Source of the DNA: a virus
Taxonomy: Duplodnaviria > Caudoviricetes
Length of the DNA: 44,111 bases
Virus record (IMG/VR): IMGVR_UViG_3300034990_000013
Coordinates: 1-44,111 of that record
Strand: one strand, 5' to 3'
Shown here: positions 1-44,111 of the stretch, piece after piece
Layout: every line of letters starts with the position of its first letter
How positions within the stretch are numbered: position 1 is the first letter of the stretch
Program-made: the position numbers and the translations under genes
Notes under the pieces: model-generated
Database searches by the model: none
Told to the model about the DNA's origin: nothing
The model's input: only the letters and a program-made list of their open reading frames with translations

Positions 1-27
1 AAATCTTGTAAAATATTTTTACGAATT
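1..27. repeat. 27-bp terminal direct repeat (circular assembly overlap), copy 1
   Basis: aaatcttgtaaaatatttttacgaatt is identical at 1-27 and 44085-44111. Confidence 0.97.
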
Positions 28-64
28 GCGAAAACAACATTTTTATTACGTTTCATGATAAACC

Positions 65-259
65 TCAATTTTCAATGTTTAAAGAGATCATCCAAAATAA
101 AAATCGATCTTTGTTTATAACCCCACTTAAATATTTATTAACAGTATCACAGTTAGGACAAAGTGTAACCATATTAATTTTTTTAACACCAGTAATTTTT
201 ATATTAGAAAATGATAGCCATTTCATACCGCAATTAGGGCATGAACAATCATAAATCAT
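65..259 (-). CDS. small zinc-ribbon protein
   Basis: CPNC...CPNC motifs; start overlaps the thyA stop. Confidence 0.7.
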
Positions 260-1044
260 ACAGATACATCAAATTTAATGAATGGATGATGTTTATAATT
301 ACAAAGCGTTATATCTTCGAATTTCATAACTAAAACAGATTTATTTTTTAGAAAAACTCTTGGTAAAGGATATGGTTTTCTATCCAATTGTTTTTTTAAA
401 CCATCGACATGGTTTAAATATATATGCGCATCGCCAATAGTGTGTATGAATTCACCAGGAAAAAGGTTACACTCCATAGCGAACATTTTCAAGAGCAAAG
501 CATAACTAGCGATATTGAAAGGTACTCCAAGAGCGATATCAGCGCTTCTTTGATACATATGTAGATCTAAATAGTCGTCTCTGACATAAAATTGAAACAT
601 CATATGGCATGGTGGAAGTGACATTTCCTCAATTTCAGCAACGTTCCAAGCACTGACAATAATTCTACGTGAATCTGGGGTATTTTTTATCATATCCAAA
701 GCGTTTTTTATTTGGTCAATATGATAATTTTTATAATGATACCAGTTGCGCCATTGGAAGCCGTATACAGGCCCTAAATACCCTTCTTCATCGGCCCAGG
801 CATCCCAGATAGGTGTATGCTGAGTTAGATTGTCGTGTATATTTGTTGAACCAGATAGCATCCAAAGCAATTCCCTGACAACCGCATCAAATAAAACTTT
901 TTTTGTGGTGACAAGCGGGAAGCCGTCTCGTAGATTATACCGGGATTGTGTCCCAAAAACAGAGATTGTTCCGGTTCCGGTTCTATCGGTTCTTTTTTCA
1001 CCGTTTCTTAAAACGTGTTCAACCAAGCTAAGATACTGTTTCAT
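256..1044 (-). CDS. thyA: thymidylate synthase
   Basis: [26 protein letters not shown] and GDAHIYLNH motifs; start taken at MKQYL. Confidence 0.98.
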
Positions 1045-2023
1045 CTTTTTTCCTTTCATCACAAATTTTTAATAAAATTTCTTTATATTTTTTCCAAAAA
1101 TTTAAAGCCCATATATCCATTGATTCGATTTTATCATCGGAAAAATTTTTCCAATCTTCAAAAGAATGTGATTCGCACCCTATTTCCATATGCTCGTCAA
1201 AAATAAAAACTACCCAAGTTAAACCTGTAATTTTTATTGGTGTTTTATTAATAATAAAATCGTTTCTTTTAGTTTTATAAAAAACAGTTTTATAAAAAAC
1301 AGCTCTGGAAAGGTCAGCTCTGGAAAGGTTAGCTCCGGAAAGGTTAGCTCTGGAAAGGTCAGCTCTGGAAAGGTTAGCTCCGGAAAGGTCAGCTCCGAAA
1401 AGGTCAGCTTCGGAAAGGTCAGCTCTGGAAAGGTTAGCTCTGGAAAGGTCAGCTCTGGAAAGGTTAGCTCCGGAAAGGTTAGCTCTGGAAAGGTCAGCTC
1501 TGGAAAGGTTAGCTCCGGAAAGGTCAGCTCCGGAAAGGTTAGCTCCGGAAAGGTCAGCTCTGGAAAGGTTAGCTCTGGAAAGATTAGCTCCGGAAAGGTC
1601 AGCTCTGGAAAGGTTAGCTCCGAAAAGGTTAGCTCCGGAAAGGTCAGCTCCGGAAAGGTCAGCTCCGAAAAGGTTAGCTTCGGAAAGGTTAGCTCCGGAA
1701 AGGTCAGCTCTGGAAAGGTTAGCTCCGGAAAGGTTAGCTCTGGAAAGGTCAGCTCTGGAAAGGTTAGCTCCGGAAAGGTCAGCTCCGGAAAGGTTAGCTC
1801 CGGAAAGGTCAGCTCCGAAAAGGTTAGCTTCGGAAAGGTTAGCTCCGGAAAGGTCAGCTCCGAAAAGGTTAGCTTCGGAAAGGTTAGCTCCGGAAAGGTC
1901 AGCTCCGAAAAGGTTAGCTCCGAAAAGGTTAGCTTTGGAAAGGTTAACTCTTTTTCCTTTTTTTTCACCTTTTAACCATTTCTTATGTTTTTCTAAAATT
2001 TCATTCAATTGTTCTTTATTCAT
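1028..2023 (-). CDS. pentapeptide-repeat protein with C-terminal IGC...W domain
   Basis: about 43 A(D/N)L(S/F)(G/R/E) repeats; start at MNKEQL after AAAGGTGA. Confidence 0.92.
1301..1945. repeat. 15-bp tandem repeat encoding the pentapeptide units
   Basis: agct(c/t)(t/c)g(g/a)aaaggt(c/t) repeated about 43 times. Confidence 0.95.
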
Positions 2024-2044
2024 GTTTTCACCTTTTTTTATAGT

Positions 2045-2081
2045 TTTGCGGATATTTCTTAATATAAGAAATATCCGCAAA
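2045..2081. repeat. perfect 17-bp inverted repeat (intergenic hairpin)
   Basis: tttgcggatatttctta-ata-taagaaatatccgcaaa. Confidence 0.85.
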
Positions 2082-2083
2082 TT

Positions 2084-2263
2084 TTATATGTCATTTTTTA
2101 ATTCAATTCTAGCCAATTCTCCCAGTTCTTCGCGGTCTTTTCTGGTCAACTTTCTTAATTCCTGCATTGTTACAGGTTTTTCTTCACTGAAAAAAGTTTT
2201 TATCGCTGTTATGTTTGACATTTCTCCAACAGGTTTGTTTTCGGTTTGAATTTGTTCAGACAT
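2084..2263 (-). CDS. 59-aa hypothetical protein (not in ORF track)
   Basis: MSEQIQTENKPVGEMSNITAIKTFFSEEKPVTMQELRKLTRKDREELGELARIELKNDI; AAAGGA RBS. Confidence 0.75.
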   Translation of the reverse strand: MSEQIQTENKPVGEMSNITAIKTFFSEEKPVTMQELRKLTRKDREELGELARIELKNDI

Positions 2264-2265
2264 TT

Positions 2266-2346
2266 TTATTTTCCTTTCCCTAGACTTCGGACTATGGTCC
2301 CGTCTAGGAATTGTTGTTTAGTTAAGAAAAATGATATGTTTCTCAT
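2266..2346 (-). pseudogene. 26-codon ORF resembling the N-terminus of phage ASCH-like proteins
   Basis: MRNISFFLTKQQFLDGTIVRSLGKGK with a GAGG RBS; similarity recalled, not searched. Confidence 0.4.
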
Positions 2347-2496
2347 TCACTTCCTCTTTTTATCTTGGGTGAGGCTATGAAGCCATCTGATTTTCACACC
2401 CACAAATGGGATCATAATATACAACCATTTGCCTTTTTTGTCCCAATAAGCTCCAACCCAACAATCATACCAAGCTAAAACTAGTTTAATTTTCAT
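2347..2496 (-). CDS. 49-aa Trp-rich hypothetical protein (not in ORF track)
   Basis: MKIKLVLAWYDCWVGAYWDKKGKWLYIMIPFVGVKIRW...; fills the gap between neighbouring genes. Confidence 0.7.
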   Translation of the reverse strand: MKIKLVLAWYDCWVGAYWDKKGKWLYIMIPFVGVKIRWLHSLTQDKKRK

Positions 2497-2501
2497 TCAT
2501 T

Positions 2502-2723
2502 TCAACCTACCTTTTTGACTGTTATGTTTACATGAGAATCAGTAAAAGAAATCCAATCATGTATTAATCTGGTTTTGATTTCTACACGATTATTAAATTT
2601 CTTTTCTTTTAATCGGGCCCATTCTTCCCACTGCTCTACTGTACGCAAAGCTTTTTCATCAATATCATTTTTAAGATATTGATTTTTGAATTGGGCCGGA
2701 TAAATTTTATAATCGATTCCCAT
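2502..2723 (-). CDS. hypothetical early protein
   Basis: ORF with AAGGAG RBS directly after a promoter. Confidence 0.8.
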   Translation of the reverse strand: MGIDYKIYPAQFKNQYLKNDIDEKALRTVEQWEEWARLKEKKFNNRVEIKTRLIHDWISFTDSHVNITVKKVG

Positions 2724-2739
2724 GTTTCTCCTTACTTTA

Positions 2740-2769
2740 ATTATACCACCAATTATATATAAAAATCAA
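2740..2769 (-). promoter_or_regulatory. sigma70-type early promoter
   Basis: TTGATT-N18-TATAAT with extended -10 (TGG-TATAAT). Confidence 0.8.
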
Positions 2770-2787
2770 CAGGAAAATGATTTATTT

Positions 2788-3060
2788 TTACCGGATTGCG
2801 TTTTTTATTTGTTTGACTTTGGAAGCTAATAAACGCTTCTGTCTGTCTTTTTTTATATTGGCTTTCTTTTGCCTTATCTTGACAGCTAAATCGGTTAGAG
2901 AAGGCCTATGATTAGCTCTGACAGCTATTTTTTTGTCATTCATTTTCCGGATTAATTCCCGAACTTTAGGTTGATAATGGTTTGTTATAATTGCCAGTTC
3001 ATAATCCATTTTGGAAAGGATATTGGCTTTTTGTTTTTTCAATTCTGTTAAACTGGACAT
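2788..3060 (-). CDS. basic helical hypothetical protein
   Basis: start at MSSLTELKK after AAGGAG. Confidence 0.75.
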   Translation of the reverse strand: MSSLTELKKQKANILSKMDYELAIITNHYQPKVRELIRKMNDKKIAVRANHRPSLTDLAVKIRQKKANIKKDRQKRLLASKVKQIKNAIR

Positions 3061-3114
3061 TTTTCTTTTCTCCTTTTCTTTAGTCAATCTTGTGGTTTCA
3101 GTGATTGTTAATTT

Positions 3115-3363
3115 TTATTCATAACCGTTGTTCTCTTTAATCCAGACTTTACGAATCATACCAGTGAAATGAATGGCGCAATCCCGGATTTCTAAAATTT
3201 CGTCCGCTATTAAAACATAGCCGTGTTTGATGGCTTTTCTCAGCTGCAAATCACAATACCGGGCAAAGCAGCTAGGGGAATGTAAAAAATCTTCACCTGG
3301 TTTTTTAGGATTAATAGATTTGATGTATTTAACTTCATCTATTAAGTCTTGTATTATAGTCAT
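3115..3363 (-). CDS. hypothetical early protein
   Basis: ORF with AAAGGA RBS, co-oriented with neighbours. Confidence 0.75.
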   Translation of the reverse strand: MTIIQDLIDEVKYIKSINPKKPGEDFLHSPSCFARYCDLQLRKAIKHGYVLIADEILEIRDCAIHFTGMIRKVWIKENNGYE

Positions 3364-3381
3364 TTCAATTTTCCTTTCTTT

Positions 3382-3729
3382 TTATGGTTCTACAGCGACT
3401 AATAATTTTTGTGTTTTATCGCCTTTTAAATTTTTATAAGCGTCAAATTTAATATTATGCACGATAGTTTTAATGATGTTTATTATATCTCTACAATTAC
3501 ACCAAACAATATAAGATTCAGGATGGTAAGCTGTCACCAATCTACCAGTTAGTTTGTAAGAAGGATTGTTTCTGTAATAAGTAGGCTCTATACATAACAG
3601 ATCTTCTCTCATATCTCCGTAATAACAAAGCCCAACAGACTGTAATTTACCGTAGAAACGATAATTAACTCTCTCAAAACCTATTGATTGGAGCCATTTA
3701 CCGGTTTTTGTATTGAGTAGATTTTTCAT
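3382..3729 (-). CDS. hypothetical early protein
   Basis: ORF with AAGGAG RBS and CA-rich leader. Confidence 0.8.
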   Translation of the reverse strand: MKNLLNTKTGKWLQSIGFERVNYRFYGKLQSVGLCYYGDMREDLLCIEPTYYRNNPSYKLTGRLVTAYHPESYIVWCNCRDIINIIKTIVHNIKFDAYKNLKGDKTQKLLVAVEP

Positions 3730-3755
3730 GATTTTTCTCCTTTAGTTGTTTGTGG

Positions 3756-3971
3756 TTATTTTTTACCAAAAGAAATTCTAACATAGATTTTTCCACCTGT
3801 AATATAAAGAGCGGGAATAAAAACAAAAGCTTCGAAGCCATATCCTATTTTTTTAGCTTTTTTGTTTGCCCATCTTTGCCATTGGGTTTTTGTCTTTTTT
3901 AAAATTGAGTGATTGGTGCCGCGAACAAAATCCAATCCTGACTTCGCTGATATTTTATTTTTTGTTGTCAT
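3756..3971 (-). CDS. hypothetical early protein
   Basis: ORF flanked by the 20-bp direct repeat tagttgtttgtggttatttt (3743-3762, 3991-4010). Confidence 0.75.
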   Translation of the reverse strand: MTTKNKISAKSGLDFVRGTNHSILKKTKTQWQRWANKKAKKIGYGFEAFVFIPALYITGGKIYVRISFGKK

Positions 3972-3989
3972 AATTTTGTTTCTTTTTTG

Positions 3990-4187
3990 TTAGTTGTTTG
4001 TGGTTATTTTAAAAGCGACTGCATTCCTTAGTACGGTCGAATCCATGAAAGCGATATTTGTTATAGTGTAGGCGCCGGCAGTGTGGATTATCCCTTTATA
4101 CCTCTGAAGCCAGGCGAAAGCTTTTTCGGTTTCTTTTTTATCAAGACCGGTTTTACGAATTTTATTAATGATTGTGCGTTTCTGCAT
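3990..4187 (-). CDS. hypothetical early protein
   Basis: ORF with GTAGG RBS. Confidence 0.7.
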   Translation of the reverse strand: MQKRTIINKIRKTGLDKKETEKAFAWLQRYKGIIHTAGAYTITNIAFMDSTVLRNAVAFKITTNN

Positions 4188-4419
4188 TTTGACCTACTTT
4201 TTTAACGTTTATAATATTGGAATCCACAACCGCAATCCATCCATCTTTTTGCATACCTTCCCAAGACTGACATCTTAATTCGGTTGATAAAGCATGTAAA
4301 GCCCATTTGTAAGTACGAGCCGTTTTTGTGTAAACACAATTTTCGATGAAAATAATAAAAATCTGAAACTGAAAGCTTCCAGTTTGATTTGTGGATTTTT
4401 CTGTTGTGCAAATCATCAC
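4165..4419 (-). CDS. hypothetical early protein
   Basis: ORF immediately downstream of the promoter at 4433-4461; start uncertain. Confidence 0.55.
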   Translation of the reverse strand: MMICTTEKSTNQTGSFQFQIFIIFIENCVYTKTARTYKWALHALSTELRCQSWEGMQKDGWIAVVDSNIINVKKVGQNAETHNH

Positions 4420-4432
4420 CTAACCTATTATA

Positions 4433-4461
4433 ATTATACCACAAACAAATAACAAATTCAA
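4433..4461 (-). promoter_or_regulatory. sigma70-type early promoter
   Basis: TTGAAT-N17-TATAAT, extended -10, T-tract upstream. Confidence 0.85.
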
Positions 4462-4477
4462 GAAAAAAAATATTTTT

Positions 4478-4513
4478 AAAAAAAAAAGAGCCGGCTTCTT
4501 AGGGCCGGCTCTT
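4478..4513 (-). terminator. intrinsic terminator
   Basis: GAGCCGGC-cctaagaa-GCCGGCTC followed by a long U-tract on the minus strand. Confidence 0.9.
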
Positions 4514-4538
4514 GTGGCATTTTTGTCTTCCCGTTTGG

Positions 4539-4739
4539 TTAATTACTAAGTTCTACGGTTTCGTGAAATGGTTTGAATGCGTCCATATCCCACTCATCGG
4601 AATAATGACCAAGGCTTGTTCCCCCTCCTACAACCGTACCCTTATTATGTTCAGTGAACAACACGATTAAATTATCCAATATCATCAGACACGGAAATTC
4701 CAGTTGTTTATCTTCTTTTTTGACGATTCTTGATTTCAT
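4539..4739 (-). CDS. hypothetical early protein (single-gene cassette)
   Basis: own promoter, GAGG RBS and terminator. Confidence 0.85.
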   Translation of the reverse strand: MKSRIVKKEDKQLEFPCLMILDNLIVLFTEHNKGTVVGGGTSLGHYSDEWDMDAFKPFHETVELSN

Positions 4740-4769
4740 TGGTTCCTCTTGGTTGTTGTCTTTATTAAT

Positions 4770-4799
4770 ATTATATCACAAACAAATATATGATTTCAA
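4770..4799 (-). promoter_or_regulatory. sigma70-type early promoter
   Basis: TTGAAA-N18-TATAAT, extended -10 TGA. Confidence 0.85.
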
Positions 4800-4811
4800 G
4801 AAAAAAAATAG

Positions 4812-4841
4812 CCGGCTTCTATGGGGCTGGGCTTGGGGACT
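4812..4841 (-). ncRNA. truncated copy of the 5' half of the twister-sister-like RNA
   Basis: 25 of 30 nt identical to 5843-5872; the 3' half is replaced by CT plus a U-tract. Confidence 0.6.
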
Positions 4842-4844
4842 TTT

Positions 4845-5078
4845 TTACCAAGTAACCATATAACATTTTTCCCACCATTCAATATCAGGTTTACCTGTAC
4901 CTATACCGCCGACACGTCTTAACTGCCCACCAAGAGAAGAACAAATAGGCTTATATCCTTGTTTTTTTAACTCTTTCACAAACTCTCTACGGGCTTTTAA
5001 AGCATCGACTTTTTCAGTCTTATACCAGCCATCAGGGGTCCAGGAAAATTTAATATCTGAAAAAGTTTTTTGTGCCAT
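4845..5078 (-). CDS. hypothetical early protein (single-gene cassette)
   Basis: own promoter, ACAACAAAC leader and AGGAG RBS. Confidence 0.85.
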   Translation of the reverse strand: MAQKTFSDIKFSWTPDGWYKTEKVDALKARREFVKELKKQGYKPICSSLGGQLRRVGGIGTGKPDIEWWEKCYMVTW

Positions 5079-5108
5079 CTCATTCTCCTAGTTTGTTGTC
5101 TTTATTTA

Positions 5109-5138
5109 ATTATACCACCGATAAGTATACGATTTCAA
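5109..5138 (-). promoter_or_regulatory. sigma70-type early promoter
   Basis: TTGAAA-N18-TATAAT, extended -10 TGG. Confidence 0.85.
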
Positions 5139-5150
5139 GGGAAAAAATAA

Positions 5151-5411
5151 TTATTTTTGTATTTTATCTACGGCAGTAAAAATTTTAGGTGATAAAGAAA
5201 GTTTATTGTTTAAATTCTCAGATTTCATACTGATTAAAATATTTTTAATTTTCAATTGTTCACCCTTAGTTAAATATATTCCTAAAAGTAGTTTGTCAGA
5301 GTTTTCAACGATTTTTAAACAAACATAACCGATAAAATTAATATCACAAGATTTCATAATACTGCTTATTTCTGATATTGCATTATTAAGATTTGTGTTA
5401 AGTTTTTTCAT
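5151..5411 (-). CDS. hypothetical early protein
   Basis: GAGGG RBS after an ACAACAAAC leader. Confidence 0.75.
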   Translation of the reverse strand: MKKLNTNLNNAISEISSIMKSCDINFIGYVCLKIVENSDKLLLGIYLTKGEQLKIKNILISMKSENLNNKLSLSPKIFTAVDKIQK

Positions 5412-5429
5412 TTCACCCTCTGGTTTGTT

Positions 5430-5480
5430 GTCCGACCCCGCCCTAAGGCGGACGCACAGGGCTTAACGGACCCCTGTTTT
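5430..5480 (-). ncRNA. pistol ribozyme-like core lacking P1
   Basis: AAAACAGGG-GUCCG-UUAAG-CCCUGU-GCG-UCCGCC(UUAG)GGCGGG-GU-CGGAC reproduces the pistol order P2/UUAAG/pseudoknot strand/GCG/P3/G|U/P2. Confidence 0.6.
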
Positions 5481-5531
5481 GTTTTTACGGTTAGCTCTTT
5501 TCTTGCTGGTTTTACTGCCTTTAGTCTCTTT

Positions 5532-5594
5532 TTAGCAGTTGCACGGATTAAGCCTTTTACAACCACAATTTAAGCATTCATAATAAGTTTTCAT
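5532..5594 (-). CDS. 20-aa Cys-rich micropeptide (candidate)
   Basis: MKTYYECLNCGCKRLNPCNC with GGAAGG upstream. Confidence 0.4.
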   Translation of the reverse strand: MKTYYECLNCGCKRLNPCNC

Positions 5595-5790
5595 TCATTT
5601 CCTTCCAATCTATATCTTCCCCAGTCAAAACATTTGATAGAAAAATTGTTTCTCCACCGAGGCGATTATCATTAAACTCCCGAGCAAGCTTCTTAGCCTT
5701 TTCCAGTCCTTGAACGTCATGGATTGTCACGCCACCGAATTCATATGATACGACAATATGATACAGATTTTTGAATTCTTCAAAGGTCAT
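5578..5790 (-). CDS. hypothetical early protein
   Basis: start at MTFEEF after AGGAGG; the longer ORF call runs into structured RNA. Confidence 0.8.
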   Translation of the reverse strand: MTFEEFKNLYHIVVSYEFGGVTIHDVQGLEKAKKLAREFNDNRLGGETIFLSNVLTGEDIDWKEMNENLL

Positions 5791-5810
5791 TTCTTCCTCC
5801 TGTGTTGGTT

Positions 5811-5871
5811 GTCCTGTAAGCGCCGCAGATGGTGGTCTGGCCCCGGCTTTCACGGGGCAGGGCCTGGGGAC
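5811..5871 (-). ncRNA. twister-sister ribozyme-like RNA (three-way junction type)
   Basis: GUCC-CCA-GGCCC-UGCCCC-GUGAAAGC-CGGGGC-CAGA(CCACCA)UCUG-CGGCGCU-UACA-GGAC; GC-rich island in AT-rich intergenic DNA; all stems pair. Confidence 0.75.
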
Positions 5872-6182
5872 TATTTATAAAGCTTTCTCAGTGCTGTGAT
5901 GTTCGATTTTTTTTCGCCGCGATGCACTGAAAAAGATTTGTACACGTTCCGGCATGATTCGCGGTAATGAAAATGGACTTCTAAATCACCTTTTTTTCCG
6001 ACAACTGAATCACCCTCCCGAGTGACTTCAAATTCGAGCGAAGTAAGAAAATCATCAACCTCATTTTGTCGACGATTTTCATTCCAACGGCGGCCGCTGG
6101 CATTACTTTGAGGGCTCCAAAAATAAGTGTTCGCTGTTAAAATTTCGGGTTCTGTGATTTGATTTGTTGTCTGTGTTGTCAT
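5871..6182 (-). CDS. hypothetical early protein
   Basis: start at MTTQTT after AGGAGG and a (CAA)n leader. Confidence 0.85.
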   Translation of the reverse strand: MTTQTTNQITEPEILTANTYFWSPQSNASGRRWNENRRQNEVDDFLTSLEFEVTREGDSVVGKKGDLEVHFHYRESCRNVYKSFSVHRGEKKSNITALRKLYK

Positions 6183-6222
6183 TTTCGTCCTCCTGTGTTG
6201 GTTGTTGTTGTTGTTGTCTTTA

Positions 6223-6429
6223 TTAAGCATTTATAAGAGCTTCACTCAGCATGCTAAGTAGCTCAGAAGTGTTTATTTTTTTACCCTGGAAATAAGCTTG
6301 TACGTCCCTTCCAAAGTGGCGGGTGAGTTCGGTTGCTCGGGGCAAGCTAACTCTAGTGTTATTTAACTTGGTGTACTTTGTGCTCTTGATGGTGATTCGG
6401 ATTTTTTCTTTTGTGATTGTCTGTATCAT
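6223..6429 (-). CDS. hypothetical early protein, first gene of the leftward unit
   Basis: GGGAGG RBS and ACAACAAAC leader. Confidence 0.8.
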   Translation of the reverse strand: MIQTITKEKIRITIKSTKYTKLNNTRVSLPRATELTRHFGRDVQAYFQGKKINTSELLSMLSEALINA

Positions 6430-6465
6430 TTCTTCCTCCCGGTTTGTTGTTAACTCTATATCTAT

Positions 6466-6495
6466 ATTATATCACCAATAGATATACAATTTCAA
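6466..6495 (-). promoter_or_regulatory. sigma70-type early promoter
   Basis: TTGAAA-N18-TATAAT, extended -10 TGA. Confidence 0.85.
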
Positions 6496-6527
6496 GAAAA
6501 AAGATAATTATTTTTAAAAAATTATAA

Positions 6528-6988
6528 TTTTGTCTTGTTAGTCGATAAGTAACAAGACAAAACCGGTTTTCTGTAAGCTATTATAAAATATAACGTTGTA
6601 AATATAGATTGAAAATATTGGGTATAGTAACAAGACAGTAACAAGACAAGCGTTTTTTCTGTAAGATTTTATAAAATAACAAGTTACGTGTTTTTCTGTC
6701 TTGTTGTCTTGTTACTTTTTTATATTCTTATATATAAATAAAATATGTACATAAAAAGTTTATGTAAAAAGTGTGATCTTTTATACGCGCTCACGTGTAG
6801 AGTAGGTGGAAGTAACAAGACAACAAGACAAAAAAAACATCAAGTTTATGGAAAATATTAACTTATAAAGAATTTTGCTGTCTTGTTACTGTCTTGTTAC
6901 TTTTTTATGTAAATTTAGATTTAAATATAAGATTATATAAAATAATGTTTTATAAATATAGGAGAAAAAAAAGTTTGTCTTGTTACTT
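6528..6988. repeat. symmetric array of AACAAGACA repeats; candidate replication origin or packaging site
   Basis: 11 copies in both orientations forming nested inverted repeats around about 6764 in a non-coding AT-rich gap. Confidence 0.8.
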
Positions 6989-7138
6989 CTCAAAACTGGG
7001 AAAATAAACTAAAAACGCTATTTTTGGAAAAATATCTCTTCCGGCACACTTACTTTATTAACTTGCGGAAAATTGGAAAATATACTATTTATTGGTTATG
7101 GGTTGTAGTAAGAAGACAAAAAAAACAAGGAAATCCCG

Positions 7139-7594
7139 TTGAAGGTACCTACAAGGCGCCGCGGTGGCACTCCTAAATGGAGCAATCGGATTAAACATGA
7201 TATCCTGTTTTGGGCTTCCCAAGGAGATATGACACTGGCTGACATCGCTGAGGAAGTGGGTATAACCGAAAATACTCTGCTAACTTGGCGAAAGGAAAAG
7301 CCACTTTTTCGCAAAGCTTTAGCTAAAGCTCAAAAATTTGTTAATGCGAAAATTGAGAAATCTCTTTATGAAAGGGCCCGGGGTTATAAACATAAAGAAA
7401 CAATCATACATACTTATAAAGGAAGAGTGACCGACAAAACTAATGTTATTAAGCATTATCCTCCCGAGACCCAAGCTTGCCTCAATTGGCTTTATAACAA
7501 AGATCCAAGCCGGTGGAAAGCTAAGCAGGAAATTGAAGTATCAAATATTGGGGAAGCGATTCGGGCCCTTGTTGGTCGGTTTGGAGGGGAATAA
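7139..7594 (+). CDS. terS: terminase small subunit (HTH)
   Basis: HTH LADIAEEVGITENTLLTW, SLYERARGY, HYPPETQA, WLYNK..W; upstream of TerL. Confidence 0.85.
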   Translation: MKVPTRRRGGTPKWSNRIKHDILFWASQGDMTLADIAEEVGITENTLLTWRKEKPLFRKALAKAQKFVNAKIEKSLYERARGYKHKETIIHTYKGRVTDKTNVIKHYPPETQACLNWLYNKDPSRWKAKQEIEVSNIGEAIRALVGRFGGE

Positions 7595-7595
7595 T

Positions 7596-7931
7596 ATGAC
7601 TAATATTTGCCAACAGCCACTTGAAAAAAGATTGAAAACAAAATATTTACGGCAATCTGATTATAATAACTCTCAGCATATGCCGGCCGACGACCTACCA
7701 AAGAAACAGGTTGATTATCTCCATACTATTTCTCGAGTAGGCAAAGCTCCGCTATCGCCGGCAAGCGTTAAAGAATGCGTGATTGACTTCTTTAAACGTA
7801 ATAAAGGTAAGAAGCCCACAACAATCGTCACTACCTCGGCGGCTAGCAATCGGGGTTTAGGAGTGATTGTTCCCGAACTAGGTTACGTGTTTATACGTTT
7901 TAAACAAGGGAAAAGGTTTAAAATTTATTAA
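7596..7931 (+). CDS. hypothetical protein
   Basis: start at MTNICQ after GGAGGGG; lies between terS and terL. Confidence 0.7.
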   Translation: MTNICQQPLEKRLKTKYLRQSDYNNSQHMPADDLPKKQVDYLHTISRVGKAPLSPASVKECVIDFFKRNKGKKPTTIVTTSAASNRGLGVIVPELGYVFIRFKQGKRFKIY

Positions 7932-7932
7932 C

Positions 7933-9774
7933 ATGAAAACTTTTTCTAAAGAAGACCAGAAATTTATGCATACACTTGCCCGTAAGACAGGGCTTGATTA
8001 CTGTGATGTTAAAGCGCTTGCCGGTATGATTGGAGATAAACCCACTAGAATTGAAAATTTTCTCAAGATTCAGGATAAAAAAGGTAAGTTAGTTCCTCAA
8101 AAACTTTATCCTCATCACCGCAAATATTATAAGTATGCTAAACCTATATCATATGTGCTTAAAGGTCGGCAAGTGTGGTTCACGACTACAATAATGGGTG
8201 ATTTCTATTTAGATTGTATAGAGCGCAACGGAATTAATGCTGCTTTCATAAATCTTGACCGTAACAAAACGGAAGCCGTCTTTGAACGTGCGAAGATAAT
8301 GCATCAAAATTACCCTTTCAAGCCGTCTCTCAAGCGTGACACAGGTAATAAGTTATCTTTTGCAGTCACAAACAGCACGTTTTCAGCTTTAACAGCGAAG
8401 AATGATATGGGTGAGAGAGCAGCAGGTGAATTCGGTCGCTCTCTGACTGCTCATGATGTACACTTATCAGAAGCGGCTTATATCGTACATCTTAGAAAGA
8501 TGTTAGACGGCATTCACGGCTCAAGACCTAAAGATGGAAGTAGTAGAATAATTCTCGAATCAACAGGTAACGGGGCCCAAGGTGATTTTTACAACGATTG
8601 CATGATGATTAAAGATAACGGCTCTGAAGTTGTACCTAATGTTTGGCATTTCGGGGAACAATCTTTCCATTTCATACCATGGTTTGAGCATTTAGAATAT
8701 AGACTTGATTATAATCCTTTCGATAAAGCTTATTTAACCAGGGAAGCCATAGACAAATGGATTGAATATGAAAAAGAACATAAACAGGAAATGGATAAAT
8801 ATGACGACATGGATAAGGAAGATAAGAAAAAAGCTATTTATTTTCTTCGTTATGTAGCTGTTAATGAAAACGGTTTAGCTGCCAGTCCTGACAGAGCTAT
8901 AAAAATTACTGGACAAGAATATCCAGCGATTGTAGATCACGCCTTTCAGCATACAGGAATGATTTATTTATCAGCAACCAGAATTGAACAATTATCAGAT
9001 AAATGGAAAAAATACAATGCTGAATCTGAATGTTCACCTTTACCGATTATAGGTCGGCTCATTAAAACACCGAATAATAAACCGGAATTCACAGCTGATT
9101 CACAAGGGGATATAAGATTATGGTTTCCCCCCGTCTATGGTTATAATAACAGATATTTAGTTTCTGGTGATATTGGTGGTGGTCTTCCAGATAGTGACCG
9201 GGATTATATTACGGTTAGGGACAGGTTAAGAAATTTAACTGTTGCGGTTTGTCATGGTACTTTCGGACCTAAAAAAACAGCTTATTTAATGCGCATGTTG
9301 GGTTATTGGTATGATATCGCTCTTTTAGTTTGGGAAAATAATAATCACGGTATTGGCGCCACAATTGAATTTCGCCGTGAAGGATATCCTAATCTTTACA
9401 CTCATAATGATAAAAGAGAAAACGACCTTGATTTCGGATGGCAAACCACAATGAAAACTCGAAGGCCGATGTTGGAAATATTCCGGAATGACTTCGAAAA
9501 TCAGATTTCAGGGTGGGAATGTCCTTATGAAAGTTTTTATAAAGAAGCTAGAGCGTTTAAAACTCCTCCAGGGTCAAAAAAAGACCGGCCTGAAGGTGTA
9601 AACAGTCACGACGACTGCGTTATGGGTGAAGCTATTGCTTCGGCTGTTTCTTCACTTATGCCTGATGTTGAAGAAAAATCAGATTTCCAGAATTATGAAC
9701 CGGGAACTGTTGGGCATGTGATTGTTGATAAATTAACAAACCAAAATAACTCAAAAGCTTATAGGAATTTTTAA
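7933..9774 (+). CDS. terL: terminase large subunit
   Basis: LKGRQVWFTT Walker A-like, VHLSE Walker B, ESTGNG, nuclease acidic motifs GDIGGG and HDDCVM. Confidence 0.93.
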   Translation: MKTFSKEDQKFMHTLARKTGLDYCDVKALAGMIGDKPTRIENFLKIQDKKGKLVPQKLYPHHRKYYKYAKPISYVLKGRQVWFTTTIMGDFYLDCIERNGINAAFINLDRNKTEAVFERAKIMHQNYPFKPSLKRDTGNKLSFAVTNSTFSALTAKNDMGERAAGEFGRSLTAHDVHLSEAAYIVHLRKMLDGIHGSRPKDGSSRIILESTGNGAQGDFYNDCMMIKDNGSEVVPNVWHFGEQSFHFIPWFEHLEYRLDYNPFDKAYLTREAIDKWIEYEKEHKQEMDKYDDMDKEDKKKAIYFLRYVAVNENGLAASPDRAIKITGQEYPAIVDHAFQHTGMIYLSATRIEQLSDKWKKYNAESECSPLPIIGRLIKTPNNKPEFTADSQGDIRLWFPPVYGYNNRYLVSGDIGGGLPDSDRDYITVRDRLRNLTVAVCHGTFGPKKTAYLMRMLGYWYDIALLVWENNNHGIGATIEFRREGYPNLYTHNDKRENDLDFGWQTTMKTRRPMLEIFRNDFENQISGWECPYESFYKEARAFKTPPGSKKDRPEGVNSHDDCVMGEAIASAVSSLMPDVEEKSDFQNYEPGTVGHVIVDKLTNQNNSKAYRNF

Positions 9775-9775
9775 G

Positions 9776-9976
9776 ATGGGTATAATAGCAGATGCATCTG
9801 AAAAAGAATGGGAAGCCAGACACGATTTTGAAACAATCGTAAGAGCGCGAAAAATAAGTCAAGATAAAAAGAGATGGGACAAGGCCATGAAAGCCGGGGA
9901 AAAGCTTAAAACTGAGAAAAATAAAGAAATGAAGGCTTTTAACGATGTTATAAAAAACCCTAAAAGGTTAGGATAA
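9776..9976 (+). CDS. hypothetical protein
   Basis: tightly packed between terL and portal. Confidence 0.8.
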   Translation: MGIIADASEKEWEARHDFETIVRARKISQDKKRWDKAMKAGEKLKTEKNKEMKAFNDVIKNPKRLG

Positions 9977-9980
9977 AATA

Positions 9981-11786
9981 ATGCCGGCTAAAGAAAAAGC
10001 CATTGTTGAAGGTATTGAATCCCGGAAAGATGATTATTTCAGCTCTGAAGCTTTTTCTTATTTTAAAGAGCAGGGAAACGCTGTTTCAGCAGCTGTAGAC
10101 CAAAAATATCTTTCCGGGGAAAGAACAACCCGGTCTGGTTTTTATCTCGGGGCTACTACTTCTCAATATGAAGCTTTGACCCAACATTTTAGTAAAACAT
10201 TTTCTGATCCAAGGCCCCTTTTCATTTTTGATTCAAAAAGAATGGGTGGAGAAGATTTAGCCCTTTTAGCTCAAAGATTTCTTAACAGGGTTTGGGATAA
10301 TATGGGCGTTGATAATAGTGGTGGTGTCCCTCAATGGATTCAACTTTGCCGAGATGTGCCTATTTTCAATATGGCTGTCGCTCACCCCTGTTGGAAACGG
10401 GTGGGGGGATATAAGGAAAAACCGGTTGTGAATGAGGGGGCTTGGGCCCCTATTGTTGAATGGTCCAAAGAATTTGATATTTTATTGAATGAGCCTGATA
10501 TTCAGCGGATTCATCCGTTTAATTGGTTTGGACAATTTGATAGATGTAGGGATTTGTCCTACGAAGGTTTTATCGATGAATGGGACCCCTGTATAGTAGC
10601 CGCTTTATTGAATGATGAAAGTTATAAACAAGAAAATCTGCAAAAATTAGCTGAGGAAATGAAAAAAGGCCAAAGAGAAAATGATGATAATTTTTATTCC
10701 AGTGATAAAAATAAAGCGAAAAGTAATACTTCTCGTTCTGCCACTGTTACAGTTTATTGGGGTACACTTAATCATATCAAAGGTATGGAAGATGATCCAA
10801 ACGAATATTTTATAATCTGTGATTCCAAGAGAATCTATAAAATGAAAGTGAATCATATACCTGGATTTCGTCAAATTGTCCGGGTTCGCTCGGAAATATT
10901 AAATGATTTTCCTTTTGGTCGGTCTTTGTTAGCCCCGAGTTTACCGCACACTAAAATTTTGAATTTATTCACTAATTTAGGTATTGACGACACGATAATG
11001 AGGATGCATAATGGGTGGGCTGTTTGGGAACAATTTCTTGTAAACACTAATGAATTTATGAATCCGGAAGGAACAAATAATACAGTTAGAATGCGTAAAG
11101 ATGCCCCTGCAGATAAAATTCCTAAACGAATTGGTGGGGAATCTTCCGGTGTTATGAATGACATGTTTCAAATGTATTCACTGATAAAAAGGGATAATGA
11201 AACGGTAGGTCTTTCAGATCAAGCTAAAGGAGTTAAATCACTTAAAAAAGAGACTGCCACGGGGCAGCTTATAGACCAGCAAGCGGACGATTTGCGCGTA
11301 CTGAATTCTGTTATCACAATGTCCCAAACCGGGCTTAAACCTATAGCAAAACAGGTTTTAATGATGGCTTTGAGAAACACCCCGGAAATTGAAAGAAGAA
11401 ATTTAAGTTATGACGGCGAAATTTTCAGTGTTGGAAATAAAGAAATGATACAAATTTGGAATAACAGTTTTTTTGACATAGATGATTCGGTCAGTGTTAA
11501 TCAAGAAAACGAAACTGTTAAACTAATTAATTTTCTTGGGCAATCTCGGGAAATATTACTTCAAAATCCGAATGGACTTGAATATTTACAAAATATGATT
11601 CGGGATATTGGAAGAAAATCAGGTCTTTTAAATGTTGAACGTTATTTTCCTGAGCATAACCCACCCACAATTCCTTCACAAACCACAACATCACCTCAGC
11701 CCGGCGCTGTTGATCAATCCCCTGGTGTTTCTCCTAATCCAGCGCCCGGAGCTGAGGTTTCTGTTGAACAAGGAATCACAGTATGA
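9981..11786 (+). CDS. portal protein
   Basis: 601 aa after TerL; FPFGRSL and ETATG motifs, Pro-rich tail as in podoviral portals. Confidence 0.85.
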   Translation: MPAKEKAIVEGIESRKDDYFSSEAFSYFKEQGNAVSAAVDQKYLSGERTTRSGFYLGATTSQYEALTQHFSKTFSDPRPLFIFDSKRMGGEDLALLAQRFLNRVWDNMGVDNSGGVPQWIQLCRDVPIFNMAVAHPCWKRVGGYKEKPVVNEGAWAPIVEWSKEFDILLNEPDIQRIHPFNWFGQFDRCRDLSYEGFIDEWDPCIVAALLNDESYKQENLQKLAEEMKKGQRENDDNFYSSDKNKAKSNTSRSATVTVYWGTLNHIKGMEDDPNEYFIICDSKRIYKMKVNHIPGFRQIVRVRSEILNDFPFGRSLLAPSLPHTKILNLFTNLGIDDTIMRMHNGWAVWEQFLVNTNEFMNPEGTNNTVRMRKDAPADKIPKRIGGESSGVMNDMFQMYSLIKRDNETVGLSDQAKGVKSLKKETATGQLIDQQADDLRVLNSVITMSQTGLKPIAKQVLMMALRNTPEIERRNLSYDGEIFSVGNKEMIQIWNNSFFDIDDSVSVNQENETVKLINFLGQSREILLQNPNGLEYLQNMIRDIGRKSGLLNVERYFPEHNPPTIPSQTTTSPQPGAVDQSPGVSPNPAPGAEVSVEQGITV

Positions 11787-12166
11787 TAAAAGCTTGGATT
11801 TTATTTAAATGGTGGATTGTGAAATTACTTGGTGGGGAACGTACAAAATATGTTCAAATACCTTCTTATCATCCCAGAAAACCGATGACTTTGAGCGACT
11901 GGGAAGAAATAAGAGCTATGAAAGAAAGAGTCCCCGCTTTTTTCAAATGGTTGCATGGTCACATGGAAGACATTGAAAGTCAATTGTTAATTTTAAATCC
12001 GGAAGCTGATAGAGAAAGATTAATAATCAGTACTCGGGTGGCTGACTGTTTAAATTTTATGAATTTACCACTTTTAGCGGATTCTGAATTGAAAAAAGCG
12101 GAATTTAAAACTAAAAACAGCCGAGCTTTAAACAATCTCGGTATAATCGAAAAAGGAGAAAAATAA
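11783..12166 (+). CDS. hypothetical protein
   Basis: ATGA-coupled to the portal gene. Confidence 0.75.
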   Translation: MIKAWILFKWWIVKLLGGERTKYVQIPSYHPRKPMTLSDWEEIRAMKERVPAFFKWLHGHMEDIESQLLILNPEADRERLIISTRVADCLNFMNLPLLADSELKKAEFKTKNSRALNNLGIIEKGEK

Positions 12167-13413
12167 TGCCAGGAGAAAATCAAAATATCAGTTCTGAAGA
12201 GAATCAAAACTCTCAAGCTTCACTAAACGATGATAGCTTTCAAGATTTCACGATTGCGGACGATGTATTATCTGAATCTGAACTAATGGAAGCTAATTTT
12301 TCACCTACTAAAAAGGAACAACCGCCTCAAGAAGAGGAAAACACTTCTGGTGATTCTGAAGCAAAGGCCAATGCTAAAGATGAAACAGGGGAGGGCTCCG
12401 AAGAAAAATCCAACCCTGAAGACCTGGAACAACCGCCCACTTCTGATTCGAAACAATTAGAAGAAGGGGAAAAGGCTCCTGAAAACAAATGGTCTGAAGA
12501 ACAGCGGAAATGGATGGAATCTAAAGGATATTCTGATATACCTTTTTCTGATTCTGTTTTAAAGATGCTGCAAAGTTCCCAAGAAGCTGAAAAGCGTACC
12601 ACTGATCTATCTAAAGAAGTATCTAATCTTAACAGCCGTTTTAGAACTATTCACGATATTATTGTGAGTGGTGATATGACAGAACTTGGTGAATTGGCCA
12701 AGCATATTGGAGCTGATTTGAATTTTGATACTCGAACAAATGATGATCGTATAAAAGAAATAACTGATAATTATAATAATGTGGCCGAAACTTTTGACCC
12801 GTTATTTGATCGGTTAAAACAAGTTTATAATCAAGCCGTTGGAGCTGGTGACAGTGAAAGGGCACAACTTATTAAAAGTGTGTCTGATGCTGTTAACTCA
12901 AGTTTGAATAGTTTATATAGTTCTTCCAAAGAACAGATAGACGATTTGAAAATGAAATCAGCTATTGATAACGGTGTTAGTCGTAAACTCGGGATTGACC
13001 CTAAATCCGGTAAAAGATCATCATGGTACAGTAATCTTTCTGAGAATGCTAAAAACGCTTTCACAGAGCTTCGAAAACTCGACCCTAAAGCCGATGATTT
13101 CATAAAGGAAATAGAAACCCTTATGGGCCCTGAAAGCGCTTTTGAGGGTGCCGGCTGGACTGTAGCAAAACAGTTCGGTCAAAGTCCACAATTAGCGCAA
13201 GCCGGCTTTAAAATCGGTAAAGCTCTTAACTTACTTAGACAATTTGAATCCGGAGATCTTGAAAAAGGTTTTATGGAGAAGTTTAAGAAGGAATACGGGA
13301 ATCAAATTGGGGTCACTGCCGGTAATGGTAAAAAAGGTTTTTCTAAAGATTCTAATAATAAGGAAGCTCCAAACTATGACTGGCAGGAAAAAATGATGCT
13401 TAATGGATTTTAA
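12166..13413 (+). CDS. capsid scaffolding protein (putative)
   Basis: very acidic disordered N-terminus, helical body, immediately before the capsid gene. Confidence 0.7.
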   Translation: MPGENQNISSEENQNSQASLNDDSFQDFTIADDVLSESELMEANFSPTKKEQPPQEEENTSGDSEAKANAKDETGEGSEEKSNPEDLEQPPTSDSKQLEEGEKAPENKWSEEQRKWMESKGYSDIPFSDSVLKMLQSSQEAEKRTTDLSKEVSNLNSRFRTIHDIIVSGDMTELGELAKHIGADLNFDTRTNDDRIKEITDNYNNVAETFDPLFDRLKQVYNQAVGAGDSERAQLIKSVSDAVNSSLNSLYSSSKEQIDDLKMKSAIDNGVSRKLGIDPKSGKRSSWYSNLSENAKNAFTELRKLDPKADDFIKEIETLMGPESAFEGAGWTVAKQFGQSPQLAQAGFKIGKALNLLRQFESGDLEKGFMEKFKKEYGNQIGVTAGNGKKGFSKDSNNKEAPNYDWQEKMMLNGF

Positions 13414-13429
13414 CAAGGAGTAATTTTTT

Positions 13430-14659
13430 ATGACTATTTCAAACACGGTGGAGCAAGCGCTTGCCGCTGCGGGGTTTAACTCAGCTAATTGGGTTCCCGA
13501 GCACGAGCCTTATGCCCACATTCTTACCCAAACGCGGTTTGCAATGATCGCCCTTTTTGGGAATGAGGATATTGATCCGGAAGCTAAATTCGATAAAACG
13601 AAAATTAAAAAGGTTCCCGCTTTAATAAAATCAACTCCCAGTTCTTCAATGAATCCCAAAATCGATCAGTATACCACTTTGCCCACCACTTTTACAGTAA
13701 ACGGTGCTGTTACAGGTTTGGCGGCCGGGGCTGATAAAACCGTAACGCTTGTTAGTACGGCTGGAATCAAAGCTTATGATGTTCACAGGGATAAAGCTAC
13801 AGGTTCAGAAGTTATTGTCATATCTGTTACAAATACTACTCAGTATGTCGTAAGACCTTTCACTGGTGGTGTTTCTGGTGATGGTTCTGATAACATAGCT
13901 AATGGCGCAACATTGGAGTTTGTGAACAACGCTTATCAGGATGGAGCTACTTTTGGTGACGGTTTTCGCTCGACTCCGGCTCAGAACTCTAACTATATGC
14001 AAATTAGTATTGAAGAGTATGGGATCGGCTTTGTTGAAGAAGAGCTTAAAAAATATCCTGGTGAAAGTAATCAGTTTATGACCAGAAGGCAGCTTGCCCG
14101 CATCAGACATAACCACGGTCGTGAAATGCGTATGCTTTTCGGTTCCAGTGTTGCTAATACAACGGCTGTTTCCGGAGCGACGATTTACGGCGCTGCTGGT
14201 CTTTTAGGGCTCAGTACACGTGAAATAAACGCTGGTGGTAGTATCACTATGGATGAGTGGAATTCGGACATAATGCCTCTAATCGCTCAGTATGGAAGCG
14301 GTGATTACCACGCAATGCTCGGTTCAAAAGCCGGCGCTGTTTGGACAAATTTAGCCGCTGAATTGATTCAAACCACACGGCAGGATCGAGTGTACGGTAA
14401 CAAAGTGAAACGTATTGAAACCGCTGTTGAAAACCTTGTGCTTCATCCCACGGAGCCGATGAATAGACGCGATGGTGAAATGCTTTTCTTTCAGCCTGGT
14501 ATGCTTGAGAGGAAATACTTTCCTAAATTCAATTCTGTTCATTTAACAGCCGTTGGCGCTCGGAATGTCGCTAAAAACGTAAACGCATATATGACGGTAG
14601 AAACATTAATTCCGCGGAATCAAGATGTTATCTGCCTTGTGAAAGGAGTGTTAGCCTAA
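13430..14659 (+). CDS. major capsid protein (SU10-like, with inserted beta domain)
   Basis: position, AAGGAG RBS, NYMQI and E..MLFG motifs, Thr/Val-rich insertion near the N-terminus. Confidence 0.82.
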   Translation: MTISNTVEQALAAAGFNSANWVPEHEPYAHILTQTRFAMIALFGNEDIDPEAKFDKTKIKKVPALIKSTPSSSMNPKIDQYTTLPTTFTVNGAVTGLAAGADKTVTLVSTAGIKAYDVHRDKATGSEVIVISVTNTTQYVVRPFTGGVSGDGSDNIANGATLEFVNNAYQDGATFGDGFRSTPAQNSNYMQISIEEYGIGFVEEELKKYPGESNQFMTRRQLARIRHNHGREMRMLFGSSVANTTAVSGATIYGAAGLLGLSTREINAGGSITMDEWNSDIMPLIAQYGSGDYHAMLGSKAGAVWTNLAAELIQTTRQDRVYGNKVKRIETAVENLVLHPTEPMNRRDGEMLFFQPGMLERKYFPKFNSVHLTAVGARNVAKNVNAYMTVETLIPRNQDVICLVKGVLA

Positions 14660-15189
14660 TGAAAAAATTAATACCTTTTTTTCTGTTATGCGCTTTAGCG
14701 CTTTCTTGGGCTGTCGATATTAAAGTAGCCAGATCCGGAGATCACATAAAGTTTTTCGACGATGCTACTTTTTATATTGACACTGGTGTAACCACTGAAG
14801 ACGGAACCTATTACTGGGATATTTCTTTACTCCCTAGAAATGCAGCCACAACCGTCTTAGGAACTTTTGGAATAACTTGTGCCGATTCTGGTGGTGGTAC
14901 AGATACTATGGATGTTACTTTAACAATCTATGGTAATTATTCCAGAGATAAAAATGGTCAACCGGAGGGCACTTGGACTTCTCTTGGTACTGTAGCTATA
15001 ACCAGCGCGACAGGGGCTTCAACAGAAGGTATAGGTACTATTACCGATGCTGAAGACCCTTTGTTCTTATGGGCTAAAGTATCAAACGATGAAGTTGCAG
15101 GCGCGGCCCAAGCCGGGGAAAAATCCCAGTGTACTGATGTCTGGTTTACTCCGCGTAAACCAATAGCAGAACAACTGTTTAAAAAATAA
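14659..15189 (+). CDS. beta-rich protein with Sec-type signal peptide, coupled to the capsid gene
   Basis: MKKLIPFFLLCALALSWA|VD; TAATG overlap with the capsid stop. Confidence 0.85.
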   Translation: MKKLIPFFLLCALALSWAVDIKVARSGDHIKFFDDATFYIDTGVTTEDGTYYWDISLLPRNAATTVLGTFGITCADSGGGTDTMDVTLTIYGNYSRDKNGQPEGTWTSLGTVAITSATGASTEGIGTITDAEDPLFLWAKVSNDEVAGAAQAGEKSQCTDVWFTPRKPIAEQLFKK

Positions 15190-15195
15190 TCACTC

Positions 15196-15220
15196 AGGGA
15201 GGTTTCGGCCTCCCTATTAA
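15196..15220 (+). terminator. terminator-like hairpin after the capsid operon
   Basis: AGGGAGGT-TTCG-GCCTCCCT with a weak U-tract. Confidence 0.7.
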
Positions 15221-15241
15221 TTAACCAAAAGGGAATAAAAA

Positions 15242-15607
15242 ATGTCAGATACATACACGACAAACTCAAAAAATGGCTTTGTAATAAAAATTAAGCCAGG
15301 ACAGACGGAACTTGTCGGTGGCGTAGGTGGAAAGGTTAAAGTTAAAACCATGAAGCCAGCGGTATGGGCAAAGCTCAATTTTATGGAAAAGTTTGATTTG
15401 AAAAAAGAAGCTGAAAAGCTTGGTGTTCCGGTTGAACTTTTACGTAAAGTTCTTATTGAAGCTGAAAAAACTTCTCCAGTCCTTTGGACTTGGGCTAAAC
15501 GACCTGTCGAAAAAGTCAAGAGACTTCTTGAGGATGAAAACGATCGTTTAAAAGAAGAAAATTCAAGTTTGAAAAAGCAGCTTGAAGCGCTTCGTAAAAG
15601 TAAATGA
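15242..15607 (+). CDS. hypothetical protein with C-terminal coiled coil
   Basis: ORF in the structural module. Confidence 0.8.
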   Translation: MSDTYTTNSKNGFVIKIKPGQTELVGGVGGKVKVKTMKPAVWAKLNFMEKFDLKKEAEKLGVPVELLRKVLIEAEKTSPVLWTWAKRPVEKVKRLLEDENDRLKEENSSLKKQLEALRKSK

Positions 15608-16302
15608 ACTATTCCAATCTAGAAGAGCGCCTGATAAATGACTTGTCATGGACAGGCGCTTATACAAGTACTTCCGGTTTAAAACGGTTGAAAAGCGCTA
15701 TTTTATCCGCAGCGTTAAAAGTATGGAATAAACGCCCTTTACCCTGGATGATTTCAAGCACAACATTAAACACTACATCCGGAACATTAGGGCCTTACGA
15801 TCCACCTTCTGACTTTAAAGGCTTTCCGCTTCCAAGGGAAGCTTCCAACTTTTTATGGGATGATGTGCCTTTAAGCTATGTTATAAGGGAAACCGAAACA
15901 GAAGAATGGCGTATTTTTTACGATGAAAATCAGCAAAAATTTTATTTTCAAAGTGATCCCGGTGATAACAGTTTAACTGTTTATTATGTTGGATCTTTTG
16001 ATAATGTTTTAACTAATATATCGACGACTATGAGTGTTTTCCCGGAAGAACTTTTCGAAGTAATTAAAAAATTTGTTATTTCTGACAGGCTTGATAATTC
16101 TAACTCTAAAAAAGAATCTCAAGCTTATGAAGCTGAAGGTTACGCTCTTCTTGAAATATATTACGAGAATTTTTTCGCAACTAGAAGTCGCTCTAATCAA
16201 CGCAGAACAAAAGGCTTTAACGGTGCTAATTATGACGGGATAGCCGAAGCTTACCCTTTAAACAGGCAATTAAGCAGAATACAGCATAATATTTATGGCT
16301 AA
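15604..16302 (+). CDS. head-tail adaptor (putative)
   Basis: size, position and helix-beta-helix pattern typical of podoviral adaptors. Confidence 0.6.
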   Translation: MNYSNLEERLINDLSWTGAYTSTSGLKRLKSAILSAALKVWNKRPLPWMISSTTLNTTSGTLGPYDPPSDFKGFPLPREASNFLWDDVPLSYVIRETETEEWRIFYDENQQKFYFQSDPGDNSLTVYYVGSFDNVLTNISTTMSVFPEELFEVIKKFVISDRLDNSNSKKESQAYEAEGYALLEIYYENFFATRSRSNQRRTKGFNGANYDGIAEAYPLNRQLSRIQHNIYG

Positions 16303-18241
16303 GTTTAAACATTTTCCTACTGATAAGTATAGGAATCCTTTAGCTTATCAATTAAATGGGGGGATTAATCTTCTAGATCGTCTTCTTTTAATGCGTTCTG
16401 GTGAATCATGTATATTGAAAGATCTTTATTATAAAAAAGATACATTAATAAAAAGATACCCTTTTACCAGATATAGTACGGAAGATTGGTCTTCAGAAGC
16501 GCCCTTTAAAGGCTTAACCGAATATATTGATACTGATAACAATAAAAGATTACTTTTCGCAACACAGATAGGTAAAATACATGAATATTTAACAGCTTCT
16601 TCAAGCGTGGAACGTGTTTCAGGTTTAACAGTAGGGCAAGATGTTTTTTTCTCTTCTATACTCGGCCGGGTTGTTGCTGTTAACGGGAGTGATGCACCGA
16701 AAGTAGGTGATAAAACCTCTTGGCGTGAATTCGGTGCTCTTCCGGCTGTTTCTACACTTGCTGTAACCCCAAGCGGTTCTGGTTCTTTTACAGGAACATG
16801 GCTTCATATTGTTGTCCCTGTTAAGGAAATAGACAGTGACACAGCTGAAATATACGCTGATTGGTCTAACATAATAACATCTATAGCTTCGGCAAATTCT
16901 CAATTTGATTTGACTTGGACTGATGTAGTAGATTCTCGCATTAATAAGTATTGGGTGTTTAGAACTCAAATAGGTGTGCAGGGCCCTTTTTATCGTGTGG
17001 CAAGAGTTAATACAGGTGTACAGGCTTATACAGATACCACAACCGATGCAAATTTAGAAGTTATAAAAGCTCCTTTATCTGGTAGATGGGGACAAGCTCC
17101 GACAGGTAAGTTTTGCGCCTTTTCAGGTTCCAGATTAGCTATGGCTAATTTTTCAAGTGAAGAAAACGCCGTACATGTAACTATGAGAGTTAATAACACT
17201 TATGATTGTGAAGGTTTCCCAATATCAGATCATAAAATATATATTCCCGGCGATGGACCTATAACCGGAATTGCTGGCATAGGGGATAGGGGAAATGAAT
17301 CTAATAGAACTAATCATTTGTTTATAGGTCAATTAAAATCATGTTATCTTCTTCCTGAAACGGACCCGAAACAGAAATTAATTGAAATAAGTGGTGAAAT
17401 AGGTCTTATAAATAACAGGGCTATAGTTCAACATGGATCTTATATTTTTTGGGTTGACGGAAGAAAAGGTCTTGTATTTTGGAAAATAGGCATGGACGCC
17501 CCTTGGGTTATAACTGATAAAATAAAACCTATCTTTTTAGGTGGTGGTAATCAAAGCCTTACTGAAAATCAAGCTGATTCGGATATAACACTTTCAATAT
17601 ATGAGGATCAACTTTTAATAACGGTTAGAGATGATTCTTCTAAAAACGGCTGTAATAAAATTTATTTAATGGATTTAAATTCTTTTATTCCTGATGATGA
17701 AAGCACGGCACGTAAAACAGCAAGGTTTACCGGCCCTTGGGAGGGGCCCGGATTCGCTTTAATGTTAGAGTTATCAGATAAAACACTATTATCTTTTGAT
17801 AATGAGAATGAAGAAATATTACACCATGATTCTACAGCCACTAAAGATTATATAAAAGGTGAATCAATAAATGTTAAACCTAGAATATTAACAGGACCAT
17901 TTTTAAACACTGTTTTAAGTCCTGTTAAGCATGTTAATTATTTTTATTTATATCATTACAGTGAATCCGTCCCAAGTGTTCAATTAATAGGTGAGTATGG
18001 GACAACTCAAACACCTGTAATAGTAACACCTATAACATATGGTTTTTTGTGGGATGATATAACATGGGATGATATAGAATGGTTGGAACCTACTTGGCAA
18101 GCCGAAGGGCCTGTAGATTGGAACGCTAGAGGTAAATGGTTTCAATTAGATATTAATAAAGATGATTCAGATATTGGATACGCTTTTTTCGGTTTTGCTT
18201 TAAAATATGAAACATTTGAAGGGATAGTAACAAATTTTTAG
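16295..18241 (+). CDS. tail nozzle / stabilisation protein (putative)
   Basis: 648-aa beta-rich protein after the adaptor; GGIN, VNGSDAP and a YWVFRT...YTDT Ig-like insert. Confidence 0.7.
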   Translation: MAKFKHFPTDKYRNPLAYQLNGGINLLDRLLLMRSGESCILKDLYYKKDTLIKRYPFTRYSTEDWSSEAPFKGLTEYIDTDNNKRLLFATQIGKIHEYLTASSSVERVSGLTVGQDVFFSSILGRVVAVNGSDAPKVGDKTSWREFGALPAVSTLAVTPSGSGSFTGTWLHIVVPVKEIDSDTAEIYADWSNIITSIASANSQFDLTWTDVVDSRINKYWVFRTQIGVQGPFYRVARVNTGVQAYTDTTTDANLEVIKAPLSGRWGQAPTGKFCAFSGSRLAMANFSSEENAVHVTMRVNNTYDCEGFPISDHKIYIPGDGPITGIAGIGDRGNESNRTNHLFIGQLKSCYLLPETDPKQKLIEISGEIGLINNRAIVQHGSYIFWVDGRKGLVFWKIGMDAPWVITDKIKPIFLGGGNQSLTENQADSDITLSIYEDQLLITVRDDSSKNGCNKIYLMDLNSFIPDDESTARKTARFTGPWEGPGFALMLELSDKTLLSFDNENEEILHHDSTATKDYIKGESINVKPRILTGPFLNTVLSPVKHVNYFYLYHYSESVPSVQLIGEYGTTQTPVIVTPITYGFLWDDITWDDIEWLEPTWQAEGPVDWNARGKWFQLDINKDDSDIGYAFFGFALKYETFEGIVTNF

Positions 18242-18249
18242 AGGTTTAT

Positions 18250-20478
18250 ATGCACAAGTTATTAACTATAACAGCTTTAATAGTAGCCGGGCTTGTTACT
18301 ACTTATTCTATAGATGATATATCAATGCCTACAGATTATAGAACCGTAACAAGCGGTTCCAGGAGTAATCTGGCTAATAATTTTGAACATATTGAAACTC
18401 AATTCAATAAACTTGTCGATACTGTTGAAAATATTTCCGGTGTTATTTCAGGTGTTACAGGTAATACTGAATTAAGTTCACCTGGTTCTATTGATTTACG
18501 CTTGGATAATGATAGTAATAGTTCTGAAACTTTTAGTGTAACAGCTGAAAGTTCTGATACACTTTTAAAAATATCTGAAGATTCTATTATAGCTGTTACA
18601 GGAACTTTAACAGCTGACTCAGCAAACATAACTAATATCACAATAGGGACAAATTTAAAAGTCGGTTCTGGTAGTGGTCTTGTTTTATCTTCTTCTGGTT
18701 TATTTTCTACGGTTACTGATAATCGTTCAAATTGGGACGCGGCATACACTCATGTAAGTAATGATGGTTCGGATCACAGTTTAATTAATCAAGATGTTAC
18801 AACTGGCGGAAGCCCTTCATTTCCAGGATTGACGGTAAACGGTAGAAATTTAGCTTTTGGGAAAACTTGGACGAATCGGACAAGCGCAGCGGATAATGTA
18901 TGGTATGGGGTTTGTTATGGTGATGGCCTTTATGTAGCTGTCAGTGCTAGTGGTTCTGATAGGGTTATGACATCTTCTGATGCGATAAACTGGACATCAA
19001 AAAGTATTGATGCTTACAGTTGGGCAGGAATTTGTTATGGAAAGGGAACTTACGTCACTGTAAGCGCTAATGGTGGCGGAACCACAAGGGCTTATATTTC
19101 ATCTGGTGGTAATTCTTGGTCCGGTCAGACCACGCCGAATTTAAACTTTTACGGAGTTTGTTATAGTCGTGAAGACGCTCTGTTTGTCGCGGTAGGTGAT
19201 GCAGGCGCTGTTATGTCTTCTCCTGATGCTCAGACATGGACAAATAGGACAGCTGCGGCAAGTCTGGATTGGCAGGGGGTTTGCGCCGGTTCCGGCGTAT
19301 TCGTCGCCGTGGCGCAATCGGGGACAGGAAATCGTGTAATGACTTCTGATGATGGTATTACTTGGACATCAAGGACAAGTGCCGCAGACGATTCATGGAT
19401 TTCTGTAGCTTATGGTAACGGCGCTTTCGTTGCCGTGGCTTGGGCCGGCGCTGGCACTAGGATAATGTCTTCATCGGATAAAGGTGTTACTTGGACGGCA
19501 CGGACTCCACCATCCACGGAAGCATTTAATGGTGTTACTTATGGTGGGGGTTTATTTACCGCTATTGGTTCCTCAGTGATAATGACCTCACCGGATGGAA
19601 TAACCTGGACTGATCAAACAGCTCCAAGCCAGGAAATTAAAAGCGTATGTTATGGAAATGGAATGTTTGTCGCCGTGGCTCAAACCGGTTCAGGGAATCG
19701 TGTAATCACTTCGGGATATGCTTTAGAACCTTATTCAGCTGTACATGATAAACACATTACTTGGGATGTTACCACGGCAACGGTGAATACAGGGGCTTCA
19801 AATTGGAATGATGCTTATACTCATGTAAGTAGTACTGGTGTTGATCATACTTATATAAATCAGGATGTTACCACAAGTGGAAACCCTTCATTTTCTGGTT
19901 TAACCGTTGGTTCTGGAACTGGTTTAGTTTTGTCTACTTCAGGTGTATTCTCAGCTGTCACAGATAACCGTAGCAACTGGGATGCAGCATACACACATAT
20001 TAGTTCAAACGGTACAGATCATACATATATCGATCAAGATTTAAGAACCACGGCTGATCCAACATTTGGTAATATTACTTGTGATTACATACAATTTAGT
20101 GGCGGTACTGGTGACGCTTTTAGTTATAACGATACTTCTTTCTCTGGTGATTTCCGGGGATTTTCAAGCGATCCAAATGAAACAGTAAAATTAAGTTATC
20201 AAGGCGATTTAGTTACTCTTAGTTTTAACCTTATTGGTGGTACTAGTGATTCTACCGGTTTTAAAATGGATGCCAATATCATTTCCGGATATGAACCAGA
20301 TAATGAAGTAATTTTTGTTGTAACAGGTCAAGATAATAGCAGTGAAATTTTAGTTGTCATGGCCATACAATCAGATGGGAGTATCAGATTTTACAATGGC
20401 GTTTATGGTGGAACTTTTACAGCTTCAGGAAATAAGTATTTACGTCCATGTGCTGTAACATACAAAATAAGCAATTAA
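18250..20478 (+). CDS. tail fibre 1 with beta-propeller domain and signal-peptide-like N-terminus
   Basis: NW(D/N)xAYTH shaft repeats flank about 7 WTxRT...YG.G.FVAV blades; begins MHKLLTITALIVAGLVTTYS. Confidence 0.8.
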   Translation: MHKLLTITALIVAGLVTTYSIDDISMPTDYRTVTSGSRSNLANNFEHIETQFNKLVDTVENISGVISGVTGNTELSSPGSIDLRLDNDSNSSETFSVTAESSDTLLKISEDSIIAVTGTLTADSANITNITIGTNLKVGSGSGLVLSSSGLFSTVTDNRSNWDAAYTHVSNDGSDHSLINQDVTTGGSPSFPGLTVNGRNLAFGKTWTNRTSAADNVWYGVCYGDGLYVAVSASGSDRVMTSSDAINWTSKSIDAYSWAGICYGKGTYVTVSANGGGTTRAYISSGGNSWSGQTTPNLNFYGVCYSREDALFVAVGDAGAVMSSPDAQTWTNRTAAASLDWQGVCAGSGVFVAVAQSGTGNRVMTSDDGITWTSRTSAADDSWISVAYGNGAFVAVAWAGAGTRIMSSSDKGVTWTARTPPSTEAFNGVTYGGGLFTAIGSSVIMTSPDGITWTDQTAPSQEIKSVCYGNGMFVAVAQTGSGNRVITSGYALEPYSAVHDKHITWDVTTATVNTGASNWNDAYTHVSSTGVDHTYINQDVTTSGNPSFSGLTVGSGTGLVLSTSGVFSAVTDNRSNWDAAYTHISSNGTDHTYIDQDLRTTADPTFGNITCDYIQFSGGTGDAFSYNDTSFSGDFRGFSSDPNETVKLSYQGDLVTLSFNLIGGTSDSTGFKMDANIISGYEPDNEVIFVVTGQDNSSEILVVMAIQSDGSIRFYNGVYGGTFTASGNKYLRPCAVTYKISN

Positions 20479-20481
20479 TGA

Positions 20482-22512
20482 ATGTCGAGAATTGATGATC
20501 TCAGTAATTACGGCACTGCGAAAGGCTTAATAGATAGACTAAAAGAGCTATATGATAATATAGGTGCTGTCGCTGGTGATATGGATTTTATCGGTGACAC
20601 CGGCGCTGGTAATATCGTCTTCAATTCCCAAAATTTTGAGATTTATGGGACACCGAATCAAGTAAATACTCTTGCCTCCGGCAACACTTTATCAATTGCT
20701 TTACCTCAAGATATACATTCCGGCGCATCACCTGCCTTTTCCGGCCTTACTGTAGGTTCGGGAAGCGGACTTGTACTATCAACCGCTGGTGTATTTTCAA
20801 CTGTTACCGATAACCGTAGCAACTGGGATGCAGCTTATACCCATATAAACAGTACAGGTGTTGATCATACATATATCGATCAAGATGTAACTCAAACTGG
20901 TAGCCCTTCCTGGTCTGGTGTTAACATTTTAACTGGTAATGAGTTAAGATTTTATAATCCAGCTGGAACTTTTTACACTGGTTTTAAAGCTCCTGCTTTG
21001 GCTGGTAATCAAATATATACATTACCGTTAGCTGATGGTAATCCGGATGAAGCTTTAATAACAAACGGTTCCGGTGTCCTGTCTTGGGCGGCTGTTACAA
21101 CATCACCAGGCGGCTCTGATACCCATATACAGTATAATAATTCAACCGCTTTTGGTGGGGATTCTGGTTTTACATATGACAAAGCTGGTACTGTTTATGC
21201 TGCTACAGCTTATAATGTCGGCGCTTCCGGTGTATATAAAATAAATGGAAATACTGTTTTAGATGTGTCAGGAACAAATGTTCTTAGGGTGGGGAATACA
21301 GGTAATACTACTACAGGTTCTAATAGTGTCTTAGTTGGCCGAAATATTTTAAATTCTCAATCTTCAACTTTGACATATGAAAATATACTTGTTGGTGATA
21401 ACATATGTAGTGGCGCGGTTTCCAGTTTTTATAAAAATGTCATAGTTGGTTATAACATTGCCACTCATGCAGATTTCCAAGGCATCAGGAATGTATTTGT
21501 TGGTCAAAATATTGCAACAAACGTACAAGGCGTAGCAATTGGCAACGTGGGATTAGGTGAAGGTTGTCTTTATTCGCTCATATCGGGTGATTATAATTTT
21601 GCGCTAGGCACATCTGCACTGTATAAAATTACGACAAGTAGTGGATGTGTCGCAATAGGCATCTCTGCTCTTCAGGAAAATCTTGCAAATCATGTAATCG
21701 GAATCGGACGTTACGCGGGCTTGTATGGTGTAAACGCGCAAGATTCAATTTTTATTGGAGCTTATTGTGGCTACAACACCAGTGAACGTCGTAACATTAT
21801 ATTTGGCACTTGGGCCGCAAGGTATCATTACGGTGGGCAAAGCAATTTCTTAGCCGGTTACAAGGTAGCTTACGGATCTGTATTATATAATTTTTATCGA
21901 AATGTCATTATTGGTGAAGAAGCTTTTTATAATGCGGCGACCTCCGGTGATAATAATGTAATTGTTGGTTATCAAGCTAATCGTTCCAACTCTGTCGCCG
22001 ACTGCGTAGTGTTCGGATGTTATGCCGGTTTTCATAACGCAACATCTAATGTACTGATAATTGATAATCAAAACCGGGGGTCAGCTGCCGCTGAAATTAC
22101 AGATTGCTTAGTTCGCGGTGTATTCAGTTCAACCGTATCAAATCAACTTTTGAATTTAAATGCGAATGTGACAATCAGACATTACTTACGAGCTGTACCA
22201 GAGCAGATTACAGCTACTAGTTCGGGGGTGGCGGCTTCATTAGCTTGTGTTGGCACTGATATCACGACAAACGGTGATTCCGATCTCGATAACGTAACAG
22301 TCGCAGATGGGAGTGATGGACAGTTAAAAACTTTTAAATGTATCGGTGTCGGGAATGCGGCTGATAGTTTAAAAATAACCCCTACCAATTTGGTGGGGGG
22401 TACACAAATTTCTTTTGGCACTAACCCTATCGGACTTGGTTGTGTGATGGAATTTTCTTCCACCGCAGGCGGTTGGGTTATTATTGGAAACAATGGAGGC
22501 ACTATAACATGA
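20482..22512 (+). CDS. tail fibre/spike 2 with adhesin-like beta-roll repeats
   Basis: one NWDAAYTH module, PGGSDTHIQYN, many NxxxG repeats. Confidence 0.8.
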   Translation: MSRIDDLSNYGTAKGLIDRLKELYDNIGAVAGDMDFIGDTGAGNIVFNSQNFEIYGTPNQVNTLASGNTLSIALPQDIHSGASPAFSGLTVGSGSGLVLSTAGVFSTVTDNRSNWDAAYTHINSTGVDHTYIDQDVTQTGSPSWSGVNILTGNELRFYNPAGTFYTGFKAPALAGNQIYTLPLADGNPDEALITNGSGVLSWAAVTTSPGGSDTHIQYNNSTAFGGDSGFTYDKAGTVYAATAYNVGASGVYKINGNTVLDVSGTNVLRVGNTGNTTTGSNSVLVGRNILNSQSSTLTYENILVGDNICSGAVSSFYKNVIVGYNIATHADFQGIRNVFVGQNIATNVQGVAIGNVGLGEGCLYSLISGDYNFALGTSALYKITTSSGCVAIGISALQENLANHVIGIGRYAGLYGVNAQDSIFIGAYCGYNTSERRNIIFGTWAARYHYGGQSNFLAGYKVAYGSVLYNFYRNVIIGEEAFYNAATSGDNNVIVGYQANRSNSVADCVVFGCYAGFHNATSNVLIIDNQNRGSAAAEITDCLVRGVFSSTVSNQLLNLNANVTIRHYLRAVPEQITATSSGVAASLACVGTDITTNGDSDLDNVTVADGSDGQLKTFKCIGVGNAADSLKITPTNLVGGTQISFGTNPIGLGCVMEFSSTAGGWVIIGNNGGTIT

Positions 22513-22841
22513 ATATTAAAAATGATAATATACCACTGGCTGATGCAGATATTACTATTACAATACCCGATGCCAGATTGGTAACGGTTTTTACAAACTT
22601 GATTGCATTAGAGGGACAGGAAATTGAGCTTTGCGCCACAAATTTTTCAGCCAGCAAAAAACTAGTTTTACCTATGAAAGGAAGTGATACTAATAGGCAA
22701 TATACTAGAAAATGTACCAGAATTATTATGCGGAACCTGACACGGTTAGGACGTCAAAAAGTGATTGATGACGAATATGAAACAGACATTTCCGCAGTTG
22801 TCAAAGGTACAGAGGCTATTCCTACAGATGTTTTTACTTAA
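22509..22841 (+). CDS. hypothetical protein, possibly a fibre chaperone
   Basis: start at MNIKND, ATGA overlap with fibre 2. Confidence 0.7.
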   Translation: MNIKNDNIPLADADITITIPDARLVTVFTNLIALEGQEIELCATNFSASKKLVLPMKGSDTNRQYTRKCTRIIMRNLTRLGRQKVIDDEYETDISAVVKGTEAIPTDVFT

Positions 22842-22991
22842 AAAAAATCAAATTTATATCAAAAAAGATGTTTTTTTTCTTAAAATTGTATAAATCAGAA
22901 GAAAAAAGTGAATTATCCGGAAAGAATTTAGTGCTTATTTTGCGATTAAAATATATATTAAAAAAAAAACACTTAAAAAGGAAGGATTGAA

Positions 22992-23420
22992 ATGATTAAA
23001 AAAAAATATGCGGATAAAATGTTTGTAATAACTTTTTCTGATCCAGAGCATACGTTCACATTTTGGAATAAGGATCAAACTAAACTCGCATTAAATACGA
23101 GAAAAGCTGAGTTATCAGCATTGGAATTAATGATTACTCTGGCGAATGCTAATGCATCTATGGCCGAATCATTCAAAAATGGGCAAATACTTTTACAACT
23201 TGATAATCTCAGTAATCAAGAGGAAAAAGATTGTGAATGGATTATCACACAAGATACTTTAAATGTAATCCGCAAGGGCCATAAAAAAGCAAAGGAAATG
23301 GGTAAACGTGAACCAGAATGGATTCGTCTTATCAGTCTTTTTGAACAATTGGAAAACCCTAAAATTTTAGATTGTGAAGACGATAACAAAAAACAAAAAT
23401 CTGATCATTTTATGGAATGA
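22992..23420 (+). CDS. hypothetical protein
   Basis: AAGGA RBS after a 150-bp AT-rich gap. Confidence 0.75.
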   Translation: MIKKKYADKMFVITFSDPEHTFTFWNKDQTKLALNTRKAELSALELMITLANANASMAESFKNGQILLQLDNLSNQEEKDCEWIITQDTLNVIRKGHKKAKEMGKREPEWIRLISLFEQLENPKILDCEDDNKKQKSDHFME

Positions 23421-23674
23421 ATGTAAAAGCTAATTATCAGGATCTTGATTATGATACACCGGTTAAAGATGGTGATCATGATGCCACTCTCGTTAAATAT
23501 TTTGTTAACGAAGCTGAGAAAACTTATGAGATAAATCACGGTCTTGGACGTATTCCCCAAAAAATACAAATAGTTTATAACCCTATATTTTTTGAGTCTG
23601 AATCTGAAGATGAAAACAGAGTTATTCTCACTTTTTTTGAAAATAAAACAACCGTAATTTTGAGGTTTGAATAA
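23417..23674 (+). CDS. small tail-associated protein (HGLG motif)
   Basis: INHGLGRIP, as seen in small phage tail proteins. Confidence 0.6.
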   Translation: MNVKANYQDLDYDTPVKDGDHDATLVKYFVNEAEKTYEINHGLGRIPQKIQIVYNPIFFESESEDENRVILTFFENKTTVILRFE

Positions 23675-25692
23675 TGCCGGATATACTTGATAAATCATTA
23701 AAAAACCCGTATCAACAAACAGTGGATAGACAACAATCATCTATCTCTAATCAGACATCGGGGGCCCAAACAGGTAAACCGGTTATTCCTTTCCGGGATG
23801 ATATTCAAAAAGAAGAGGATAGAAAAAGCAAAGAGCGGATAGAGACCATAAAAACAGCTGGTGATATAATGAAATCAACGGCTCAAAAACCTTTTAATGC
23901 TGTAGAAGGTATGGGTGTTAAGACACCACCTGCATATCAAGCTTTTGATGATACTCTGAGAAGACAAGATCCGGCATATAAAGCGCTTCAATCAGCTGTC
24001 ACCACTAAAGCTACTGAAAATCTTTTAAGAGAGCCACAAGGGCTTGGAGAACAATCTAAAACTATCGCCATTAATGATTTGGCCAGGGCCCTTATGGAAT
24101 CCAGAGCAGAGCAAAAACAAGAAGCTATTAGAACTTACGGTCCTGGAACTGGTCAAGTAGGTAGTGTGATGCGTGATTTTGACCGACAAGGGGTTTTACA
24201 AAGGCAAGACCTTGCCGGGCGTCTTGCGGTTGAAGATGCAGCTCTCAGAGATCAACAAAGCTCTCAAGCTATGAGTGACGCTATAACAGCTCTTCAGACC
24301 GGAACCGAAGCGCAAAGACTCGAAGTTGAACAGTCGATGCATGCTTCGGATCAAGCTCTCGAATTAAAGCTTCAAGAGCAAGGCCATTTAAACACGAAAG
24401 ATTTGGAAGAATATCGGGCTGATGTTGAGAAATCTCTTACTGAAATGGGTTTTGATCAACAAACAGCTATGCAAATTGCCGATCACAAACATAATGAAAT
24501 GATGCAAGCCAGCGATCAAGTTTTTCAGCGGTTAATGGATGAAAACGATAAAAAATGGCTCACCGGAGAAAGGCTAAGCGCTCAAGAACACGAAGAAAAT
24601 ATTCAAATCATACAAAACCGCCACGATGAATCGATGATTAATTTAAAACATGTTTTGAATTTAGAGATACAAGAAAATCAACATATTTTTGAAGACGCAA
24701 CAATGAAAGCAAATATAGCTCACGAATACGCTCTTACTGAATTAAAATACTCGGAAGAACAAGCGCTTCAACATAGTCAAAATGTTTTTATCGAGCGTAT
24801 GACGGAATTAGGCTTTACTCATGATCAAGCTTCACAGGCTTCGAAACATTTGAATGATATGGCGTTATTGAACCGGGAAATCGAAAGTAAAGAAAATATG
24901 TTGACTGTTCAAATGGCGGCTCAAGATAAACAATTCGCTGCTGAACTAGGATTAAAAGAGCAGGAAATACAACTTCAAAAAGATGCTCTCTTAAACGATA
25001 TAAGAAATCTTGATTTAAAAGAACGAGAATTGAGCCATATTATCGAAATGGAAAACGTTCAAAACGATTTAAACATGGTAGCTACCGCAATGGAATTATT
25101 ACCGGACGATGAAGAAGTTTTAAAGCCCTTCACGGACAGGCTTTTTCATACTTTAGCAAGTGAGTTAGGCATACCAGAAGAAGACATTCAACGTGTTATT
25201 GATACTTCTGGAACTGATGAAAGTGGAATACCTAAACCTACCGGCGATATTGATATCGATGCTCCGCGTACAATAAACGCTTATATCGACAACGGTGATT
25301 TAACTGGCGCCCGTGATTATCTTGACACTTTACAAACTGATGACGCTTGGCAAGCAGTTTTATCCGATACCAGAATTATAGACTCTATGGTTAAACAAGG
25401 GGTTATTGTTAAAAGTGAAATATCCCCGTCAACTGTTTCAAGAGCAAGAGACGCTGAAAAAATAGGATTAAAATTTCGCAGAGCTACCCAAGACAGTTAT
25501 GGTGGCGGCCATACCGATGTTGATCAATTAATCGACAAAGATAACCCCACCATAGCTATAGTCCGGGGAGTGCCTTATAAACTTGATTCATACAATCGTA
25601 ATCATATAAGCGCTAAAAACAATGCTGGTGATGTAACGATAAAAGGTATTAATCTATTAAACGGTAAAAAAGAAACTATAATGAGCGGGTGA
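23674..25692 (+). CDS. internal virion / DNA ejection protein (putative)
   Basis: Gln/Glu/His-rich long helical region; follows the tail genes; no tape measure gene elsewhere. Confidence 0.6.
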   Translation: MPDILDKSLKNPYQQTVDRQQSSISNQTSGAQTGKPVIPFRDDIQKEEDRKSKERIETIKTAGDIMKSTAQKPFNAVEGMGVKTPPAYQAFDDTLRRQDPAYKALQSAVTTKATENLLREPQGLGEQSKTIAINDLARALMESRAEQKQEAIRTYGPGTGQVGSVMRDFDRQGVLQRQDLAGRLAVEDAALRDQQSSQAMSDAITALQTGTEAQRLEVEQSMHASDQALELKLQEQGHLNTKDLEEYRADVEKSLTEMGFDQQTAMQIADHKHNEMMQASDQVFQRLMDENDKKWLTGERLSAQEHEENIQIIQNRHDESMINLKHVLNLEIQENQHIFEDATMKANIAHEYALTELKYSEEQALQHSQNVFIERMTELGFTHDQASQASKHLNDMALLNREIESKENMLTVQMAAQDKQFAAELGLKEQEIQLQKDALLNDIRNLDLKERELSHIIEMENVQNDLNMVATAMELLPDDEEVLKPFTDRLFHTLASELGIPEEDIQRVIDTSGTDESGIPKPTGDIDIDAPRTINAYIDNGDLTGARDYLDTLQTDDAWQAVLSDTRIIDSMVKQGVIVKSEISPSTVSRARDAEKIGLKFRRATQDSYGGGHTDVDQLIDKDNPTIAIVRGVPYKLDSYNRNHISAKNNAGDVTIKGINLLNGKKETIMSG

Positions 25693-25696
25693 AATT

Positions 25697-26014
25697 ATGT
25701 CAGTTTTAACAGGAACACTTAAAGGTGCTGCTGGCGGATTTAAAGCTTCAGCCAGAACTAGAAATCCTTGGTTAATAGGACTTTCCACTTTCGGGGGTGG
25801 TTTTTTAGGTGGACTAAGCGCTCGTGCTGATTCTCGTTTCGATGAAACAACAGAACGTTTTAATGAACTTCAAATGCAACAGCTTGAACAAGGGCTTGAA
25901 CAAGGAGATATGGAAATAAAAAAAGCCCGTAGATTAGAAAGGGAAGAGCGTCAATCTAAGAGACAAAAAAATCTGATTGGTCAGCGTTTAAGTACACTTT
26001 TTGGGAGACTTTGA
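25697..26014 (+). CDS. small ejection/pilot-like protein
   Basis: Gly-rich hydrophobic N-terminal half plus coiled coil. Confidence 0.6.
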   Translation: MSVLTGTLKGAAGGFKASARTRNPWLIGLSTFGGGFLGGLSARADSRFDETTERFNELQMQQLEQGLEQGDMEIKKARRLEREERQSKRQKNLIGQRLSTLFGRL

Positions 26015-26015
26015 A

Positions 26016-27362
26016 ATGCCTACACTTATAAGACCACGTTCACAATCAGCTGAAGTAACAGAAATACTAAATCGTTTCGGCGCCGGCATAGACCGTTTCG
26101 CAGAAGCTAAACGTCTGGCTGAAGATGAAGAAAGAAAACGTATTAGATTTGAAAGGCAAAAAAAAGGGTTTGATGTTTTAGATGAAATTTCAACTATTGA
26201 AGAGCAAGGAACAAGTAATGCTCCTGCGCCTGGTACTGAAGGGCCGCCCTCTCCTGATGTTATGGAAAAACGGGATCAAATAAGTTTAGATACGCGAGAT
26301 CGTTTAATCGCTAAATATGGGCGCATAAAAGGCAAACCGGAAACTTTTGAGTCGGTAAGCTCAAAAAGAAAATCTCTAGACGCTTTAGGGCTTTCCGATA
26401 AAGAAAAAGCCGCTTTTAATTTAACAGGGGAATTACCTAAACCTCCACGCATATCATTAAGCGGAGATATGAAACCTGAAGAAGCTAAACGCCATTTAGC
26501 TTCAGGTGAAGAGTTCACAAAAGAGCAACAAACATTCTTAAAAGAGATAGCGTTTCCTGAAGAGTCTTTTGCTTCCCAATTTGCACGTGGTCTTGTTGAA
26601 GCGGAAAAATTAAAAATAATGGGTGAAGAGACAAAAATAAAAGGCGCTCTTCAAAAACGGGCAACGGAACTTAAACGAGATGTAGGTAAAACTCTCAACG
26701 CTTTTTCCCTTATGTGGAAAAAGAAAAAACAACAACTTGATGAAGGATTTAAAGGCGGCGGAGTTATCGGACGCGGAATAAAATCAGTGGTAGGTGAAAC
26801 ACTTAAACCTGAATCATTGCCGGCTACTCAAGAATATCAAGGCCAATTAGTTGAAACGGCACTTTCTCAAAACAGAATTATCACCGGTTCTGTTCGAGTT
26901 ATTCAATCTGTTTTTGAAAAATTATTAGATTCATATCCTTCCAAACTTGATGGGGAAAGAGTAGCAATCGGTAAAATAGCTCAATCGGCTAGAAATACTA
27001 TGGGAATGGCTAAATCAGCTAGAGATCAAGGTTTACAGGCGGAAGTAAAACTTATTGAAACCAAAGACCCGAAATCTTTGGATGATCCTAACAGCGAAAT
27101 AAATAAAAAATTTTCTGAGCTTCTTCCATCTAAGTTGAATTTGCGGGATGAAATAGAGGTACAGAAAGGGCTTAAAAGGATATTCGGCCCTGATTACGAA
27201 AAACACAAACATGTTATGGTTGGGAATTCTGATTTTGGGGATGTTACTAACGTTGAAGCCTCACAAATAGATGATATAGAAGAGTTGATAAAAAGAGCTG
27301 AAGAAGGCGATCAACAGGCAGAGCAAGCGGTTAAAATGTTTTTACCAGGGATTAGATTCTAA
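26016..27362 (+). CDS. internal virion / ejection protein (putative)
   Basis: helical protein in the ejection cluster; start at MPTLIR after GGGAG. Confidence 0.6.
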   Translation: MPTLIRPRSQSAEVTEILNRFGAGIDRFAEAKRLAEDEERKRIRFERQKKGFDVLDEISTIEEQGTSNAPAPGTEGPPSPDVMEKRDQISLDTRDRLIAKYGRIKGKPETFESVSSKRKSLDALGLSDKEKAAFNLTGELPKPPRISLSGDMKPEEAKRHLASGEEFTKEQQTFLKEIAFPEESFASQFARGLVEAEKLKIMGEETKIKGALQKRATELKRDVGKTLNAFSLMWKKKKQQLDEGFKGGGVIGRGIKSVVGETLKPESLPATQEYQGQLVETALSQNRIITGSVRVIQSVFEKLLDSYPSKLDGERVAIGKIAQSARNTMGMAKSARDQGLQAEVKLIETKDPKSLDDPNSEINKKFSELLPSKLNLRDEIEVQKGLKRIFGPDYEKHKHVMVGNSDFGDVTNVEASQIDDIEELIKRAEEGDQQAEQAVKMFLPGIRF

Positions 27363-28909
27363 TGGCTGAAAGCACTAACGATATAATTTCCAGGCTTATG
27401 AACAGAAATGTTAAAAACAGGTCTATACAGGATGAAGAAGAGCAGATTCAGAAAAGCTCTCCTGTTAAAACAACGCCTATAAGTTTTGAAACTCCTATAC
27501 GTTCACCGGAAAGATTAGGGCAAGAAAGTACTTCGGTTACGGAAAAGCCTGTTTTAAGAAAACCCGGAACTGATATATCAAAATCCAGCTTTGAAAATTT
27601 TGAAAACCCTATACAAACAGCGCAAAGAATAGGGCCGGCGACTTCAGAGCAAACTAAAAAAGCTATGGGGTTGATTTTTCCGACCGCCTCTAAAGCTCCA
27701 ACATTAGGGCGAAAAATAGCTGGCGGGGTTTCTGATGTTTTAACTTTTCCGGCGAGATCCTTTTATGGCGGTAAAAGAAGCATAGAAGCTGAACCGGGTA
27801 AAGAAGCTGAAGCTTTTGAAAAAGGAATGACTGAAAAAGGAGAAGGGTTTGTTGAAAAAACTTTAAAAGACCCTAGAACTACCGCCGCTGTCGGCGCCGC
27901 CGCTGCAACTGGCGGAATGAGTTTTTTACCCACTATAGCCACTGAAGCGGCTGCGGTAATGGGAGCAGGACAAGCTAAATCTTTCGCTGAAGAAGGGAAA
28001 GCAGATCCGGTAGAAGCAGGAATCGACGGATTATTAACTTCTATTGCCCCCGGCATAGGCAAAGCTTTAAGCGTTACAGGACGAAAAATATTCACTTCAG
28101 CTTTAAAAGCTTCCAAAAATGCTCTTAAAGGGGTTAAAGCTGGAAAATATCCTGCGGGAACAAGGGCGCAGCTTACAGAAAAAGCTTTTGAAAAAAATAT
28201 GGCCGGTTCTTTTAATAAATTCTCTCAAAAAGTCGATGATAAATTATCAACTTTAGACGCTGATTTAGATAAAAAGACAGCGGAAAGTTTGAAAGAAATA
28301 AACGCGAAAAATATATTGGATAACGCTGAAAAAAGTATTGATAACATACTTAAAAAAGGGGAAGGCCCTTCAGCGCTATTCCAAGACGCTAAAGCCGTAA
28401 AAAGGCAAGTAGCTTTCGAAAAGAGAAATCTTGAAGAAATATCCGAATCCGGAATGTTAACACCGCAACAATTTCGTAAATGGAAAACTTCATTAGGCAA
28501 AAAAGGTAAATTTAATGTGAACGATAATCAAACTATGACCAGTAAAAAATCAGCGTCTAATCAGATTTTTGAAGCGGCACGTAAATACCAAGTTGATAAT
28601 GTCCCCGGCGCAAAAGCATTAAATAAAGAAATGTCTGAGCTTATTCCTGTTTCAATCGCTTTGAAAGACGCTGCTATCCGAACAAGCGGTAATTACCCTA
28701 TAGGGCTTAGAGAAGTCATTGCTGCTGTTCCTGCAGTAGCCGGACATGTAGGTTCCAGCCTTGGTTTTGTTTCGGCTGTGCGCGCTACAAGCAGCGCCAC
28801 AACAGGAGCCGCAGCGGGTAAGCTTGGAGATGTTATTTTAAAAACACAAAAAGGAATACCCGGAGTATTACAACGTAGAGGTATAAGTTCAACATTAAAA
28901 GGTGAATAA
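27362..28909 (+). CDS. internal virion / ejection protein (putative)
   Basis: Ala/Gly-rich hydrophobic segments (AAVGAAAATGGMSFL). Confidence 0.6.
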   Translation: MAESTNDIISRLMNRNVKNRSIQDEEEQIQKSSPVKTTPISFETPIRSPERLGQESTSVTEKPVLRKPGTDISKSSFENFENPIQTAQRIGPATSEQTKKAMGLIFPTASKAPTLGRKIAGGVSDVLTFPARSFYGGKRSIEAEPGKEAEAFEKGMTEKGEGFVEKTLKDPRTTAAVGAAAATGGMSFLPTIATEAAAVMGAGQAKSFAEEGKADPVEAGIDGLLTSIAPGIGKALSVTGRKIFTSALKASKNALKGVKAGKYPAGTRAQLTEKAFEKNMAGSFNKFSQKVDDKLSTLDADLDKKTAESLKEINAKNILDNAEKSIDNILKKGEGPSALFQDAKAVKRQVAFEKRNLEEISESGMLTPQQFRKWKTSLGKKGKFNVNDNQTMTSKKSASNQIFEAARKYQVDNVPGAKALNKEMSELIPVSIALKDAAIRTSGNYPIGLREVIAAVPAVAGHVGSSLGFVSAVRATSSATTGAAAGKLGDVILKTQKGIPGVLQRRGISSTLKGE

Positions 28910-29270
28910 AATGAACACTAAAAAAGCTTCGGCTTACATCGAAAAGATTAAAAACACTTCGGCCTTTGTCTGGTCGATACGCCTTTTAGTTATTGCGCTA
29001 TTCGGCACAAGCGCTGGACTTATAACGTATGCCAAAGAGGTTACCGGTTTCTTAGCAAGGGATACGGTAAAAGAAATAGTCAGTGATTCTTTACAAGCGG
29101 CTAAACAGGAAATGGGCGCCCAATTGGATAAAGTTCAAAAACAACAGGATAATATGATTGTTCTCATGATGCAAGCGTTTCCGGAATTTAAACAAGCGGC
29201 TGAAGAAAAAGCAGCACGTGAACAAAATAATGAAACACTTTTAAACGCAATAAAAGGAGATAAACAATGA
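28902..29270 (+). CDS. single-pass membrane protein with coiled coil (possible lysis accessory)
   Basis: TM segment LLVIALFGTSAGLITYA followed by a helical domain. Confidence 0.65.
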   Translation: MNKMNTKKASAYIEKIKNTSAFVWSIRLLVIALFGTSAGLITYAKEVTGFLARDTVKEIVSDSLQAAKQEMGAQLDKVQKQQDNMIVLMMQAFPEFKQAAEEKAAREQNNETLLNAIKGDKQ

Positions 29271-29860
29271 GATATTTATTTTTTATTTTATTTCTAGTGG
29301 CTTTTTGTTTTGCCGGCACTCATACCCGTCAAGGGGATCGAAATGTGGCTTATATGCAGTCAGTTTATTTTGATCCTGGAAGTTCTGACACTGATTCAGG
29401 TACAACAGTTCTGCTTTATAACAGTAATATTTATGTTGACTCTGGTGGTGTATGGAAACAGATAAATGGAACAGCGGATAGTTGCAGTTATCCTTTTTAT
29501 TTGACTGACCCATCCGGAAACCTGTATCCGCAAACTGTTAAATCTATCATGGTAACATCTACCAGTATAAGAGATGATAGTAATGCTGTGCAATTTAATA
29601 TTGAATCAAGGGAACGCTATTGGGATTTAGCTTTCGGGTGGACTTGGGACACTTGGGTGAAATCATTACATGAACAAAGTGATGGTAATGTAATTATATT
29701 GGACACTTTAAAAACGGTTGACAGTGATAGCGCAATAGCTACTAGACACAAACTCAATTTTTCTCGTACCGGTGTTCAAGCCCGGATTTGTCCGAAAATT
29801 CCAGGAGGTACGGCTACGGACAGTGTTCAATTTTCAAACTTTAGATATTTAGGGAGGTGA
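29267..29860 (+). CDS. beta-rich protein with Sec-type signal peptide
   Basis: MRYLFFILFLVAFCFA|GT. Confidence 0.85.
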   Translation: MRYLFFILFLVAFCFAGTHTRQGDRNVAYMQSVYFDPGSSDTDSGTTVLLYNSNIYVDSGGVWKQINGTADSCSYPFYLTDPSGNLYPQTVKSIMVTSTSIRDDSNAVQFNIESRERYWDLAFGWTWDTWVKSLHEQSDGNVIILDTLKTVDSDSAIATRHKLNFSRTGVQARICPKIPGGTATDSVQFSNFRYLGR

Positions 29861-29866
29861 TTACAA

Positions 29867-30022
29867 ATGGAATGGCAGGAAATCGGAATTGTTGTTATGG
29901 CTATATTTGGAGCAGCACAAGCCATAGTTAGGTTGACTCCAACCCCTAAAGACGATAAAATAGTCTCCAAAATAGGTAAAATTCTCAACGCTATTTTTTC
30001 AGCAACAAGAACAAAAAAATAG
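29867..30022 (+). CDS. 51-aa holin-like membrane protein (not in ORF track)
   Basis: MEWQEIGIVVMAIFGAAQAIVRLTPTPKDDKIVSKIGKILNAIFSATRTKK; GGGAGG RBS; TM plus TPTPKDD motif. Confidence 0.75.
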   Translation: MEWQEIGIVVMAIFGAAQAIVRLTPTPKDDKIVSKIGKILNAIFSATRTKK

Positions 30023-30023
30023 A

Positions 30024-30053
30024 TTGCAAAAATGTTTTTTTATTGGTTATAAT
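30024..30053 (+). promoter_or_regulatory. sigma70-type promoter with no substantial downstream ORF
   Basis: TTGCAA-N18-TATAAT. Confidence 0.6.
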
Positions 30054-30175
30054 AATAGAGACTGTTATTTATCCGGCTAAAAAGCCTTTACGAAATAAAA
30101 AACGTAATCTTTTAATTACAAGCCTGGAAGGGGGGATATGAAGTAAAAGAAATTATAAAGAATTAGTATTTTATT

Positions 30176-30205
30176 AGCCCTAGATTGTCTAGGGCTTTTC
30201 ATTTT
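30176..30205. terminator. terminator between convergent late and replication units
   Basis: AGCCCTAGA-ttg-TCTAGGGCT followed by tttcatttt. Confidence 0.85.
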
Positions 30206-30509
30206 AATATTCGTAATGGTTTCCATCAGGTTTTTTAAACCGGCCTCCCCAAGTTCCCCCTAATTCTTCCCAATACTCCCCGAGAAATTTGTGAGATCTG
30301 GTAGAGCGTAAATATTTCCCATTTTTAAATAAATTAAAATCAACAGCTAATCTTTTTGAATGTTTACCGTTTTTTATCCCATAAGGACATCGGGGATCAC
30401 GGTAAGCATCTCCAAAAGTGAGTTCATAACCTTCTAGATAAGCATACCATATTAAATCAGATATCATAAAGGCGAAATCTGATTGTTTTTGTCTTAAAGT
30501 CTTTTTCAT
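30204..30509 (-). CDS. M15-family peptidase (endolysin candidate)
   Basis: H..RLAVD, WGGRF and DGNHYE zinc-binding pattern. Confidence 0.88.
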   Translation of the reverse strand: MKKTLRQKQSDFAFMISDLIWYAYLEGYELTFGDAYRDPRCPYGIKNGKHSKRLAVDFNLFKNGKYLRSTRSHKFLGEYWEELGGTWGGRFKKPDGNHYEY

Positions 30510-30510
30510 A

Positions 30511-31977
30511 TTATTTACTCCTTTTTAAAGCTTTTAAAAGTTGTTTTTGGGTCCAATCTTTTTGAGCTATTCCTTTCATTACAAGGGAATCTGCTTTACC
30601 TTTAACGATTAAATAGTAAATAAGAACTTCCTGTTTTTGCCCTGGTCTGTGAAGACGTTTATTTAGCTGTTTATTAAGGTCCAGAGCCCAGTTTAGTCCA
30701 AACCATACCAAAACCCGGCCGGGACCTTTTTGAAGGTTTAAGCCGTGCCCTGCGCTGTCTGGATGGGCAAACATTAAAGGGATCTCACCAGCGTTCCATT
30801 TTTCCACGGCATTCGGTATTTTTCGAATATCATCCCCTTCCGGAAACCATTTTTTCAATCTGATTAATTCATGTTTAAAATTATAACCGACTAAAACAGG
30901 TTCCCCACGGTGTTTTTTAATTATATCCCGCAAAGCAATTAATTTTTGCGGGTGGATATCGATAAATTCTTTATTTTCATCATAAACAGCACCACCACAA
31001 ACTTGTAAGAGTTTTCCTGACAAAACACCGGCGTTTGGTGCTTCTACCTCTTTCCCCTCCATACAGAGAAGCCAATCATTTTTAAATCTTTTATATAAAT
31101 TTTCAGCTTTTTCAGATAAAGTTATATTAATTTCGATATGATGAATTTTAGGAATAACCGCTTCGGAAGGGATAGCTATACAGATATCTTTAATCTTTTT
31201 ATGGATTATTTCAGCTGACCCTTTTTTAAGTTCCCACCCAAAACCGTGGAATTTTTGACTAAAATATTTCTCTCTGTATTGTGTAACGGTTCGCTCAAGT
31301 CTTTTCCCACAATCTAAAGTAAAAATCATGGGCCACAAATCTAAAAGTTCTTTACTTGAAGGTGTCCCGGTAAGGTGCACCAAACGCTTTATTTTAGGCC
31401 TCACAGAGCACAAGGCGCCGAATCTGGAATATCTAGCCGGTGGTTGCTTAAAACGCTTACAGAGAACAGTACAGCTTCTCATAGTACCTTCTTTTTTTTC
31501 ATATACCGGGCAGATATTCATATAACAGCAAACAGCTGTTTTTAAATAATTTTTACGCTTTGCTGATTTAAAGCCTTTAGCGTCGTCAAAAATAATCATT
31601 TCATAAGGCCAATTTAAACCGGTCTTCTCTGTGAGCCACACGAAATTTTCCTGATTAATTATGTGGATAGGAACGTTACTTTCAAGTTTTTTTAAACGTT
31701 GATTCGCATTACCTAAAATCAATTGATACCTGATATCCGCTGTATGAGCCCAAGATTTTACCTCATTGGGCCACGTTTCCCGAGAAACCATTAATGTAGA
31801 AACAACCAAAGTACGCTTTATATTTTTTGATTTTATCAGTTTTTCAACAGCTGTTAAAACAGCTATGGTTTTACCGAAACCCATTTCAGAAAAAATGGCG
31901 CAAAAAGGATTATTGATAATAAAAGGAATGGTTTCTTTTTGGGAAACTCTTAAAAATGATTCTGGGATTTTATCCAT
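30511..31977 (-). CDS. SNF2-family helicase
   Basis: MGFGKT, FDDAK, LTGTP, AGHGLNLQ and RLHRPGQ motifs. Confidence 0.92.
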   Translation of the reverse strand: MDKIPESFLRVSQKETIPFIINNPFCAIFSEMGFGKTIAVLTAVEKLIKSKNIKRTLVVSTLMVSRETWPNEVKSWAHTADIRYQLILGNANQRLKKLESNVPIHIINQENFVWLTEKTGLNWPYEMIIFDDAKGFKSAKRKNYLKTAVCCYMNICPVYEKKEGTMRSCTVLCKRFKQPPARYSRFGALCSVRPKIKRLVHLTGTPSSKELLDLWPMIFTLDCGKRLERTVTQYREKYFSQKFHGFGWELKKGSAEIIHKKIKDICIAIPSEAVIPKIHHIEINITLSEKAENLYKRFKNDWLLCMEGKEVEAPNAGVLSGKLLQVCGGAVYDENKEFIDIHPQKLIALRDIIKKHRGEPVLVGYNFKHELIRLKKWFPEGDDIRKIPNAVEKWNAGEIPLMFAHPDSAGHGLNLQKGPGRVLVWFGLNWALDLNKQLNKRLHRPGQKQEVLIYYLIVKGKADSLVMKGIAQKDWTQKQLLKALKRSK

Positions 31978-32341
31978 GATAACCGTTAAAAGTTAAAATA
32001 CCGTATTTAACAGTTAAATCTATCTCTTTTTGTATTTTAACAGTGTGCTTTTTAACTAAATCAATTATATGATTCATGTGTTTTATTATGTTTTTAGCGT
32101 CGGATATATTGTCTACACAAAAGCAAGGAACGTTTACTTCAAACATTTCTTCAGCTCTTTTTTTCTGTAAGGCCCCTGGTAATTTACCTGATCTTTTATA
32201 CTCAATAAAAAACACCATTCCGTTTTTGAAGTATCGGTGATCTGAGGACCCCCTTCTACCCGGAATAACATTTTTTTCAGCTTTCCAACCTAATTCCTCA
32301 GCGTAAAGAGTACCTTCTTTTTCAACGAAATTTTCTAACAT
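31970..32341 (-). CDS. VRR-NUC nuclease
   Basis: E...G.SD...FIEYK...LQ PD-(D/E)xK pattern next to SNF2. Confidence 0.85.
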   Translation of the reverse strand: MLENFVEKEGTLYAEELGWKAEKNVIPGRRGSSDHRYFKNGMVFFIEYKRSGKLPGALQKKRAEEMFEVNVPCFCVDNISDAKNIIKHMNHIIDLVKKHTVKIQKEIDLTVKYGILTFNGYHG

Positions 32342-32344
32342 GTT

Positions 32345-32851
32345 TTACCTCAGAAAACTTAAATCTGTTTCGGTTTTCATAAATGATATCCAATGAGTTT
32401 TAGAGTTTTTTCCGCTCTTGTGCCCAAAGAGTGGTTTTTGCGGTGTTAATGATAGAATTTTTGATACTGGTTCATCTGTATCATTCCATTTAAATATTAA
32501 CGTACTGTTTATTTTTAATACTCTGAAACACTCTACAAATCCTTTTAACAATAAAGATTTCCAATTATCGGAGAGCTTTCCATATTTTTTAGCGCACCAG
32601 CTATTATGTCCAAGGCTATGTAAATGTGGTGGATCGAAAACAACCATTTCGAAAACTTCATCTTTAAATGGAATAGCTGTGAAATCTGCTTGTACTGTTG
32701 GGAATATGTTTATAATCCTTTTATGTTTTGGGCGATCTGTACGGTCATAAACAATCTTTTTGTTACGTTTATCCATGAAAATCACTCTATCATCCAGTTT
32801 ATTAAACCAGAATCCACGATTACTGCAACATACATCAAGTATTTTATACAC
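32345..32851 (-). CDS. SAM-dependent DNA amino-methyltransferase
   Basis: ILDVCC..R.FWF, FDPPH, ECFRVLK, LIFKW. Confidence 0.88.
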   Translation of the reverse strand: MYKILDVCCSNRGFWFNKLDDRVIFMDKRNKKIVYDRTDRPKHKRIINIFPTVQADFTAIPFKDEVFEMVVFDPPHLHSLGHNSWCAKKYGKLSDNWKSLLLKGFVECFRVLKINSTLIFKWNDTDEPVSKILSLTPQKPLFGHKSGKNSKTHWISFMKTETDLSFLR

Positions 32852-33468
32852 TAAAAAATATCATTTAATGTTTGCCATTTTTTAATTCCGGGAAGCTGTA
32901 TTGTTTTAACACCATTGGAAACTTCACCATGTTCTAATATGTGTTTAAAAAGCATTGCTTCGACATAAACATCTTGATATAGATAGTTTATAAGCTTCGC
33001 TAATTGGTGGGTTTGCCATAGGTCCGGAGCTTCGGCGCCGTCACTGTTTTTTGAAAAACCCAGTGTGGCTTTGGCTACATCGTTAAGTTTCCAACCGCTT
33101 GACTTTTTAACAGATCGAATATCTTGGAAAATATCATATATTTTTTCAGCATAACTCGGCATAGGTTTATAGCCGAAAGCTTGTAATGTTGCTTTTAAAA
33201 CACGTATATCAAAAGCTAAGATATTATAACCTGTTATGATATCAGCTTCGGCACATAAAAGATTAAAACAATCAAGATTGTTATTATCGAAAAAGGTTAT
33301 TTTGTTGTCCCAACTGGTATGAGCACCGAGAAACGAAATACCCATACCCAGATAGTCATCCCATCCGGAACAATAACATCTTTCTTTGTTTCTTAAAGAT
33401 GGGTTATCTTTTTCAGCTTTAGTCGGTATTTTATTTCTGGTTTCAATATCGAAAGTTAAAATTTTCAT
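32851..33468 (-). CDS. DnaQ/RNase H-like 3'-5' exonuclease
   Basis: FDIET, GYNILAFD and Y..QDV (ExoI-III). Confidence 0.85.
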   Translation of the reverse strand: MKILTFDIETRNKIPTKAEKDNPSLRNKERCYCSGWDDYLGMGISFLGAHTSWDNKITFFDNNNLDCFNLLCAEADIITGYNILAFDIRVLKATLQAFGYKPMPSYAEKIYDIFQDIRSVKKSSGWKLNDVAKATLGFSKNSDGAEAPDLWQTHQLAKLINYLYQDVYVEAMLFKHILEHGEVSNGVKTIQLPGIKKWQTLNDIF

Positions 33469-33473
33469 TTTTC

Positions 33474-34052
33474 TTATTCTCTACAGTCTAAAATGATAGC
33501 TTTTAAAAGGATTATATAATTTATTGCGTCACCAAATTTTTCATTTATTATAGCTTGTTTAGGTTCTAAACGACCTTCTAATAAATCTAAAACTGACACT
33601 ATATGTTTCATAAACATACCTAAAAGAGCTTCCTCATACGTTGTTTTATTTATAATGGCAGCTCGTTTAAAGTTATAAAGTCTGTCTTCTGTAGCATACT
33701 CTTTAGCCTTTTTCATTAAAATAATTTTTATAAACTCTATTCTTTTATTAACAATATAATTAAAGCTGTATCTTTTTTTTAGTAAGTATTCAGCTAATAT
33801 TAAATGAGGTATTATTTCATTAATCTTTATAAATTTAAATTTTTTTAAACTTATATCTGATTTAATTTCGAATAGATAATCTAATATTTTTATTTTTAAA
33901 ATAGTTAATATCGGTTCATTAGAAGCTTCAGCTATGTGTTTGATATTTTCTTCACACGATTGATAATCAAACCCGTTATTTACTGTGAAATCAAAAACTT
34001 TTATTTTTTCAATAACGTTTTTTACTATTTCGTTAAAAATTTCAATATTCAT
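33474..34052 (-). CDS. all-helical DUF1599/Nmad-like protein with a degenerate N-terminal duplicate
   Basis: KAKEYA...NFKRAA...KH...GDAINY in the C-terminal half. Confidence 0.65.
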   Translation of the reverse strand: MNIEIFNEIVKNVIEKIKVFDFTVNNGFDYQSCEENIKHIAEASNEPILTILKIKILDYLFEIKSDISLKKFKFIKINEIIPHLILAEYLLKKRYSFNYIVNKRIEFIKIILMKKAKEYATEDRLYNFKRAAIINKTTYEEALLGMFMKHIVSVLDLLEGRLEPKQAIINEKFGDAINYIILLKAIILDCRE

Positions 34053-34064
34053 TTTATTTTTCCT

Positions 34065-34271
34065 TTAATGAAAATAATTTTTGTTACTTAATATAAAAGA
34101 TAAAAAAACACTAAACCAATATTGTAAATGTAAATATGTAATATGAACACACTCTAATACTTTTTCTATAAAAGAAAAAAATATTAAAAATAAAGCGAAA
34201 GGTGATAAGATAATAAAAAAACCTATAACGAATAAAATCCAAAACGTTGTGTATGTTATTTTATTAAACAT
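34065..34271 (-). CDS. small hydrophobic membrane protein
   Basis: Phe/Ile/Leu-rich ORF within the operon. Confidence 0.55.
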   Translation of the reverse strand: MFNKITYTTFWILFVIGFFIILSPFALFLIFFSFIEKVLECVHITYLHLQYWFSVFLSFILSNKNYFH

Positions 34272-35028
34272 CTAATTTATACCTTTCAACATCTTCTGAA
34301 ATATGTATTAACTCAATACCAACTTCAGAAAACATTTTTTTAGAATTTTCACCAGCTTGATATCTTTTTTCACACACAACACGTTTTATTCCACAACTTA
34401 TTATAAGCCGGGCGCAAACTTCACAAGGGGTCATTTTACAATATAAAACAGCGTCTTTAAGAGGTATACCGTGTTTAGCGGCTTGACATATAGCGTTTTG
34501 CTCCGCATGTATGGTTCTAACGCAATGCTTTTTCATTTCACCGTTTTCATACTGAACTTTTCTAATTAAATGGCCTATTTCATCACAGTGTTTCATCCCT
34601 GGTGGTGAGCCGACATAACCAGTAACTAAAATTTGTTTGTCTTTTGTTATGACACAACCAGAGCGGCCTCGATCACATGTGGCTCTAGACGCAACTTCCT
34701 TAGATATGTTTATAAAATATTCATCCCAAGAAGGTCTAGAAGGTATGGTTTTTTGTTGTTCAGTGTGTGTGGATACTTGTCCTAAACATGAACAGCTATT
34801 TTCACTTATTAAATTTTTATTATAACTATTATCAAATATTTCAACACCATTACCACATTTAGGGCAACGTTTTGAATATAAAGATGTTGTAATAAGCAAC
34901 CCACAAGCGTTACATATAAAAGTGATTTCTTCTTTTTTGAAAACACGACCACAATTAATACATCTTGACGGTTTTTCAACAGAGAACCAAGTGTTACCAC
35001 ATTCACACGAATTATAAAATTTTGTCAT
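34264..35028 (-). CDS. dCMP deaminase with N-terminal zinc ribbons
   Basis: RPSWDEYF, RATC.R, HAEQNAI, PCEVC; N-terminal CxC and CxxC pairs. Confidence 0.93.
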   Translation of the reverse strand: MTKFYNSCECGNTWFSVEKPSRCINCGRVFKKEEITFICNACGLLITTSLYSKRCPKCGNGVEIFDNSYNKNLISENSCSCLGQVSTHTEQQKTIPSRPSWDEYFINISKEVASRATCDRGRSGCVITKDKQILVTGYVGSPPGMKHCDEIGHLIRKVQYENGEMKKHCVRTIHAEQNAICQAAKHGIPLKDAVLYCKMTPCEVCARLIISCGIKRVVCEKRYQAGENSKKMFSEVGIELIHISEDVERYKLDV

Positions 35029-37016
35029 TTTCTATACCTCTTTGCCTCATAGCCTTCAGCTTCAACAGGTAAGTCTTCAGCCCAAGGCGGATTAATACAC
35101 ATTATTTCATTCATTTCTTTTATAGAGCCTTTACCATTTGGGACATCACATAATATTTCATCATGAACAGTTAAAATAATAGGATAACCTTTTTCTTTTA
35201 ACTTAAACATTGAATAAACCATACGATCATACGCAGTAGCTTGAATTACGTTGTTAGTAAGTTTACCACCATATGTTTGTTGTCTACAATATTTATGCGT
35301 TTGAGAATCTACACCCCAATATCTTATTTGGTCATTATAAGGTCCTTCGACAAGCTCTGGTTTATGATAAGCTAAAATTCTACCGCTAGGAAGTTTACAA
35401 TTAAGAAATCTAAGTTCACCGGAACCGATTACACGATATTTAACATTTTTATACGTTTGAGTAGACCCTGGATTAGCTACAGCTTTAACAGCTGCACCTT
35501 CTAAACCATGCCAAGCCGATACTATTTTAGGATTAGCTAAACGCCAAGCTTTTACAAAAGCTTCTGCTTCATCGTCTGGTATTATTACACCGTAAACAGC
35601 GGCGAAACTTTGGAACGCTCCTACAGCTCCTTGATAACCACAAGCTAATTCAATAACCTTACCTATTAATCGTTGATCATCTGTGACTTCACCATAATGT
35701 GTTTTAAAAGCGCCGACAGCGTTTTGTTTATAAATATCAAGGCCGTTTTCATATATTTTAAGACCTTCCTTATCACCAGCAAACCATCTTATTAATCTAC
35801 TTTCTATTTGTGAAAAATCACTCACAATAAGACGGTTTCCAGGGGACGCTATTATAACACCCCTTAAACAATTATTTAAAGCTTCCAAAGCGTTACAATA
35901 AAGCATTTCTATTAATGTATAATCTTCATATTTGAAAAGTTCTACACAATCCCACCATGTATCTTTATGAGAAGGTCTAGGAAGGTTTTGAGGTTGAAAA
36001 AGATTACCAGACCACCGGCCAGTGGAAGCTCCGTGAAAACGTAACAATCCGTGTGCTGTGTCTGTCATAAGAGGTATTATTTCTAAAAGTTTATCATATT
36101 TTTTAAGACCTGATTTTGATATTTTTAATCTGGATTCAATTAGTTTATAAGCTGTACTTTTTTTATCCAGTGTTTTTTGGAAATTTTTTAAATATTCACG
36201 TTGAGCATTTTCAATGAAAACACTTTCATATTCAAGAAGATATTCCATAAACTGATTACGACTATTTATATTTAAAAGTTTACCGTTTGTAATTTTTTCA
36301 ACTTTTTTTAATTCTACTTTTTTTGCTTGTTCACGTATAGTTATAGCATTTGAAGCAGATAAATAATCAAACCGTACACCGCGTAAATTTATTTCACGAT
36401 CTAACTCCCATATTCGTCTTGTTTCTTTTTGAAGAGGACGTAAAATTTTATTTATTTCTCTTTCTGCTATAACATCTTGTTTACAATATTCAATAAGTTT
36501 TTTAAAATCTCCTGGTTTATCTTCAGGGTATGTTCTACACAATTCACCTTTAACTTTTTTCGGTTTAGAGAACATATCTAAAAGTTTTTTACCTTCAGTA
36601 TCTTTAGTTAGATTGTCTGATAAATTTAAAGCTTTACCACAATCACCTAAACTTCTAGGGAGAGCTAAAACCGCCGCTTTAGCAGCTGTATCAGACCAAT
36701 ATTTAGGCTCCGGTAATGGCCCCCATTTTAAAACGTTTCGCATTATACAATATTCAAAAAAATCATTCCAAGCGTGAAATTTATAATTCCCCCTGGAATC
36801 TAACCAAAAATTAATCAGGTCTGGTATTGGTTCACCAGGGAGCCAAATATCAGGGTTATTGTTTTGTAATGAATAAGCAAAACATAAAACTTTTGTAGAA
36901 TGGTGCATACTATAAGCCCAAGGGCCTACATTTTTAAGATCCACTTCAGAATATGTTTCAAAATCGCCGTGTATGTTTATTAGATCGCACATAATAAATA
37001 TGGTGGGTTTTTGCAC
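35025..37016 (-). CDS. family A DNA polymerase (APSE-like)
   Basis: DFET exonuclease motif, TGRWSG, SDFSQIESR, R..GK...LACGY, VHDE; start uncertain (maybe 36992). Confidence 0.95.
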   Translation of the reverse strand: MQKPTIFIMCDLINIHGDFETYSEVDLKNVGPWAYSMHHSTKVLCFAYSLQNNNPDIWLPGEPIPDLINFWLDSRGNYKFHAWNDFFEYCIMRNVLKWGPLPEPKYWSDTAAKAAVLALPRSLGDCGKALNLSDNLTKDTEGKKLLDMFSKPKKVKGELCRTYPEDKPGDFKKLIEYCKQDVIAEREINKILRPLQKETRRIWELDREINLRGVRFDYLSASNAITIREQAKKVELKKVEKITNGKLLNINSRNQFMEYLLEYESVFIENAQREYLKNFQKTLDKKSTAYKLIESRLKISKSGLKKYDKLLEIIPLMTDTAHGLLRFHGASTGRWSGNLFQPQNLPRPSHKDTWWDCVELFKYEDYTLIEMLYCNALEALNNCLRGVIIASPGNRLIVSDFSQIESRLIRWFAGDKEGLKIYENGLDIYKQNAVGAFKTHYGEVTDDQRLIGKVIELACGYQGAVGAFQSFAAVYGVIIPDDEAEAFVKAWRLANPKIVSAWHGLEGAAVKAVANPGSTQTYKNVKYRVIGSGELRFLNCKLPSGRILAYHKPELVEGPYNDQIRYWGVDSQTHKYCRQQTYGGKLTNNVIQATAYDRMVYSMFKLKEKGYPIILTVHDEILCDVPNGKGSIKEMNEIMCINPPWAEDLPVEAEGYEAKRYRK

Positions 37017-37032
37017 CCACCAATTTTAATTT

Positions 37033-37614
37033 TTAATTTAAAAAATCGTCGTTACTTATTTGTTCATTTTCAGAGGTTTCCACGGAAGAGTCAAAACCTT
37101 TTGCGGCTTCTTCAGGGGAAACATATGAACCGTCGAATGAATCACCATCGGCTGAAAATTGAACAGCTAAAAGTGAAGCATTTACGCGACGCCCGAATTG
37201 ATTAGCTTGTCCCCATAAGTTAACTTTTACGTTAACATAACAACCCGAATATATTATATTATCTTCTTCAGTCATTCGAGTTAAATCTTTATGTAAAACA
37301 ACAGGATTTTTTTTGTTGCCGGCTCGTAAAAGTAAGCAGTTATTTGGATATTCATCACGATAACTATCACTATCAGGGCCGCGCAAACAAAGCTTATCCC
37401 CTTTAGGGGGTTGCTTTTTTAGTTTTGAGTTTTCGTTTATGATTTCTTTAATACGATTTATCAAAGTTTGTATTTCATCGGCGTGAACTTTTTGATCTAA
37501 CAAAACAGTAATACCGGGGTTGAAAGTTTGGCCGTCGTTTTCTTTTTTACCATAAAGTTGTGGAAAAGAGCAGCGAACATTTTTCAATATGATTGTTTTA
37601 TTTTCTTTTTGCAT
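37033..37614 (-). CDS. single-stranded DNA-binding protein (DUF2815-like)
   Basis: NVRCSFP, IYSGCYVN, L.AVQF..DG, acidic tail ending DDFLN. Confidence 0.88.
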   Translation of the reverse strand: MQKENKTIILKNVRCSFPQLYGKKENDGQTFNPGITVLLDQKVHADEIQTLINRIKEIINENSKLKKQPPKGDKLCLRGPDSDSYRDEYPNNCLLLRAGNKKNPVVLHKDLTRMTEEDNIIYSGCYVNVKVNLWGQANQFGRRVNASLLAVQFSADGDSFDGSYVSPEEAAKGFDSSVETSENEQISNDDFLN

Positions 37615-37656
37615 TTTGTTTCCTTTTTTAAGGTTTTAGGTTTTAAGTTTCAGGTT

Positions 37657-38940
37657 TTAGTCAAGAAAACTAAAGTCTTTTTTCTTTTCAATGTTGTCAA
37701 ATTCTTCAACAGTATTTACTATAGAAGGTCTTTTATCATCCACACTTACAACTTTAGGTTTACCTTCAGGCCTGTGTATTAAAGCTGTAGCCAGTTTTTG
37801 ATATCTTTTAGCATAATCATCCGGCTTTATCTCTTTAAGCTTTTTTTCGGCCTGTGTAGGTGAAATAATACTGATTTTTTCATAGTGTTCTTTTTTCAAA
37901 CCAGCTGTGTGTAAATGTTTAGCTAAAATTTTTTCGTCTTTAGTTGTCCATGACCTGTTACCTTCAGTAGCTACAAGTTTTAAACCTGGGACATCTTGTC
38001 CATCAAGTAACCTTTCAGAAATTTCGGTTTCAAGTTTTGAAGCCCAAGAAAGGAAAAATTTTAGATTTTTATAAGCGCAAGCCAAAACTTTTCCGGACAT
38101 GATTAAAGGATCGCGGACATTCTTTTTTTCAATTTTAGATGTAACTACTTCATTTTTCGCTTCAGAAGTTAAATCAGAGAAACCTTTTATAGCTGATTCA
38201 TAACCTATCTGGGTTCTTTTTATGCAATCAACATTACACCAGCGACAACCAGATTCTGAAGGATTTAAGTCATCTTCAGTTATTTCATTCGGGTTTTTCG
38301 CTAAATAATACGCTTTTTCAGCTAAACTTTTGACATGGTTTCTTCCCCAGTTACGAAGATTATTAATTGAAATTGGGAATTCGGTTATGGAATCCTTCCG
38401 TGGTTGAACTATTACTATTACAACTTTTGTAATTCTATATTTAATAAGCTCTTCTCTTGATAAAGCGCCAAGAGAGTAAAGCATACCTTGAGGATTTTCA
38501 TACGCTTTTACAAGGATACCTTTTCCATATTTGAAATCAACAATAAAAAGTATATATTCATCATCTTCTTGAACAATGGTGAAATAGTCAATAGTTCCGG
38601 AACACTCGTTAACGTATTCACTCATGAAAACTTTTTCTTCAGCCCAAGCTTCAACGCCTTTCAATCCTTTGATGTAATCAAGATAAACTTCTATAGCGTC
38701 AACCATTTCTTGATCGACTTCTATTTCAAAACCGTCTTGATTAAAAGAAGAGCCTAAATATTCTTTAGGGTTTTGTTCAGATATGATACAGCGATACGCT
38801 ATATCATGTGCTACTGTGCCCTCAGCTGAACTTTCTGTAGGTTTATCTTTTATACCAGCTCGTTTTTCAAGGCCCACTGCGCCAGGGCAAGTGAGCCATC
38901 TTTTAGAGTCGCTAGGGGCTAAAAGTGCATGTTCACTCAT
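37657..38940 (-). CDS. Cas4-like exonuclease (DUF2800-like)
   Basis: HALLAPS..RW..CPG, EGT.AH, GTID, DFKYGKG, QPR, CRWC. Confidence 0.9.
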   Translation of the reverse strand: MSEHALLAPSDSKRWLTCPGAVGLEKRAGIKDKPTESSAEGTVAHDIAYRCIISEQNPKEYLGSSFNQDGFEIEVDQEMVDAIEVYLDYIKGLKGVEAWAEEKVFMSEYVNECSGTIDYFTIVQEDDEYILFIVDFKYGKGILVKAYENPQGMLYSLGALSREELIKYRITKVVIVIVQPRKDSITEFPISINNLRNWGRNHVKSLAEKAYYLAKNPNEITEDDLNPSESGCRWCNVDCIKRTQIGYESAIKGFSDLTSEAKNEVVTSKIEKKNVRDPLIMSGKVLACAYKNLKFFLSWASKLETEISERLLDGQDVPGLKLVATEGNRSWTTKDEKILAKHLHTAGLKKEHYEKISIISPTQAEKKLKEIKPDDYAKRYQKLATALIHRPEGKPKVVSVDDKRPSIVNTVEEFDNIEKKKDFSFLD

Positions 38941-38942
38941 GA

Positions 38943-39329
38943 TTATTCATCCAACTTTTTAAAAGCAGTTTCATAGAATTCAGGATATCTATCTTCACTT
39001 ACTTCACTGATTGAAGAGCCAAACATAGAAACAACTTTTTTAGCTTCTTCCGGGCCCTTTTTTTCAACAATTTTTACAATGACACTTTTTATCATGTCTT
39101 TGGTTATTTCAGAAGGTTTATCATTTTTAATGCTTTCATCTTTAACACTTTCAACGTTGGGTTTGCGTCTTCTACGTTTTTTCTTTTCTTCTAAAGGTTT
39201 TGTTTCGTGTGGTTCAATATCAATGACTTTTTTATTCATAGCTTCTTGAAAATCAGCTGTGTTTTTTATAGCATCAGCTAAATTATTGATCGCTGAAGCG
39301 TGAGCCAAAATCGCGTCTTCCAGGGACAT
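38943..39329 (-). CDS. hypothetical protein of APSE-like replication modules
   Basis: MSLE.AI...A.AI N-terminus and helical C-terminal domain; AAGGAG RBS. Confidence 0.8.
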   Translation of the reverse strand: MSLEDAILAHASAINNLADAIKNTADFQEAMNKKVIDIEPHETKPLEEKKKRRRRKPNVESVKDESIKNDKPSEITKDMIKSVIVKIVEKKGPEEAKKVVSMFGSSISEVSEDRYPEFYETAFKKLDE

Positions 39330-39357
39330 TCTTTTCTCCTTGTTGAGTGTTTCAAGT

Positions 39358-39385
39358 AATCTAGCAATGTTTTTAAAAAAGGCAA
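39358..39385 (-). promoter_or_regulatory. candidate promoter of the replication operon
   Basis: TTGCCT-N16-TAGATT with extended -10 TG in the divergent gap. Confidence 0.45.
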
Positions 39386-39456
39386 CAGGAAATTTAATAA
39401 AAAATTTCTGTACCTAAAATTTTTTATTTTGCTATATTTTAATTCAGGAGAAAAAT

Positions 39457-39942
39457 ATGTCTAATCAAAACATACCCACTCCCTGGAATCTGTTTTTTGC
39501 TGTAGAAAAATATTTCCATATACATTTTAAGTATGATATGGCAGCAAGTAAAGAAAATGCAAAATGTGGTATTTTCTTTACTGAGGAAGACGATTCTTTA
39601 TCAATTGATTGGCCAACAGATGGGTGGATCTGGTTAAACCCCACATTTGTTAATCTAACTAAATGGATTAACAAATGTAAAGAACAAAAAGAAAAGGGTT
39701 GTAGAATAATATCTATTTGGCCTTTTTCATGTGATTTAAATCAAATAGTATCTTACCAAAACGCCAATGAATTTAGGATATTTGGAAGGGTTTGGCCTAA
39801 TGTTAGAGGTTGTGTTCTATATGAATGGTGTAACGATTTAAAAATAGGTATGAAAAATTTAAGGTTCCAATATATAAAACATAATTATTACAGTGCTGCT
39901 CTAAGATGGAAAAATAACAAATTAACATTAATCCCGAGGTGA
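39457..39942 (+). CDS. phage Dam-like N6-adenine methyltransferase
   Basis: TP..LF, DMAASKENAKC, DSL..DW, WLNPTF. Confidence 0.8.
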   Translation: MSNQNIPTPWNLFFAVEKYFHIHFKYDMAASKENAKCGIFFTEEDDSLSIDWPTDGWIWLNPTFVNLTKWINKCKEQKEKGCRIISIWPFSCDLNQIVSYQNANEFRIFGRVWPNVRGCVLYEWCNDLKIGMKNLRFQYIKHNYYSAALRWKNNKLTLIPR

Positions 39943-39946
39943 CAAC

Positions 39947-40201
39947 ATGAAAAAAATAGCTTTATTGTTTTGGTCTTTTATTTATATAAAGTTTTTATCT
40001 AAATCGTTGATATTACAAATAAAAATTAAAAACTTATTTGTATTGTTTATATATTCATTAATAATAATTATAATATCAAGTTTTTTAACATTTTATTATA
40101 CTAATAATTTTTATTATAATGAAATAAAAAAAATAATTTATGATGAAATTTATAACGATTATCATATGGATAATCAATATTATAAAAATAACACGATTTA
40201 A
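39947..40201 (+). CDS. small membrane protein
   Basis: hydrophobic stretches; GAGG RBS; extremely AT-rich. Confidence 0.55.
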   Translation: MKKIALLFWSFIYIKFLSKSLILQIKIKNLFVLFIYSLIIIIISSFLTFYYTNNFYYNEIKKIIYDEIYNDYHMDNQYYKNNTI

Positions 40202-40215
40202 AACACAGGTTTATC

Positions 40216-40617
40216 ATGAAAAATAAAAAGGAATTCGTCGATAAAAGAATATCTAAAGATCGTTGTGATATTCTCTTAGAAAAAGCAGGACTGAATAGAT
40301 CTGATGTTTTTAAAATAATCAATAATTGTGATAAAATTTTAAAAAAATATGGCTTTGCAAACAAACAAGAAGTTTCAAAAATAGTTGAAAGATTTAGATA
40401 CGCCCATATTAAATTTCCAAAAAAATATAGAAATAATTTATTAGCCAAGCATTTAAAAATAACCAAAACAGTGAAAGGTTATTTATTAAACGTAACTATT
40501 AAGCATTTACCTACCGGTTTTAAAGCTTCTGGAGTCTGTGTCAAAAACGCTTATAACACTTTACACAAAGACCTTATCAGACAAATAAAAAATAAAATTA
40601 AATCTATTAAAATTTAA
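40216..40617 (+). CDS. basic hypothetical protein
   Basis: ORF in the plus-strand operon. Confidence 0.7.
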   Translation: MKNKKEFVDKRISKDRCDILLEKAGLNRSDVFKIINNCDKILKKYGFANKQEVSKIVERFRYAHIKFPKKYRNNLLAKHLKITKTVKGYLLNVTIKHLPTGFKASGVCVKNAYNTLHKDLIRQIKNKIKSIKI

Positions 40618-40631
40618 CTTTAGGGATTAAT

Positions 40632-40838
40632 ATGCAACCATATAACAACGACATACCTTTAAGTGAACCTGAAGAGTTTAAAGACTTTGATGAATGTGCT
40701 AAGAGAGCTAGAGCGCTTTTATCTAATGGATTCGCTGATGAGGTTCGGATTATGAACGCTAAAAAAGCTGAAGAAAGAAAAAAACAGTACAGAGAGTGGA
40801 GAAAGGCGCTTAAAAAAAGGGTTAGTTTTAATAATTAA
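40632..40838 (+). CDS. hypothetical protein
   Basis: ORF just before the primase. Confidence 0.7.
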   Translation: MQPYNNDIPLSEPEEFKDFDECAKRARALLSNGFADEVRIMNAKKAEERKKQYREWRKALKKRVSFNN

Positions 40839-40842
40839 ACTC

Positions 40843-43116
40843 ATGAATCTTAAACGATTACACGGCCCGCCACTTTTTAATATTGGTTATAAAATAATTC
40901 CAATCCGGAAAGGTAAAAAATTTCCCACATTAAAAGGATGGCAAAAATTAAAAGCTAATAAGCAAGATGTTCTAAATTGGATTAAAAATCCATATTGTGG
41001 TGGTTTTGGGGTTTTAGGTGAATTCACTCCTGGTATTGATATAGATATCCAAGATGAAAAAATAGTTAATAAGATTGTAAAATGGTGTCATGAAAATATA
41101 GGGTGGGCTCCTGTACGCCGTGGAAACGCCCCTAGAGCACTTTTACCTTGTTGCCCACCTGAAGCCGGCTTAGGCCCAGACTACTCCGCAAAATTCATAG
41201 ATGTGGCTGAAAACACCCATCAAATAGAAATCAAAGCCACTGGCCAACAATGGGTTGCTTATGGGATTCACCCTAAAACCAAAAAGGAGTATTTTTGGGA
41301 AAAAGAAGAACTCTATAATGTGGCGCCGGATTGGCTCCCAGAGTTAACCGGCACTAAAATTCATGCGCTTTTCGATTATTTTTACAGTATTGTTCCGGAT
41401 CACTGGGAAAAAAAATCTGTTGATAAAAGAGAAAAATTTGGTGGGTTAACTCCGGACGGAAGACTTTCAGGAAATTTATCTTTTGAAAACTATACCCCAC
41501 CATTAAATATTGAAACAGATAAGGTAAAAGCGATTTTATCAAAACTAGACCCGGATGGAAATATAAACGGTCTTGGCTGGCGTTCTGTAGGAATGGCTCT
41601 TTATCACCAATTCGAAGGATCTGAAGAAGGGTTTAAAATTTTTGATGAATGGTCCCAGAGATCAAAAGAATATGACCGTAAAGAAATAGATGCGCGCTGG
41701 CCGTCTTGGGGTAGCGCCACATATGCCGGCAAACCTCTAACCATGGCAACTATTATACATATGTATAACACTATCATGGATGAAACCGAAGACCCTACAC
41801 TGATTCGCAAACCTAAAAAATTAACCGCTTGGGAGAAACGTTGGGCTATTGTGGAACTTACGGACGGGACCGAAGTACACGACACTGGGGTCCCACTATA
41901 CAAAGCTACAAGACGGACTTTAAGAGCTTTTAAAGAGCAAAACGCTGGTTATCTTTATAATAGGTTAAATCCGGATGGAACTTTTAAAACCATGCCTATG
42001 GTTGACGCTTGGTCAGCTTCTTTAAATACACGGCATTATTCAGGCTACACTTATCAACCTGGTAAATCAAGGTTTTGTCCTAGGGAATTCTCATTTGGTG
42101 ATAATTCTTTATACGTAAATACTTTTTATTTTCCACCACATAAAGAAATAGTTTGTGGTTTAGCTATTAAAAAACTAAGTGTTTTTTTCGATTTTTTAAA
42201 ACACTTGTTTCCAGAAAAGGAAGAGAGATATTTTATTGTTCAATGGCTTGCCAGAATGATAAAAAATCCAGAAACAAGGTCTTTTGTTACTCCGATTAAC
42301 GTTACCCCTTGTACTGGAACCGGCAGAGGATTATTTTTTGAAATTTTACGTTCTGTTTTAGGTAGTCACAATTGCCATGATGTTTCCCGAGATGATTTAG
42401 AAGGGCGTTTTAACAGTTTCATGGATAAATGTATCCTGGCCGTTGTTCAAGAAATTAAAACAGCTACAGGAGAACGGAAATATCAAATGTGGGAAAGAAT
42501 GAAATCACTTTTAGCTGATACGACAACAAATATACAACAAAAAGGCAAAGATTCTTATACAGCCACAATTTACGCTAATTTTTTAATGTTTTCGAACAAC
42601 CTTGACGCTCTTCCTATACCGGATGAAAAAGAAAGACGTATTTACGCTATGAGGGGCGCTATAAACCCGCCAACAGTTGAGTATATAGATAGGATACTTG
42701 AATGGAAAAAAGACACTGAGAATATAGCAGCTTTGTTCTGGTGGCTTAAATCTCAAAACGTTGATAATTCTCTTTTTAAACGCGCTCCAATGACAGAAAC
42801 AAAAAAGCAAATGATTCTTTTAACACATGGAACTAATTTCACTAATTTAACAGATTGGCTTTATTATGCGGCTCCTGAAGTTTTCGATTATGATTATATA
42901 TCTGAAGAACTTGAAAAATTTTCTGGTGATATGGAAGGAGTAGGGATTTCTAGGAAAATGATGCGCCGGGCTTTAGCTGACAGAGGTTATCATTCAACTC
43001 AATTACGATTAAAAGAAAAAAGAGTTTATGTTTATTATGACCCTACTATAACCAAACCAGATCCGGAAATTTTAAGAAAAAAATATAACATTAGTAAATT
43101 GTCATTTTTAGATTAA
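40843..43116 (+). CDS. primase-polymerase / PriCT-2 / SF3-like helicase fusion
   Basis: K.P...W, DIDI, GIHP.T..Y.W; W..VGMAL, FDEWS; GTGRG Walker A, VVQE Walker B, FSNN, ERR. Confidence 0.92.
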   Translation: MNLKRLHGPPLFNIGYKIIPIRKGKKFPTLKGWQKLKANKQDVLNWIKNPYCGGFGVLGEFTPGIDIDIQDEKIVNKIVKWCHENIGWAPVRRGNAPRALLPCCPPEAGLGPDYSAKFIDVAENTHQIEIKATGQQWVAYGIHPKTKKEYFWEKEELYNVAPDWLPELTGTKIHALFDYFYSIVPDHWEKKSVDKREKFGGLTPDGRLSGNLSFENYTPPLNIETDKVKAILSKLDPDGNINGLGWRSVGMALYHQFEGSEEGFKIFDEWSQRSKEYDRKEIDARWPSWGSATYAGKPLTMATIIHMYNTIMDETEDPTLIRKPKKLTAWEKRWAIVELTDGTEVHDTGVPLYKATRRTLRAFKEQNAGYLYNRLNPDGTFKTMPMVDAWSASLNTRHYSGYTYQPGKSRFCPREFSFGDNSLYVNTFYFPPHKEIVCGLAIKKLSVFFDFLKHLFPEKEERYFIVQWLARMIKNPETRSFVTPINVTPCTGTGRGLFFEILRSVLGSHNCHDVSRDDLEGRFNSFMDKCILAVVQEIKTATGERKYQMWERMKSLLADTTTNIQQKGKDSYTATIYANFLMFSNNLDALPIPDEKERRIYAMRGAINPPTVEYIDRILEWKKDTENIAALFWWLKSQNVDNSLFKRAPMTETKKQMILLTHGTNFTNLTDWLYYAAPEVFDYDYISEELEKFSGDMEGVGISRKMMRRALADRGYHSTQLRLKEKRVYVYYDPTITKPDPEILRKKYNISKLSFLD

Positions 43117-43128
43117 GGATTTAATAAA

Positions 43129-43467
43129 ATGTCTGAATTTAGAAAAAGTGTTTTTGAAAAAGCAAGAGAAAAAAACGTTAAAAACATTAAAAACTGTACT
43201 TGGATTTCATCATTGACCCCAGTTTTAAAGGAATTGAAAAAAGCGAAAGAAAAATTCCCTTGGTGGCCAACAGATCCGCATAGAGCTTTTAATATTGTCG
43301 CTGAGGAAGCCGGTGAACTTGTTAGGGAATTAAACATGATATGTGACGAACCGGAAAGATCAAGTGTTGAAAGAGCTAAAAAGGAAGCTGTACAATTAGC
43401 CGCTATGTCTATACGTTTTTTAGAAAATTTTAAGTTTTACAAATGTGAAAAAAGTAGAAGGTGTTAA
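43129..43467 (+). CDS. MazG-like nucleotide pyrophosphohydrolase
   Basis: EEAGEL...KEAVQLAAM helical motif. Confidence 0.75.
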   Translation: MSEFRKSVFEKAREKNVKNIKNCTWISSLTPVLKELKKAKEKFPWWPTDPHRAFNIVAEEAGELVRELNMICDEPERSSVERAKKEAVQLAAMSIRFLENFKFYKCEKSRRC

Positions 43468-43814
43468 AGATTATAATTTTTCAATAAATTATATATTTTA
43501 TTTAATGCCTCATCCTGATCATGATCTAAATCTGTAATAAAATCATTATCACTTCTTTGTGGTGTATCATCTAATATATCTCTAATTCTTTTAAAAATGT
43601 TTTTATAGAAATCAACATCGGTTTTAGGTTTCATTTCTGTACAATATTGATTTTTAATATTATTTGGATAAGTAATATCCGGTTTAAGTTTTTTCTTAGG
43701 CCATAAAAATAATGCAATTTTGACACAATAATAAAAATACATGATAAGCATTAAAAAAATAAAAGCAGGGGTTAAAATTTCTCTTGATAAATCTTGTATT
43801 GTTATTAAATCCAT
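43464..43814 (-). CDS. membrane-anchored hypothetical protein
   Basis: N-terminal TM segment; AAAGGTG RBS. Confidence 0.65.
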   Translation of the reverse strand: MDLITIQDLSREILTPAFIFLMLIMYFYYCVKIALFLWPKKKLKPDITYPNNIKNQYCTEMKPKTDVDFYKNIFKRIRDILDDTPQRSDNDFITDLDHDQDEALNKIYNLLKNYNL

Positions 43815-43828
43815 AAAAACACCTTTTT

Positions 43829-43891
43829 AAAAAAGGGGTCTTTCCGGTAAAAGTAGGTTTGGTTAGATGATGAAAAAACCGGAAAAACCCC
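43829..43891 (-). terminator. long-loop hairpin with U-tract
   Basis: GGGGUUUUUCCGGU-N29-ACCGGAAAGACCCC-UUUUUU. Confidence 0.5.
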
Positions 43892-43915
43892 AAACGAGAT
43901 AATATTAAATATAAA

Positions 43916-44111
43916 CTATTCTTTGTTATTGACAACTTTTAAAACTTTAATCTCAATAAAATCACAAGCCGAATATCTTGAAACAGGGTTTATGTTTAAA
44001 AAATCAAAGCATTTATTATAGATTTTCACTTTTTGTTCACACTCTTCTAATGTTTCAGCTTTACTATTGTGATCAATCCATTCAAAATCTTGTAAAATAT
44101 TTTTACGAATT
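43916..44111 (-). CDS. 74-aa hypothetical protein spanning the circular junction (starts at position 56)
   Basis: ATG at 56-54 with GAGG RBS reads MKRNKNVVFAIRKNILQDFEWIDH...NNKE to TAG at 43918-43916. Confidence 0.75.
   Translation of the reverse strand, partial: IRKNILQDFEWIDHNSKAETLEECEQKVKIYNKCFDFLNINPVSRYSACDFIEIKVLKVVNNKE
44085..44111. repeat. 27-bp terminal direct repeat, copy 2
   Basis: identical to 1-27. Confidence 0.97.

Follow-up and report, generated by a model that had tools for sequence, protein, structure and literature searches.

The minus strand of a tailed-phage genome carries, between two small open reading frames, a pistol-type ribozyme core that lacks the P1 stem, and the question that this locus raises is whether the element is a natural compact form of the ribozyme, and if so whether it can cleave, or whether it is the scar of a deletion. 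The window analysed is the whole 44-kb virus record (44,111 nucleotides), which has genes for terminase, connector, primase, polymerase, helicase and thymidylate synthase, the last adjoined by a long pentapeptide-repeat protein gene (1028-2023, minus strand); the element sits in a cluster of small minus-strand ORFs without a known family. Phages among the matches listed reach at most 38% identity in the DNA polymerase, no phage relatives were found via the terminase among the viral contigs searched, and short blastn searches against cultured phages gave only partial, chance-level matches. The reading preferred here, to which we give a probability of roughly three in four, is that the element is one copy of a conserved P1-less pistol fold, which by analogy with canonical pistols would cleave itself at G5436|U5435, splitting a polycistronic early message.

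Read 5' to 3' on the minus strand (5477-5430), the 48-nt element begins with ACAGGG (5477-5472), the 5' strand of the pseudoknot helix, which forms the P1 loop in canonical pistols and here has no enclosing stem. Fused directly to it is the 5' strand of P2, GUCCG (5471-5467), the first position of which is a likely hinge. There follow the UUAAG junction (5466-5462), equivalent to pistol U29-G33 in the Rfam alignment; the pseudoknot 3' strand CCCUGU (5461-5456), with a terminal U where canonical pistols have A; GCG (5455-5453), aligned by Rfam with G40 (the general base), C41 and G42, the roles being those given in the available text of PMC6154101; a 6-bp P3 hairpin with a closing U-G pair and a UUAG loop (5452-5437); the predicted cleavage site G5436|U5435 in the 2-nt P3-P2 junction (5436-5435), placed by analogy with the available account of Harris 2015; and the 3' strand of P2, CGGAC (5434-5430), assigned from the sequence and from family covariation. 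All six pseudoknot pairs are Watson-Crick and P2 has 5 bp. A preliminary description of this DNA had claimed just such a layout of P2, UUAAG, GCG, a U-G-closed P3 and G|U, together with a perfect partner, ACAGGG, directly 5' of P2, a missing P1, and a predicted cut 24 nt ahead of the ATG at 5411, and in each of these respects it agrees with the sequence. No P1 is possible, because ACAGGG abuts P2 and leaves no room for an enclosing stem, and no 5-bp Watson-Crick complement that could substitute for it was found when the 83 nt upstream were compared with the 40 nt downstream. The P1-P2 linker of the compact form is 0-1 nt long, and the conserved AAA that forms an A-minor strut is absent. By eye, CCCUGU could also pair over 5 of 6 positions with the downstream Shine-Dalgarno (SD) sequence.

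The match to the Rfam Pistol model (RF02679), at 5470-5431, has E = 0.0046 in a 1.2-kb search and 0.17 over the whole window. The assignment to pistol in the preliminary description stood for the core, in that model positions 24-68 of 68 are aligned (1-23 are unmatched) and A/G32, G33, G40, C41 and G42 are all present, and fell short in score, at 29.1 bits against a gathering threshold of 34.5. The element is thus a pistol variant rather than a canonical member, lacking P1 and the AAA linker and scoring below the Rfam threshold. It is distinctly G+C-rich (69% versus 36% for the genome), and single-sequence folding with ViennaRNA, which does not extend to pseudoknots, is not significant (z = -1.32), the two nested sub-structures having energies of -19.6 and -15.6 kcal/mol. 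That the element stands above chance follows from family covariation, not from single-sequence folding.

No further copies were found within the window, and those in other sequences were gathered from public collections with patterns placing the pseudoknot partner just before P2, the matches then being filtered by a descriptor of P2, the junction and P3. Since UUARG, GCG and the inner pseudoknot pairs were set by the patterns, and P2 and P3 were demanded by the filter, none of these is independent; the conservation of the UUAAG junction and the family-wide invariance of the core nucleotides are forced by the search and circular as evidence. Compact cores with the full 6-bp helix were present at 19 of 86 viral loci and, in a scan of 36 of 64 parts, at 47 of 122 metagenome loci. 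A further pattern scan gave compact cores at 3 of 83 loci, one covering 10 of 64 parts gave 2 compact and 3 canonical among 121, and one for a U-A/A-U second pseudoknot pair gave none in 48 loci. A relaxed scan for junctions other than UUARG, over 6 of 64 parts, returned two known members in 120 loci among the matches listed. Prokaryote genomes gave a full compact core in just 1 of 27 pattern matches (L491); it lies (L677 1112-1172) on a 4.9-kb contig labelled Bathyarchaeia, ahead of a DUF932 gene among phage-like genes, and the contig may be a binned virus.

The search of metagenomes for other P1-less copies with covariation, which the preliminary description had proposed, thus yielded dozens, and each of the three helices shows double-sided changes. 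The alignment comprises 58 copies with 5-nt spacing; 6-nt-spaced copies were left out, as were L411, which matches another family, and L287 and the second L281 copy, which have an imperfect pseudoknot. Pairing extends to 98.2% of its 812 cells, where shuffles give 77.1% and slid controls 29-58%, and double-sided changes occur at 11 of 14 pairs (4 of 6 in the pseudoknot helix, 5 of 5 in P2 and 2 of 3 counted in P3). The pseudoknot helix is 99.7% paired. The outermost pair of P2 is open in 14 of the 58 copies and its inner four are paired in all 58, partly a filter effect, as is the 100% pairing of the first three pairs of P3, the length of which varies. There are 11 pseudoknot and 26 P2 sequence pairs in the alignment; one pseudoknot sequence is common to 42 of the 58 copies, and so the independent events are fewer than the sequences.

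An independent control is provided by the outer three pseudoknot pairs, which were free of the pattern: these pair in 16 of 16 viral matches with P2, P3 and GU versus 5 of 47 without, and in 44 of 45 versus 10 of 68 in the metagenomes. When nothing 3' of GCGU was required, P2 and P3 were present in 17 of 20 matches with the full helix. All 17 cores from scans that left this position free have a U immediately 5' of the P2 partner, and G precedes this scissile U in the displayed core sequences. An A follows P2 in 46 of 58 copies, and no covariation between the flanks was found in the family. The compact form ranges from 47 to 73 nt, the window copy having 48. It is virtually certain that the element is a real, conserved RNA.

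The compact copies are also set apart from canonical pistols by their architecture. In a scan allowing 4-34 nt between the pseudoknot partner and UUARG, the spacing of 36 distinct matches was bimodal, with 18 at 5-6 nt and 13 at 13-19 nt; a further 5 fell at 25-32 nt, and spacings of 4 and 7-12 nt did not occur. Eleven of the 13 canonical-spaced matches were submitted to Rfam and all 11 align with the full model (1-68), whereas compact copies align with positions 23/24-68 only, some others among them reaching 35-36 bits with positions 23-68 alone. The pseudoknot helix ends in A in 14 of 14 canonical copies (of 15, L155 having dropped out) but in 0 of 58 compact ones, which have U, C or G there. 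In the canonical controls a G pairing with the first C after UUARG leads into the P1 3' strand and then into the linker, which has AAA in 12 of 14. P2 is 4-6 bp in 17 of 17 compact copies versus 3 bp in 8 of 9 canonical ones, a tendency only, since other scans gave canonical copies with 4-5 bp. One canonical-type pistol (L513 167-239, minus strand) has P1, a 4-nt linker without AAA and a 5-6-bp P2, and is a possible intermediate architecture.

The copies in other sequences have a common genomic setting, following a stop codon and preceding a ribosome-binding site. In 50 of 63 members, compared with 5 of 112 core-negative matches, a stop codon closing at least 40 open codons lies between -1 and +10 nt relative to the first base of the element, and an SD-led start is present within 50 nt downstream in 42 of 56, compared with 12 of 108. 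The seemingly conserved UAG/UA upstream of the element is therefore the stop codon itself. Six matches, one truncated and the other five complete, lie within 5.5 kb of a 69-kb virus record (G001), and on several short metagenome contigs a copy recurs about every 300 nt; the element is single in the window and in 3 of 4 other virus records searched. Within the G001 array there is decay (L674 2363-2410 and 3361-3423), one copy being without P3 and the 3' half and another having a mismatched pseudoknot.

The window copy is atypical of the family with respect to its upstream side. The nearest upstream ORF is a putative 20-codon, cysteine-rich frame with four cysteines and its own SD-like site (5532-5594, minus strand), which overlaps the end of the 5790-5578 ORF, has its stop 54 nt before the element, and may encode a very small metal-binding peptide or be a remnant; the longer ORF ends 100 nt before the element. 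A 52-codon lysine-rich GTG ORF without an SD (5408-5566, minus strand), which runs through the ribozyme and ends in an ATGA overlap at 5411, is probably spurious. Downstream, an A/C-rich leader with an SD-like GAGGG (5412-5429, minus strand), almost unstructured in the predicted 3' product (MFE -2.0 kcal/mol over 56 nt), precedes an 86-aa ORF (5151-5411, minus strand) with no PHROG or Pfam match. The atypical context of the window copy and the decayed copies in G001 are points against the preferred reading.

A second ribozyme class is present 330 nt upstream, where a twister-sister ribozyme of the three-way junction form (5806-5874, minus strand; RF02681, 38 bits, above the gathering threshold of 34) begins at the stop codon of the ORF 6182-5871; three-way and four-way forms are compared in the available text of PMC5660989. 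Its cut is predicted, by analogy, at 5818|5817, which would leave 27 nt ahead of the ATG at 5790, and it shares the stop-to-SD layout with the pistol-type element. Self-cleaving ribozymes cluster near phage genes and near one another in the account available from Harris 2015 (PMC4604425), so that the neighbouring twister-sister favours the ribozyme reading. A sigma70-like promoter found by consensus scan (6466-6495, minus strand; 11 of 12 positions, extended TG), with no terminator-like site between 6466 and 5151 in such a scan, likely drives a transcript through both ribozymes. Four near-identical minus-strand promoters of this sigma70-like, extended-TG type (6495, 5138, 4799 and 4461) each head a small-gene module, and a fifth similar one was seen by eye near 2770. 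The AT-rich gap between divergent gene blocks at 6530-6985 has, by eye, about ten direct and inverted TAACAAGACA-like copies, a cluster that looks origin- or operator-like.

A related contig (L675) with 87% DNA identity to window positions 6077-5870 bears the same compact element, with G-U replacing A-U, at another junction. In its positions 1-620 the ORF that precedes the twister-sister in the window is present but extended, without a twister-sister match, and is followed by the compact pistol and then by a fragment of the gene at 4739-4539 of the window. Comparison of L675 with the window indicates that ribozyme cassettes appear to have been shuffled between junctions.

How might a pistol cleave without P1? 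In the structures (PMC11300833, as far as available) the pseudoknot helix of canonical pistols is stacked between P1 and P3, with P2 'adjacent and parallel', and the same source has a metal-bound water as the acid; G33-C41 closes the loop that forms the pseudoknot helix in the available text of PMC6795133, and the roles of G40 as the base, of G33-C41 and of purine 32 are those of PMC6154101, as available. The chemistry of the compact form would be as in the canonical one, with G40 as general base, a Mg-bound water as acid and the G33-C41 pair, and its products would carry a 2',3'-cyclic phosphate and a 5'-OH. The canonical chain would leave the far end of the pseudoknot helix, run out along P1, return in the minor groove via AAA and enter P2; in the compact form a 0-1-nt crossover to the neighbouring helix may replace this P1/A-minor strut excursion. 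Crossovers of 0-1 nt between side-by-side helices occur in four-way junctions. The crossover geometry would then set the length of P2 at 5-6 nt, roughly half a turn of helix, a model that would account for the looseness of the outermost P2 pair (14/58 open) as well as for the spacing of 5-6 nt. Self-cleavage at the predicted site, for which the argument is one of analogy with canonical pistols, is considered probable.

A role of the element in splitting cistrons is somewhat favoured. Its upstream product would end in a hairpin with a cyclic phosphate, its downstream product would have a short unstructured 5'-OH leader with its own SD, and the cut may uncouple neighbouring early genes in stability or translation. 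In copies that begin at a stop codon, as the window copy does not, a terminating ribosome might, speculatively, cover the first strands of the element and so gate cleavage. For the family as a whole, a reasonably likely description is that of a pistol subtype of 47-48 nt at minimum, cleaving efficiently without P1 via a helix-to-helix crossover, and acting as a phage stop-codon-to-SD cassette, often arrayed, which would cut early operons into single-gene messages and possibly be gated by terminating ribosomes.

The strongest challenge to self-cleavage comes from work on canonical pistols. Disruption of P1 led to substantial loss of activity in the available text of Harris 2015, and in that of PMC6101554 SHAPE identifies P1-L1 and the pseudoknot as the folding nucleus and the AAA linker as highly conserved; neither P1-L1 nor AAA is present in the element. 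It can be inferred that the same base pairs would also accommodate an inactive fold, in which P2 stacks end to end with the pseudoknot helix. The element may accordingly be a pistol-derived pseudoknot at gene junctions which does not cleave, or does so very slowly, and serves as an mRNA stabiliser, a ribosome barrier or a protein-binding site: a coaxial H-type pseudoknot fits every covarying pair, and the core letters, being forced by the searches, do not speak against it. We regard this as unlikely, as the U of the scissile step is present in all 17 cores from scans not requiring it, preceded by G in the displayed sequences; a cleavage site requires just such a fixed unpaired junction, flanked here by a P2 and a P3 that are free to vary; and the neighbouring twister-sister has the same stop-to-SD layout.

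It may alternatively be that cleavage occurs only with a stand-in for P1, i.e. a second copy forming a dimer, a protein, or the A-rich 3' tail docked on the pseudoknot helix. The near-identical copies in arrays and the A that commonly follows P2 (46/58) would suit such help, and dimer-cleaving short hammerheads are a precedent, going by the title of a reference in PMC5737381. Against it, the copy is single in the window and in 3 of the 4 other virus records searched, A-rich leaders are expected before any SD, and the flanks do not covary, so that this possibility seems decidedly improbable.

Least tenable is the proposal that the element is a recent scar, now non-functional, of a canonical pistol that was lost here by slippage between two CAGG copies, since, although one canonical pistol (L526) does have CAGG both in its P1 loop and at the linker end and such a deletion is conceivable, the compact form is on dozens of contigs with compensation among 11 pseudoknot and 26 P2 sequences, intermediate spacings were not found, the helix-end base differs systematically (A in 14/14 canonical, 0/58 compact), and L675 shares the element, G-U for A-U, at another junction, which together exclude a fresh deletion in this genome. 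A single ACAGG is present in 5380-5700. The two origins offered in the preliminary description have fared differently, the compact pseudoknot variant being supported by the covarying family with its fixed spacing and position, and the deletion of P1 from this copy by slippage between two ACAGG copies finding no support, given the dozens of contigs and 11 pseudoknot sequences. An ancient deletion could still be the origin of the whole compact family.

Compared with known systems, the preferred P1-less pistol fold is closest to the pistol RF02679 as presented in the available text of Harris 2015 (PMC4604425), with which it shares P2, P3, the 6-bp pseudoknot helix, UUARG, GCG, the 2-nt G|U junction and a phage intergenic site; structures of pistols are described in PMC6154101, PMC6795133 and PMC6101554, each as available. 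It differs in that the pseudoknot strand is joined straight to P2, without P1 or the AAA linker, in that the last pseudoknot base is U, C or G rather than A, and in that the window copy is below the Rfam threshold. The pseudoknot-containing hammerhead (PMC11300833, as available) is connected overall in the same way as pistol, a 6-bp pseudoknot taking the place of helix II, but has a helix IV with an A-minor triplex, equivalent to P1, and a 7-nt CUGAUGA loop, neither of which is in the element. Identity with that hammerhead was considered and rejected, the junction being UUAAG, helix IV being absent and no hammerhead Rfam match being obtained at E up to 10. A conceptual precedent is provided by the type-SGC non-circularly permuted hammerheads in the available parts of Eckert et al. 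2023 (PMC10085705), in which a stem I strand is linked directly to a stem II strand and which cleave; they differ in having a hammerhead core, a linker of about 3 nt and an extra helix.

No description of a P1-less pistol was found in the literature searched, subscription papers being largely outside its scope. None is present in the available portions of Eckert 2023 (PMC10085705, with one supplement), Weinberg 2017, PMC6765202, two 2026 preprints and PMC13067846; the word 'pistol' is absent from the main text of Fremin 2023, where the motif could sit unnamed in three supplements.

The published definition of pistol includes P1, which is reportedly very important for activity; if a natural form is active without it, the minimal fold would have to be revised, and structural studies and engineering would gain a ribozyme of 47-48 nt. 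The Rfam threshold misses most compact copies, and hence pistol-type RNAs in phages are undercounted. The processing of polycistronic messages by self-cleaving ribozymes is only suggested in the available text of a review (PMC6765202); the placement of the compact form between stop codon and SD, with up to five or six copies per operon, makes it a clean system in which to study ribozyme function in phages and bacteria.

Follow-up and report, generated by a model that had tools for sequence, protein, structure and literature searches.

Twister-sister ribozymes are described in a three-way form (Rfam RF02681; PDB 5T5A, as cited in PMC5660989 and PMC6707401) and in a four-way form (PDB 5Y87; Zheng et al. 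2017, PMC5660989). How they cleave is disputed: the accessible text of PMC5660989 favours G5, whereas that of PMC6707401 favours a cytosine together with a metal, modification of C6 reducing activity the most. In the four-way construct, according to the accessible part of PMC5660989, C62 is flipped out and C62U, C62A and C62G are all active, the activity of C62U being pronounced; A63U is dead, A7U behaves like the wild type, and G5C and G5U are nearly dead, G5C being also described as abolishing activity. The same text describes G5 as not absolutely conserved, and the available sections of PMC11620745 report that neither form is sensitive to mutation of the cytosine at the cut. The pistol class (RF02679) is defined by stems P1–P3 and a pseudoknot, disruption of P1 greatly reducing activity (Harris et al. 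2015, PMC4604425, in its available part), and contacts of A19–A21 to P1 are described in the accessible part of PMC6101554. The processing of polycistronic phage transcripts is a published, unproven role for such ribozymes (PMC6765202, accessible text).

The window analysed here, 44,111 bases long, spans an entire virus record that carries direct terminal repeats and is rated 100% complete; it represents an uncultured phage encoding a terminase, an SU10-type capsid protein, a DNA polymerase, a primase, a helicase and a thymidylate synthase. Among the sequencing runs listed, matching DNA was found in one, a wetland metagenome that may be the source sample, and RNA runs gave no match; the pieces from this DNA run do not cover the twister-sister described below. 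Searches of viral contigs with the large terminase, and of annotated phage records with the capsid protein and the ribozyme DNA, returned zero related phages. On the minus strand, from 6495 to about 2000, small orphan genes form an array with repeated leaders. A sigma-70-like promoter (6466..6495, minus strand), recognized by a consensus match only (11 of 12 positions, extended −10), is predicted to drive the early operon; near-copies at 5138-5109 and 4799-4770 (repeat D2) and a fourth at 4461 are likewise consensus matches only. Within 6495-4427 (minus strand), the four near-identical promoters and the repeated ACAAC/GGAG leaders punctuate the array. Three of its genes, none assigned to a family, concern us here: the upstream early gene (the 6182 gene; 5871..6182, minus strand, 103 amino acids), the downstream early gene (the 5790 gene; 5578..5790, minus strand, 70 amino acids) and the 5411 gene (5151..5411, minus strand, 86 amino acids). 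The 6182 gene has 13 other homologues of 92–137 amino acids; most are about 100 amino acids long and the longer form in record G006 is fusion-like, and on these grounds truncation of this gene by the ribozyme was rejected. Its own leader has neither promoter nor ribozyme. A search of viral contigs with the 5790 protein found zero relatives.

Between the upstream and the 5790 gene lies a three-way twister-sister ribozyme of 61 nucleotides (5811..5871, minus strand), assigned from its Rfam match, family covariation and fold. The sequence-only reading had proposed this class, and both the sequence it wrote for 5871-5811 and the start inside the upstream stop codon are correct: the TAG at 5873-5871 ends with the element's first G, so that the stop overlaps P1. 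The comparison with Rfam that it called for gives 38.0 bits against RF02681 (cut-off 34) over the whole model, positions 1–81, with an E value of 6e-5 for the window against all families, and this is the sole above-cut-off Rfam match within the window. With our own three-way model, in which the window row is included, a second full copy was absent from the window. P1 (5871-5868/5814-5811), P2 (5864-5861/5824-5820), P4 (5858-5853/5845-5840, enclosing the conserved loop 5852-5846) and P5 (5839-5836/5829-5826) are all able to form around the junction, and the internal loop L1 occupies 5867-5865/5819-5815. P4 is perfect and no conserved core base is altered; P5 has just 4 bp, with a compensatory A-U at its base. 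Neither the shortness of P5 nor that of the 5′ side of L1, which lacks one nucleotide compared with relatives, is mentioned in the sequence-only reading. The conserved residues C6, A8, G9, G29, U30, G31, A33, A34, G35, C37, G59, C60, U61 and A63 are present; the list of conserved L1 and SL4 residues and their roles comes from the four-way structure in the accessible part of PMC5660989. The predicted cleavage step is U62|A63 in four-way numbering (5817..5818, minus strand), by homology to C62–A63 in the same source, and, as the sequence-only reading had placed it, a cut at U5818|A5817 would leave 27 nucleotides before the ATG at 5790.

Compared with the described three-way form (PDB 5T5A, as cited above), the element has the same three-way junction, a P2 with the extruded G59, the conserved P4 loop, the G27–C14 pair, the catalytic-candidate cytosine, an A at +1 and the phage intergenic position before a ribosome site. 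Unlike that form, it has U for C at −1 (a common state), C at positions 5 and 7, C-A for U-U 3′ of the cut, an L1 that is one nucleotide short on its 5′ side and a 4-bp P5. With the four-way form (PDB 5Y87) it shares the conserved L1 and SL4 residues and the cut position; it has no P3 hairpin and no G5, whereas the four-way construct needs G5. The element is a new member of its class in the usual setting.

Relatives were collected by pattern scans, which gave 59 viral-contig loci and at least 133 metagenome-contig loci (27 of 64 parts scanned). Strict filtering for the three-way form left 168 matches, 89 of them distinct; this step dropped the window locus itself, four-way members, loci with a P4 of less than 4 bp and loci with less than 12 nucleotides of flank. 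An alignment of 55 rows (the window and 54 relatives) has changes on both sides of the pair in 4 of 6 P4 pairs and 4 of 5 P5 pairs, bearing out the compensatory stem changes reported earlier, and its covariation score was reached by none of 500 shuffles. Invariance of P2 is uninformative, being fixed by the search pattern, and P1 lies outside the covariation count.

The U at the cut site had been singled out as a notable variant, a status that the relatives do not uphold. Position N62 is C in 69 of the 89 distinct relatives, U in 17, G in two and A in one; three relatives with U|A (L001, L002 and L205) score 57.4–60.4 bits against Rfam. By comparison with these relatives and with the published activity of C62U, U|A at the cut site is ordinary and tolerated. 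Because U is common at N62 and C62U is active, the U-to-C revertant suggested earlier would be uninformative. Natural members with a G|A or A|A cut step also occur (L020, L027, L048; L237). Two further loci, L192 and L236, resemble chimeras of two paralogues of the same phage, with P1 broken and its strands derived from different paralogues.

The L1 loop, described earlier as a CCA/UACA variant, is partly ordinary and partly a true oddity. Among the 89 relatives the loop is 4/4 in 50, 4/5 in 31, 4/6 in one and unassigned in seven. C stands at N6 in 87 and at N7 in 13, and 26 lack G5. The presence of G5 follows loop size (50/50 of the 4/4 loops and 8/32 of the longer ones), although these sequences are related and the counts are not independent; a Fisher test of this association is inflated for the same reason and is not read as a probability. 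Sixteen relatives form a recurrent natural subtype without G5, with the loop C-C-N-A / U-N-A-C-A; in this 4/5 subtype with C-A after the cut, G5 occurs in 0/16 and U62 in 7/16, again among related sequences. Judged by its loop, the window copy is a member of this subtype minus one C. That missing C is the oddity: the loop falls one C short of that of every relative whose loop could be assigned. Position 5 is C, which speaks against activity in view of the loss caused by G5C in the four-way construct, and C6 is retained (here 5867, corresponding to C7 in three-way numbering). The best P1 (4 bp) leads to a 3/5 loop, which none of the 89 relatives prefers; the other registers are a 4/6 loop with a P1 of 3 bp, as in L259 (1/89), or a 4/5 loop with a P1 of 2 bp. 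A search for other copies with four Cs returned two loci, neither of them a ribozyme. No paper on the G5-less subtype was found in the literature searched by listings; its members score well on the Rfam model, and the original alignment may already include them.

A second element lies 330 bases further along the array, before the 5411 gene: a pistol-type core without P1 and without the A-rich linker (5431..5477, minus strand), recognized by a sub-cut-off Rfam match, relatives and covariation. In a permissive Rfam scan, pistol (RF02679) matches 5470-5431 with 29.1 bits, below the cut-off of 34.5 and over model positions 24–68 only. The pseudoknot strands (5477-5472/5461-5456), P2 (5470-5467/5434-5431) and P3 (5452-5437) are present, all on the minus strand, and the predicted cut, G5436|U5435, would leave a 24-nucleotide leader on the 5411 gene. 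On the upstream side of P2, one base separates it from the six-base pseudoknot partner, too tight a spacing to accommodate P1 or the A-linker; both the P1 stem and A19–A21 are absent from 5477-5431, and the upstream DNA is unrelated among relatives. With the pistol class of Harris et al. 2015 (PMC4604425, available part) the element shares P2, P3 and the six-pair pseudoknot, together with the core A32, the G33–C41 pair, G40, G42 and the G|U cut step. Unlike that class, it has no P1 and no A19–A21, and one nucleotide links the 5′ strand of its pseudoknot to P2. The window copy has a minimum free energy (MFE) structure other than the pistol fold, in folding without pseudoknots.

This arrangement recurs. 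A pattern demanding the P1-less spacing gave 49 viral loci and 50 matches, of which 20 (16 distinct) form all three helices (pseudoknot, P2 and P3), against a mean of 0.015 and a maximum of one in 200 shuffles. In 18 of the 20 helix-forming copies a stop triplet lies within 4 nucleotides upstream, reading frame aside, and in 19 a ribosome site and start lie within 21–65 nucleotides. In 17 aligned rows, which were selected for pairing, both sides change in 4/4 P2, 4/5 P3 and 3/6 pseudoknot pairs. Rfam recovers 11 of 18 P1-less copies at E values up to 0.5, all from model position 23–24 and one above the cut-off, and the three canonical pistol controls all score 51–72 bits. On sequence grounds the P1-less form of pistol is a conserved variant; it departs from its class in a defining feature and keeps the catalytic core. 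The window copy is thus not a canonical member and, by analogy, we infer that it would work like a pistol. A scan of genome contigs for the P1-less pistol gave one match, which fails the helices. No paper on the P1-less form was found by listings or in the accessible text of PMC10085705.

Several observations were made alongside these. A first, loose pistol pattern was rejected because its matches were mostly chance, with four canonical-looking by eye in 120 of about 2700 loci. One contig carries five matches to the P1-less pattern (L324-L327; L324 truncated). A 151-nucleotide contig of run X1 covering 5425-5480 is a second P1-less pistol relative, with six differences in 56 nucleotides; its upstream DNA is different and contains, by eye, a small hairpin plus a stretch of As, which might be a rearranged P1.

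What the two elements would produce resembles what lies behind the promoters. The predicted post-cleavage leader of the 5790 gene (5791..5817, minus strand, 27 nucleotides) carries the repeated ACAAC tract (repeat D4) and the GGAGG site of that gene, an ACAAC/GGAG layout common to five leaders in the region. The predicted 24-nucleotide leader of the 5411 gene likewise has an ACAAC tract and a purine-rich ribosome site. Behind promoters, the distance from −10 box to start is 30–36 nucleotides. Across the twister-sister relatives, a ribosome site and start lie 13–57 nucleotides past the cut in 78 of 89 (median 30). Our main reading, to which we give a probability of roughly 60%, is that the twister-sister cuts U5818|A5817 of the early mRNA and that the P1-less pistol acts likewise for the 5411 gene. 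An early polycistronic mRNA would be transcribed from the 6495 promoter, and the twister-sister would cleave itself at U5818|A5817, right after the upstream stop, giving the 5790 gene a 27-nucleotide leader with a 5′-OH end. For both RNAs the chemistry of the class would be a Mg2+-dependent attack of the 2′-O yielding a 2′,3′-cyclic phosphate and a 5′-OH; catalysis in the twister-sister would, going by the class, likely involve a hydrated metal together with the conserved C6 cytosine (here 5867). The pistol-type core at 5477-5431 would likely give the 5411 gene its 24-nucleotide leader in like manner. The ribozymes would thus stand in for promoters, providing each gene with a standard unstructured ACAAC/GGAG leader of about 25–30 nucleotides, and such a standard 5′ end would likely uncouple the translation and decay of each gene from those of the preceding one.

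Two related records, G003 and G006, bear on the organization of the array. Both carry counterparts of the upstream gene (87% over about 208 nucleotides) and of the pistol-type element (88%) and have no twister-sister, so that modularity is visible. The twister-sister and the P1-less pistol occur together in none of five other records, three of them incomplete. In G003 and G006 (L371:1-610), the 6182-gene homologue is a longer open reading frame followed directly by the P1-less pistol, past which part of the 4739 gene of the window recurs out of frame; the arrangement suggests a deletion between GGAGG words.

The principal alternative concerns whether the twister-sister still works. Its target fold has −21.8 kcal/mol against −23.5 kcal/mol for the MFE structure, a gap of 1.7 kcal/mol, and the latter differs in the register of P2, which has a probability of 0.08 in the ensemble (median of the relatives, 0.25). 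Up to 120 nucleotides of flank do not displace P1, P4 or P5, and pairing between the P5 loop and the ribosome site was not seen in the context folds. The element is a true family member at the weak edge: its Rfam score is the lowest of 22 copies scored (the other 21 hits, from 20 chosen loci, have 40.4–62.9 bits), its fold per base is the second-weakest of 90 (weaker in just one of 89 relatives), and its P5 has 4 bp where 79 of 89 relatives have at least five. These values, together with a loop register unique against 89 relatives, would fit a genuine twister-sister in decay, slow or inactive through loss of one L1 C and a P5 mismatch, with the 5790 gene read from uncut message; the absence of the twister-sister from the related phage, which has the upstream gene, points the same way. 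Against this, P4 is perfect, the conserved core is unchanged and the A-U at the base of P5 is compensatory; the 4/6 loop with a 3-bp P1, which occurs in L259, could be adopted; and about 94% of tested natural twisters, a different class, are active despite imperfections (PMC11662667, accessible part).

A relic elsewhere in the window bears on decay in both directions. At 4800..4840 (minus strand) a copy of the ribozyme 5′ half runs into an end resembling a terminator hairpin, with a U run. Its positions 4840-4812 match the ribozyme 5′ half in 24 of 29 ungapped positions (best of 200 shuffles, 19/29), and its end resembles the terminator at 4513-4486 (20/29); it may possibly be a recombinant at a shared 7-nucleotide word. 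The relic has no P5, no 3′ strand of P2 and no cut site, and its existence suggests that copies decay in this genome. It also retains the same four-C run, which argues that the short loop is real and old, probably predating the duplication, and so counts against decay of the window copy. Weighing these points, we consider decay rather unlikely and the window twister-sister, as far as its sequence allows a judgement, probably active.

A different objection accepts cleavage and reverses its effect: the 5′-OH product would be degraded 5′ to 3′, lowering or timing the expression of the downstream early genes. The fate of 5′-OH ends differs between hosts, some of which leave them intact while others degrade them. 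Degradation by RNase follows cleavage by glmS (accessible text of PMC6765202), and the extended −10 promoters and GGAGG sites would fit a nuclease-bearing Bacillota host, an assignment that neither the terminase (in viral contigs) nor the capsid protein (in annotated phage records) could provide. The leaders made by ribozymes, however, copy those made by promoters without giving up the strong ribosome site, a pattern suggestive of selection for translation of the product, and we regard destabilization as quite improbable. Less probable still is a slip of the assembly in the C run (5869-5866) hiding an ordinary 4/5 loop like that of L042 and L205: relatives with the same P1 (L042 and L283) do have five Cs, but the independent relic at 4840 carries the identical four-C run.

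Returning to cleavage at both sites as the preferred reading, a stronger form of it, that both elements cut and that, within a single phage operon, two reduced ribozymes from separate classes take the place of promoters, is put forward tentatively, at somewhat less than even odds. Its standing as a variant system rests on the neighbouring P1-less pistol and not on the twister-sister flagged at the outset, whose short loop is a single case and may be either tolerated or a sign of decay. Pistol activity is considered to depend strongly on P1 (PMC4604425, available part), yet here is a covarying natural family without it. If true, a natural pistol of 47 nucleotides without P1 would be the smallest of its class and would overturn P1 as a defining stem; its activity would change the class definition and supply a compact tool. 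If the twister-sister cuts with neither G5 nor an unpaired position 5, the proposed catalytic guanine would be dispensable, leaving C6 and a metal as the universal core. Natural three-way members split on G5, this copy being the most reduced case seen, and the disputed mechanism thereby becomes directly testable. The array is also well suited to testing why phages place ribozymes between early genes.

Finally, three features of the surrounding region were noted. A 20-codon open reading frame at 5594-5532 (minus strand) overlaps the stop of the 5790 gene and has four cysteines in two CxxC-like pairs; it is possibly a truncated zinc-binding peptide. The segment 6540-6900 is AT-rich and gene-free, separates the early operon from the terminase genes and is rich in copies, both direct and inverted, of a 9–14-nucleotide motif (repeats D6, D7 and D10), making it a candidate origin or packaging region. 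At 1028-2080 (minus strand) lies a pentapeptide-type repeat gene of about 40 tandem 15-nucleotide units.
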